From Octopus vulgaris (lineage: Eukaryota): a stretch of 64,000 nucleotides of DNA. Below are positions 1 to 64,000 of this stretch, piece by piece. The DNA lies in assembly GCA_951406725.2 (NCBI GenBank), contig OX597821.1:60016001-60080000 (forward strand), in the 5' to 3' direction. Position numbers and translations under genes: made by a program. Numbering within the stretch: the first letter of the stretch is position 1; every line of letters starts with the position of its first letter. Below the pieces are notes generated by a model that saw only the letters and a program-made list of their open reading frames with translations, had not been told where the DNA came from and did no database searches.

Positions 1-161
1 AATTTTGGTATGGTAACTGTCCATTGCTTACAACATACAAATGAATATTTAAGCTTTGAGAACATCACATAATGAATATTATTTATACATGTTTATAGTT
101 ATCAAACAGTAGACAAGTGAAATGACAGTTATGGTTATATAGTTTATAAAGTATAGTAATA

Positions 162-381
162 TCGGTTTCAAATTTTGGCACAAGGCCAGCAATTTCAGGG
201 CAGCAGGTAAATCAAGTCAATTACATTGACCCCATTGCTCAACTGGTTCTTATTTTATCAACCCCGAGAAGATAAAAGGTAAAGTTGACCTCAGTGGAAT
301 TTGAACTCAAAACATAAAGATGGATAAAATATTCTTAAGCATTTTGCTTAGTGAACTAATGATTCTACCAGCTTGTTGCCT
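162..381 (-). mobile_element. tRNA-derived SINE, family B
   Basis: Reverse complement matches the repeated unit ...gagttcaaattcc..gaggtcaactttacctttt...aagtaccagttgagca.tggggtcaatgtaatt...gaaattgctggccttgtgccaaaatttgaaacc, seen about 10 times in the window; B-box-like GAGTTCAAATTCC. Confidence 0.85.
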
Positions 382-464
382 TATAAACCAAAGTAATATT
401 AATCAGTAATATAATTCTATAATTCAGAAAAAGAAAAAAGAAAAGAAAATATTACCATATAAAA

Positions 465-500
<36 letters not shown>

Positions 501-1521
501 CATATATACACACACACATATATATTAAATTCTTTTTTTTTTTTGACACAGGTCTATTTTTTGGCTACCAATTCTTACCAGCTTACTTCATGCAGCACAC
601 ACACAGATATTTATTTTCATTACATCCTACACTGTCCTGGCTACTACCATCCACAACATTCTCACACTAGATAATTCTTTACTCAGTTTTCATCAACCAA
701 TTTCTAACCACCTTGGCCTATCTTTATACTTTGGCTAAAACACAAAGTTATCTCAAATCAGTGAATCAGTCATACAAAGTAGCAACCTAATTTTCAATAC
801 ACCACAGCATTACCTTGTTCATAATTCACATATCTACATTACCTGAAAGAAAGATCTGATGTCACTAATTCCAAGCAGCTTTCCCAGCTCACAATTTTAA
901 ATACCATGATTTAAATAACATTAAAATCTAAATATTTTCCCTGGTATACTCACTTGTTCTATAAGAGATATTTAAGTACAATGAACACAGCAAAAGTAGC
1001 AATAATCCTATTAAAGATTAAATATTATCTCACTCAGCGAAACCAGTTGGTTTGAAAGAAATTTGGTTAGCCAAAATGGCTGGTGATATATATTCTGTGG
1101 AGGAGACCAGTTATCAAGTTAGCTGATATCTGTGTAGTATTGCTTGACTGTACAGATAACTCAGATTCTAGCCTAGTAAGCATGACATTGTGATAAACAT
1201 TCTGCATCTAACAAAATGGCATATTTTTTTTTCTTTGGTGAAGGAATGGAATGAAAACTATTAGACTTCATTAATATAGTCTTTTTTTTTCTCTCATTGA
1301 AGTCAATATGAACCAATTTTTCAGTAAATATTGAAAGAAAATACAATCTTCAATAGAAATAAGACAGAGCCAACAAAATACTCAGTTAAGACATATACAT
1401 ACATGTACAGAGCCATAGATAGAAAATCATTGTGTGACCAGATTATTTTTATTTTAGGGTAGCAAAGTTACATTCTGACTGCATCCATAGAGTATTCTAC
1501 CATCTTTTCTCGTACTTTTAT

Positions 1522-1559
1522 TTTTCCTGATGAAGGACTAGTACCAGAAACATCAAGAG
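1522..1559 (+). ncRNA. Decayed minimal type I hammerhead ribozyme motif
   Basis: CTGATGA-A-GG(actagta)CC-A-GAA-ACAT-C-AAGAG. Core boxes present; stem III ACAT is probably CpG-decayed ACGT; stem I weak. The downstream tail resembles those of the other hammerhead elements. Confidence 0.5.
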
Positions 1560-1852
1560 TCTTTCCCTTCTTTTTAGGTGTTAAACTAATAGAACATTTA
1601 TTAAAACTTGTCCCTCTAGTGTTGATTTCCGTTTGTACTTATTGTTTACTAATACCTATTTAGATTAACTCTGGCAAGAAAATCAATCAGTTACTTTCAG
1701 CATTTACCACTTTAGTCGAGCAAATCGACCCCAGGACTTATTCTTTGTAAGCCTAGTACTTATTCTATTGGTCTCTCTTGCCAAACTGCTAAGTGTCAGG
1801 GAGGTAAACACAGACACACAAACATATATATACATACATATATATATATATA

Positions 1853-2031
1853 TGTGTGACTGCGATTTTTTTCTCCTTCGTCTTCCCTTCTTTGGATGTT
1901 TCCTTTTCCTATGTTTCTGACGAAGAGCTCCGCTCGAAACGTTAAACATTCCTTCTTTCCTATAACACTATACTTGTTCCACGTCCTCATGTTGTAGTGT
2001 TTTCTCTTTGTGTTTTCATGTTTGGATTAAC
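1853..2031 (+). mobile_element. Short hammerhead-containing element (Penelope-like terminal repeat remnant) in a (TA)n tract
   Basis: Pyrimidine-rich ~180 bp insert flanked on both sides by (TA)n; contains the intact hammerhead at 1911-1949. Confidence 0.7.
1911..1949 (+). ncRNA. Minimal type I hammerhead ribozyme motif, intact
   Basis: ATGTTT-CTGACGA-A-GAGC(TCC)GCTC-GAA-ACGT-T-AAACAT: 6-bp stem I, CUGANGA, 4-bp stem II, GAAA, palindromic ACGT stem III, GUU triplet (predicted cut after 1943). Confidence 0.8.
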
Positions 2032-2293
2032 TATATATATATATATATAAATATATATATAAATAAAGAAAGGCTTCTTTCAGTTTCTATCTACCAAATT
2101 CACTCGCAAGGCTTCGGTTGGCTCAAGGCTATAGCAGAAGACACTTGCCCAAGGTGCCACACAGTGAGACTGACCCCAAAACCATGTGGTTGGTAAGTAA
2201 GCTACTTACCACACAGCCACTCCTGTGCCTATATGAGTAAATAAAGAATATACGAAAGTGAAAGAAAATGGACTATAGCTTTATCGTTTGTAT

Positions 2294-2730
2294 TTTACTT
2301 GTTTAAAAAGCATTGGACTGTGGCCATATTGGGACACCACCTTGAAGGGTTTTAGTCAAACAAATTAGCTTAAGTAATTCCTTTTAAATCTGATACTTAT
2401 CCTTTTAATCTCATTTAGCAAACTGCTAGGCTATGGGGATGTAAACAAACCAACATCAGTTTTAAGTGGTAGTAGAGAACAAACACAAAATCATATATAT
2501 GATGGGCTTCCACACAGTTTCCTCCCACTAAACTCACAAAGTATTGTATTGACCAGGGCTACATATGGAAATGTTAGTATATTTATATATTATGTTCCTA
2601 TAAATGAAACAGTAGACCAGTGGCAAAGCTAGAGTGTGTGCTTGGGATAACCCTTAAGTTTTCACTTTGCAGTGGGGCTGAACCTGAAACTATGTGGCCG
2701 CAAAGCAAGCCTCTTAACCACACAGCCATG
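2294..2730 (-). mobile_element. SINE family A, older copy
   Basis: Same head and 3' modules as other family A copies, more diverged. Confidence 0.75.
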
Positions 2731-2999
2731 TCTCTGTCTCTAAATTGCAGTATTGCTTGGCTACATAGAGACTGGAACACTTGACCTCCAGTTTACTAGA
2801 CTGGTGATCTAATCAACTGCTAATTTTATAACAGTTGAATCAGAAATATATCTTTGAGCTCTGAAATATATACGAATATACTTGAACTTCTTTGAGTTGC
2901 TCATATTGCAATTAATAAACAACATAGCTTTTATATCTTTTAGTCAACTTCTAAGTAGTTGATATTGGTAACAAATTTCAACTCACAGTATTTAAGTTC

Positions 3000-4700
3000 A
3001 AAATTAACCTAAAATGAAAGCTGACAACTAGGATCTTGACTCTGATATAGAGAAAATGAGGACAAACAAAAATGTAAAAGAAGACTTTATGTGAGAATGT
3101 AGAAATAGATTTGCCATTCTACAGACATTAATTGATGAAGAGGAAAGTGGGAGAGGTGTGCAATGATATTCAAGACATTCTACAAGAAGTAGCAAAAGTA
3201 ATATTTGAAAGTGGAGGAAGAACTATGAGGGAAAGATAGATTGAAAATGAAAAAAAAAAAGAAAAAGAAAAAAGGAGCATGATACAGAAAAGATAGAAAA
3301 ACTCAAATGTGAAACTCTAAGTAATTATGACCAAAGATTGCTTATTTTAAGAAGTGAATAGGCAGACCTTAATAGCAAAGTAAGAAGACTCACCAAGTAC
3401 GATAAGAGGAAGTACTTGAATGACATTGAGGGTAATACTCAAATAAAAAGAAGGAAAGGGAAGAATACCAGATTAGCTTATAAATCAATTAAAGAAATTA
3501 CAGACATGATTATAAAATAAAAATAAAAAACAAACAAACAAACAAAGCTCACAATTAGAGTTACACAAGGGAACCTGCTGACTATGGATAAAGAAATAAA
3601 GAACAGATGAAAAGCAGCAGTAGTAGTAGTAGTATAGAACAGATCAATTCCACAAGATGAAGAAAATATTCTCAGATCTGAAAAGGATCTGGACATTGAA
3701 ACAAGGGAAATTACATTAGCTGAGACCAGAAATTATATAAAGTAGTTAAAGGATTATAAATCATGGGATTGTATCCAAAATAGTAAAAGCTGATGTGTAG
3801 ATGTGTACTAAAAATACCCCCCAAAATAACAAAAAAAAAACCCCCATTTAACTATGTCTGAGGAGCAGGTAAAATTCTCACAGAATGAGTTGGGGGTAAG
3901 AAATGTAATTCAAATATCTAAGAAGAGAGAGAGAGATACACGAGTTTAGGAACCAGAGAAGTATTAATCTGTCACAATGGTCTTAAAGGATGATCTGCAG
4001 AGTAATCAGAGTAATTTTAAATGGAACTGAACCCAGTGTTGAGATTCTAAAGAAGGAGTAAATGAATTTCAGAAGTGGGTAGAGGAGAGGAGGATATGAT
4101 GATGAAATGCTTACAATAAGTCAAATGGGAAGAAGATGTCATTTCGCTAATATTTGGTTGATTTCCATAAGGCTTTTCATAGTAAGTACTCTACAACACT
4201 ACCAAAAGATAATAAAAAGATCTGACATGCCTCAAAATATCCATCCATTCATTTTCTCAGCCCATTACTTCTGGAAGGGTCAGGAGGTGGAGATGTTTAA
4301 GTTTTCAGGCACCTCCTCTATAGGGTCCTATCAGAAGCAACTGTCATTACACTTTCCAGCCGGATTCCCAAACATGTCCAACAGAAACTGTAGATATTAT
4401 CCAAACATCTCACTCTTGGTCTATCCCTAGATCTTCTGCCAGTTGGCTCAGCTTGAAGAATCCAACTTGCAATTCTTTCCAGCAAGATTCTAATCACATC
4501 TCCATAGTTTAACCTGGAGAGACTTGAAATATACTGACACAAATTCAAATGTGTATGAAGGGACTGCATGTCAGGTCATAGAGGATGGAACTCTCAGTGA
4601 AGCATTTGAGATCAATGATATTCAGAGAGATACACTCTCTTTGGTACATATTGTGTTGGTATGTGATTATGTGATGGATGATGTCCCATCAAACAAAAAC
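3000..4700 (+). pseudogene. Highly decayed RTE-type LINE ORF2 fragment (linker and RT N-terminal half)
   Basis: Broken frames give DKRKYLNDIE, EIKNR, LDIETREITLAE, VDFHKAF and VYEGTACQVIEDGTLSEAFEI, matching RTE ORF2 motif order; many stops and frameshifts. Confidence 0.6.
4250..4520 (-). pseudogene. RTE LINE 3' end inserted antisense in the older RTE fragment
   Basis: Minus-strand ORF reads ERIASWILQAEPTGRRSRDRPRVRCLDNI, resembling the RTE C-terminal GxRxRGRPxxRWxD motif. Confidence 0.7.
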
Positions 4701-4790
4701 TATATCTATACTATAATAAATAAAATGGCTTATTGATTAGTTTGAAGTATGTAACCTTTACTAAAAGAAAGCAGTCAGTAAAGTCTACAC

Positions 4791-5040
4791 TTGAGGTTTT
4801 CAACTAGGGTCCACATGTGGTTGTTCATATAAGATCTTGTTAAAACTTATGTGAAATATATTGGTTAATGCTTCTACAATTCACAAAATATTTAATAAAT
4901 TTTTTTATAGAATTCCTAATAATATTTAATTATAAAAATATAATGGGATTTTTTTTTTCAAATGGCTATAATGGTTGAACCAAAGGAAATACGAATTAAA
5001 AGGGGTCCATAGGCAAAAAAAAAATGGTCAAAAACCACTG
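4791..5040. mobile_element. hAT-like MITE (same family as 59577-59824)
   Basis: Ends ..ggttttcaactagggtcc.. and ..aaaaccactg; imperfect 8-bp flanks gtctacac/atctaccc. Confidence 0.55.
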
Positions 5041-5804
5041 ATCTACCCTCTGTGTGCACGTGTGCATAACTTATAGAATTAATTCACAAATGAGACAGAG
5101 TGGAATTATGTCAATAGTTAGATTACAGATGTTCAATGTAACTCTTTTTATATCTGTTCTGTTAAGAAATAAAAGAGTAGTGAGTGTGTAACTATTTAGG
5201 AATTTTAAAATAGTTGACTTGACACTTCCATGATATAACCGTCTCATTTTCAGCACAGATTTTGTTAAGTCACTTGCCAAGTGAGTTAGGGTACAACTCT
5301 GAAATTCATAATCAGAAATGGTTACTTGTTTATCTATAACTGTAATATACACATACATATGTACCTACTTCTTTCTTGGTCAACAAATAGACAGGTGGTC
5401 ATTTTTGCTTTTCTTTCTTTCTTTTTTTTTTGTTTAGTTTAGATAAATACCTATCTACATTGTACGCAAACAATATAAAAGATACAAATACCAAGAGAAA
5501 TATCAACAGCCAAAGAAACTAGTTAAATGTGTTTCACATAAGTGTAACTTTTGTCAGGCTCAGTAACAAAAAGTAGACATCTCTTATAAAGGAAGTATTT
5601 ACTAAGGCATGCAAACAATGCAAACATTTGGAATAGAATAACAACAACAAAAACATAAGTAAAATAAAAATGAAAATACACTAAAATTCTCCAAACATTT
5701 AGGATTATAGGTTACAAAAAGAATTAGTGATTTATTACATTATCCTTAAATTACTAGGCATCACTACAAGATAAAATTATATATAATATATAAATTCTTC
5801 AAAT

Positions 5805-5961
5805 GGCATGGCTGCATGGTTAAGAAGCTTTTATTAAGAAATAAAAGAGAAGTGAGTGTTCAATCTCACTGCACAGCACCTTGGGCGTGTGTCTTCCACT
5901 ATAGCCCTGGGTTAACCAATGCCTTGTGAGCAACTTGGTAGACGGAATTGTGTGGAAGACC

Positions 5962-6002
<41 letters not shown>

Positions 6003-6165
6003 GTCTATGAGTGTATGTCTTTGTGTTTGTCATTCACCCCATTGCTTGACAACTAGTGTTGGCCTGTTTGCGTCTTCATAACTTAGCAATTTGACTAAAG
6101 AGATCAATGGAATAAGTTCCAGGCGTGAAAAAGACATATGTCCTGGGGTTTATTTGATTGGCTAA
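5805..6165 (+). mobile_element. SINE family A
   Basis: ggcatggctg..ggttaagaagc head, caccttgggc..gtgtctt core, (TA)n tract, 3' module. Confidence 0.8.
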
Positions 6166-6474
6166 AATAAGTAAAAAGAAAGAAATTAATCTCATTTATT
6201 ATAAAAATGAAAGAGCGAGACATTGGAATAATCTGTGAAAAATATATATTAACATAGCTCTAAGCCAAGGATAGAACTTTTCTAAAGCAACAAAAGAAAG
6301 AAAAAATGTGTGTGCTACAGAATGGCTCTGGTGTACAAGCATTTCCATACATCAGTACAAATATAACTTATCTATTCTGGTACTAATGCGATCTGATGGA
6401 ATATGCTAAATAGTAAATAATTTGTGGATTGTATATGTACAGAAACCTAGGTGAAGGTTTCCCAGACATGTGAT

Positions 6475-6757
6475 CTTTGGATCAGTCTCAAAGCAAGCAC
6501 ATTGGGCAAGTACCTTCTACTATAGTGCCAGGCTGACCAAAGCCTCGAGTGAATTTGGTAGATAGAAACTGAAAGAAGCTTGTCATGTGTGTGCCTGTCT
6601 TGACATCATGTGGTGGTTGTAAAAGTTTGTTTCTAGTCTTCCACAAAAAGCATGTTTGGTTATAGGGAACTATTACCTTGCTTGGAAATAGGTGAGGGTT
6701 GCTGTAGAAAATCTATCTCAACAAATTCCATGGAAACGTAGACATTAAATGATGATT
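6475..6757 (+). mobile_element. Chimeric SINE: family A head with family C (TGA-tailed) 3' end
   Basis: Family A core followed by ..ccttgcttggaaataggtgagggttg..catggaaacgtagacattaaatgatgat. Confidence 0.65.
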
Positions 6758-8189
6758 AGTAGATCTGTTTATTTTCTCACAGTTACACATAACTAAAATT
6801 TGTTGTAGAATATGTTTCATAAATTAAAAATATTTCTAGGAATGAGTGGAACAGTTATTTTACAGACCTGTCATTGAAACAGAAATGATGGCATTCATTT
6901 TTGGCGGATCATGAACAGAACAAGTCAGGTAGAGAGAGCAATATACTATTGAACCAATAGCAAGATGTAGAATAACAAAATAATCAGTCAACATTTCTTA
7001 GAAATAGCCAAGTAGAAATTATCTGTGACAAACTAACCTTAGTTGATAAAAAATATTTAATCATAATCTTGTACAAAAGAATTACCATTTTTTTGTTCTA
7101 ATAATCTATAAGAAAATCTATAAAAGCTGAATAGCAGGAGTATCCAAGAGAGTTCTGAATTGTATCTTCAAAGTCAGAAGATTTTTCATTGTTCACTTAG
7201 TGGCCTAATATAATGAAAATTAAATTTCAGAATAAATAACAGAGATCATATTGATTTTAAGTCTGAGAATTGTTAGATGTCATTTAATGACATTTTACCC
7301 AGTAAATGTCAGTTCCTTGTATACACCTCTACCCTTCGAAATATTAGCGATAATCTATGCTGGTTTTAACTGTTTCTGGAGAACAACAGTTCCATTAGAT
7401 CAATACTGGTTTTATAATTTTGGTTGCAGCTTGACTTAGGAATCTCAAAGTTTTCAAATTCCCAACTGCCACATAAACTTGCAAAGGCAAATAAAATGAA
7501 TATGTAAAATAGAAGAGAATCATGATAAAATATTTTATCAACACATTATTTGCAGCTGCATCTCATTTCAGTGAAAATCCTTCTGATGGCAAGAATAAAT
7601 AACTAATCAATAAAGTAAGTAATTAAGATTAGTCACTAGAATCAGTTGGCTAATGAATATCTGTGTTAGCATGAATTAGATTGGAAATTAAAGTGGAATG
7701 AAAGCAGTACATGTTCATGGTACTACAAGATAGAGTTTGGGGGTCTGGGTGGCACCTTTTGTTGGAGAAGTTATTTCCACCCATAACAAAAGCCCCACCA
7801 CTTGAAATGTACTTTATCTCAAATAAACTGAAATCTATTTTAAGTTTTGATCTAATTTAAATTCATTTATCATTAGAACATAAGAATTAAGAAGAAAAAA
7901 AAGAAAAAAAACTTTTGAATATTTCAGAGATGTGATTAATAATGTTTTACAGTGAGACAGCTAAAGATTAACATGGTCAAGCACAAAACTTCCAGGAAGT
8001 TCTAAAATTGAAATGGATTTATATAAAATATGTTTATTATTGAGAGTTAATGTTTATCAAGATTTTCTTGCAATTTTTTTAACCATAAATGAATAAAAAT
8101 TATATTCCTTTACATAAAACATTTTATGACATTTTTAATGATTCTCCAACTGGTACAACATCATACCACCACACCACCACCACCACCAG

Positions 8190-8580
8190 TCAATGTCCAC
8201 TTTTCTGCTTGCATGGCTCAGATGGAATGTGTTGAGGCAGACTGTCAACAACTGGATGCCCTTCTAGTTGCCAACTCTTACCTGTTTCCAAGTAAGCAAT
8301 AGTTCTCTTTGGCCAGGTATATTTTCACAGAATATTGGAAATCAATGACATTCATTTACAACTATCATGCAACGTGAAAACAAGAAGTCAGAAATATACA
8401 TTCATACACACATGTATGATAGGCTTCTTTCAGATTCCTCTTACCAAATTCACTCACAAGACTTTAGTCAGCCCAGAGCTGTAGTAAAAGTCATTTGCAA
8501 TGGTGCTACACAGTAGGACTAAACTCAAAGCCATGTGACTGGGAAGCAAACTGCTTAACCATACAACCATGCCTGCACCT
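8190..8580 (-). mobile_element. Chimeric SINE A/C
   Basis: Reverse complement of the architecture at 6475-6757. Confidence 0.65.
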
Positions 8581-8859
8581 ATATAGAAATTAGCTCATTC
8601 ATGTGTATACTTGTCAGCCTTTTTTTATTAAATATATATATAGCTTTAATCTTTATTTTACTATATTTCTAATGAAATACACTGCCATTGAAAGATTTAG
8701 TGAAATAATTTTGTTATTATCAAGCTGGTGTTTGGAACACAGGAAATTTGTAACATAGAACCAGGACAGTCTCTGGTAGGTTAATATCAAAAGGTTTACA
8801 CTGTTACATTCTAGTCAGAACAGTCTGGTTGAAATGGAAATTTGCTGACAAGTAACAAC

Positions 8860-9080
8860 TCAAGCTGGACGTACTGCTAGCTACTTATAATGAGTTGTAC
8901 CTGGATTTTAAAGGGCTAGCCTTGTCATAATCTGTGTCACATTGAATCTCCTTGAGAACTACGTTAAGGATATGTGTGTTTGTGGAGTGTTCAGCCACTT
9001 GCACATTAATTTCACAAGCAGGCTGTTCTGTTGATTGGACCAATTAGAACCCTCATTGTCATAACCTACAGAGTATCAGT
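8860..9080 (+). mobile_element. Probable SINE 3' fragment of another family
   Basis: Locally GC-richer block ending ..cagccacttgcacattaatttcacaagcaggctgttctgttgattggacc..; resembles molluscan SINE bodies by recall only; single copy in window. Confidence 0.35.
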
Positions 9081-9199
9081 CTTAAAATAGGTCTTCATTG
9101 AAATAGTACACCTTGGAAAATCAAATGAAATCAGTAAGTTTCATATCAAACGGCAGATGTTAGAGAGGGGTACCAAATATAAATGTTAGAGAAGGTACC

Positions 9200-9234
<35 letters not shown>

Positions 9235-9333
9235 ATAAAGGCAGTGCTCCAGCAAGGCCACAGTCAAATGACTGAAACAAGTAAAAGAGTATATATACAC
9301 AAATATATACACACAGGTATATATATATATATA

Positions 9334-9568
9334 TGTTGATTCGCTAGCCTCTGCACGCATATTTTTTTTCTCTCCTTCTTTCTGTGTTTTTTCTCTGTGT
9401 ATCTTTCTGTTGAAGAGCGTAGGCTCGAAACGTTAAAGACTTGTTTTATTTATATTTCCTGAGCGCCATACTAATACAATTGTTTGTTTGTATTCAACCT
9501 GCCTTCGTCTTTTGTTTATTTCCGTAAACCTGCCTTCGTCTTTTGTCTATTTTCATAAAGCTTCCCGT
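9334..9568 (+). mobile_element. Short hammerhead-containing element in a (TA)n tract
   Basis: Flanked by (TA)n; hammerhead-like motif at 9402-9439; homologous to 14268-14450 and 39745-39948. Confidence 0.7.
9402..9439 (+). ncRNA. Minimal type I hammerhead-like motif with A6U core variant
   Basis: TCTTT-CTGTTGA-A-GAGC(GTAG)GCTC-GAA-ACGT-T-AAAGA. Confidence 0.65.
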
Positions 9569-9609
9569 TATATATACATATATATATACACACACACATA
9601 CATATATAC

Positions 9610-9755
9610 AATGGGCTTCTTTCAGTTTCTGTCTACCTAATCCACTCACGAGGCTACAGTAGAAGACACTTGCCCAAGGTGCCACGCAGTGGGACTGAAC
9701 CTGGAACCATGTGGTTGGTAAGCAAGCTGCTTACCACACAGCCACTCCTATGCCT
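9610..9755 (-). mobile_element. SINE family A head
   Basis: gggcttctttcagtttc..gacacttgcccaaggtgccacgcagtgggactgaacc..accacacagccactcct. Confidence 0.85.
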
Positions 9756-9834
9756 ATATATATATTTTTTTTATTATCTAGTTTCAGCTCAGAGCTGCGG
9801 CCATGCTGATGCACCGCCGTGTATATATATATAT

Positions 9835-9865
<31 letters not shown>

Positions 9866-10509
9866 AAGAACTGTTTTGAATTAAGGGACATTGTGTTATT
9901 TTTGCTGAATAGCAAAGCACAACAAAATTAAAGGAATTTATTTTAACGAGAAATAGAAGTCAAATTCTATAAATAATATATATATTGCCAAAAGTAAAAA
10001 AAAAAAAATCTCATGAGAGCAAAAATATCTGAAAACTATGATTTATATTATTTCTTAATAAAGTGTTATCTATATTAAACAATAGCATTAATAGTTAAGT
10101 TAGGAAAACAAAAATAATTCATAAATTAATATGAAATGCCAAGATGAATAAGAATGGGATTTCTTGTGGATGATATGCATACAAACACACATATACACAA
10201 ATGCATATACCTTCTCATATACTTGTGCAAGCGTGTGTGTGTGTATGTGTGCATGCATGTGTGTATGTGTGCGTGCATGTGTGTATGTACAGGCTCATTT
10301 TTAAAAAATAGCTTTTTCAGTTATACTCTTTGTAGATGAAATAATGAAAAAAGCTGATTTTTCTTCCTACTGCTATCAAATCCATAGAATGATTAGACCA
10401 TTTTCTTTTGAAATTATCATCAGCATCATCATTTACATGAGGAACTGGAGCACCTTTTTCATTATCATCATCATCATCATCATTTTTAGTGTTAAGACTA
10501 CTACTATTT

Positions 10510-10722
10510 CTCTAATGAGAATGATGATGATGATAATAATAATGATGACAATAATAATAATGATAATAATAATAATGATGATAATAATAATATTAATGAT
10601 GATAATAATAATGCTGATGATGATGATGATAATGATGATAATAATAATAATAATGATGATAATAATAATAATAATGATGATGATGATGATGGTAATTATG
10701 ATAATAATAATAATGATAAGAA
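10510..10722. repeat. Compound (ATA)n/(ATG)n trinucleotide microsatellite
   Basis: About 210 bp of ataata/atgatg; source of the poly-I/M ORFs. Confidence 0.95.
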
Positions 10723-11431
10723 GAAGAAAAGGAAGAATATTCATCATCTTCATTACCCTCTTTATTTAGCACATATTCATCATTATTTCATTATCAGTAT
10801 GAATTACTTTTACCATCATTATTTCATTATTATTATTATCATTGTCTTCCTTATCTTCAGCATTATCACCGTTATTAATTATCTTTACTATTAGTTTCTT
10901 ATGACTGCCATCATCATCATCATCATCATTTTATCAGGATTATCATCATCCTCATCACCACCACCAGTCATCACCATCACCATAATTTTATTAGGATTAT
11001 CATAATCATCAATTTCATTTTTCTCTTAAAAATATTTCGAGGGTGGGGGGGGGAATAAAAAAACTAAGGGATGTTTTAAAAGAACTCAATAAACACACAC
11101 ACACGTTCTCCGGTTAATGTGAAGAAATCAATAAGACAGTATAAAAATCTATAGAGCTGCTCTTATAGCGGTAGTTGTTATTGTTGTTGTTACCTTAGAG
11201 GCACGGAGAAAGTAAAAGTAGTAGTAGTAGTAGTAGTAATAGTAGTGGTGGTGGTGGTGGTGATAGCAGCAGTGTGTGTCCAAGCTGACTGTCACATTAA
11301 TAAAGTCCCCTTGCCTAACTACCTACCAACCTATCTACTGTAAATGCCAGCCTGCAAGTACAGCACACACTTGGACAAGTGTGTCCAGCTTCATAGGAGA
11401 AATAGAGAAAGGTGCAGAGTCAGAAGTATAA

Positions 11432-11432
<1 letters not shown>

Positions 11433-11476
<44 letters not shown>

Positions 11477-11486
11477 AGGGAGGAGA
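11433..11486. repeat. (GA)n/(GGGA)n purine tract
   Basis: Direct reading. Confidence 0.9.
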
Positions 11487-11678
11487 CAGAGAACTGGAGA
11501 CCAATGTTCTGATAACAGTTCAGATGCACAAATTCTCAGCATTCAGAGATGGTAATATTGATTACTACCTCTCTCTCAGCTCTCTTTTCTACATGAGAGA
11601 GAGAGAGAGAGATGGAGGGAAAGAGAGAAAAAGAAAGAGAGAATTAGAGTATAAGTATGGTTGCGTGTGTTCCGTGCA

Positions 11679-11709
<31 letters not shown>

Positions 11710-13568
11710 CACGTGAGAGTAAAGCATGTTTTGAGTGTATATTTGAGTGTGAATGTAATGTGTGTGTGTGTGTGTGTATACATATGTGAATAGCAATATG
11801 TGTGTGAACAAACGAGTGTTTGAGAGTACGTATGGTTGTACATGTGCATGTGTGTGTGTGCCTGCACATGTGTGTGAACATATCTGTTCATGTGTTTGTG
11901 TAATAATCTCTCAGTTCAGATATGCGTGTGTGTGTGTGTGTGTGCGAACGTGTCCATGCCACTTTAGGCAGAGAGAAAAAGGAAGCAGCAGCAGCAGTAA
12001 CATACATCATTAAAAAGAAGAGGCTGGGGAAAGTGGAGGAGAAAAATGAGAGAGAAACCGAAGAGAGAGGGATGGCGGTGGCAGTAGTGGTGGTGGTAGT
12101 GGGGACAAAACCCAAGAGTTTGGGAAGAGTTAAGAGTTCAGCGCATGTGAAACCAGTAGCAAAGGGGTTACTCGTGTCCACTGAAGGAGAGGAACTAGCT
12201 CAGAGCAAACATAGTGGTAGTGCTTGCCAAACATTCCATGCTAACTCAGACCATTCCACAAAACCATGAGAAAGGAATCTATTGTTCTCAAAGAAACAAC
12301 AATGCTTCCATAAAGCTCCCCCCCACCCCCACTGTCCACCCCACCTACCCCCCTCTTCCAGACACAAGGGTAAAACAAATGTTTACCAAATCTATTACTT
12401 CTTATGTTTTGCCTTGCTTGCTTTTATTATTTATTATCCTCCCCCCCACCAAAATGTTCAGTTGATGTTTGTTTTGTTTTGTTTTGTTTTGTTTTTTTTT
12501 TGTTTTTTATTCCAATACTTTCTTCTCCAAATGGAATGAGAAATACTTTTAAAAATATTAGATGAAAGTGTTTGTAAAAATAAATATTTCTGTTTTAATA
12601 AAGAAAATTTTAATAAACTGCCACCACCATCACTGCCACCACTACCACTACCACTACAATAATTCTGGTGATATTCCTGATAATAATTCCTAAAATGCAT
12701 GGCCTGTTCTTTTTTTTTTTTTTCCTTCTTTTTAAGTGGAATAGCTAATAACTGTTTTATTTCCTTTGATATTTTACTACTAAAACCATGATTTTTAGTA
12801 CTATCAAACCATGATTAAAACGTAGATCATTTAAAGCCTATATTTAACAAAAAAAAAAAGAGGACAAAAATTAATAAGAAAATTTGAAAAGAATAAATTA
12901 ATTATTCTTTAATGAGACAAAGTAAAGACAAAAATGAATTTATTACTCTGGATCTGGAGAGAACACACTCACTCACACACACACACACAGACGTACACAT
13001 ATGCACAAACACATGCAGGGTTTCCTTTGTTTCTATATGCTAAAATTACACATGTGTACACAAACCCATGTTTTAAGGTTTATATTTTCACTTTGAAATT
13101 TCTCCATCACTAAAATATTATTCATCTTTTCAATTTGAAACAACTTTGTAGTAAAATTCTGATTGCACAAAGCACTTAAATTATACAAATACATAAAAAA
13201 AAAAAAAAAATATATTTGTATAGTTGTTCTAACTTATAATACTTGGAAATATATTTTTACTAATAGTAAAAACTCAGTCTTTGACAACAATGTACTGAAG
13301 AACAAACACACACACATCCTTACAGCGTATCATATACATAATATTAAAACACAGCTACAACACATTTTGAATAATTTTCTGTGAAATGTTCCTGGTTTAT
13401 GGATTTTTATTTTTTATTGTCCAACACTGGGAGAGAGAGAGAGAGAATGTGCAGAGTGACTAGTACAAGGAACAAAAGCAAAAAATTCAAGACAAAAATT
13501 ATTGAAAATGCATTAGTCATGTTTCTAATACTCATGCCTTGAAGACAAAAAGCTGCTCCCATCTATAC

Positions 13569-13629
<61 letters not shown>

Positions 13630-13630
<1 letters not shown>

Positions 13631-14220
13631 TTTGTTTCAGTCACTGGACTGTGGCCCTACCTTGAAGAGGTTAGTCAAACAAACTGACCGCACTAACTTT
13701 TTTTTTTTTGAAGAGTGGTACTTTTCCATCAACTAATATTCACTCACAAGGCATTGGTTGGCCTGGGGCTATAGCAGAAGTCACTTGCCCAAGGTGCTAT
13801 GCAGTGGGACTGAACCTAAAAACCATATTAGTTGCAAAGTGAGTTTCTTAACCACACAGCCAGATGTGTGTGTGTCTTTTGTATTTGTGCTGTGCTTTGC
13901 CCCCCACCCCCACTGCTCGACTACCAGTGTCATATATATCAACCCCAGTTTTGTTCTTTTTAAAACCTTGTACTTATTCTATCAGTTTCCTACGGCCAAA
14001 AGGCTAAGTTACAAACCAACACCAGTTGTCAAGTGGTGGAGGGGGACAAAATACACACGAAGGGCTTCTTTCGGTTTACATCTGCCAAAATCCACTCGCA
14101 AGGCTTTGATTGGCCCAAGGCAATAGTGGAAGATACTCGCCCAAAGTGCCATGCAGTGGGATTGAACCTGGATTCATGTAGTTGGGAAGCAAACTTCTTA
14201 CCACAGAGCCACATCTGTGC
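13630..14220 (-). mobile_element. Two tandem SINE family A copies
   Basis: Family A modules at about 13630-13862 and 13935-14220. Confidence 0.8.
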
Positions 14221-14232
14221 TTATATATATAC

Positions 14233-14267
<35 letters not shown>

Positions 14268-14450
14268 ACAGGAAGGTTTACGAAAATAAACAAAAGACGA
14301 AGGCAGGTGGAGTACAAACAAACAAATGTATTAGTATGGTGCTCAGGAATAGAAATAGAACAAGTCTTTTACATTTCGAGCTATGCTCTTTGACAGAAAG
14401 ATACACAGAAAAAAACGAGAGAAACAAGGAGAGAAAAGAAAAAAAAAAAA
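14268..14450 (-). mobile_element. Short hammerhead-containing element in a (TA)n tract
   Basis: Reverse complement of the 9334-9568 element; motif at 14365-14401 reads TCTTT-CTGTCAA-A-GAGC(ATA)GCTC-GAA-ATGT-A-AAAGA (CpG-decayed). Confidence 0.7.
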
Positions 14451-15319
14451 TATATATATATATATATATTTTCTTCAACAATAAGGCTCTCTCTGTCAAT
14501 GTCAAACAAATTTGACACTGATGGAGAAACAAAGTTACAAAGCTTGAAGTCTATATAGAAAGCACAACTTGAAAGCCTCCAACCAAAAAGACTGCAGCAC
14601 AGTGCTAAAGAAGAAGCAGAAAAATGGACTGAAATACAAAGTGGTTCCAGGCTGGGACACTTTATACATATGTCCAATGCAAAACTTTCTATGACAGTCT
14701 TTTATTCTGATTGCAAAGGAGAGCCTAACAATAGGGACATTAATCAAAGAGATACAGTGGTAACTGTGGGCCTATACTGCAATGGTGCTGGGCAACTGGC
14801 AATGAGTGCATTAGCTTTTATGTTGTGAAAATCATGTAAAATTCAACTGGAAGAAACATGCAAAAAATAACTTGAGTTGCCAAAAATCAGCCACAACTAC
14901 TAACCATAATGACCCCCCATGTATGAATGCTCCACGTGTGCAAGAACATCGTAATCATCGTGTAATGTCCACTTTTTCATAGTCAGACAGAATTTCTTCG
15001 GACAGATTTTCGTATTTCGTTATTGCCCTCAGTGGAATTTGAACTCAGAACATACTGGCAGATGAAATACCGCTAAGCATTTCGACCAGCTTGCTAACGT
15101 TTCTGCACACTCGCCACCTTGGGACAGATTTCTATGACCAGATGTCCTTCCTGTTGCCAACCCACACTTGTTTCCAAGTAAGCTAATATTTCCCCATGGC
15201 CAGATAAGCTTTCCATGGAAGACTGGACACAAGCAACGTCACTTGTATGACATTAATGCTCATTTACAATCATCACATGATCTCAAGACAGGTGTACACA
15301 CAAGCACATACACACTTCT

Positions 15320-15354
<35 letters not shown>

Positions 15355-15527
15355 AGAACATGAAGAGCCTCTTCCAGTTTCTGTCTAGCTAATGCAATCA
15401 CAAAACTTTGTCCAGCCTGGGGCTATAGTAGAAGTCACTTGCCCAAAGTGTCATGCAGTGAAATTGAACTCAAGATCATATGGTTGAGAAGCAAGTTTCT
15501 CAATTACAAAGCCATGGCTGTGCTTAC

Positions 15528-15570
<43 letters not shown>

Positions 15571-15823
15571 TACATACACACACACATGCAAAGGTAGGTA
15601 TACAATTATGAAAAAGAAAGCACGTACAATATATATTTTTATCAAAAAAATTAAAAGTTACAATAAAAGTATTATTATAATTATGATAAATGTATTATCA
15701 TGATTAATGACACTGAAAATATCAAAAATGATGCTAACTAATTTAATGTGCTAATAAATTTAATGAATTAAGTATTATAACAGTGATGCAATGTTTACTG
15801 CATACCTACTTTTGCACCCCTGC

Positions 15824-15873
<50 letters not shown>

Positions 15874-15917
15874 CTTACTTGCAGAAGAGAAATAACGCAT
15901 GCGTTTGGTCATATAAT

Positions 15918-16810
15918 TATATAATAAATAAATAAAATATATGCATATATACATACATATATGTACATACTTACATCTACATGTATATATACATGCATAT
16001 ATATATATATATATATATATGAGTACAGGACACCACAACTAAACGTAGAACATGAGACAAAAACATAAAATCAAACAAAGAAACGGACTTTTTTTTAACA
16101 ACGAGAAAACAAGGAAACGGACTTTTTTTAAAACAACGAAAAAACAGAGTACAGGACAAACAATACAAGGAAAATTCCCCTTCATCAGCTGCCCCTGGTT
16201 CGACTCAATGCGTGTTTCGAAGGTAAGGGCAGAACACGGCCAGGCTGAAGCAGTCCTTCCTGCAAAAAGAATTAAATAAAATTCTTTTGCAAGCCGATTT
16301 TTCACATGCGTTCTAACTAATTTTTCCACCGTCTAAGCAAAAAAAGCCCTTATTGTTGGTTCCCTGTCCTGTTTCTTTATTTGTACTGTTTTTTCTTCAT
16401 TTGTATTGCTTTTACGTCCTGTTCTTGTCACTTGTTTTACCCCTCTGCAAAAGAATTTTATTTAATTCCTTTTGCAGGAAGGACTGCTTTGGCCTGGCCG
16501 TGTTCTGCCCTTACCTTTGAAACACGCATTGAGTCAAACCAGGGGCAGCTGATGAAGATGAATTTTCCTTGTATTGTTTGTCCTGTACTCTGTTTTTTTG
16601 TTGTTTTAAAAAAAGTCTGTTTTCTTGTTTTTTCGTTGTCAAAAAAAAGTCCGTTTCCTTGTTTGATTTTATGTTTTCGTCTCTCGTGTTCAACGTTTAT
16701 TTGTGGTGTCCTGTACTCATATATATATATATATATATATGCATGTATATATACATGTAGATGTAAGTATGTACATATATGTATGTATATATGCATATAT
16801 TTTATTTATT

Positions 16811-16819
<9 letters not shown>
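15918..16819. repeat. Long fold-back inverted repeat: ~374-bp arms, 154-bp spacer, flanked by (TA)n
   Basis: 15918-16291 is the reverse complement of 16446-16819; the ORF track shows mirrored near-identical peptides on opposite strands. Confidence 0.95.
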
Positions 16820-16856
<37 letters not shown>

Positions 16857-17090
16857 TCAAAAGATTGTGAAAAATTGACAGTCAAAAATTGTGAAGCATG
16901 ACTGTCACCACTACTACATGAACCTGAAGATTGCATAATTTAATGCATGAAAGTACTAGTTCAATCAGAATGAACATTTAACATTCTATTATTTTATTTT
17001 ATTTTATTTTATTATATTATATTATCTTATATTATATCATTATAAGATTGTAAATAAAACGTGAAAATCAGACAAGGTTGGAATTCCTTT

Positions 17091-17177
<87 letters not shown>

Positions 17178-17899
17178 AAAAGAACATCCCACTAATATTA
17201 AGCAACTGTATACCTACTTTTGCCCATCCCTGTGTGTATGTGCTTTATTTGTGGGTTAACACATGTGATCACTCCAAGAAATGGAGATGTGAAGTATACT
17301 TCAAAATAATTTAGTTTTAAATTCAACTCTTAAACATTGATATTACACAAAGGTTAAGTGATAGTTAATAAACAGTATTAGTCAACAGAAATATTATATG
17401 CAACTCAGAAATGAAAACAAGTTTACCTTGACAAAATATAGTGTCATGATAATTAAAAATATCATGTTCCAAATTGCATTTTAAAAGAATTTTTGAATTT
17501 GTATTTATTTAGGCACTGTTGTTATTATAATACATCAAAAAGGATTGAGAATAACTATCCATATTTTTTCAGTGAAGATTAAACAAATGTATCTTTAAAA
17601 TCATGAGCTGAAAGTGTTTATTTTAAGACATGCTTTGTTCTAACTTCTTCAGGCCTTTGTCACAATTTCCTGTCAGGATCATATCTGTTTTGCAAGTTTC
17701 CAATGACAAAAGGATCTGTTTTATTTTAAACTACATGCAAGGCAAATTTTAGTAAAGCAGGTTGTGTTTTCAAATGAATCAACTGCAGCATATTTCTGAT
17801 ATTTATTTTATAAAAACAGAATGAAGAGAAGCAAACCCCAGTCCAGAGTGACACAACAATTTTGTCTGAGAATCTCATACTTTAAGGGTACACAAAACA

Positions 17900-18030
17900 T
17901 GTTGATTTCACCATAAGCAGTTAATTCAGTTGTTTAAACAATATTTGTCAAAGCTGATGGCAAGTCATTTATAAAAAGTTGGACCATTGGTATAACCAGG
18001 ATGTTCTGATGATCTGATGAGCTAGCTAGC
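17900..18030 (-). pseudogene. CR1/Jockey-like RT fragment
   Basis: QNILVIPMVQLFINDLPSAL resembles the QGS.LGP.LF.LFINDLP RT motif. Confidence 0.4.
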
Positions 18031-18369
18031 TTTATTTGTATTGGTTTGTGAATATACAATTCATTGTATAATGCACAGCATGCATATGAATGTAAACATG
18101 TAAACATAATTTTATTATGCACTGAAATTATTACTACATGAAGAAGTCTGCAGAACAGGTGTAATTCTAACAATGTCAAGAGGTTAAATAAATATCTTCA
18201 CCTCTCATACCTCTTGATACTTTATGGTTTATACACACACTTGTATATCTATCTATCTACCCACCTATCTATCTATCTACATATATAGTTATCTCTCTCT
18301 CATATATATATATGCTCGACTAAAGGCGGTGCTCCAGCACTGCCACAGTCAAATGACTGAAACAAGTAA

Positions 18370-18434
<65 letters not shown>

Positions 18435-18504
18435 TATATATAGATAGATAGATAAAACTTACTTGGAAGAGGATGCATGGCGTTCAATCATATGATAATA
18501 TAAA

Positions 18505-18539
<35 letters not shown>

Positions 18540-18542
<3 letters not shown>

Positions 18543-19040
18543 TTTGTTTCAGTCATTTGACTGTGGCTATGCTGGAGCACTGCCTTTAGTCAAATAAATC
18601 ACCCCCAGGACTTATTTTTGCAAACCTAGTACTTATTCTATCAGTCTCTTTTACTGAACTGCTAAGCTATGGGGGCATAAACACACCAACATCAGTTGTC
18701 AAGCGATGGTAGGGGCACAGACACAGAAACATACATACGACAGACTTCTTCCAGTTTCTGTCTGCCAAATCCACTCACAAGGCTTTGGTCGGCCCGAGGC
18801 TACAGTAGAAGACATTCATTCACCCAAGGTGCCACAGTGGGTCTGAACCCAGAACCATGTGGTTGGGAAGCAAGCGTCTTAACACACAGCCACACCTGAC
18901 AGGTTTCTTTCAATTTCCACCCACCAAATCCACTCACAAAACTTTGCTTGGCCCACATATGCCCATGGTTCTACACAGTGGAACAGAACACCTCAACTAT
19001 GTGGTTGGGAAGCAAACATCATTCCACACAGCTATGCCCA
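18540..19040 (-). mobile_element. SINE family A with a second partial head
   Basis: Full 3' module and head at 18540-18897, another head fragment at 18898-19040. Confidence 0.8.
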
Positions 19041-19119
19041 TATATAAATCCTTAAATCCTTAAAAATGTTTTAGCCAGAAGGCCGCGGCCATGCTGGGGC
19101 ACCACCGCTGAAAAAAGGT

Positions 19120-19218
19120 AGTTGACCTCGGCGGAATTTGAACTCACAACGTAACGGCAGACGAAATACCGCTCAGCATTTCGCCCGGCGTACTAACTAT
19201 TCTGCCAGCTCGCCGCCT
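19120..19218 (-). mobile_element. SINE family B head, CpG-rich (young)
   Basis: rc ggcggcgagctggcagaatagttagtacgccgggcgaaatgctgagcggtatttcgtctgccgttacgttgtgagttcaaattccgccgaggtcaac. Confidence 0.85.
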
Positions 19219-19241
19219 TTATTTATATATATATATATATA

Positions 19242-19286
<45 letters not shown>

Positions 19287-20569
19287 TTCTATTTTTTCTA
19301 AATTTCACTCAATATTTCCTTTTTCACTCAACAATAAAAACTAGGATAATTACCAAAAAAGAAAACTTTATGCAAACGTGCAATGCCCAAATGCATTTGG
19401 TTGCAAACTTGATTCTTCAACAATCAATTTTGATGTGTAGCTGGAAAAGTACTTAACCATTATCAATGAAGAGAAGCTAGTTGTTAGATAGATACATTGC
19501 TGTTCTTTCTACTAAATCAAAATGACATTACCACTCTGCACAAATGAAATGAAAACCTAAATAAAGACGAGTACAAACAAAACAAAACAAAAATAGGGGG
19601 GTATAGACCACTATAACACAACAAAATAATTCTCTTATTCTTTTTTTTTAGCATCACATGTCTACTTACAAATTTACTTGTTTTTATTTTTTCTTGACAT
19701 CCACACACTAGGTGAGTTACTGAAGTGAAGGCACATGTTTGTCTGTCTGTATGTCTGTGTATGATTATACATAGTAAAAAAAAAAAAAAAAGGCTTGTAT
19801 ACACACACACACACAGAGAATCATGAATCAGTATCTAATAAAAGTTTAGTAATGTGACCACTTTTAATCATATTTTATAACCTGATGATAATGATGCTGA
19901 TGATGACGACAACGATGATGGTGATGATGATGAACAACACAATCATTAATTTTTTCATTTTTTTTCTTCTTTTTTTTGTGTGTGTGGTTATTACTGACTG
20001 TTGATAGCATAATGCTTTTCCATTTCTATAACCACTGCACTATTAATAGGGCTGATATTGATTGAACAAGTGTGATTTTGTACCCATTATTGCTTTGAGG
20101 CATATGGCTAGCTTTGTCCTTCTCAAAACAATGAACACTTTGATAATCAAAGCTTATACCTCGCCTGCTATCAATGTAAGCCCTATCTTTAAGCAAGCCA
20201 TCTAATAATATGATGTACAGTATGGTATAATGTAATATCCACAATGTATTATATTTATAGAGTTATCTTGAAAAAAAGAAAAAAATTCATCTTCTGACAG
20301 AGGTTTGATAAAGATGAAACAGGCTTGGCCAGATTAATGTTAATACTATGAACTGCTGTGAAGGTGCTGAGTGTAACAAAACAGATGCAATCCTTCTAAG
20401 CTTTGTAAGGCCAACACAAAGATAAGGATTTAAAACCAATTTTAGTGATGATAATAGCAAACTGAAATGACAATCAATTACCACCATCATCATTATCATC
20501 ATCGTCATTTCATGCTGACATGGGTTGAACAGTTAGACAGAGATGCAATGGGTGGGAGGATCAGGTTTT

Positions 20570-20760
20570 GCTGAACATTAAGCCTGATGGAGGCATAGTG
20601 GCTGAGTTCCCTTCAAGCATTGGGCCTGATGGAGACAAAGTGGCTGAGTTCCTTTCGAGCATTGGGCCTCATGGAGGAGAGGTGGCTGAGTTCTTTTCAA
20701 ACAAGCCTCACAGAGGTGTGGTGGCTGAGTTCCTTTTGAGTGTGGGGCCTCCTGGAGGTA
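20570..20760 (+). repeat. 42-bp minisatellite, about 4.5 units, at the 5' side of a family C repeat
   Basis: GCTGAGTTC recurs at 20601, 20643, 20685 and 20724. Confidence 0.9.
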
Positions 20761-21047
20761 ATGATCAAGGTCTTTGGCATTATATCATGCTTGAGAAGAT
20801 GACCCATCAAGCTGAGCAAAATTGCAGTCATGACAGATACTGGTGTCATGCAAATGGCACCTGTGCCAGTGGTACGTAAAAGCATCTATTACAATCTCAG
20901 AGTGGTTGGCGTTAGGAAGGGCATCCAGCCATAGAAAGCCATACCAAATCAGACTGGAGCCAAGCACAGCCTTCCGGTGCGCCAGCCTAGTCAAACCGTC
21001 CAACCTATGCCAGTATAAACAAGGGACATTAAATGATGATGATGATG
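20760..21047 (+). mobile_element. Family C repeat (probable RTE-tailed SINE, (TGA)n tail)
   Basis: ..gttggcgttaggaagggcatccagccatagaaagccataccaaatcagactggag..aaccgtccaacctatgccagtat..ggacattaaatgatgatgat; homologs near 21175, 24115, 30245, 30645, 44430, 55010 and 61405. Confidence 0.8.
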
Positions 21048-21497
21048 GATGACATTCCTAACACCAGCTTCTTTACAACATGTACAGAGTGCTTTTTGCT
21101 TATTTTTAGAGGTACCGGCACAGGCAGCACTAGCGAGGCTGCTAGTGACTTACAAAGCAGCCTCACTAGTACAAGTGCTCTGAACAAAAGCATTCAGTAG
21201 ATTTTGGCTTTAGGAAGGGTATCCAGCTGCAGAAACTATGTTAAAATAGAACTGCTCGGGCACAATGCAGTTCTCTGACTCATCAGATCTTGTTGAACTG
21301 CTCAACCCATGCCATTATGATATGCAGATGTAAAACGATAATGATGGTAATCATATCTCATCATAGCAGTGTAGCATTCCTAAGTATATAAAATAAATAA
21401 ATAAATAAATATAATAAAATAAATAAAACCTACTAAATCCACAATACTTTAACTTAGGTTATAAATGATAAGATTTATTTTGTTTTTCAAGTATATT

Positions 21498-21922
21498 TTA
21501 ACCTATTTGTTACTGTATTTATTTTGAGGAGCTGGCAGAAACATTAGCACGCCAGGCAAAATGCTTAGCAGTATTTCATCTGCCATTACTTTCTGAGTTC
21601 AAATTCCGCCGAGGTTGACTTTGCCTTTCATCCTTTCAGGGTCGATAAATAAAGTACCAGTTATGCATTGGGATTGATGTAATCAACGTAATCCCTTTGT
21701 CTGTCCTTGTTTGTCCCTTCTATGTTTAGCCCCTTGTGGGCAATAAAGAAATAAATTACTTCAAATATAACAAAGAATTTAGTAAAATAACTTAGTTATC
21801 ATTAAGTTAGTGTTAGGAACATAAATTGCGACTAAGGATTGGTGGAAGATTTTAATCCAAAACTTATGAAAACAAAACATTTGTACTCAGAGCCAGAGCT
21901 GGGTTGGTAACAAAAGGATTAA
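21498..21922. mobile_element. piggyBac-like MITE interrupted by a family B SINE (21527-21752)
   Basis: TTAA-cctatttgttac ... gtaacaaaagga-TTAA; homologous to 44113-44341. Confidence 0.65.
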
Positions 21923-22166
21923 AATAATCAATTACAAAATAAGGATGAAGATGCATATCTAAGTACTATAAAAGAAATGGTAAGCACTTGAAAAGTTGCT
22001 AATTGAGAACTGTGACATGGTTTCAAATCCAAATCAAAACGATTTCATTGTACAGTGCCAATATTTTGAGAAAGGCATGAAAGTCACAATATTCTGTATC
22101 TTCCTTTGCCTAAATGTATTAGTCTTTTGTATTTAATAAAAAAAAAAAAGATATAAATTTGTATGT

Positions 22167-22570
22167 AGGTGCAGGCATGGCTGGCTGTATGGTAAGAAAT
22201 TTACTTCCCAATCACATGATGCTAGGTTCAGTCAGTCCCGCTGCGTGACACCTTGGGGAAGTGCCTTCTACTATTGTTTCAGATTGATCAAATACTTGTG
22301 AATGGATCTGGTGGATAGAAACTGAAAGAAGCCTGTCTTTTATGTGTGTGTGTTTCTTTGTGTCTGTGTTGTACCCTACCACCACTTGACAACTGGTGGG
22401 GTGTTTACATCCCAACAACCTGTAACTTAGTGGTTTGGCAAAAGGGATTGACAGAATAAGTACCAGACTTAAAAAATTATGAGTATTGGGGTTGATTCAT
22501 TCAATTAAAAATTCTTCAAGGCAGTGCCCCAACATGACCACAGTCTAATGATTGAAACAAGTAAAAGATA
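22167..22570 (+). mobile_element. SINE family A, full length
   Basis: Head to tail ..gcagtgccccaacatgaccacagtctaatgattgaaacaagtaaaagata. Confidence 0.85.
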
Positions 22571-22895
22571 AAAATCCAAGCAGTGAAAAGAAAGAGAATT
22601 CCAGGTTAAAATATTTTCCAGTATTTCATTTCATTCAGCACCCAAGTGAGTATTAGTGAGAAGGGCATCTGGCCATTAAAAAATCTGTTTCAACAAAATC
22701 CTGTCTGACCCATGTAAGCATAGAAAAGTGGACGTTAAATGATGGTGATATTGACTGAAGTTGATGAAACATGTACCAGTAATACATTACATCAGTGACC
22801 GATTAAATCTCTCTCTTACAAAATTTAGCTTTGTGAACAACCAAAAGAAATCATTATCATTTACACAAAAAGTCACCAATTACGTTATAAATACT

Positions 22896-22944
22896 TTTAA
22901 ATAAAGTCGTATTATTACTGTATAATAATACGACTTTATTTAAA
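22896..22944. repeat. Perfect 22-bp-arm palindrome with 5-nt loop
   Basis: TTTAAATAAAGTCGTATTATTA-ctgta-TAATAATACGACTTTATTTAAA. Confidence 0.95.
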
Positions 22945-23051
22945 CTTTTCTTGTTTACGATAGTTTCTTTGAAACGGAGCAGGACGTTTAAAGTTAGAAA
23001 TACACACAAGCTAATGTAGTGAATATTTTAGAAATAGATGTTAAATGCTGT

Positions 23052-23113
23052 TTTCAACTGAAGATCGCAAAGCATGTTTATCATGCAAAGCGTGAAATCA
23101 ATTGGTATTGAAA
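23052..23113 (+). ncRNA. Type I hammerhead ribozyme motif with extended stem II
   Basis: TTTCAA-CTGAAGA-T-CGC-aaa-GCATG(tttat)CATGC-aaa-GCG-T-GAA-ATCAATTGGT-A-TTGAAA; stem III one change from the palindrome ACCAATTGGT; GUA triplet. Confidence 0.75.
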
Positions 23114-23429
23114 CATGTATTACTTATCTTTGTATTCCAATCAGAGGTAAGCCTATTTCTGAAATGTTCATTGCATTGCTTGTATGTATTTTTATCATAA
23201 CTTTTATGGTGTTTTTTTTTAGCTAGGACTTTGATTTTAGCAAGTGGAATTTATACTCTACTTTTCTTTATAAATATCTTTATGTGATTTTGACCTCACA
23301 CCTCATCCATGTTGTATATTACTCTGGAAAACATATCTAGTAGATAGTAGCCTTAACTGTAAAAGATGAATAACAAAGTAAATTCTAGATGAATATTGGG
23401 AAAAAATATCAAATGATCATTTGACCAAC

Positions 23430-23655
23430 CAGACAACCAGCTGCTGTTACACATCGCTGGTCACAATGCACTTTGCACTGTTTTAGCCTTCGAATGATGC
23501 CACCCCACTGGTTAGGTGAGCAGGCCAATATTCCTCTTGATTGAAAGGGGGGACTGGAGCAACATGAAACAAAGTGTTATACTAAAGAACACAATGTACT
23601 GCCTGGTCTAGGAATTGAACCTATGATCAAGTGATCATGAGTGCAACAGCCACGT
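23430..23655 (-). mobile_element. tRNA-headed SINE of a further family
   Basis: rc carries ggttcaattcctagacc B-box followed by ..ttgtgttctttag..acactttgtttcatgttgctccagtcc. Confidence 0.55.
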
Positions 23656-24289
23656 GTCTCTTTGTCTTCAATCATCATCAGCATGATCATAATAAGCAGG
23701 TGAGGGAGCTTCTATATAGCTATTTGACTTGCTAGAACCATACTGGACAAACAAACAAAAAAAGTGGCAGGGAGAGACACATTATGATAATGTGTCCTTT
23801 TAACAATATGGTCCCATGAAAAAAAGATGAAATGGTTTCACCTGAAACATTTTTAGTTATAGGTGAGGCATGGTTATGTAGTTAAGAACCTTGCTTCTCA
23901 ACCATTCGGTCTTGGGTTCAGTCCCACAATGTGACATGAGCATCACTGTCATATAAGTTGCTTGTTTTCAGCCCTTTGTGAAAGCTATGTCAAGCTATAG
24001 GGAAAATACCACCTTGCTTGGAAACAGATGAGGGTTGGTGATAGGAAGAACATCAAGGTATAGGAAAATCTGCCTTGACAAATTTCAGCTGATTTATGCA
24101 AGAATGGAAAATCATCGTCATCAGACATCCATTTTCCATGCTGGCATGGGTTGGACAGTTTGTCAGGAGCTGGCAAGCCAGGGAGCTCCACCAAGTTTTT
24201 TTTCTTTTTTTGGCATGGTTTCCAAGGCTGGATGCCCTTCCTAATGCACACGATTTTACAGAGTGTATTGGGAACCTTTTACATGACAC

Positions 24290-24700
24290 TGGCCTAGGAG
24301 CTTTTATATGTGACACTAGCACAAGTGCTTTATATGTGTCATGGGCACAGGTGCTTTATATGTGCCATGGGCATAGGTGCTTTACATGTGGCACGGGCAC
24401 AGGTGCTTTACATGTGACACAGGCACGGGTGCTTTACATGTGACACAGGCACAGGTGCTTTACATGTGGCACAGGCACAGGTGCTTTACATGTGGCACAG
24501 GCACATGTGCTTTACATGTGGCACAGGTACAGGTGCTTTACATGTGGCACAGGTAGAGGTGCTTTACATGTGGCACAGGCACAGGTGCTTTACATGTGGC
24601 ACAGGTAGAGGTGCTTTACATGTGACACAGGTACAGGTGCTTTACATGTGGCACAGGTGCTTCACATGTAACACAGGCCCGTGCTTTATAAGTGGCACGG
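24290..24700. repeat. 26-bp minisatellite, about 15 units, expanded from a family C element
   Basis: Unit acaggtgctttacatgtggcacaggc; period 26 (gcttta at 24431 and 24457); follows the family C body at 24115-24290. Confidence 0.95.
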
Positions 24701-27559
24701 GAATGAGTGAGCATTAAATGACGGTGATGCTTGACCGGGATAACAATCTTCACCATCCTTTTCAGTCCTTTTTACCAATCAGATATGGGTTGCATAAGTC
24801 TGCAAGACAGTAAAATACCACTGTTGCTGACCCTTTGTCATTTCATGCATTAATGTCCAGTATTTTTAAAACCTGACCTGGTAACTTCTGCATATGTCTT
24901 TCTTTCATGTTTAAAAATACTAGACTCCTCAGCAACTTCCAATTTCTGTAATATCTTTCTCTTTCAAATTACATCACTTACACATGCATACCAATATTAT
25001 TTACACAGAATATTGACTGTTTTATAATTTAATTAATGTATATATTTCAGAATGAGTGTGTCTGTCAAAGAGTGTGGCTATTATGTACACTACACTACAT
25101 ACACACAATATATAAAAATCAAGTAAATGAACCACCACCCTTAGGTAATATAGAAATGTAAATTAAATATCATTAAATGAAATTTAAAACTACTAATTAT
25201 CATATATTAGAGATTAGACATTGTAAACAATAATTTGCGATAAAATATTCTACCTCAAATATATATATATACACACACACATACGCTCACGTACTTGTCT
25301 GTATACATGCAAATGTGTGTATATGTGTATTTACATACATACAAATATACATGTACATGTGTGTGTGTCTGTGTATATATATATATATATTTAGGGGGAA
25401 AGGAAATAGATAGGTAGTAATGTGTACTTGTTACGATAGAAGTCTAAACATAAAACCAAATGTAACAAAGACACTGATTAAAAATTCCAATCTAACTAGA
25501 AATGGCACAAACATAAATCCAGTCCAATCTTAGTGTCGATGAGAAGTTTTGGAGGGATTCTTTTGTACACATTGAAGAGACAGAAGCTGATTGCAGCTAG
25601 CAAGCTAGTTATAGCAAGCTTGTTATAGCTAGCTCATTAGATGGCACAGGAATATTTGCTTGCATCTGGCCAGCTAGCAACAGAAAACCTCTCCTGTCAC
25701 CCTAGCAGCAGATATTTGAAGGATGGGAGAAGTACTTTTCCTTGTTTGCCATTAATCAGTAGTTTCCTGCTCCTGGTTCCACCTTCTCTATGTAGCCTAA
25801 AGCCTAAATTCTTTTCCTTTCTCTTCTCTCTCTCTCTCTTTCTGACATTCAGGATGGATACATTTTTAGGACACAGTTAATCAAAAAGTGTAGGGTTTAC
25901 CTAATAATTAGTGATGGATAAGAACAGGCTGGTCCTCAGAGAGACATGACTACAACAGATGGAATCAAGGTAAAAGAAAAAAAAAAGAAAATCAAACAAT
26001 GCTGCTCTGCCCTTGATATATAGCATAATTAAAGGGAAACATGAATACAAACAGAAAAGGTAACAGAGCCCAGAGTACCAAAACTTAGTCTTTTTAGATT
26101 CTTTATATGTATGAATCTATACGTATATATATGTATACATCCATGCATATATATATATCCAGATCCAGCCAGTCATTTGTGTATCTATAAAACTGATATT
26201 AATAATCAGTCTTTACTTATTATTATTATTACTGATGCTGTTGTTATTGATATCATTAAGTTAGAATCCTGTTGAGGACAGATGTGTCTTTCATCCCTCC
26301 AGCATCAATAAAATAAGCACGAGTAAAAACTGGGAATTGATTCAATTGACCATCTCGACTCTCTTAAAAAAATTTGAGGCCTCTGTAAGAGAAAAGAAAA
26401 TCCTTTTTCTTGTAATTAATGTAATGTATTATTACTTAATGCCATCATCATAGAAATGAAACTAAGAAAGTAGTTATCAGAACAGAGGAGGTAAAACGAA
26501 ACTAAACTTAATATGGACAGCACACAGGTCTTTGAGATGTAATGCTGAAATTTAATGCCATAGGAGAGATAAAAAAAAATCTCTCTCTCTCTCTCTCTCA
26601 CAGAAAACATATGTGCAAATGGAAAAGAGAAAATGACTAAACTTTGAGAATATTAATCAGGAAAATATAAATATAGTTGTTGTACAAAATATTTGAGAAA
26701 TTAATCAACAAAATTACTTCTAACTTGGAACTGGTTGAGGTTTTACTTGGTTGAATTAACTGTAGTACTTGACAGCTACTTCTTTTTATTGATCCAAGAA
26801 AAACAAAAATCAAAATCAACCTAACTAAATTTGAACACAGAATTTAAAAGTGAAAATCACAAAGAATTAAGCCTGATGCTTCAAGGATTCTGCTATTACA
26901 AGTCTATAAGAATAATAATTATTGATCCCACTTCAGTTTTTCTGTATACTGTCAAAGGTTGGAGGGTTTACAATACAACAAGATTGTATTGTAATTTGTA
27001 TTCTATTATGATTTTAAACCCTGCATTATACTGTGAGAAGCTTAACATTCTGAGATTTAGTCTTGATATCCGATGACTGACAAGCACAGAGTCAGAAAGT
27101 GAGAAAATTTCTAGTTACTTCCATCCCAAAATATGATTGACTTTGATAGTGCTTTTCTTCCATTACATTCAAGCAGTGTGCTACCCAGCTGGACTCTACT
27201 CTTACCAAACTTTCCAGTCTTTCCTTTAAATTGACCACATCTAGCCCAAATACTCTACCTGATCTGGCTGAATACACCTACCCTACAATGACATTCTAAG
27301 AATAATCATTCACATAATTAAAGTATCAAAGCTATGAGATAATGTATGATTAATTTGAAATGATGTAAATAAATAAGATTTACATTTGGCAGAGTAATCT
27401 GAATGCTGAAGGGTTAACATGCAATTTGCCTTAACCTATATATATGCACCTTCTTCAAAATATTTATCTCTTTGATCTCAAAAACTACCAATGTATCATC
27501 ATTACCATTTGAAGGTAATGGAGACTGTTGTAAACAATCACTTTGATTATCACAATTTC

Positions 27560-28000
27560 TTTCTTTTCTCATCAACCCCCAGTAAGATCTTTGTAGGCTC
27601 TGATAGTGATTTACTTTCTTACATGATGAAGCAATGGGTTCTGCTCTAGACAGAAGAACTTCTTAGCCCACTCATCTGCCCATGAGTTCCATCTATCTTT
27701 CATCTATTGTATTGATTTTCCTACATCAATAAGTCTTTCTCTCTCATGTTTTATAACATTTAGTATGCCTCAGGGCTTGCTAATGTCTCTCACACTCTTC
27801 CTCCACTTTATTAATGACCTGTCACTAGCTGTCACTTCCAACAACACACACTCCTATGCAAATGATACATCCCTTCCACTCACAGGCAACATCTACATGA
27901 AAATTAAGCACCATATGTCGGGACTGGTTTTATTTCTGTGAACATTGTACCTCAAAGGCTGTATATCACTTTGTTTCATTTCTCTAAACCCTAAACTAAA
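27560..28000 (+). pseudogene. CR1/Jockey-like RT fragment
   Basis: atgcctcagggc (MPQG), TLFLHFINDL and SYANDTSL correspond to the RT QG and YADD motifs, decayed. Confidence 0.6.
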
Positions 28001-28474
28001 CTCTTCTCCCAATCATTCCTCCTCAAAAATCTAGCAATAAAAAAGAATTCCCTGTACCCAAACCTTCTCTAGAGGCATCAATGTACAAAATTTCAAACTG
28101 ACCATCAACCACATTGATCTCAAGGATCATATGTGCATGTATTCTCTTCTCATACAAAAAAAAAAAAAAAAATTTAAGTTCTTCCTGTGTCAGCCATGAT
28201 TTTGCTGAGATTATCACAGATTCTTCCAAACCTCTTTTTAAACACTGTCTGTTATTAAAAATAATTTAAACCCAATGATAAATTGATTCATCATGACAAT
28301 TTGAAACACTTCATGTGCCACATCACCAATAGCAAATTTCTGTTTTCATTCACACTTAGCTGAATGAGACCTGATTTTTAGCTCTCCACCAAACAATTTT
28401 ACTTTCCGCCTTCTATTCTTGATGTTTATCTCTTCTAAGTACTAAAATGGGTAGATTAGTGATAGTATTTATCT

Positions 28475-28675
28475 ATCGGTTTCAGATTCTGGCACAATGG
28501 GAAGGGGGCGGGATACTCAATTACATCAACACCAGTGCTCAACTGGTATTTATTTTACTGACCATCAAAAGGATGAAAGACAAAGTCAGACTCAGTGGGA
28601 TTTGAACTCAGAACAGCCAAAAGAAATGCCACTAAGCAGTTTGTCCATTGTACTAAAGACTCTGCAAACTCACTA
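28475..28675 (-). mobile_element. SINE family B
   Basis: Same sequence modules as 162-381. Confidence 0.8.
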
Positions 28676-28969
28676 ACTTAGTGATAGTCAGTATTGACAA
28701 GAATTAGTTATGGAATATTAACAAAAAGTGGTTATGTTAGTTATTGAATGGAATATATTTTCACTATCAAATGTCATTGAAAACTGAGAAAAATAAAGTC
28801 TTCTGTTACATTTAACATAAGATCTTGTCTGAAATATTAATCTCTATTGCTCCCAGTACATCAATATACACTTTTTTGCTCCTCTCCTTTAATCTGGTCA
28901 TCCACACTATTGTGCCTTACTATTGCCTGGCATCTGGTATTTTTTGGATCTTTATCCTTTGTTTTTTCC

Positions 28970-29770
28970 TCGTTTCAGTGATTGGACTGTGGCCCATGCT
29001 GGAGTACCACCTTGAAAGATTTTAGTCAAACAAACTGGCTCCAGAACTTATCTTTTATGCCTGGTGTTTATTCTTTTGACCGCTTTTGCTGAACTGCTAA
29101 GTTACAGGGATGTAAATAAAATGACACTAGTTGTCAAGCAAGTAGGCTGGATACAGAAACACACATACACACGGCAGGCTTTCACAGTTTCCATCTACCA
29201 AATTCATTCACAAAGCATTGTTCAGTCCAAAGCCCTGGTAGCAGACACCTCAATGTGTTGCACAGTGAGACTGAACCTGAAACCACATGGTTGCAAAACA
29301 AGCTTCTTAACCACACAGCCAGAGCTAGTCAACAATTTGTAAAAAAAAGGAAATACCCAACAAAGACAATTCACTATCTTTCCTCTGCATTCTCTATTTC
29401 TGCTTCCCTCTTTGTATATCTGCACCTTGCTGGAGCACCACCTTTAGCAAATTGACCCCAGTACTTATTCTTTGTAAACCTAGTACTTATTCTATCAGTC
29501 ACTTTTGCCAAACTGCTAAGTTACAGGGATGTAAACACACTAGCATTGGCTGTCAAGCGATGTTGGTGGGGACAAACATAGACACACAAACATACACACA
29601 CGCACACATGATAGGCTTCTTTCAGTTTCCGTCCACTAAATCCACTCACAAGGCTTTGGTCAGCCCAAGGCTATAGTAGAAGACATTTGCCCAAGGCACC
29701 ACGCAGTGGAACTGAATCCGGAACCATGAGGTTGGTAAGCAAGCTACTTACCACACAGCCACTCCTGCGT
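28970..29770 (-). mobile_element. Two tandem SINE family A copies
   Basis: Copies at about 28970-29320 and 29430-29770. Confidence 0.8.
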
Positions 29771-30430
29771 CTATATCGACAACTTTAAGAAAAAAGAACT
29801 TTGAACAACTATTCCACATCTTAACGAATCTTCTCCTTTTCTTAATTACTACTTCCAACTTGAAATGTTCATCTCCTAATTGGAGGAGTCCACTTCTCAC
29901 CTATCACTCAATCTGGTCAAAACAAAGTCAAAGTAATTCTCAGTTGCACTGTTCAGTTTGCAGTTGGCTTCAACTTTATGAAATTTATAATACAAATGGT
30001 AAATTCCTCAGAATTCTTCATTATTATTTTTGTAATAAGGCCAAAACCACTATGTTCTCCAGTGTGTTAATTTATTCTTATACTATCCAACCTAGCTGTC
30101 ACAATCAATTATATCTCTCTATTCTGCCTAACCTTTCATTCCCTCATTTCCCAATCCTATTCAAGAGACATTTCCAAAGTTCAAACCGTTAAATTCTGTC
30201 AGCTGCCTCACCTGTACTTTATATGGACGCTCTAAAGTGGTCAACATAATGATCATCCAGCTGTAGAAATCATGCCAAAACAGACATTGGAGCTTGACAC
30301 AGTCCTCTGACCTGTCTGATCCTGTCAAGCCATCCAACCCATGCCAGCATGGGATACGGATGCTGCATGATGAAGCCAATGACTGTGTAGATTGATATCA
30401 CTATATCATATCTATCTATGCATGTGTGTA

Positions 30431-30467
<37 letters not shown>

Positions 30468-30469
<2 letters not shown>

Positions 30470-31078
30470 GTGCAGGAGTGGCTGTGTGGTAAGAAGTTTG
30501 CTTCCCAACCTCATGGTTCTGGGTTCAGTCCCACTGCATGGCATCTTGGGCAACTGTCTTCTACTATAGCCTTGGGCTAACCAAAGCCTTGAGTTGATTT
30601 GGTAGATGGAAACTGAAAGAAGCCCATCATATATATATATATATCATCATCATCATCATCATCATTTAACGTCCGCTTTCCATGCTAGCATGGGTTGGAC
30701 GGTTCAACTGGGGTCTGGGGAGCCAAGTAAATATATGGCACAACGAAGTACCGATATTTACTGGAAATAGCGAACGTATATGTGTGCAGGCATATCTTGA
30801 AAAATCTGAAACTGGCTCCGGTCCCACATTATCCTTTTCTAGGTATTTCATCTTTCAGATGTTCTCCCTGGAGGTAAGACAATTTTTTTCAAGTTTGTTG
30901 CACTCACGCATTTTTGTTAGTACATACGCAGTGAAGCTATACATTAGCGTCGTATTATTACATTCGCTATTTCCAGTAAATATCGGTACTTCGTTGTGCC
31001 ATATATTTACTTCTATGTATAATTTTCCCTCATGGGCTATTCTTTACTGGAAAGCAATACTCTCGTATTGCATTACTA

Positions 31079-31119
<41 letters not shown>

Positions 31120-31350
31120 TACATGTATGTATGTATGTATTTGTGTCTGTGTTTGTCCCTCCATCATCGCTTGACAACCAATGTTGGTTCATTTTTGTCC
31201 CCATAAATTTGCAGTTCAGCAAAAAGAGACCAATAAAATAAGTACTAGACTTGCAAAGAATAAGTCCTGGGGTCAATTTGTTTGAGTAAAGGCAGTGCTC
31301 CAGTATGGCAGCAGTCAAGTGAGTGAAACAAGTAAAAGAATAAAAGAATA
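30468..31350 (+). mobile_element. SINE family A with a family C fragment and a fold-back element nested in its TA tract
   Basis: Head 30468-30628; 3' module resumes about 31140-31350. Confidence 0.8.
30725..31081 (+). mobile_element. Fold-back element 1 with structured 3' end
   Basis: 30725-30778 is the reverse complement of 30959-31012 (54 bp, 1 mismatch); the right arm continues into hairpins and then (TA)n. Confidence 0.8.
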
Positions 31351-31452
31351 TATATTATCTATATGATGTATGTATGTAAGTTTATGTGTTTCTTTTTTTT
31401 GAAAAGTATACAAGACGTAGGTGTTTCTGTGTGGTAAGAAGTTTGCTTCTTA

Positions 31453-31687
31453 TGAGGTGCAATTTGGCTGAATGGTTAAGAAGCTTGCTTAGGAAGAAAA
31501 GACCCTAGGATCGAGTCTTCCCTATGTCATTTCGAGCAAATATCACCTTTTATCGAGGGTTTGTTGGTCGTTGGGTGCTAACATCCCTCTCATCTGTATC
31601 ATTTTGTTTCATTTCATCTCATCTTGTCCATGTCCAGCCCACAAGCTTCTATCTGTGTACTGCCCTTGTGGCAAATTATATGAAATA
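31453..31687 (+). mobile_element. Rare tRNA-headed SINE with 17-bp target-site duplication
   Basis: TSD AAGAAGTTTGCTTCTTA at 31436-31452 and 31688-31704; A-box-like TGGCTGAATGGT, B-box-like GGATCGAGTC; inserted in a family A head. Confidence 0.8.
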
Positions 31688-31822
31688 AAGAAGTTTGCTT
31701 CTTAATTACATGGCTCTGTTCAGTCTCATCATGTGGCACCTTTAGTGAGTGTCTTCAATAGCCTCAGGTTGCCCAAAGCTTTGTGAGTGGATTTGGTAGA
31801 CGGAAACTGAAAGAAGCCCATC

Positions 31823-31865
<43 letters not shown>

Positions 31866-31874
31866 GCAAAATTA

Positions 31875-32150
31875 TAATTTAGGATATCTAAGAGATACCA
31901 CCATGCTGGAAATAACAGCCAAAACTTGACTCTAAAACCACATTAAATGTTCATACAGTCTTCTCTCTTGGTGCTGTATGAACATTTAATGTGGTTTTAG
32001 AGTCAAGTTTTGGCTGCTATTTCCAGCGTGGTGGTATCTCTTGGATACCCTAAATTAAATTTTTAATAATAATTATTACCTTTGAAGGTTTTTATTCCCA
32101 TGCTGGCTACTTGATAAGTTCGATATTTCAATAACGATCTTATCCTTATT
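31875..32150 (+). mobile_element. Fold-back element 2 with structured 3' end
   Basis: 31875-31958 is the reverse complement of 31974-32057 (84-bp arms, 15-nt loop); (TA)n on both sides. Confidence 0.8.
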
Positions 32151-32160
32151 TATATAATTT

Positions 32161-32191
<31 letters not shown>

Positions 32192-32211
32192 CATATATAT
32201 ATATATGCATG

Positions 32212-32597
32212 TAGGTGCAGGAGTGGCTGTGTGGTAAGTAGCTTGCTTACCAACCACATGGGTCTGGGTTCAGTCCCACTACGTGACACCTTAGGCAAGT
32301 ATCTTCTACTATATCCTCGGGCCAACCAAAGCCTTGTGAATGGATTTGGTAGACGGAAACTGAAAGAAGCCCATCGTATATATGTATATGTATGTATGAT
32401 TGTGTGTCTGTGTTTGTCCCCCCAACATCGTTTGACAACTGATGCTGGTGTGTTTATGTCCCCGTTAGGCCAAAGTTAGCGGTTTGGCAAAAGAGACCGA
32501 CAGAATAATACAAAGAATAAGTCCTGGGGTCGATTTGCCCGACTAAAGGTGATGCTCTAGCATGGCTGCAGTCAAATGACTGAAACAAGTAAAAGAA
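32212..32597 (+). mobile_element. SINE family A, full length and little diverged
   Basis: Best in-window reference copy: tRNA-like head with GGTTCAGTCCC B-box, core, TA/TG tract, 3' module, tail gactgaaacaagtaaaaga. Confidence 0.9.
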
Positions 32598-34688
32598 TAT
32601 ATATACAGACAGACAGATAAACATTTGTGTGTCTGTCTATCTGTCTGTCTGTATATATATCCCTGTTACTTAGTAGTTTGGCAAAAGAGACTGACAGAAT
32701 AAGTATCAGGATTACAAAAAACAAATAAATAAATAACTACTGGAGTCGATTTGTTTGGCTAAAATTCTTCAAAGTGGTGCCCAAACATGGCCACAGTCTA
32801 ATGAGTGAAAAAAGATAAAAGATATAAGATTTAGAATTTCAAAGAACTCCAACAAACAACTACCTCTTACTCTTTCTTCCTCAAATATGAGTTTGGTTGA
32901 TGCTTCTCAAATGGTTGATGCTTCTCTCCATCTCACATGCTGGAGAGAAACTAATGTTAATTAACCAATATGCTACTAACATCTCTCTACAACTTCACTG
33001 CTGGTTTTCTCTCTTTTCCTCTCTCTCTCTCATTATTTCTATATTAACACAACATTACGGAAATCATACACACACACATAGTTTATTATATATATATATA
33101 TATATATATATACGAAATCAATTTGCCCAAAGCCAACTTCAACCTCCAAAGATTCAACTTGAAAAATGTTGTAATATATATAATTACAGAAAATATTAAA
33201 AAAAAGACACAAAGACACACACATGAAAAAAAAAATCACTTTGCCAACTTAGATCAATATTTATTTTTAAATTAATGAAGCAATCATGGAAGGAGCAGCA
33301 GAGAAAATGAAAGACTACAAAGTAGAAGTGTAGCTATAGCAAAGTAAATAAATAAATAAAGCTATTCTTATTAAAAAACCAAAATCAAAATGAGAATGAA
33401 AATGGATGAAGGAAGAAGGATTGAAGGGAAAGAAAATCTGAAGGAAAAAAAAAATAGGAAGGAAAATGTAATGAGAAAAAAAAAAAGAAAAATTAAAAAA
33501 TGGAAGTGAAAATTCACAAAGGTTTGCTAGCGAAATAAATTTTGGAAGAAAAAAAATTTAGAAAGAAATTTGAACATCTAAGGACGAAGAAGGAAAAGAA
33601 AGAGTAAGTCAATGAAAAGAAGAAAACGTGAAAACAATGCCTGGTTCAGAGAACCACACCCACTTTCATGATGAACACCTCACACAAAGGTGAAAACAAC
33701 ACTGTGTTGTAGTAACAGTAGTAGTGGCAGCAGTAGTAGTAGTGGCGGCAGTAGCAATAACAACAACAACAATTAAACATTGATTACATGAACCATTGCT
33801 TTCTTCTGAAAAAGTCAGTTTCAGTAAATTTGCCAAATATTCCAAAATTTCAACAACTATTTCACCTACCTTTTCTCTCTCTCTCTGTCTTTCTCACACA
33901 CACACACAATTCCCCCTCACTTTTTCTCTCTCTCTTACACACACACACACAATACCCTTTCTCTCTCTCTCACACACACTTTCCCTCTCTGATACAAACA
34001 CACACTTTTTCTCTAACACACTGATACACACACTTTTCCTTGTGAGTGCGTGTGTGCATGCTCGTGCGCGTGTGTGTGTGTGCATGCGTGTGTACATGTT
34101 CACTTAAGTGCAAAAGAGACACCTGAACTGGATTATGTATAATTCAACTCTCAAGGATCAATAATACTTAGCCAGCTCCTGCTTATAGTAAAAATACAGA
34201 GAGAGTGAAAGGAGGAGATGAAGAAAAGTATTAAAGTGGCCTCTTGCTAAGCAAGAGGCCTGCAGTTACTTGAAGCAAAAGTTTAGATGGCACCAGTCTT
34301 TTGGAACTATTTTAGCTTTTCTTCATAACTGAGTCTGCAAGTTTTCACTTGAATGAATACCTTAAGGAAGGACAGAGATAATTATTATAAAATAAAATTT
34401 CATATATTAATAAATACTGAAATTTATTTAAATTTCCTTATATAACTAAATAACATGATCATATGAGGCATTGTAGAGTGTGTGTGTGTGTATATATCTA
34501 TATCTATATGTATCTATCTATCTATATATATAATTATTTGGCCTTTTAGTACTATAATCATTTGACCTTATACTGAATAATTTGCTGTTAATTGATTAAG
34601 TAATATATTTTGAAGTGAGTTATTTACTGGAGTACTTTGAATTCTGTAAGTTAATTTACTTGATAGTTCATGTTCGTTTTTAAAACTA

Positions 34689-35965
34689 TTGGGTCATCCC
34701 ATAAATAATGCGGATTTTTTCAATTGCATGAACTATAAGTTGAAAGGGAACAGGTTAAACTACCTGCATCAACTTGCTATAAAAGCAGGTAGTAATTTTA
34801 CCTTGCACTTATTCTTAGTACAAATTTTGAAGAGTGCAGTTTTATTTTAAGTAATTTTTTTCAAAGCTATAATGGAAGTGACAAAGGAGCATATTTGGCA
34901 TATTTTTCTTTATGAGTTCAATAAAGGCAATAACACAACGGAAAGTGTAAGGAATATTAATGCAGTATATGGGGATTGGACAATAAGTGTAAGCCAGTGT
35001 CAATAGTGGTTCTAGAAATTCTGAGCTGGAAACTACAACCTAGAGGACGAACCTCATCCTGGAAGATCTGTAGAGCTTGATGAGGATGTCCTGCAAACCC
35101 TGATGGAACAAAATCCCATTGTAACTGTTGAACTAGCAGAGAAATTTAAATTTGGTCATTCAACTGTTCATCGACACCTGTGTGCCATCGGAAAAGTCAG
35201 TAAACTGGGTCAATGGGTTCCTCACAAACTTTCCGAGTCTAATCACATGCAGAGAGTGAAAGTGTGGTTTTCTTTGCTGTCATGTCTCACAAATGAACCT
35301 TTTTTGGAATTGAATAGTAACTGATGATGGGAAATGGGTTCTCTATAAAAATGTCAAAGACAGTGGGTAGAGAAAGGAGAAATACTGGCACTCCAGGCTA
35401 AAGAAGGTTTTCACCCACTTAAAGTATTGTTATCTGTTGATGGGATATGAAAGGTTTAGTCCACTTTGAACTTTTAAACCCAAACCAAATGATAACAAAG
35501 GAGATCTACTGTGAGCAGCTTTAGTAATTTAAGTCATCCCTAGAAGAAAAACGACCAGCTTTGGTTTCAAGACAAAAGGTGTTCTTCCATCAGGATAATG
35601 CTCAGCCACATACAGTGAGGATGACATTCCAAAGGCTGGAGCAGTTTGAATGGGAAACAATGCCCCACCCACCATATTTGCCAGACATTACTCCATCTGA
35701 TTATCATTTATTGTGCAGTCTTCAAAATCATTTGGATGGAAAAAATATGAATTCTGTAGATGTGGTCAGAACAGTACTGGAGGAGTATTTTCCATCACGA
35801 ACAAGTAAATTTTGGAAGAGGGGCCTAGCAAGTCTACCAGATAGATGGAAGAGCATTGTAGAAAATAAAGGAAAGTATATTTTAGATTAAAAAAGAACTT
35901 TGTTTATCCTAATTTTGAAAAATAAAAGAAGTATAAAAAACCGCATTATTTATTGGATGACCCAA
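34689..35965 (+). mobile_element. Full-length mariner (Tc1/mariner, DD34D) DNA transposon, inactive
   Basis: TIR TTGGGTCATCCCATAAATAATGCGG at 34689 and its near-perfect reverse complement ending at 35965; TA at 34687-34688; 1277 bp. Confidence 0.95.
34872..35890 (+). pseudogene. Mariner transposase pseudogene
   Basis: MEVTKEHIWHIFLYEF.., WVPHKL, IVTDDGKWVLY, HQDNAQPH, HPPYLPDITPSDYHL with 34 residues between the second and third catalytic Asp; internal stops and frameshifts. Confidence 0.92.
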
Positions 35966-35996
35966 AACTTTGCAGCTAATAATAATAATAATAATA

Positions 35997-36525
35997 CTGA
36001 AGCTAGAGACACATGGTATGAACACCAGGTCAAAAGAGCGTTGTAGTTAGAGAATTGTAAGTTTCTGTCGGACTTGCCTATTTAAATGGACAAGAAGCTA
36101 GAAAATAATAGACCATACAACAATAACAGACAAGGAAAAGCGAAGTTGCCTGCTAAGTGATCCATCATGTCCGTTTGATTCCAGGATCATTAAGGAAGAA
36201 AGCAAAAAAAACAAAGAAAAAAGAACACAACCCATTAAAATTTGAAACTGCAAGAATTTGGAGTATGAAAATTGTAAAGGTTGCACCTATAATAATTGGT
36301 GCACTGGGAACTGTAAAGAAAGATGTAGATGAATGGTTGAAGGAGATTGAAATAGAATACCCTATAGAGCTTCTACAGAAAACTTGTCTCTAACGAACAA
36401 AAAAGATTATCAGGAAGGTTCTAAGCACTTGAAAGACTATAGAAAGATTGTGGATATCTAAAGTTACAGGTAGTAACCTGCTACCCACATAAATCCTAGA
36501 AATAAGAATGAACCTGGGTCAAACC
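35997..36525 (+). mobile_element. 5'-truncated R4/Dong-clade non-LTR retrotransposon (REL endonuclease end) in a (TAA)n tract
   Basis: WYEH..ENCKFLSDLPI..NNRP..SCPFDSRI..ARIWSMKIVKVAPIIIGALGTV..LLQKTCL..IIRKVLST*; (TAA)n at 35977-35996 and aatgataataat after 36525. Confidence 0.8.
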
Positions 36526-37362
36526 AATGATAATAATAGTATTCATCATCATCGTCATTGTATTCATCATTTCAATATTCATTTTCCATACTTGCATGGG
36601 GCATCACACAATCTGTTGGGGCAAATTTTCTATGGCCAGATGCCCTTCCTGTTGCCAACCCTCACCTGAATCCAAGTAAGGTACCCATTGAGCAGATATA
36701 TTTTCATGGAAAGTTGGAAATGAAAGACACTGACTGTATGATGGTGATGCTCATCTACACCTACTGTACAATGCTAATACAAGGAGACACAATCACACAC
36801 ACACACACACACACACACATACATACATACATACATACATACACAGAATTTGTATCTACCAACGCATTGGTTGACCCATGACTATGATAGAAGACACTTA
36901 CCCAAGGTGCCATGCAATGGTACTGAACCGAAGATCAACATGGTTGCAAAGCAAGCTTTACCACACAGTTTTACCACACATTATTTCCTTCCTCTATTCT
37001 CTGTGTGTGTGTATGTGTGTGTGTGTGTTTTATGTAGAAACAGATATTACATCTGTGAGTGAATGTATGTTTATTAAACAAACACACATGAACTTGTTCA
37101 AAGTTTATACACACACACACACACACACACACACTGCTGTTTCAGTGATTTACTTTAGCTTTACTAAAAACTCTCTGCCAGTGAATTTACTGAAATGCAA
37201 ATGAATAAAATTTGCCCCTGTTAATCCTTGCATTCATTTCAAGCAAGCTGCTTGCTCACTCTGAGCTGTTAACACAAGTAGACATTCCTGATGAAATGGC
37301 AATAACCTGTCAAAACTATACTACAGAGAGCAAGGTCTTTTTACACAGGTTCAATGTATTCT

Positions 37363-37740
37363 TTGTTTCAGTCATTTGACTGTGGCCATGCTGGAGCATC
37401 ACCTTTTAGTCAAACAAATCAACCCCAGGACTTATTCTTTGTGAGCCTAGTACTTATTCTATCGGTCTCTTTTTCTGAACTGCTAAGTTACAGGGATGTA
37501 AACACACGAACATCGGTTGTCAAGTGATGGTGGGGGCACAAACACACATACATATATATATATATATACACATATATATATATGACAGGCTTCTTTCAGT
37601 TTCCATCTACCAAATCCACTCACAAGGCTTTGGTTGGCCTGAGGCTATAGGAGAAGACACTTGCCCAAGGTGCCACACAGTGGGACCAAACCTGGAACCA
37701 TGTGGTTGAGAAGCAAGCTTCTTACTGCACAACCACTCCT
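37363..37740 (-). mobile_element. SINE family A, full length
   Basis: All family A modules present. Confidence 0.88.
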
Positions 37741-37946
37741 CAATGTTTGATAAATGTGTGTGTGTGTGTGTGTACTGTGTGTAGACAAGTACCAATGTCC
37801 CATGTGGCAGGTTTGATAATGCTGAGGATTCTCAGCATGAAACCAATGGTAGCCTTGTTAAGCCACAAATAAAGAATATTTATCCACCAATGTAGTACTG
37901 AGCAATCATTCTCACTGTTTGATATTAGCGGATATGTATGTGTGTC

Positions 37947-38095
37947 GGCGCGGGCATGGCTGTGTGGTTAGGGAGCTTGCTTCCTAGCTACATGGTTTCG
38001 GGTTCAGTCCCACTGCGTGGCACTTTGGGCAGGTGTCTTCCGCTATAGCCCCGAGTCGACTGAAGCTTTGTGATTGAATTCGGTAGGTGGAAGTT
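37947..38095 (+). mobile_element. SINE family A head with excess A-to-G substitutions
   Basis: Aligns to the family A head; about nine consensus A positions read G. Confidence 0.8.
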
Positions 38096-38289
38096 ACTGC
38101 CATGTGTGTATGTGTGCGTATAGCTGATTAGTGCCTCTCCGAAAGAGCGAGAGGGGGATATATATAAATGATTATATTGTCACCTTGGACAAGTGTCTAC
38201 TACTACAGCCCCAGGCTGGTCAATACCTTGTGAGTGGATTTAGTAGATATATATATATAGATATATGTAAGCATATAACCCAACAATGG

Positions 38290-38950
38290 AGTGATTATGC
38301 AGTACCTTGAATTGATTAAAATCTTCTAATTTTATCAATTCCCAATATTCCAAAATGCATATATGCTTTTGAATTTAAAGGATTTGCTATTCTGACCATC
38401 AGGTAGATAGATCCATTCCAGCAGTTTTTATAATACCCACCAAATTCCCTCTCCATCACAGCATATCTCCTGATACTGAATGTCGTCCCAATGTTGTTAT
38501 TAAATATTCTTATGGTTTCTGCTAAAGAATTTGATTGATTCTCGTCTTTACCATAAGGCTTTAAACTGTCTATGAAAAGCAGATGTTTCACTTTTTGTAT
38601 ATTCTTTCCCAGTGAATATCCTTCTTTAGCTCTGTTTAGAATAATCGACAAAGAGATTAGTGCTATTACCAACGAGGTAGCAGAGACTGTCTCCTTGAAA
38701 GATTCCTCTTCAAATCTGTTCATCTGTTAATCTTTCTCTTTCTGTTGATTACTCTCCAATGTTGCTTTGGTTTTTTCCAACAGACATTAACTTTTTACAA
38801 TGCTCGATCCATGAGTGGAGAACTAGGTCAGATGCTGTGCTCTAATCGATCCATGGATTTGTCATTCTCATCTAATACCTCAAGAACATCTGATTAATCA
38901 TTAATTGGGCTTTTATTTGCTTGCTCCGGTTTTTTTTGACAGCCTCTTTG
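38290..38950 (-). pseudogene. R4/Dong-clade reverse transcriptase fragment
   Basis: QRGC..WID*STASDLVLHSWI..RRGIFQGDSL..LVIALISLSIILNRAKEGYSLGK..HLLFIDSLKPYGK..MHFGILG: RT motifs in order, decayed. Confidence 0.8.
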
Positions 38951-39709
38951 CATTATATGCATGGTGTATGCGTGTGCATGTGTGTGTGTATATTAGTCAT
39001 GAGGGTATGTATATGTACATGTATGCATATGTATATGCATGTGTGTAGATATATGTACAGGTGTATACAAGATTGAAATGTTAAGAACTATAAATGGACC
39101 TTTGGCTGTAAGATTGTTCAATCACTTTTTCTTGAAGTTCACACACCAACAAAAATGACCTATCATTCCTTCATAATGGCAATAACATAATGGTAATCAT
39201 ACAACACACTGATTAATTCATATTTCCCTGTTAAACTTGGTTTTGAGACTAACAAAAAGCAAAACAATAGTTTAGAAGAAAATATTGAAGTATCTGAAGA
39301 CTCAGGCTTTCTGGAATCTTTGCAATTAACTGGACACTGTGGTGCATATATAATCAAAGCTGGATGGCTTGAATTTTATAAGAAATATGGTGGTGAGCTA
39401 TAAATCTATATTTCATGTGAAATTTGAAAATTAGTTGAGTGTAGGCGTTATCCCCAGTCTGTACATGTGTATAATTGTGTTTTTGTGTACTTGTAATCAA
39501 TGAAATTAAAAACCAGCAAACTTCTTTTCAATTTAATTTACTGTATTAGATGCACACCAATTTCAGCAGTGCATATCCAAGAAAAAGTGAATGTAAGAGA
39601 CAAAAGTAGCTTATGGGAAACCTGACTTCACATAGAGGACTTAAGATAATTTTTTTGACACATCTTTATAGAAAAAAAAAGAGCAACAAATATGTGTAAC
39701 AACTTACAC

Positions 39710-39744
<35 letters not shown>

Positions 39745-39747
<3 letters not shown>

Positions 39748-39948
39748 GTATATCATGCGTTGCCATGATTGACCATTAAATCCACAAGTTTTCTTTTTAT
39801 TCTCTCTGTTTATTTCTTCATGTTCTTTTCTGTTGAAAAGTAGGCTTGAAATATAACAGACTTTCTCACCTTCCCAAGCGTCAAACTAATACACCTGCTT
39901 GTTGTTTATACACCTGTCTTTGTCTTGTTTTTCTGTAAATTTCAACAA
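39745..39948 (+). mobile_element. Decayed hammerhead-containing element after a (TA)n tract
   Basis: cttttCTGTTGAaaagtaggcttGAAatataacagactttc..gcgtcaaactaatacacctgcttgttg.., homologous to 9334-9568. Confidence 0.6.
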
Positions 39949-40804
39949 TATGTGTGTGTGTGTGTGTTATTTCATTATTCTATATAATTGTATTTAAGTA
40001 GTAGAAGAAATATTATTATAATTGATAGAATAAAGATGTAATAATTAATGTTTAGCTAACATAGATTATTATTGAATGGTAATCAATGTTAAATTAACTT
40101 AGATATACTTTAGTGAAATAATGATTTTTTTTCATGCTCACTATGTCCAGAATGTTTAAATAACTATCACAGAAGAAAAAAGTGTCATTATATTTAATTC
40201 AATAAGACTATAACAATGGTCAAATTTTACCCAACATCCAATCAAATCACTCCAAAAATAATGACTAGGATAAAAAAAAAAAATCAATAAATATAATGTG
40301 CTTATAAATCTGTTCAAAACTGAAGGACATTGCTTTCTCTTCCTTCTGAGAGAAGACAATATCTAGTATTCCCTCTTGTTTCTTATCTCTTTGTGCTGTC
40401 CAATTTGATGGATAGGCTAGCTGAAAGGTTTCTCCTTTTTTTTTTCCTTTTTTCCACATGGCAAAGTATTTTCCTCCCTACTGATTCCAGTGAAAGAGTG
40501 AATTCCTCTCATTCTCTTCTACTATTTCTCTCAAGATAATCAGCTTATCTCTTATTTATTTAACCATTTCATAATAAAGTTTAAAAGACCAAAATCCAAG
40601 AGTATTGTGCTTAAATCTGCATGATTTACAAAATGTTATATAAAACAGGAAAAAAATAATCATAATTATAAATTGGGGTTTTGGAGAATGTGACCTTCAT
40701 ACTTTTGCATTCAATAAGCATAAATGTGTATGTGTATGTATATATATATATATATTGGTAAAAATGGTAAGATAACAAAAGAAAGAAAGAGACCTCAATA
40801 TTAT

Positions 40805-41598
40805 GTAGCCAAGATAAAACTCTGAGTTTCGGATGCCGAGGTGGAAATCCACACCACTATCTTTTCAGTTATCCAGCCATCGGAAAAACGCTATGAAAAA
40901 TGACCGTTATACAATGGGAAATTATTGTGTTATTGACCGCTATTTAGACAAAAGAGCTATTTGAATGACCGCTAATTAAGGTAAGGGGGTAAAAAGTTCA
41001 TAGTATACGCGTAAGTGCGCCTGTTCATACATACACATGTGCACCTGCACACCCACGTGCGTACGCATACATTCATCCACCCTCACTAGAAAAACGTACA
41101 CATCTTCACTTGCATCTTTCGCCAAATGTATATGCATATACATACAAACCCCCCCACACACATGCACACTGTAAAAGTTCATACATACGTCTACATATGC
41201 ACAAGCACAAGAAAAAACAGGGTTAAGGGTAATACAGAAAAAAGGCATAAGGAAGTATACAAAGAGTAAACCACATTCATATACGGACATACCCTTATGC
41301 ACGCACACGCACGCATGCCCATATATGCACATACCCGCACACGTCTATATATGCATACACACACACACATGCACAAGAAGGATTAAACATACGTGTATAC
41401 TATGAAATTTTTACCCCCTTATATTAATTAGCAGTCATTCGAATAGCTCTTTTGTCTTAATAACGGTCAATAACACAGTAATTTCCCTTTGTATAACGGT
41501 CATTTTTCATAGTGTTTTTCCGATGGTTGGATAACTGAAGAGATGGTGATGTGGATTTCCATCTCGGCATCCGAAACTCAGAGTTTTATCTTGGCTAC
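40805..41598. mobile_element. Inverted-repeat element, ~209-bp arms, one hammerhead motif per arm (Penelope-like inverted terminal repeats)
   Basis: 40805-41013 is the reverse complement of 41390-41598; motifs at 40812-40874 (-) and 41529-41591 (+); TA runs lie just outside both ends. Confidence 0.85.
41529..41591 (+). ncRNA. Type I hammerhead ribozyme motif
   Basis: GGATAA-CTGAAGA-GATG(gtgatgtggatttccatctcgg)CATC-C-GAA-ACTCAGAGT-T-TTATCT; quasi-palindromic stem III ACTC-A-GAGT. Confidence 0.7.
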
Positions 41599-41749
41599 CG
41601 AATAATTGTCACATATTACATTTACAGATATATATATTGTCAGTTTAAGGTATAAGAGAATAGATGGTCTTTTAATATTTTGGAAATAAATTCAGCATCA
41701 GGTGAAATTAATATTTTATATATCAACTACATGAACAGTAGTCATCAAC

Positions 41750-41950
41750 ATCATCTGGTCCAGCTTGTTCAGACGTTTTTAACATGCATACACCAACATC
41801 TTGGTCGTGCATTAGATGAGGGAAGCCTTCGGGGAGGCATCCAGTCTCTGGTGAATTGCCCTATATACATTGTATTCAGATGACCTGTTCAAGTACAGCC
41901 ATGTTTTGGCATCCATAGCAGTAGGTCACTTGCCAGCAGTAAATGCTCAG
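41750..41950 (-). pseudogene. RTE-X-like LINE 3' end
   Basis: rc translates LLASDLLLWMPKHG..GH..MYIGQFTRD..LMHDQDV, followed by a tga/tgt tail. Confidence 0.6.
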
Positions 41951-41993
41951 AACATAAAAAAAAAGTTTTTCCCCCAGGAAACACTCTAGTAAA

Positions 41994-42187
41994 TACTGTA
42001 TTTTATGGCATATAACATGCACATTTTCTCTAAAAAAAAAAAAAAATCTCAAAAAATCATTCTGGGCCCTGTATATGAAGTTGGGTATATTACATGGTTA
42101 AATGTACTAAAAATCTTTTTCGTGAATATACACTGCTGAACTTAGGATACAGCTAACATGCCCTTCTATGCCATGAAACCACAGTAG
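41994..42187. mobile_element. pogo/Tc1-like MITE
   Basis: Imperfect TIRs tactgtattttatggcata ... tatgccatgaaaccacagta with TA ends. Confidence 0.55.
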
Positions 42188-43744
42188 GATGAAATACTGT
42201 TAAATAGAAATGAGACTAAGTGTAAGCCAAAGCAAATAGATATTTATTGAACATGACCCTTTTGAAGCCTACAATAGTTACCTCTACCAAGATTTGAACA
42301 TACAGCTATGAGATACTGGAATCTGGCTATAGTAGCCAGGTAATATTAGATGAATCATGATAAGCATCAGAAAACATGATTTGGAAGCTAGTAAAATCTA
42401 TAGAAAAATATATCAAGAAGGAATTTTTTTTACCTCACTTAGATTAAATCTAAAATATTTTGGAATCACCTTAAGTAAGTTGTAATTGATAAATATGAAT
42501 AAGAAGTAGTATTCGGTGAGTGGAGATGCCTTTTTAAACTTAATATAAATTTCATATCTATATTTTCCCTTCAGTAAACATTGAAGTTAGTTTTCATTTA
42601 ATTAGCTTGTAAAAGGATATTTCAGCCAAATACACTAAATTTGATTTAATACTGGAAGAAATATTAGCAGCTTCCTGTTTATAGAATATGAAAGAAGGTA
42701 TCCAGTGAGAGGTTTTGAATAGTATAGAACTGCAGAGGCTTAGATAGAAATCATTCATAAGAAGAATTGATGACAAGAAAGAAAAAAAGATATCCATTTT
42801 CTCTATGATTATCTAACATCAGATAAAATATACAGTGTTCGTTGAATTTAGGTAAAGCGAGGCTTATTAGCATGTAAAATAGTCAAGTGTGATATCACTG
42901 CTATCATCTGCAGACTCGTTCAATATTAAGACCAAGTTAGATGGAGATAACAAACAGTAAGTCAAATGTGTGTAACAGAAAATCTATAAACCTGACAACT
43001 ATACAATGCCCATAGTGGACATTGTATAACTGTCATGTATTTTTGGAAGCAATTGAAATATTTGTCAAGTTAGACAGACAGCACCCTAAAGCATTCAAAT
43101 GTATGTTGTTCTCCACAATACCTATATTTACAGCTAGGCAGTCTGTGCTACAAGCAGTAGAGTATTTTTACTGTACTGTAACATTAGATAGAAATACATA
43201 AAACCAATGAGGAAAACTCTAGGTGGTCCTCTGACCTACTAAATCTCTTCTAAATGACACATTAAATAATGTAGACTAACATATCACGAAAAAGGCAGGG
43301 TAGCTATGGCTGGGGTATCTTCGATTGTAAGTCTGCTTCACCTGAGGTTAACCAATTCCAACAACTAGAAACAGAACATTAAGTGTTAATTGTGTAACAG
43401 TTAATTGTTACTCTTTTGGCAGCATCATCAAGATATGATGCAACAATTCCTATACTAGAATATATGTAGTTTGAATGGTGAGGTTATTGCCTTCATTTTC
43501 TATTAAGCATCAGCATAATTCTTAACATAAACTACATGGAGGAACCAACTACAGCATTAAAAAAGATGTATTCCCATAACTTTACTAATATTTACTGCAT
43601 CATCACCATCATCATCACCATCACCCAGATTGCTGTATCTCAACCAGGGCCCTTGGGTGTCCATATAGAATTGTTGTAGTTAAAATCAATGTGCAATAAA
43701 TTGGTTATGCTTCTGCAATATCCAAAATACATTTTCCTTTTTAT

Positions 43745-43881
43745 TTTTTACTTGTTTCAGTCATATGACTGTGGCCATGCTGGAGCATCACCTTTAGTCA
43801 AACAAATCAACCCTAAGACTTATTCTTTGTAAGTCTAGTACTTTATCGCTCTCAAGCGATGGGGAGGGGTGTCAAACACAG

Positions 43882-43925
<44 letters not shown>

Positions 43926-44080
43926 GGCAGGCTTCTTTCGGTTTCCGTCTACCAAATCCACTCACAAGGTTTTGATTGGCCCAAGACCATAGCAGAAGAC
44001 ACTTGTTCAAGATGCCACGCAGTGGGACTTAACCCAGAACCATGTGATTGATAAGCAAGCTACTTACCACACAGCCACTC
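43745..44080 (-). mobile_element. SINE family A
   Basis: All modules, internal deletion in the 3' module. Confidence 0.85.
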
Positions 44081-44112
44081 AACAATTATTTTTAGACAAT
44101 TCCTAATAATAT

Positions 44113-44341
44113 TTAACTCATTTGTTACCAACTCGACTGAAACTGGCTCTGGCTCTGTAGTACAAATGTTTTGTTTTCATAAGTTTTGAATTAAAATCTT
44201 CCACCAAACCTTAGTCACAATTTATGTTCTTAATACTAGCTGAATGATAACCAAGTTATTTTACTAAATTCTTTCTTATATTTAAAGTAACTGAAAGAAA
44301 CACAGAGTATCTCAGAATAAATACAGTAACGAAAGGGTTAA
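44113..44341. mobile_element. piggyBac-like MITE
   Basis: TTAA-ctcatttgttac ... gtaacgaaaggg-TTAA. Confidence 0.7.
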
Positions 44342-45047
44342 TTACGAAAATATAATAGGATTTTTTAAAAGCATTGAATAAGAATTAAAGGGGATCCACA
44401 GGTGAAAAGTGTTTGAGAACCTTAGCACATCATTTTCATCATCATCATCATGTAATGAATATTTTCCATGCCAGCAGAGATTGAACAGATTGACAGGACC
44501 CAGTGAGCTGTAAGGACTGCATTGAGCCCCAATATCAGCTTTGGCATGGTTTCCACAGCTGGATGATCTTCCTAATGCCAACCACTTTAGAGTGGGCCCC
44601 TGTATGTTCTAAATATTATAGGTATCAAGGTATTTATAAAAGAAATAATAATTACATAGGTTAAACTAAAACAACACTAATTCCTGATGGAGAAATTTAA
44701 AGAACAAGGAAAATTTTGGAAAGTAAAAGAGTGTATACACCTAAATATGGTTGCAATAATAATCATTGTCAAGAAATTCTTCAATGCATCTCTTTGTTTT
44801 TCTTTTCTTTCTTATAATGAGGACAAAATTAGAGATCAGTTATTTTTTGTATGTGTATACGTGTGTGTGCATATGTGTATGTGTGTATGAGTGTGCATAT
44901 AAATGTATGTGTATATATATATATGTATAAATAAATGTATGTGTGTGTATATATGTGTGAGTTTATATATATATATACATGCATGCATATATTATTTATA
45001 TGAAAGATGAGGGATAAAATAAATCATATATATATATATATATACAT

Positions 45048-45092
<45 letters not shown>

Positions 45093-47209
45093 CACACACA
45101 CACACAAACATATATATATACACACACACACACAAACATATATATATACACACACACACACAAACATATATATTATTATATATTTAATTGAGAGAGAAGG
45201 AATAAAGTAAACAATACATGACCTCTTGCTTTGTCAATGTCTTCACCAACTGTCAAACTGTCCAAGTCATCAATTGATTCATTAAAAATTATGAGAAAAA
45301 CCAGAAGAGCCTTCTCAGCTAAATGCCAAATAAAACATGTCACTCTTTACCTAAAAGAGATTTATTAAGAAAAGATCAAATAGGTAACCTATTTCTTCTA
45401 GAAAGCAAAACTCTTCAGAGACAGATGGTATCTTTATATCACAGTTCAAAATATATCCCTTTCAGTATTTATGTATATACCAATGCAACCTTATACAAGC
45501 ACACACACATTCATTGATGATATTAAATTGACTGAGACTTCAAAGTTTTGGTCATCAACAGCTTATTCAATCAGGTTGGATCAGTCACTGGAGGCAAAAC
45601 TTGAATTCTCAGTCACATCTATGTTTTACTCATTTTGGCTACTGGGCTGAGGCCATGCTGGAGCATTTCCTTGAAGGGTTTAGTTGAACAAACTGACCCC
45701 AGTACTTACAAACACTGGTTGTCGAATGGCAACAGGGGACAAACACACACATTTATGAGGAGCTTCCACACAGTTTCCATCTACTAGATTCACTCAGGAG
45801 GTACACGTAGGTCTGGGGCTACAGTAAAAGACACTTTCCCATGGTGCTGTGCAGTGAGATCGAACCCAAAACCACAAGGTTCCAAAGTGAGTTTTTTTTT
45901 TAATTACACAGTAATGTTTGTGCCTACAAATCTGTATTATCAATAAATTTTATTCTACTAAATGTCGATAGAATCCCCATGAATAAATGCTTTGTTTTCA
46001 GTAATTACACATGCACACATAAAAATATGGGCTGTAGACAAAGCAGTATGGTAAAACTTGACTGATTTGATCTTACTGCATGGCAACTTGGGCCAGTGTC
46101 TTCTGCCATAGTCTCATGGATGTGATCTGATTTTGGGTGATTCACTTGCTATTTCTAGCAGATCAAATGACAACAGAGAAACTCCATTAGTGGCCAGTTA
46201 ACTGCAATATGTGAGCTGACTTGTTTGATGGCAGATTTGGAATTTACAGTACAAAGAAGTCGCAAAGTAAAAGACTTTTGATTCAAATAACTAAATTCTG
46301 TGTACAATCTTCTAAAGTTAAGATGAAGTGAAACATAAGAAAAGTAGTTTTAATAGCAGTTTTAAGTTTTCACATCAGCATAGCTAATGAATTTTGTTGA
46401 TAAATTTAAAGCTTGTTGTTTTACTGCAACAAATGAAAAAGACATAGAAATAAAGGATATAAATCTAAACAATATCGCCTTTGAAAGTTTCATAATATAA
46501 TTCTGAATAGATTGGTCGCTGTTTTAATCCCAGTAAAAGCAGGAAAGGAAAAAAAAGTGAAAGAAAAACAGTTGCTGCTCATTTGCTCATTGCCATTAGG
46601 AATTTTGATTAACCTACTTCTGTCTCTAGAAAACTGAAGCAGGAAAATTACTTCCTCTTTGCTGAACAGTATGAACACAGAGGTTTCCTTAAAAACTTAA
46701 TATACTGTTTACAGAAATAAGCAAATGACACACAAGCATGTGTTTTGCTTTTCGACTATCTCATTCAGTTGATGTATTTACTGGAAATACATCTGACAAA
46801 ATTCAAGTATTTCACCACAAAGAGTATTTATTTCTGTTGAAGAATTTTTACTACTAGGCTGTTCAATTTCATTCGGGTCCTTATCAAACATTTTGCCTGT
46901 TAGCTAGCTTTGCTGTTGTTCAATTGTATAAGACTGGCTAAACAGTGAAATATTTGATATGGGAGACTGTTGTTAAGTTACACACACACAAATTCCTTAG
47001 ATTTTGCATTGCCTATTGGAATTGATGGTGAATTTTTTTTTTCAGTTAGTTTCATTTATTATTGGTACAAAAAAAGGAAAAAAAAAGGAAAAGGAAATTA
47101 TATGTTCATAGTCATTTTTTAGTAAAACATTAAGACTTCACTAAGATGGATTTGATATTCATGAAAATAAAATATGTTTTTAAGAATAATTATGATCAAT
47201 AAATAAAAT

Positions 47210-47250
47210 TAATAATAATAATAATAATAATAATAATGATAATAAAAATG

Positions 47251-47287
<37 letters not shown>

Positions 47288-47305
47288 TAATAAAAATAAT
47301 AATAA
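47210..47305. repeat. (ATA)n microsatellite
   Basis: Direct reading. Confidence 0.95.
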
Positions 47306-47469
47306 CAACAACCACCACCAGTAATATGGATGTGTTGTCTGCCAAACAGAGTTTAACAGAAAGCAGATACTGCATACTAACTCTCTTCCTTTCAGATGCA
47401 GAAGGCAAACATCAAACAACCCACTCACCACCGGAAACTACCCTCCCCCCCTTTTCCTATCAGATATAA

Positions 47470-48440
47470 AACTTCATGGCTGTTACCATCAATATTGGCA
47501 TGATGAAAGGTAAAACTGGAAAGATTTTAGAAATGCTGGGGTGGAGTTAAGTAAATATTTGCTACGAGATTGAGAGGAGCTTCAGCTAGATTCCCCATGA
47601 ATAAGGAAAGGAACATAAGTACAGATTTTGTCTGCTGCCAGTGGAGCAGACATGTTGTTGGCACAGAAATGGATAAAGTAAGTGAGGTAGTCAGCATTTG
47701 TGACAGAATAATCAAGCTTAGCCGAGTCATGGATAAAGTGACAGAAACCATTATCACAGCATTTATGTCTCCTCCCATCTCTTGCAGAGTAACTTGGTAA
47801 CAAATGCCAGTGACCTCATGATTGTAGGTAGTGACTTTGATGGATATGCTTGAGCAACACTGTGATGGCTACTCTGGCATGCATGAAGGCTATGGATATG
47901 ATATGAAAAAGGAGGAGGGATCAAGGTGCTTGTTGCAATCTAATCCTTCCTTTACAAAACCAATTTCAGGAAACTAACCAGCTGACTGATTCACCAACCA
48001 ACTGATTCACCAACCAACTAGGCAAAAATGCATACCAGACAGACTTCATTCTCACCTGGAAACAGGAGAGGTAACTGGCTGTAAATATTGGTTTCAAACT
48101 TTAGCACAAGGGCAGCAATTTTAGGGAAGGGATAAGTCAATTACATCAGTGCCAGTGTTCAACTGATACTTATTTTATTGATCCTCAAAGAATGAAAGGC
48201 AAAGTCGACCTCAGTGTAATTTGAACTCAGAATGTGAAGACAGATGAAATGCCACTAAATATTTTGCTCAGCATGCCAATGATACTGCCAGCTGGCTGTA
48301 AATATTAAGTCCTTCCCTAGTGAGAAATGTCCCGCCCACCCTAGACTAGAAAACAGCAACCTCAGGATTATAGCTGCACAGATTTTGAGACACAAGACAA
48401 TCTAGAGAAGAAAGCATGGAAATTTGTAAGATCCTTCAGC
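47470..48440 (+). pseudogene. RTE LINE apurinic-endonuclease domain fragment
   Basis: TINIGMMKGK..RGASARF..LLAQKWI..DKVSEVVSICDRIIKL..IVGSDFDGYA..HEGYGY..TDFILT: RTE APE motif order, with stops and frameshifts. Confidence 0.75.
48090..48291 (-). mobile_element. SINE family B with 15-bp TSD, inside the RTE fragment
   Basis: CTGGCTGTAAATATT at 48075-48089 and 48292-48306. Confidence 0.9.
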
Positions 48441-49295
48441 TGGAAACAGATTCATCACCAACAGAGCAATAGCACCCCGCTGAAGAGTATGATTTTAGCA
48501 AGGTTTGAACTTACAACCATATCTTATGAAGAACAAAAATATCAACTAGTTCAAAATCCGTTCAAGTAATGAGGTAAAAACACCTCAAAGAAATTGAATG
48601 AGAGTAAAAAACAAAAATCATTGAACCTCCTGCAGAAATGTTATTCCAATTGGATTCCCAGCATCCTCAGCTAAGAACACACCAACTAATCATTTCATGA
48701 CCATATCTATAATGAAATTCTCCATTATTAAGCTGGTTTTTGAAACATAAATGTTCTTTGATAAAATTACAATAAACTTAAACACTTCAAAATGACCAAA
48801 TTTGCATTTTAGAACTAGGACAGTCTCAGATAGGCTGATACCAAAAGGGTTATAACTGGTAATGTGTTGCTGATCTAATAATCATTTGTGATAAGACTAA
48901 ACAATGATCTAAATTAAAATTTATTTTTAAAAAATGATTATAGGAAAAGAAACAAGCCCCAAAATAGCTGTAACTATTATCTGACATTTGTATTTGGTTT
49001 GCAAGATCCTTGATGTGAACTTGTGTGTTGAAAGAGATTTCATTGTATCTCAGAAGGGTCATCACGCCAATAAATTCACACACACACAGGTTATATTTTA
49101 CTTCGTTTGTTATTTGTGAATTAGTAAACTAATTAACTAATGATTGTTTGATTAATTATTTGGTTAATCAATCAGTCAGGCTTGTCAAAGTTCTTTTTTC
49201 ACCATTCGCAACCTCATTAGAGAATGCCCTCTCTATTCCAAGTCTGCTTCAGGTATTATCTGGCTAAACACCTTTTAATATTGAATATATATTTG

Positions 49296-49510
49296 AGGCA
49301 GCGAGCTAGCAGAATCATTAACATGCCAGGCCAAATGCTTAGTGGCATATCATCTGTCTTTAAGCTCTGAGTTCAAATTTCACCACGGTCAACTTTGCCT
49401 TTTGTCCTCTCAGGGTTAATAAAACAAAACCAGTCGAGCAATGGGGTTGATTATAATCAACCTACCCCTTCTCTGAAATTGCTGGACTTGTGCCAAAATT
49501 CAATACCAAT
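49296..49510 (+). mobile_element. SINE family B, full length
   Basis: aggcagcgagctagcagaatcatta..gagttcaaattt..cttgtgccaaaattcaatacc. Confidence 0.85.
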
Positions 49511-52500
49511 ACTGAATATCTGCTTATGAATTTTCAGAGCCACCAGAACATTTTAGGATATTTTTTCCCCCCATCAACTCAATACAGGTAATATAAATCA
49601 AAAGGTGTGCCTACTTTCTGAAGGCTAATGCTTTATCAATGTAGCTACTCCAACTTCTTAGAACCACTAATAATTTATGCAGTCATATAGTAGTAGTGGC
49701 AGATGTCAGAGCTAAGCAATAATCTGTTTGGTTGTATAGCAACAGGAAGTGCCAGCATTAAGTTCTAACATGCAGTAGTACAGCAGCATACAGTGTTAGT
49801 TTAAGTTTATGCACTAACATGTGAAGTGGTATAGAAGCACAAGGTGTTAGATTAAGCACTAACGTGTGCAGTGGTATAGAAATAGAAGTTATTATTTTGA
49901 ACAGTAAAAAGCTCTGCTTAAAATATTTAAGCAGCTTAACAATAAAAATAACAAACTTTGCCCCCTTTGTTTATCTCCCTGAATCTCTAGCACACGTGCA
50001 CACGAGCACGCAAAAACACGTGCATGCTGGCACATGTACACATTATAAATTATTTCAACCAATACCACACTTGTGTCCGATGACCCATTAATATTCAAAC
50101 TTTCTAAAAGTCACTACATAATGCAGGTTTGAATCCTATTGCATTTGAAATAGCTTGGATTGCTTCGTTCAATATTCAGTTCACAAACCATGATTTGTGA
50201 ATTAAGTCAGTCACCCACAAGAAATGATGGTTGCATGACTTCTAGTGGGTAATGACTTTATTCCAGATAACTCTTAAGAGCTAACATTTCTCTGAAAAAA
50301 TTACAGGTATCAAACATTTTTTTAAAACTTGATTAGTCAGTCAGTTCAAAAGAAATATAAAAATATCATCTTGTATTAAAAAAATGGAACAAAACCTCAT
50401 TGTCTTAATTATGAATAAATTGAATGCTTTGCTTAAAGTATCTGTATTATCAATATATAAAATTATTTAACAATGACATTCAATGCTGGGGATAAAATAT
50501 TTAATTCAAACTAAGCTATAACTGCAAGGCGCTGTTAGTTGTATGAAGAAGGGGTTGTTATATCAAGCACTACTTTCAAAAATATTTACAAACATAAATA
50601 TGTATGTGAAGACTAATATGATTGTGATGGTAAGAATGATGATGACGATGATGACAATGATGATGATGACGATGATGATGATGATGATAATAGCATTTTT
50701 CTAGTAATGTCAACAAATATTGTAGCTGAAGCCAAACATAGTTTGAAGAAGATCTCTGAGGATTATTCTATGTTGTTTCTGCAGCATCCAAGAATGATTG
50801 ATATAATTCTGGAAGGGAACTTTCTGGAATGCTGTATAATCTTTTGTCTCACAGAATATTTTCACTTCTTTCTCTGTGACAATCAAATCAGCCTTCATTG
50901 CTTCTGAAGCAAATATGAAAAAAAATAATCTTCCTTTCGTTCATCTGTATTTTTTAACACGTGAACAAATGTGTGATACAACAGCACCAATTCAATGTTG
51001 GAATGGAAAAAATATACATAAAATGATTAAAAACCTATAATGATGATGAATCTTTTTTTTTATATTTGATGAGTTTGTATTATTATTATTATTATTATTA
51101 ATACTATTACTATTATTATTTTCCATTATATGATGATGGTGTGTTAATATATAATACATGCTGCTGTGTTAAACTATATAAATTTATGCATCTGTGCAAT
51201 GTCGTGAACTGTAAGTCCAAAGGGAACATTTAACTGATGCCTTTTCTTTAAAACAGGGAATGTTTTGCTTTTTGGTTAAAAAAAAAGGATTTGTTTATCT
51301 TTTGTTTTGTTTGAAATAACTTTCCACAACCAACAAAATTCACCTGCAACAACAGACAATGAGAGTATGCCTGTCATTAAGCAATTTTCCATACGTATAT
51401 CTGGAAAAGTCCTTTACTTTTGCATCGATCTTTAAGTAGAGATGTCTTTTTTTCTACTTCTTTTCTTTGCATTTATTTCCTTTATTTCATTTATTTATCA
51501 ATTTCTTTATTTTCTCTAACCCTAGATTCTTATGAAAACACAACAGATGGTTTGGCTCATTTTCTGACATTTAACCAAAAATGACTCTTTCTTTGAAAAA
51601 CTGGTGTGTATCTAATCAGCATTGCCAGCAGAGCATGAGAAAAAGTCACTCTTCCAGTAATAGTGGATTTTCAACAATTTCTCTTTAAGTAAACAAATAA
51701 TATAAACAAATAAAATAAATATATAACTAAAAAAAAACCCACCTACTATACTTAAACTTATACAAAAATGAAGAATATCTAACACTTGTACAGCTTATGG
51801 TAACAGGTTCGAAGTCACAGTAGTCAGCATTTTGACCTGGTTTAAGATAAAAACCAATGAGTATGATGTTCTTTGTTCATTTATTTCCAAGGGCCATGCA
51901 AGCGTGACAAAATTATGAGTAAACCTCCATTCAAAAGAATCTCACCATCGATTGCAATAAAATATGCACTCGAGTGCAAAATGTGGACTTAACATTTACA
52001 GAAAACAGTTGATAATCTGCAATGTTTCCAGCAGAATGTTACACATACAAGTTCTATAGTGTAAAGCCAATATCTGCGGAAACAAAAATATAACAACTGC
52101 TGCATAAGCTAGACAATTATCAATAAATACTTGATTTATAAACATTTTTCTTGTTATTTTGCTTGCTATTCACTAACCAAGAAATAAGTTCCAAAATACA
52201 CATATTGAACACAGAAGCCTGTATCACATGCCTTATTTACTTTTCTATGACTGAATCCTGAATAATATTTTCCAAGTTGTCTTTCTATTTATTAATCCTT
52301 AACCATAGGAAATACTTCATACCATTGTGAGAGCAGAGTAAGCTTGTTTGCAATGTTTGGCCATCATACTAACACAAAAAAAGTATCTGAAATTGTTCCA
52401 TTGTTAAAAGCAGTACCATAACAGTGTGTATTGATGTGGTTAGTTTATAATAACAATGTACTGTGACATGGTAGAAAGAAACTTTTCAGATTAGTTCATT

Positions 52501-52689
52501 AGCAGTTTGTTAGTGTTCATATTTAATAGCAAAATTGATCAGTTAGTAGCAGTGAATTCATATATTTTAGTCATTCATATTTCTGTTATGGTAAGTAGTG
52601 TACACTGAAGTAGTTTCTTAAAGCTTTCTCTTGAGAGATAGGAAACAACACCTCCTCCTCCGTCTCCTCCTCCTCCATCCTTGCATGGG

Positions 52690-53025
52690 TCAGATTTCGC
52701 AAGACATCTTCCAAGCAAGATAATACTTCCCCATGGGAAACAGACATGTTTTATAGTAAACTGGAAGCAAACAACACTGCTTGTATGAGAGTGATGCTTG
52801 TTTACAACTATCACATAATGGCAAGACAAAAGTACACAGAAACATATAAACACATACATATGATTGGCTTCTTATAGTTTCCATCTACCAAATCCATTCA
52901 CATGGCCTTGGTCAGCCCAGAGCTATAACAGAAAACACTTACCCAAAGTGCTGTGCAGTGGGTCTGAACCCAAGACCCACATGGTTGAGAAGCAAGTTTC
53001 TTACCTACACAACCACACCTGTACT
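52690..53025 (-). mobile_element. Chimeric SINE A/C
   Basis: Family A head with family C-type 3' part. Confidence 0.65.
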
Positions 53026-53687
53026 CACATAAACCAAAGATTTTTTATTAGAATGTAAATAAAATTGATGTTCATATCTTCTGGGTTGCAAACCAGACTT
53101 ATTGAAGTTTATCTTTTATGCAATGACACATGAGATAAGATATTAGTCTCCTCTTAGCTGCAAAGTTGTGAGTTTGTAGCTCAAAGGCAGGTGCTGGAGT
53201 CATGTTATGGCTAAACTGTTTTTTCCTACTTTAATATATTTGGCATCAAAGAAGCTATGAAAAGAGAACTGAATAATTTTAGTGCTATACTAACTGGAAA
53301 CTGACATTGTCTATATATAGTACTAAAACTGAATCAGTCCACAAGATAAGTAATGACTTGTTATATCTTCAATTAAACAGTCAACTACTAAACTAAAGAA
53401 TTTGAAAGTCAACATTTAGAATTCAAATTATAGCTGTGTATAGACTGCACTTATCCAGCCAATATTAATGCTACCATAGAGGAGATGACAAAGGACTAGA
53501 AAGTGCTGAGCTAGGAGCTTCAAAAAAGCAGGCACTATTTGATGATTATGTATGTGCCCAAATATTACAATATTTTACTCACTATTATCTTTATTGCTTA
53601 TGTGTTTTTTTTAATAATTTTTTTTTTATGGAATCCAACAGACAATCTGTAACCATTTACTGACATGATGGAAGATGGCACAGAGAA

Positions 53688-53912
53688 CCTTTTAGCATTC
53701 AGATTCCTCTGTCAAATGTAATGCTTATTTATTCATACTGTTTTGAATTAATCATGCATTGTTTTGTAGCTTTGCAATTTTGATGGTGTGATTGTTTGTT
53801 TTTAGAATGACATTATAGGAAGGTATGGGAAGCTGGATCTGACTGGTTGGAACATAAAACAGGTAAAATATTTGGGCTGGATATGGCCAGCTTTTAAACA
53901 CTAAAGGGTTAA
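53688..53912. mobile_element. piggyBac-like MITE, second family
   Basis: aaccttttagcatt ... aacactaaagggTTAA; homologs near 27265-27417 and 57550-57780. Confidence 0.6.
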
Positions 53913-54369
53913 GTTAATAATTTGAGTAATTAAGAAAATATTTATATCCAACACAGAAATATATCGATATAGAGAAAAATTACACAAAAACCAAAATTAA
54001 ACCCAGTTTGATAAAGTAGATTATCTTCGAAAATAATTTAAAAAAAAAATCATAGTTTCACTTCAGTATTTCTATATTGTTTAACGGTTGAATGGTTCTG
54101 GCAATTTTGTATTGTATTTCCATAAATTCTCAGAGTAATATTTTTACAGCCAGAAGCACTTTTTCATGCCTTACATTTAACTGTTAAGCAGTGTTGCAGC
54201 TATTTTTATTTATGAGACATAGTGAAAAAAGTAAACCTTCTACTTTGCCTAAATACAAAATACAATTCTCAGTGAAAAGGCTTACCTCATGAAACAGGAA
54301 GTAATAATCCAAAAACCAAATATACAACTTTGACACTATCGTTATATTTTATAATCAGCTATAGATACA

Positions 54370-54755
54370 TGCATGGCAGTGGAGTTAAGAAACTCACTTT
54401 GTGACAATGTAGTTTTGAGTTCACTCCCATGGCATGGTACCTTGAACAAGTACCCCCTACTATAGCCTCAGGCTGACCAATACTTTGCAAGTGAATTTGG
54501 TAGATGGAAACTGCGTCGAAGCCTGTCATATGTGTGTGTGTGTCTGTGTTTGTGACCCCATCACTGCTTGACAACTGGTGTTGTTTTGTTTATGTCTCTT
54601 TAAATTAATGGCTTAGTAAAGAATAAGCAAATAAAATCAATGCAATAAATATTAGACTTAAGAAAAAGAGGTACTAGAGTTGATTTGTTTGACTAAACCT
54701 TAGAAAGTGGTGCCCCAGCATGACCACAGCCCAATGACTGTAACAAGTAAAAGAC
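54370..54755 (+). mobile_element. SINE family A
   Basis: All modules, diverged. Confidence 0.8.
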
Positions 54756-56940
54756 ATTCAACAGCATATTCATAAATTTCCTCACAAACTATAATCTCAC
54801 TTAATATGACATATTTTTCATATGAAAATATTTTTTTACTTTCACTTATAAAGTGAAAATAAATCACTGTTTTACATGCATCTGAATATTTACAAATTTT
54901 GTGAACTATGTTCTTTTAGCGAATAATTTAATCTTTCATCCCCTAACATAAAGCTGAATCCCTCCCTATGTCAAGGTTCTTTGTTTTGTGAACTGCATGG
55001 TGACCTCAAAAGAGCTGGTGGCATGACAAAAGCATGCATCACATGTTGTAAAGTGCTTAGCATTAAGAAGAACATCTAGCTGTAGAAACCATGCCAAAGC
55101 AAGCACTGGCGTACAATAGTCCTTGGACCCATCAGATTCTGTCACAGCATTCAAGCCATGTCAGGATGGAACATGGACATTTAAATGATGCTGATGCTGA
55201 TTTATTTTCGTCTTCCACTAAATAATCAATAATGAAATCTTTATTTTATATAGATTTTTCTAATTTTCCAAAAATCAGTTGGAGATAATTCTTTAGATTT
55301 TTTTCCTAGATGTCCTTGGAGGAGTCTTTCTTCCCAGAAAAAGCCATGTTGATTGATAATCTATACACTGTTTTCAGTATTTTCTGTTGAAATATTAGCT
55401 TTGGCTTTCTAGAGAAGCAGCTTTATGCATACAATATTCATAATGCTAGCATAACCCCAGACATTCCACTCTGGTTTCTTTATCCACTCCATTCTTTAAA
55501 ACCTCATTGTATTTCCTTAGAATCCTTTTTGCTTTGATTGATCAATAACTAAAAGAAACCATCAACATAGTTCAGTTATTTGATGATTTCTTATACATTT
55601 ATTCCCAGTCAGTAGCTTAATAATATATTCAGATAATATACTGCAAACAGTCTGTTACTGTAGCTACAGTTCTTGTCTCTGATGATGCCAATTCTATCGC
55701 AAACACTAACAAAGAATAAAACAAGTGGAGAGAATTGAGTGCTCTCAAGATAAAGTAGGAGCCATAATCTGGGATTCTATCCAAGTTATAAATCTTCGAC
55801 TAGGTTGGTTCTCTCAGTGCAACTCTAAAAAGCTGTACAGTGCAATCTTCTAAAAGAAATTCCGGAAAACTACAAATACAGTATAAACTACTTCTTGTGA
55901 AAAGAAGGGAAACAGTTTTATCATACTGCTGAAAAATATTTTCAATGTATTATATAACAATCAGTTTTTTTAAAACAGTTTTCTACTGAAGTTATAAAAA
56001 TACAATAAAAAATAGTTTATCTTCAAAACTATGCAATGAACAGAAGCATTTTTCTCATGGTTGAGCAATAGTACATTTTAATAGTACTACTCACATTTAT
56101 TTCTCATCTTATTGCTCCTAGGAAAGAAAGCTTCTCCAGACATTTTAGATTTGCCTTTCTTCTCTCCAGATTTCTGAAATCTCTTTTGTTGTTCCTTTGT
56201 TAGTGTATAGAAACCATTCTCTGAGAATTCTACTTAGTTTCCTGAATTTAAGGGAAAGACAGCATTCACTTCTATAAATAGCTCTCCATTGGTCCAATTA
56301 AGTTTAGAGTCTACAGTTGAGGATGTCTAATGTTTTGGTTAGATTTTAAATACTGGTCAAGAGGAAGTTCTTTAGAAGGACTTCATAACTGATTTCTTAG
56401 GTTGGGACAGCCAAACAATAATGTCTTGTATGATTTCATTTGCACTTATACAAACAAGAACTTTGTCTTGCTTATTATGAAAGAGTTCTACTTGGGCTGA
56501 TGGTTTAATAAAGATTTGCTAAGTACACAAAAGAATTTTATAATGTTTTTTTTTCTTCCTTACTTTCTATTTCTTGCCGTTTGCATATTGTTGACTAAAA
56601 CAGGGAATACAGCAATTTCTGGTTTTCTTTAATTTAGCAACAGTGGTTTTTACTAACTGCATGCTCTTGTATGAAGTCTTCTTAACACTCATGTTAAGTT
56701 TAGCAAAGGTTGTTGTTTAAACTCAAATCAGCTTAAATTCAGTAGACCCTATGATCAGTAACATTTCAGCTGTGACAACCCATCTTTTTCTTATGTGCAG
56801 GGAACCTAATTATATATGCAAACTACACTTCACATAAAAATAAACACACACATTCATATATAATCATATCATACACATACAAAAGATATGTTTCAGTTAT
56901 TGTATGTAAATAAATATATATATATATATATATATATATG

Positions 56941-57155
56941 AATTTTTTTCTGTAATGAGATAAAAAAACCAAGGCTGTGTAGATTTTAGAACATTTATAG
57001 ATAGAAGGTCTTACAATTGTTTCCAGGATATTTATTATATCCCTTCATCAGAGACAAAGGGATACAATAAATATCCTGGAAAGACCTATCTATAAATGGT
57101 CTAAAATCTACACAGCCTTGGTTTTTTTTTTTTATCTCATTACAGAAAAAAAATT
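56941..57155. mobile_element. Fold-back element, ~100-bp arms, junction at a hammerhead
   Basis: 56941-57045 is the reverse complement of 57057-57155 apart from small indels; (TA)n on the left. Confidence 0.85.
57008..57055 (-). ncRNA. Minimal type I hammerhead ribozyme motif
   Basis: rc GTCT-CTGATGA-A-GGGATAT(aataa)ATATCCT-G-GAA-ACAATTGT-A-AGAC; perfect palindromic stem III, GUA triplet. Confidence 0.8.
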
Positions 57156-58849
57156 TTATATACACACGCTGACATATGACCAACATTGAACCCCTTATTC
57201 TCATAATCACCAAACCTGGAACTTAACTATGGTCTATCTATAACACTTATTCAGCATTACCTGACACCATTACCTCTCACAACCCATACATATACATATA
57301 ATGATAGGAAGGAGGAAAATGGCCAAGAAGACCAACACAAAGAAAGATAATCAATGCAGAACTTAGTGTTTGAATTCTTTAAAATAAAGCTAAAAGAAAT
57401 GTAAAACAACTGGAAAGAGTGTGAAATAATCAATGGGTTGATTAAACTGCAATAATTCTCTTTCAGCAGAAACAACACACCTATTAGCTTTGATAGACCA
57501 AACTTTTCTCTTTACATAGTATCATTATTCACAGTAACAATATGAGTTTAATGTTTTAGCCTTCCAATTACTCTGTCAAATGTAATAGCTTATTTATTCC
57601 CATTGTTTTGAATTAATTAGACACTATCTTGTAGATTCAATATTTTGATAATGTGAATGTTTATTTTTAGAATTGTTGAGTAGGCGTGAGAAGCTGGATC
57701 TGGCCAGATTGAACATAAAACAGGTGTGAGAGGCCATATCTGAATATGAATAAGCCGGATATGGCTGGTTTAAATGCTAGTTTTATTAAGAAGATTTCTG
57801 AACAGTACTTTTGTTTTTAAATTAAGGGATATTGTTAACTGCAGATCTTATAAAAGAGAAAAAGAAGATGTTCATATGCAGATGTTCCACCATACTAGTG
57901 CACTGGCACTGCCTTAGCTTTCCCAAATAACAACTGCAACTAAAAGTTGCAGCCATTATCTGAGTGAACATGGATTCCTCAAGTGAATATGAGGAATTCC
58001 TTATGGGTTACAAATTTGAATTACTTTTATTTTGTCCCATACCCAATTCTCAAATAATGTATTTGTAAATGCAATTTAAATTTAGGTTTAAACATAAAAA
58101 AAAATAATAAATAACTGAATAGGAAATTTAAAAAAACAAGAAAAAATAGATTACTACAATGATTGCAATGAAAATTTTAAGGAAAAAAAATATTTAAAAA
58201 ACTGTATATGAGAAAAAAGCCAAATCTTTTTGTGAAAATTAATGTTTAAATGAAGAATTCCTAAGCTGCCAAAGAAAGTACAGTTATCAACTCGGCACAT
58301 CAGCTTGTTAATCAACACCAAAGTGACATGCAAAGAAAATGCTCAGCTGCAAAGAAATTTGTATTTATTTTGCTTGTCTCTAGGGAGTAAGACCACTTAG
58401 TTTGTCACCAAGCACAACATCGAAAATAGAATAACTAATAAATAAATAAAACAACTTGTCAAAATATAAAATAATTAAACAAATCTTGATAAAACCTGTT
58501 CATTCCCTGTGTGATACAGAGTAATTATTTAAAACATAGTTTGAGTACATTATGCAGCTTACATACAGAAAGAAAGCCTGAAATAATTTTCAATTTTCAG
58601 TCCTGAGAAAATGGAAGTTGCTTGTTAATATTCCTTTATTTACAAGAAGGAAATTTAACTGACCATTATGGACTATTCTATTTGTATTTTTGTTGTTTCA
58701 AGCAGGCCAGTTTCACCCAAACAACAATTTTGAACCTGGGTAAACAAATTCCTTTTAACCTTTTTGTTACCATATTTCTGTTGGTTTTAATTATTTTTGA
58801 AAATGACAAAAAATTTAATAAAATAACTTTGTTGTTATTATTAAAGCAG

Positions 58850-59045
58850 TGAGTGAGCAGAATCGTTAGCATACTGAGTGAAATGCTTAGCGGCATTTTG
58901 TCTCTCTTCATGTTCTGAATTCAAATTTCGCCAAAGCTGACTTTTGGGGGTCGATAGATCAAGTACCAGTTGAGCACTGGGGTCAATGTAATCAACTGGC
59001 CTCCTACCCCAAAATTTCACGCCTTATGCCTATAGTGGAAAGGCT
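58850..59045 (+). mobile_element. SINE family B
   Basis: gcagaatcgttagcatactgagtgaaatgcttagcggcatttt..aagtaccagttgagcactggggtcaatgtaatc. Confidence 0.85.
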
Positions 59046-59462
59046 TAATAAGGTGGTGTTGGAATATAAACTAACATGGGATATTGGTTTCAAATTTTGG
59101 CACAAGGCCAGCAATTTTAGGGGAGAATTTCAAAATGAATCTATTAAATGATAAAAAGGCCTCAAATTCCAGTTTCGATCTTTTTAAGCAATAGTAAAAT
59201 AGGTAAGAAGGATGTAGACATTATTGTTAAGACACTAGCTAAGGCAATACGTTCTGATTAACAATAAAACATGAAAGGAAAAATGCCTATTAATTTAGGT
59301 GTAAGCTGTTTTGTTTAATATTCAGTCACAATTTTAATGACGAACACATGAGGGCAAAAAAAAAACTGTTGCATAGTTTTTATTGTTCTAGAAGTTGGCT
59401 ATGAAATATATTTTTGTTAATTGCTTAAAAGCTTCTGTATGGGAGCATCACTGTAAGCAGGT

Positions 59463-59562
59463 TTATCAGCAACACCTTTTTCATTATTAGCAACAACCTT
59501 TTTGTTTATTAGTAACACCTTTTTGTTTATTAGTAACAGCTTTTTCCTTATTAGCAACAACT
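59463..59562. repeat. About 21-bp minisatellite, 5 units
   Basis: ttattagcaacaaccttttt repeated. Confidence 0.8.
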
Positions 59563-59576
59563 ACTTTCAGCTAGAC

Positions 59577-59824
59577 CAGTGGGTCTGAACTATTTTTTGT
59601 CTGTGGGGCCCCTTTGATTCCCATCTTACTCCTGGCAAATAATTTTTATTCCAGAGTACTGTTGAGAGATTTAGAAATAATAATTTTTCGATTTATAAAA
59701 AAAAAATATTCTTATAATATTTTGTGTATTGTAGAATTACTACTGATTTATTTCACATAATTTTTCACAACTAAATCTTATATGAACCCCAAAGGGCCAC
59801 GTGGACCCCAGTTGAAAAGCACTG
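59577..59824. mobile_element. hAT-like MITE with 8-bp TSD
   Basis: CAGTG..CACTG termini; AGCTAGAC at 59569-59576 and AGTTAGAC at 59825-59832. Confidence 0.75.
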
Positions 59825-59984
59825 AGTTAGACTAACTTTGATGATTAACCTTAGTGAAAAACAACATGCCTCGAGCCTCTATGCATGATCCAACAATTAA
59901 ATCCACAGTTTTTAAGTTAACTGTACATCACCAATTCAGAAAGAGTATTAAGCATTTCAAGTTCTAAACTGTTAATTTATCATT

Positions 59985-60740
59985 TATCTTTTACTTGTTT
60001 CAGTCACTGGACTGCAGCCATGCTGAAGCACTGCCTTGAAGGGTTTTAGTTGAACAAATCAATCCCAGTACTTATTTGTTTAAGTTTGGTGCTTATTCTG
60101 TCAGTCTCTTTTGCAAAATTACTAAGTATATGGGGATGCAAACAAACCAAGACTGGTGGTCGAATGGGGGGGGGGGGGGGGTGGATAGATACAAACAAAA
60201 AGACATATACACCCACAACTGCACACAGACACAATGGGCTTCCACATAGTTTCTGTTTATCAAATTCACTCCCAAGGCTACAATAGGAGATACTTGGCCA
60301 AGGTGCCATGTAGTGGGACTGAACCTGAAACTGTGTGGTAGTACAGCAAGCTTCTTAAGCACACAACCATGCCTATGCCTAGTATTCTTTTCTACTCTAG
60401 GCCCGAAATTTTGGAGGAGGGGGCCCAGTTGATTAGATCGACCTCAGTATGCAACTGGTACTTCATTTATTAACCCCAAAAGGATGAAAGGCAAAGTCAA
60501 CCTCGGCGGAGAGTGTATGTGCAGATATTCTTTTCTAATCTAGGCACAAGGCCCGAAATTTTGGAGGAGGGGGCCAGTCAATTAGATAGACCCTAGTATG
60601 CAACTGGTACTTAATTTATCGACCCTGAAAGGACGAAAGGCAAAATCAACCTCAGCGAAATTTGAACTCAGAGCATAAAGAGACAAAATACCGCTAAGCA
60701 TTTCGCCTGGTGTGTTCACAATTCTGCCTGCTTGCCGCTT
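59985..60740 (-). mobile_element. SINE cluster: one family A copy and two tandem family B copies
   Basis: A at 59985-60375; B at 60384-60510 and 60527-60740. Confidence 0.85.
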
Positions 60741-61116
60741 TACCTGCACCTATATTACCTAAGTAATAATAATAATAAAAACAAAATAATTGAAGAAAAA
60801 TTGCAAAATACTTTTGTTTTCTCCAGTTTGAAACTGAATCCTAGGCTCTTGAAACAATGGTAATAGGGACAACTTAATTGTGTTGCCAAGCCAAACCCAG
60901 TTTTGTTGTTAGATTGACTTTGATAAACTTAAATGATCAATTAGTTAGTTGGGTAGATATTTAGCCAAATGGCTAACAATAAAGAAGTGGTACTGAACCA
61001 GTGCATGTGTTACTATTGACATAATGACCCTCCCAAGGCACAACAAAATTTAGCACAGAAATGTTATTCAAATATTACGAGTTATAAATTGTTAATTGGT
61101 TAAAAAAAAAAAAAAT

Positions 61117-61660
61117 CAGGCATGGCTGTGTGGTTAAGAAGCTTGCTTTGTAAGCACATCGTTTCAGGTTCAGTCCTACTATGTGGCACATTGGGCAAGT
61201 GTTTTCTACTATAGCCCTGAGTTAATTTGTGAAGTGAATTTGGTAGATGGAAACTGTGTAGAAGCCTGTCATAAATGTGTGTGTGTATTTTTCTCTGTGT
61301 TTGCGCTTGGCTTCCTACCACTTGACAACTGGTGTTAGTTTGTTTACAACACCCATAACTTAGCAGTTAGTCAAAAGAAACCAATAGAACAAGTCCACTC
61401 GTCAACATCATTTAACATCAGTTTCTCCATGCTGGCATGAGTTGGATGGTTCGACAAGAGCTGGTGAGTTAGAGGACTGCACCCAGCTCCAGTGTCAGCT
61501 TTGGTATGGTTTCTATGGCTGGATGCCCTTCCTAATGCTAATCACTTTACAGAGTATCTTGTGGTGCTTTTTGCATGGCACTGGTATCAGCAAGGATACC
61601 AAGTTACTTGTAAGATCTCTCAACTAAAAAAAAAAGTACTGGGGTTGATCTACATGACTA
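61117..61660 (+). mobile_element. SINE family A with an antisense family C copy (61405-61610) inserted
   Basis: The family A 3' module breaks near 61395 and resumes with aagtactggggttgatc near 61635. Confidence 0.75.
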
Positions 61661-62250
61661 AACCCTTTAATGCAGTACAATGGTTGGAACAAGCAAACAA
61701 TAAAAAATAAAGGAAAATTGCAAAATATTTTTGTTATCTTGAATATGAAACTAAGTCTATTTAGATGATGAAAGCCTCAAATTCCATCTTTTAAAACAAT
61801 ACTAACGAATCCAAAAGACTACTTATTAATGTCAAGGTAACATTTGGGTATTAGTACTTGGGTAGATTTTGCATCCACAAGTAAGGCAAGAGTTAAGGCA
61901 ATACCTTCTGATTAATAAGAAAAATAAACATTTAATTAAATTAGGTGTAAGCTGTTCTTGTTCTGTTTAATATTCAGTTGCAATTTTAATGAGGAACACA
62001 TGACGGCCAAAAAAAAAGAAACAAACTGTTGCATAGTTTGTTTCTATTGTTTCGACAGTTGGCTATAAAAAATATTTTTGTTAATTACTTAAAAGTGTGC
62101 ATGTTATTGTAAGCTTGTTTGTTAGTTTACGTGTAAGTATATAAGCTGTGTGTTAAAATACAAAAGAGAATGTTAAATGTTTAGCTTTTCTATTGGTTGA
62201 GCATTTGTCATCTCAGAATGTTTACTCAGAACTGTATGTGTGTTTGTAAG

Positions 62251-62301
<51 letters not shown>

Positions 62302-63654
62302 TTTCAAAGTATTGGTGTCTGATACTAGTATGAAATTTCAAATGTAGTCAATCAAGCAAATAATTGACAAATATTCATAAGCTGTACATGGAAACATATG
62401 GCTCCAGTAATAAGAAAAATTAATGAAATTTACCATTGGAAACATATGGGTATTATTGGCACAGTAAAGCAAGTTGTCACCAGTCACCAGATGAGCTGAA
62501 TTTGTGTGAATAATAATTCAGAGAACCTGATAAATTGGTATAAGTCTGGTGACATAATCAAAGGAAGTTTCAATAGTAAAATTTAACTGCGGTGCTAATT
62601 GCTGATTGCTGGATTCATTCATGCAAAGCTATTAAATTAAGACTCCAGGATGTGCATGTGGGTAATACTTTATAATTAAGAGGCAAAGCATGGAGAAATA
62701 AATTAACTGAAAATAGGTGTCTTCTGTAAAGCTATTAGTATAACAACTATGAAATTTTAACACATTGGAAATGAATTTGGAAAAAAAATCTTACTTTTCT
62801 GCCAGAATCTTCTGTAATGACACTTGAATAAAATGAGGATGGATGTTGAATTCCTGGACCACTAAAACTGCCATGGTGACTGTCTGGAATCAGAGACCCA
62901 AAAAATGATTGTTATTAGTTGCTTCTTTTAAATTACAAAACTTTATAAAGAAGAAACTTAATAGAAAAATAAAGAGGTAAATACAAAATAAAATTCTATA
63001 TTCTACTTTCATAACCCTTGTTTGTAGAGGCAACACAATTATATTTAAAATTTGAAATGTTGGGTAAATATCATCTGCTTGTGAAAAGAGCTAAAATAAT
63101 ATGTACAATTATTGAAGAAAGCAACAAAATTTATGTAAAGCAAACGCAAATTTTTAAATAAGTGAAGATAAATCATCATCATCATTTAGAATCTACTTTT
63201 CCATGCTGGCATAGGTACCATTGCATACTAGAGTCGATCTAACTGACTGGCCCCCTGCACAAAAAATTCGGGCCTTGTGCCTAGAGTAGAAAAGATTATT
63301 TTTTACCTATTTTCAAGCAAATATTTCCCCAGACATGGAAATGAACAATCTTGTTTGTATGGCAATGATACTCGTAATGTCTAGACAAGGGTATGCACAC
63401 ACACACACGCACACCACTACATAAAATGGGCTTCTCTCAGTTTCTATCTATCAAATTCACTCACAAGGTTTCAGTTAACCTGGGCCTAGAGCAGAAGACA
63501 CTTGCTCAAGGTACCATGCAGCGGGACTGAACCCAAGACCACATGGTTGGGAAGCAAGCTTCTTGTGTGTGCCCATTTATATTTTTTTTTCTTCCCAGCA
63601 CTGAATAATTCTTAACAAAAAATTTACTTTTGACATAGAAGGTGATCACTTTCT

Positions 63655-64000
63655 TTTATTCTTTTACTTGTTTCAGTCATTTGACTGCAACCATGCTGGA
63701 GCACTGCCTTTAGTCAAACTGATCCAAGGATTTATTCTTTGTAAGCCTAGTATTTATTCTATTGGTCTCTTTTTTTGCTGAACTGCTAAGTTATGGGGAT
63801 GTAAACACACCAACATCAGTTGTCAACTGGTGGTGGGAGGGACAAGCACAGACACACAAATACATACATATATATATATATATATATGTGTGTGTATGAC
63901 GAGCTTCTTTCAGTTTTCATCTACCAAATCCACTCAAGGTTTTGGTTGGCCTGAGGCTATAGTAGAAGACACTTGGCCAAGGTGCTATGCAATGGAACTG
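63655..64000 (-). mobile_element. SINE family A, truncated by the window edge
   Basis: Tail, 3' module, TA tract and core present. Confidence 0.85.

What the first reader, a model, noticed from the sequence alone, without database searches (positions are those of the whole stretch)
30966..32150. Two sequence-divergent fold-back elements share a covarying multi-hairpin RNA structure of unknown class at their TA-tailed ends
Seen: element 1 reads GCTATTT-CCAGTAAA(30973)-tatc-GGTAC(ttcgtt)GTGCC-AU linker ending ATAATTTT-CCC(tcat)GGG-cTATTC-TTTACTGG(31043)-aaa-GCAATAC(tctc)GTATTGC-then (TA)n. Element 2 reads GCTATTT-CCAGCGTGG(32023)-t-GGTATC(tcttg)GATACC-AU linker ending ATAATTATT-ACCT(ttga)AGGT-tttTATTC-CCATGCTGG(32098)-ctactt-GATAAG..CTTATC-then (TA)n. 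All four helices differ in sequence but keep pairing and order, while GCTATTT, ATAATT and TATTC are conserved. Both show the same partial inverted duplication and TA-tract context as the hammerhead elements but contain no CUGANGA/GAAA core. Inference: a mobile-element family whose terminus carries a different functional RNA, such as an unrecognised ribozyme or an RT-recognition structure. Only two copies support this, and element 1 has a competing hairpin (AGTAAATAT/ATATTTACT).
Basis: partly seen in the sequence, partly recalled or inferred. Interest (0 to 1): 0.85.

Follow-up and report, generated by a model that had tools for sequence, protein, structure and literature searches.

The report
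Conserved RNA fold marks retrozyme ends
Many unrelated-looking small jumping elements in this animal genome carry a hammerhead-ribozyme motif followed by one shared, predicted RNA fold, and their insertion ends fall at two fixed places in that fold, so it likely tells a borrowed reverse transcriptase where to start copying.

Summary
The helices are real, but these are not hammerhead-free elements. Both are 5'-truncated copies of high-copy, ORF-less tandem retroelements (non-LTR retrozymes). Longer copies carry a type I hammerhead core upstream (26 of 30 and 8 of 30 loci), and element 1 keeps its 3' half. The fold recurs in at least 12 sequence-divergent families or subfamilies with compensatory changes, and all 11 families tested have a hammerhead 66-142 nt upstream. 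No Rfam family matches the fold. Of 189 TA-abutting ends in six families, 68 fall in the junction's AU loop and 119 just after the last hairpin. 56 of 59 inverted insertions pair one end type with the other. This is the Penelope-like 'tail', known to lie between two reverse-transcription start sites. Best reading (inferred): the fold recruits a Penelope-like RT-endonuclease in trans and sets both priming sites. No autonomous partner with this fold was found, and expression and cleavage are unshown. The element class is known; the conserved RNA domain appears undescribed.

The parts
30725..30778 (-). Element 1, inverted piece (stops in the AU loop after P2; its outer end abuts unrelated sequence rather than TA)
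   Evidence: 98% complementary to 30959-31012
30779..31081 (+). Element 1 (family 1), forward 5'-truncated copy with the long end; family monomer 429-443 nt
30779..30832 (+). 3' half of a type I hammerhead: stem II 3' side, GAAA 30808-30811, stem III, UC 30822-30823 (predicted cut 30823/30824), stem I 3' strand
   Evidence: complete core in 26 of 30 family-1 loci; pairing check; position
30945..30969 (+). P0 hairpin of element 1; 3' strand is the conserved GCUA
   Evidence: pair probability 0.97
30973..31050 (+). P1-closed junction of element 1: P2 30985-31000, AU loop 31001-31026, P3 31027-31036
31013..31021 (+). Short-end site in the AU loop (inferred second priming site)
   Evidence: 19 inverted family-1 pieces end in the bin holding this site
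31054..31071 (+). P4 terminal hairpin of element 1; long end about 10 nt downstream
31082..31109 (.). (TA)n tract at the long end of element 1
31828..31863 (.). (TA)n tract at the short end of element 2
31864..31958 (-). Element 2, inverted piece ending in the AU loop (short end)
31959..32160 (+). Element 2 (family 2), forward copy truncated downstream of the hammerhead; family monomer about 476-488 nt
31991..32110 (+). Element 2 domain: outer helix 31991-31994/32107-32110, P0 31998-32019, P1 32023-32031/32098-32106, P2 32033-32049, AU loop 32050-32077, P3 32078-32089
32113..32144 (+). P4 terminal hairpin of element 2
32161..32206 (.). (TA)n tract at the long end of element 2

Best explanation
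The two elements are truncated copies of ORF-less, hammerhead-motif-bearing tandem repeats (non-LTR retrozymes), and the shared fold is likely the RNA signal that recruits a Penelope-like RT-endonuclease in trans and likely sets its two priming sites. Shown here: a type I hammerhead core upstream; head-to-tail monomers of about 430-560 nt; one fold (P0, then P1 closing P2, an AU loop and P3, then a CCACU-type linker and P4) kept across families by compensatory changes; insertion ends at two places (AU loop, and just after P4), both next to (TA)n; inverted insertions that pair one end type with the other. Inferred: tandem transcripts self-cleave to monomers or circles; a PLE protein, probably a dimer, binds the fold and nicks both strands of a TA tract; one nick primes cDNA just 3' of P4 and the other in the AU loop, each helped by TA/AU microhomology; the two cDNAs are joined at their truncated 5' ends, giving the fold-back insertion with a 60-110 nt tail on one side only. 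Membership as a retrozyme: about 0.9. The RT-recruiting and positioning role: about 0.65.
For: Hammerhead core upstream in 23/30, 8/30, 9/30, 10/20, 17/20 and 20/20 loci of six families, and in one copy of 11 of 11 families tested. Head-to-tail spacing 429-443, 487, 484-492, 438, 485-493 and 543-563 nt; longest ATG ORF 45-85 aa in three monomers. Pair counts: 85.6% of cells paired versus 67.9% shuffled and 34-42% slid, 17 of 19 pairs with double changes, 22 hits mostly from unselected stretches; 91.7% and 18 of 19 in an earlier set. One copy per family: strands swapped between families pair only 76, 65, 41 and 76% (P1-P4). The hammerhead-bearing strand folds better in 9 of 12. End map: 68 + 119 of 189 TA-abutting ends at two sites, 2 elsewhere; 56 of 59 two-strand insertions are long+short. 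In PMC11167929 the PLE tail is the stretch between two RT start sites and the protein cuts both strands at AT-rich DNA. Autonomous PLEs of this genome show the same two-end pattern at TA tracts.
Against: No autonomous PLE ending in this fold was found: Hydra-type families, a Neptune-like family, several other C-terminal fragments, and published octopus Naiad ends and a Hydra hammerhead row read by eye. Both end sites are also the most AU-rich single-stranded stretches, so microhomology with TA alone could favour them. The alignments were fitted to the model and hold some partial or spurious rows; own-family pairing holds by construction; loci were chosen as best hits that include the long end. 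Family 1 lacks the CCACU linker and outer helix; one family lacked a clear P3 and one a clear P2 register. Rfam did not recognise the hammerheads themselves; they were identified with my own core descriptor. Binding and cleavage are untested.
Confidence: 0.65

Rival explanations
1. The fold serves the RNA circle itself (stability, ligase or host-protein binding, keeping the hammerhead folded or silent). The two end sites are simply the accessible AU stretches that anneal to the cut TA target.
For: The helices persist when natural monomers are folded as circles. No autonomous PLE with the fold was found. PMC7229834 argues that the hammerhead in metazoan circles is blocked in vivo by an unknown mechanism.
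Against: It does not explain why the short end sits about 5-25 nt after P2 and the long end shortly after P4 in six families, nor the long+short pairing in 56 of 59. Other AU-rich parts of the family-1 monomer were rarely ends.
Confidence: 0.18
2. The junction is a second, unrecognised self-cleaving ribozyme that cuts in the AU loop and so creates the short end.
For: Multi-helix junction with some conserved nucleotides (GCUAUUUCYA, CCACU); no Rfam match; the short end lies inside it.
Against: A hammerhead is already present in every family tested. The conserved bases mostly lie in helices, junction strands vary in length and sequence, and short ends spread over about 20 nt rather than one bond.
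Confidence: 0.1
3. The signal acts as DNA (cruciform or endonuclease recognition site in donor or target), not as RNA.
For: PMC11167929 recounts that the Penelope tail DNA was needed for endonuclease recognition. The antisense strand folds as well or better in 3 of 12 families.
Against: G-U pairs recur on the hammerhead-bearing strand at several helix positions, and that strand folds better in 9 of 12.
Confidence: 0.05

Closest known systems
Metazoan non-LTR retrozymes (PMC7229834; review PMC7761336; preprint 10.64898/2026.07.22.740005)
   Same: ORF-less head-to-tail repeats, one type I hammerhead per unit, low GC, co-occurring with PLEs, a mollusc example known (mussel, 350-390 bp).
   Different: Units are longer (430-560 nt), sit at (TA)n tracts, and form inverted insertions with a one-sided tail. 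They share a conserved non-catalytic RNA domain, whereas the review states that metazoan retrozyme repeats show no conserved motif pointing to their partner.
Penelope-like element pLTR and tail; internal RT initiation in Poseidon of Anolis (PMC11167929; PMC3846280; PMC8557442)
   Same: Inverted 5'-truncated copy, tail at one end only, two start sites, AT-rich targets, hammerhead upstream.
   Different: The tail here is about 60-110 nt rather than 30-40, the inner site is an AU loop in a three-helix junction rather than an AC-rich stem-loop, the fold covaries across many families, and there is no ORF.
Hydra-clade and Neptune-clade autonomous PLEs of this genome (L091 ORF, 717 aa; L344 ORF, 819 aa)
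   Same: TA targets, hammerhead-like motif, short and long ends 35-62 nt apart.
   Different: Their termini have other sequences and give no hit to the model, so neither is shown to be the partner.
SINE 3' ends that mimic the partner LINE, and R2 3' UTR or telomerase RNA template-boundary elements (recalled, no call)
   Same: A structured RNA that recruits an RT and sets where copying starts: this is what the fold likely works like.
   Different: No sequence or structural homology was tested; no tRNA head or poly(A); two start sites; partner not identified.

Membership tests
non-LTR retrozyme | Type I hammerhead in each unit | tested here: met
   Core and stems I-III in 11 of 11 families by my descriptor; cores at monomer spacing. 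Rfam models did not detect them.
non-LTR retrozyme | Head-to-tail tandem monomers of a few hundred nt | tested here: met
   12/30, 1/30, 2/30, 1/20, 16/20 and 12/20 loci of six families show 429-563 nt spacing.
non-LTR retrozyme | No protein-coding capacity; no LTR | tested here: met
   Longest ATG ORF 85, 66 and 45 aa in three monomers; no PLE ORF directly upstream in family loci.
non-LTR retrozyme | Expressed, self-cleaved and circularised RNA | tested here: inconclusive
   No holder on record as RNA; contigs of four guessed-RNA runs cannot show strand, ends or circles.
PLE-mobilised insertion | Inverted 5'-truncated copy and one-sided tail | tested here: met
   56 of 59 two-strand insertions are long+short.
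PLE-mobilised insertion | 3' end shared with an autonomous PLE | tested here: inconclusive
   None of the autonomous families sampled has the fold; sampling of PLE families was incomplete.
autonomous PLE | RT plus GIY-YIG ORF | tested here: not met
   Monomers are ORF-less.
known ribozyme or other Rfam RNA (for the fold) | Match to a curated covariance model | tested here: not met
   0 hits at gathering score in the window; only sub-threshold hits to hairpins, TA tracts and one weak snoRNA overlap.
new self-cleaving ribozyme | Site-specific self-cleavage | not testable with these tools
   Needs an in vitro assay.

The most novel reading that the evidence does not exclude
These retrozymes have their own RT-capturing RNA domain, not copied from any partner's end: a template-boundary-like scaffold for a telomerase-related PLE reverse transcriptase that presents two priming sites, one for each strand of the cut TA target, and so explains the one-sided tail and fold-back insertions of Penelope-like elements.
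Probability: 0.3. Interest if true: 0.82.

Novelty: new variant of a known kind. Interest (0 to 1): 0.6.

Why it matters
How Penelope-like proteins pick their RNA, why their insertions carry a tail on one side only, and which machinery moves animal retrozymes are open questions. This gives a compact RNA domain of about 150-200 nt, with a dozen natural covarying variants and two mapped end sites, that can be put directly into the published in vitro PLE priming assay. If the domain recruits the protein in trans, it would also be a portable cis signal for RNA-templated insertion at TA repeats.

Tried and rejected
MAFFT misaligned families 1 and 2, so alignments were made against a covariance model instead; these lean towards the structure and hold some partial or spurious rows (about 5 of 32 in A5, not removed). 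Search for an autonomous partner: Hydra-type family (20,748 candidates, 150 scored), a second Hydra-type element in L148, a Neptune-like family (20,965 candidates, 150 scored) and other PLE fragments found by profile or tblastn in held loci: none ends in the fold. Model hits in those loci that I read were separate neighbouring insertions. Direct joins between fold families and autonomous PLE pieces (L199, L274) or between two fold families (L010/L234) were considered as template switches but can equally be nested insertions, so they are not counted as evidence. Sequencing runs: no RNA holder listed; contigs of four guessed-RNA runs cover much of the monomer and one goes back 432 nt, which genomic tandems also explain. 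Metagenome pattern scan: 66 stretches, best model score E 0.8, treated as chance. Pfam gave no hit for the Hydra-type ORF. Candidates L203, L210 and L282 fold less convincingly and were left out of the 12-family set. In one search one family's P1 was misregistered (1/7 paired); corrected it is 6/7, giving 83 of 84. A genome-wide model search and a pattern linking a PLE ORF end to the fold could not be run. Three look-ups of earlier scan findings returned nothing.

Full report
Observation. Both regions fold better than shuffles (z -6.7 and -3.1 on the + strand; -3.9 and -3.4 on the - strand), and each has a partial inverted duplication beside (TA)n tracts. Rfam has no match at gathering score in the window and nothing but sub-threshold hits over the two elements. 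The host genome is 2.8 Gb; from repeat sequences I recall it looks like an octopus, which no call establishes.

The elements are truncated retrozymes. DNA searches of the own genome gave 1995 and 2825 first-look candidates, 40 scored each, at 94-98% and 92-95% identity. A pattern for the shared motifs has 558 exact matches against 0 for the reversed control. Longer copies have a CUGANGA...GAAA core upstream: 26 of 30 family-1 loci and 8 of 30 family-2 loci. Element 1 in the window starts inside stem II and keeps GAAA, stem III and the UC site; element 2 starts downstream of the ribozyme. Copies occur head to tail, at 429-443 nt in family 1 and about 476-488 nt in family 2, and three monomers tested have no ORF above 85 aa. 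That matches non-LTR retrozymes as described in PMC7229834 (passages and Discussion read) and in preprint 10.64898/2026.07.22.740005 (first fifth of the text and passages read; its supplements were not seen).

The fold is shared by many families. A model built on family 2 alone recovered family 1 weakly (E 0.08-0.5) and a third family. Two rounds of rebuilding and scans of held loci added more. Four were followed up genome-wide: 1457, 2080, 909 and 1339 candidates; the last two are 99-100% identical, so recently active. A second pattern gave 147 matches against 0 and showed further variants. Monomers of six families share almost no BLAST similarity beyond one family 2/3 stretch at 73%. In 12 representatives the ensemble shows the same order: a hairpin P0 ending in GCUA, P1 closing P2, an AU loop and P3, a CCACU-type linker that often pairs upstream of P0, and P4; family 1 lacks that linker, one representative lacks a clear P3 and one a clear P2 register. 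Pair counts: 85.6% paired against 67.9% shuffled and 34-42% slid, with 17 of 19 pairs changed on both sides (22 rows); 91.7% and 18 of 19 (32 rows). Both alignments were fitted to the structure and include partial rows. Strands swapped between families pair 76, 65, 41 and 76% for P1-P4. All 11 families tested have a type I hammerhead 66-142 nt upstream by my descriptor; Rfam did not detect these. About 15 full copies lay in 1.03 Mb and none in a further 180 kb, which extrapolates roughly to tens of thousands per genome.

Insertion ends map onto the fold. Of 325 aligned pieces in six families, 189 end at a TA run: 68 in the AU loop, 119 just after P4 and 2 in P2; 136 run on into tandem or other sequence. 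That analysis used only the domain as reference; with the whole family-1 monomer the same two sites dominated. Among loci with TA-abutting ends on both strands, 56 of 59 have one long and one short end, 2 two long, 1 other; selection forces one long end but not the short one. This is the PLE architecture: an inverted truncated copy and a tail at one end only (PMC8557442 passages; PMC3846280 passages). In PMC11167929 (main results read) a purified PLE protein cuts both strands at AT-rich DNA and starts reverse transcription at two internal RNA sites, and the tail is the stretch between them.

Mechanism. Shown: hammerhead motif, tandems, conserved fold, two end sites, long+short pairing. Inferred: transcripts self-cleave and may circularise; a PLE RT-endonuclease binds the fold in trans; the two nicked strands of a TA tract prime just after P4 and in the AU loop; the two cDNAs join at their truncated ends. 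I put this at 0.65. Rivals: a fold for the RNA circle with ends set by microhomology alone (0.18), a second ribozyme (0.1), a DNA-level signal (0.05).

Against. The partner was not found. The genome holds a very abundant element whose 717-aa ORF has the RWK, DKT and CxCX5C marks of the Hydra clade (section 11 of PMC8557442) and an abundant Neptune-like element (clade label from motifs I recall). Both have short and long ends at TA tracts but other terminal sequences and no model hit. Further PLE fragments were also negative, as were published octopus Naiad ends and a Hydra hammerhead row in the supplement of PMC8557442, searched by four motifs (line breaks can hide these) and read by eye. Sampling covered about 2 Mb, so a low-copy partner can have been missed. 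Expression is unshown. No convincing copy was found in metagenome contigs, so the range beyond this host group is unknown; the family-1 sequence is held by runs of six coded organisms.

Novelty. Retrozymes, PLE tails and internal initiation are known. Eight full-text searches found no description of a conserved terminal fold in retrozymes. The review PMC7761336 (passages) says metazoan retrozyme repeats show no conserved motif that points to their partner, and an octopus repeat annotation (PMC13282606, passages) does not contain the word ribozyme. Subscription papers, Repbase and Dfam were not searched, so the families may be catalogued as repeats.

Noticed in passing
window 40799-41016 and 41387-41604: Inverted pair with a hammerhead core at 41535; its sequence resembles the terminus of the abundant Hydra-type PLE family.
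   Followed up: partly
window 1880-2060, 15911-16826, 56900-57100 (-): Three other TA-tailed elements with hammerhead-like cores and termini unlike the fold; probably further PLE or retrozyme families.
   Followed up: no
L091:1390-3543 and L061-L093: Hydra-clade PLE with 20,748 first-look candidates, top 150 at 96-98% amino-acid identity, and a CCGAAGA variant of the hammerhead core.
   Followed up: partly
L344:899-4669 (-): Neptune-like element with a 323-aa open frame upstream of the 819-aa RT-endonuclease frame, and a degenerate hammerhead-like motif in its 3' end.
   Followed up: no
L199:7600-7900 (-), L274, L010:2070-2520: Direct joins without TA between a fold family and a Neptune-like ORF fragment, a Hydra-type terminus, or another fold family; template switch or nested insertion.
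   Followed up: partly
G000:C1:163868716 (-), C3:73595824 (+), C9:86944799 (-), C13:24410140 (+): Rare variants matching the motif pattern that belong to none of the families examined; candidates for the autonomous partner, not fetched.
   Followed up: no
window 30975-31011: Family-1-specific alternative helix (AGTAAATAT/ATATTTACT) that extends P2 and excludes P1; could form in RNAs ending at the short site.
   Followed up: no
window 24303-24657 and 20582-20700: Tandem arrays of 26 nt (13.7 copies) and 42 nt (2.8 copies).
   Followed up: no
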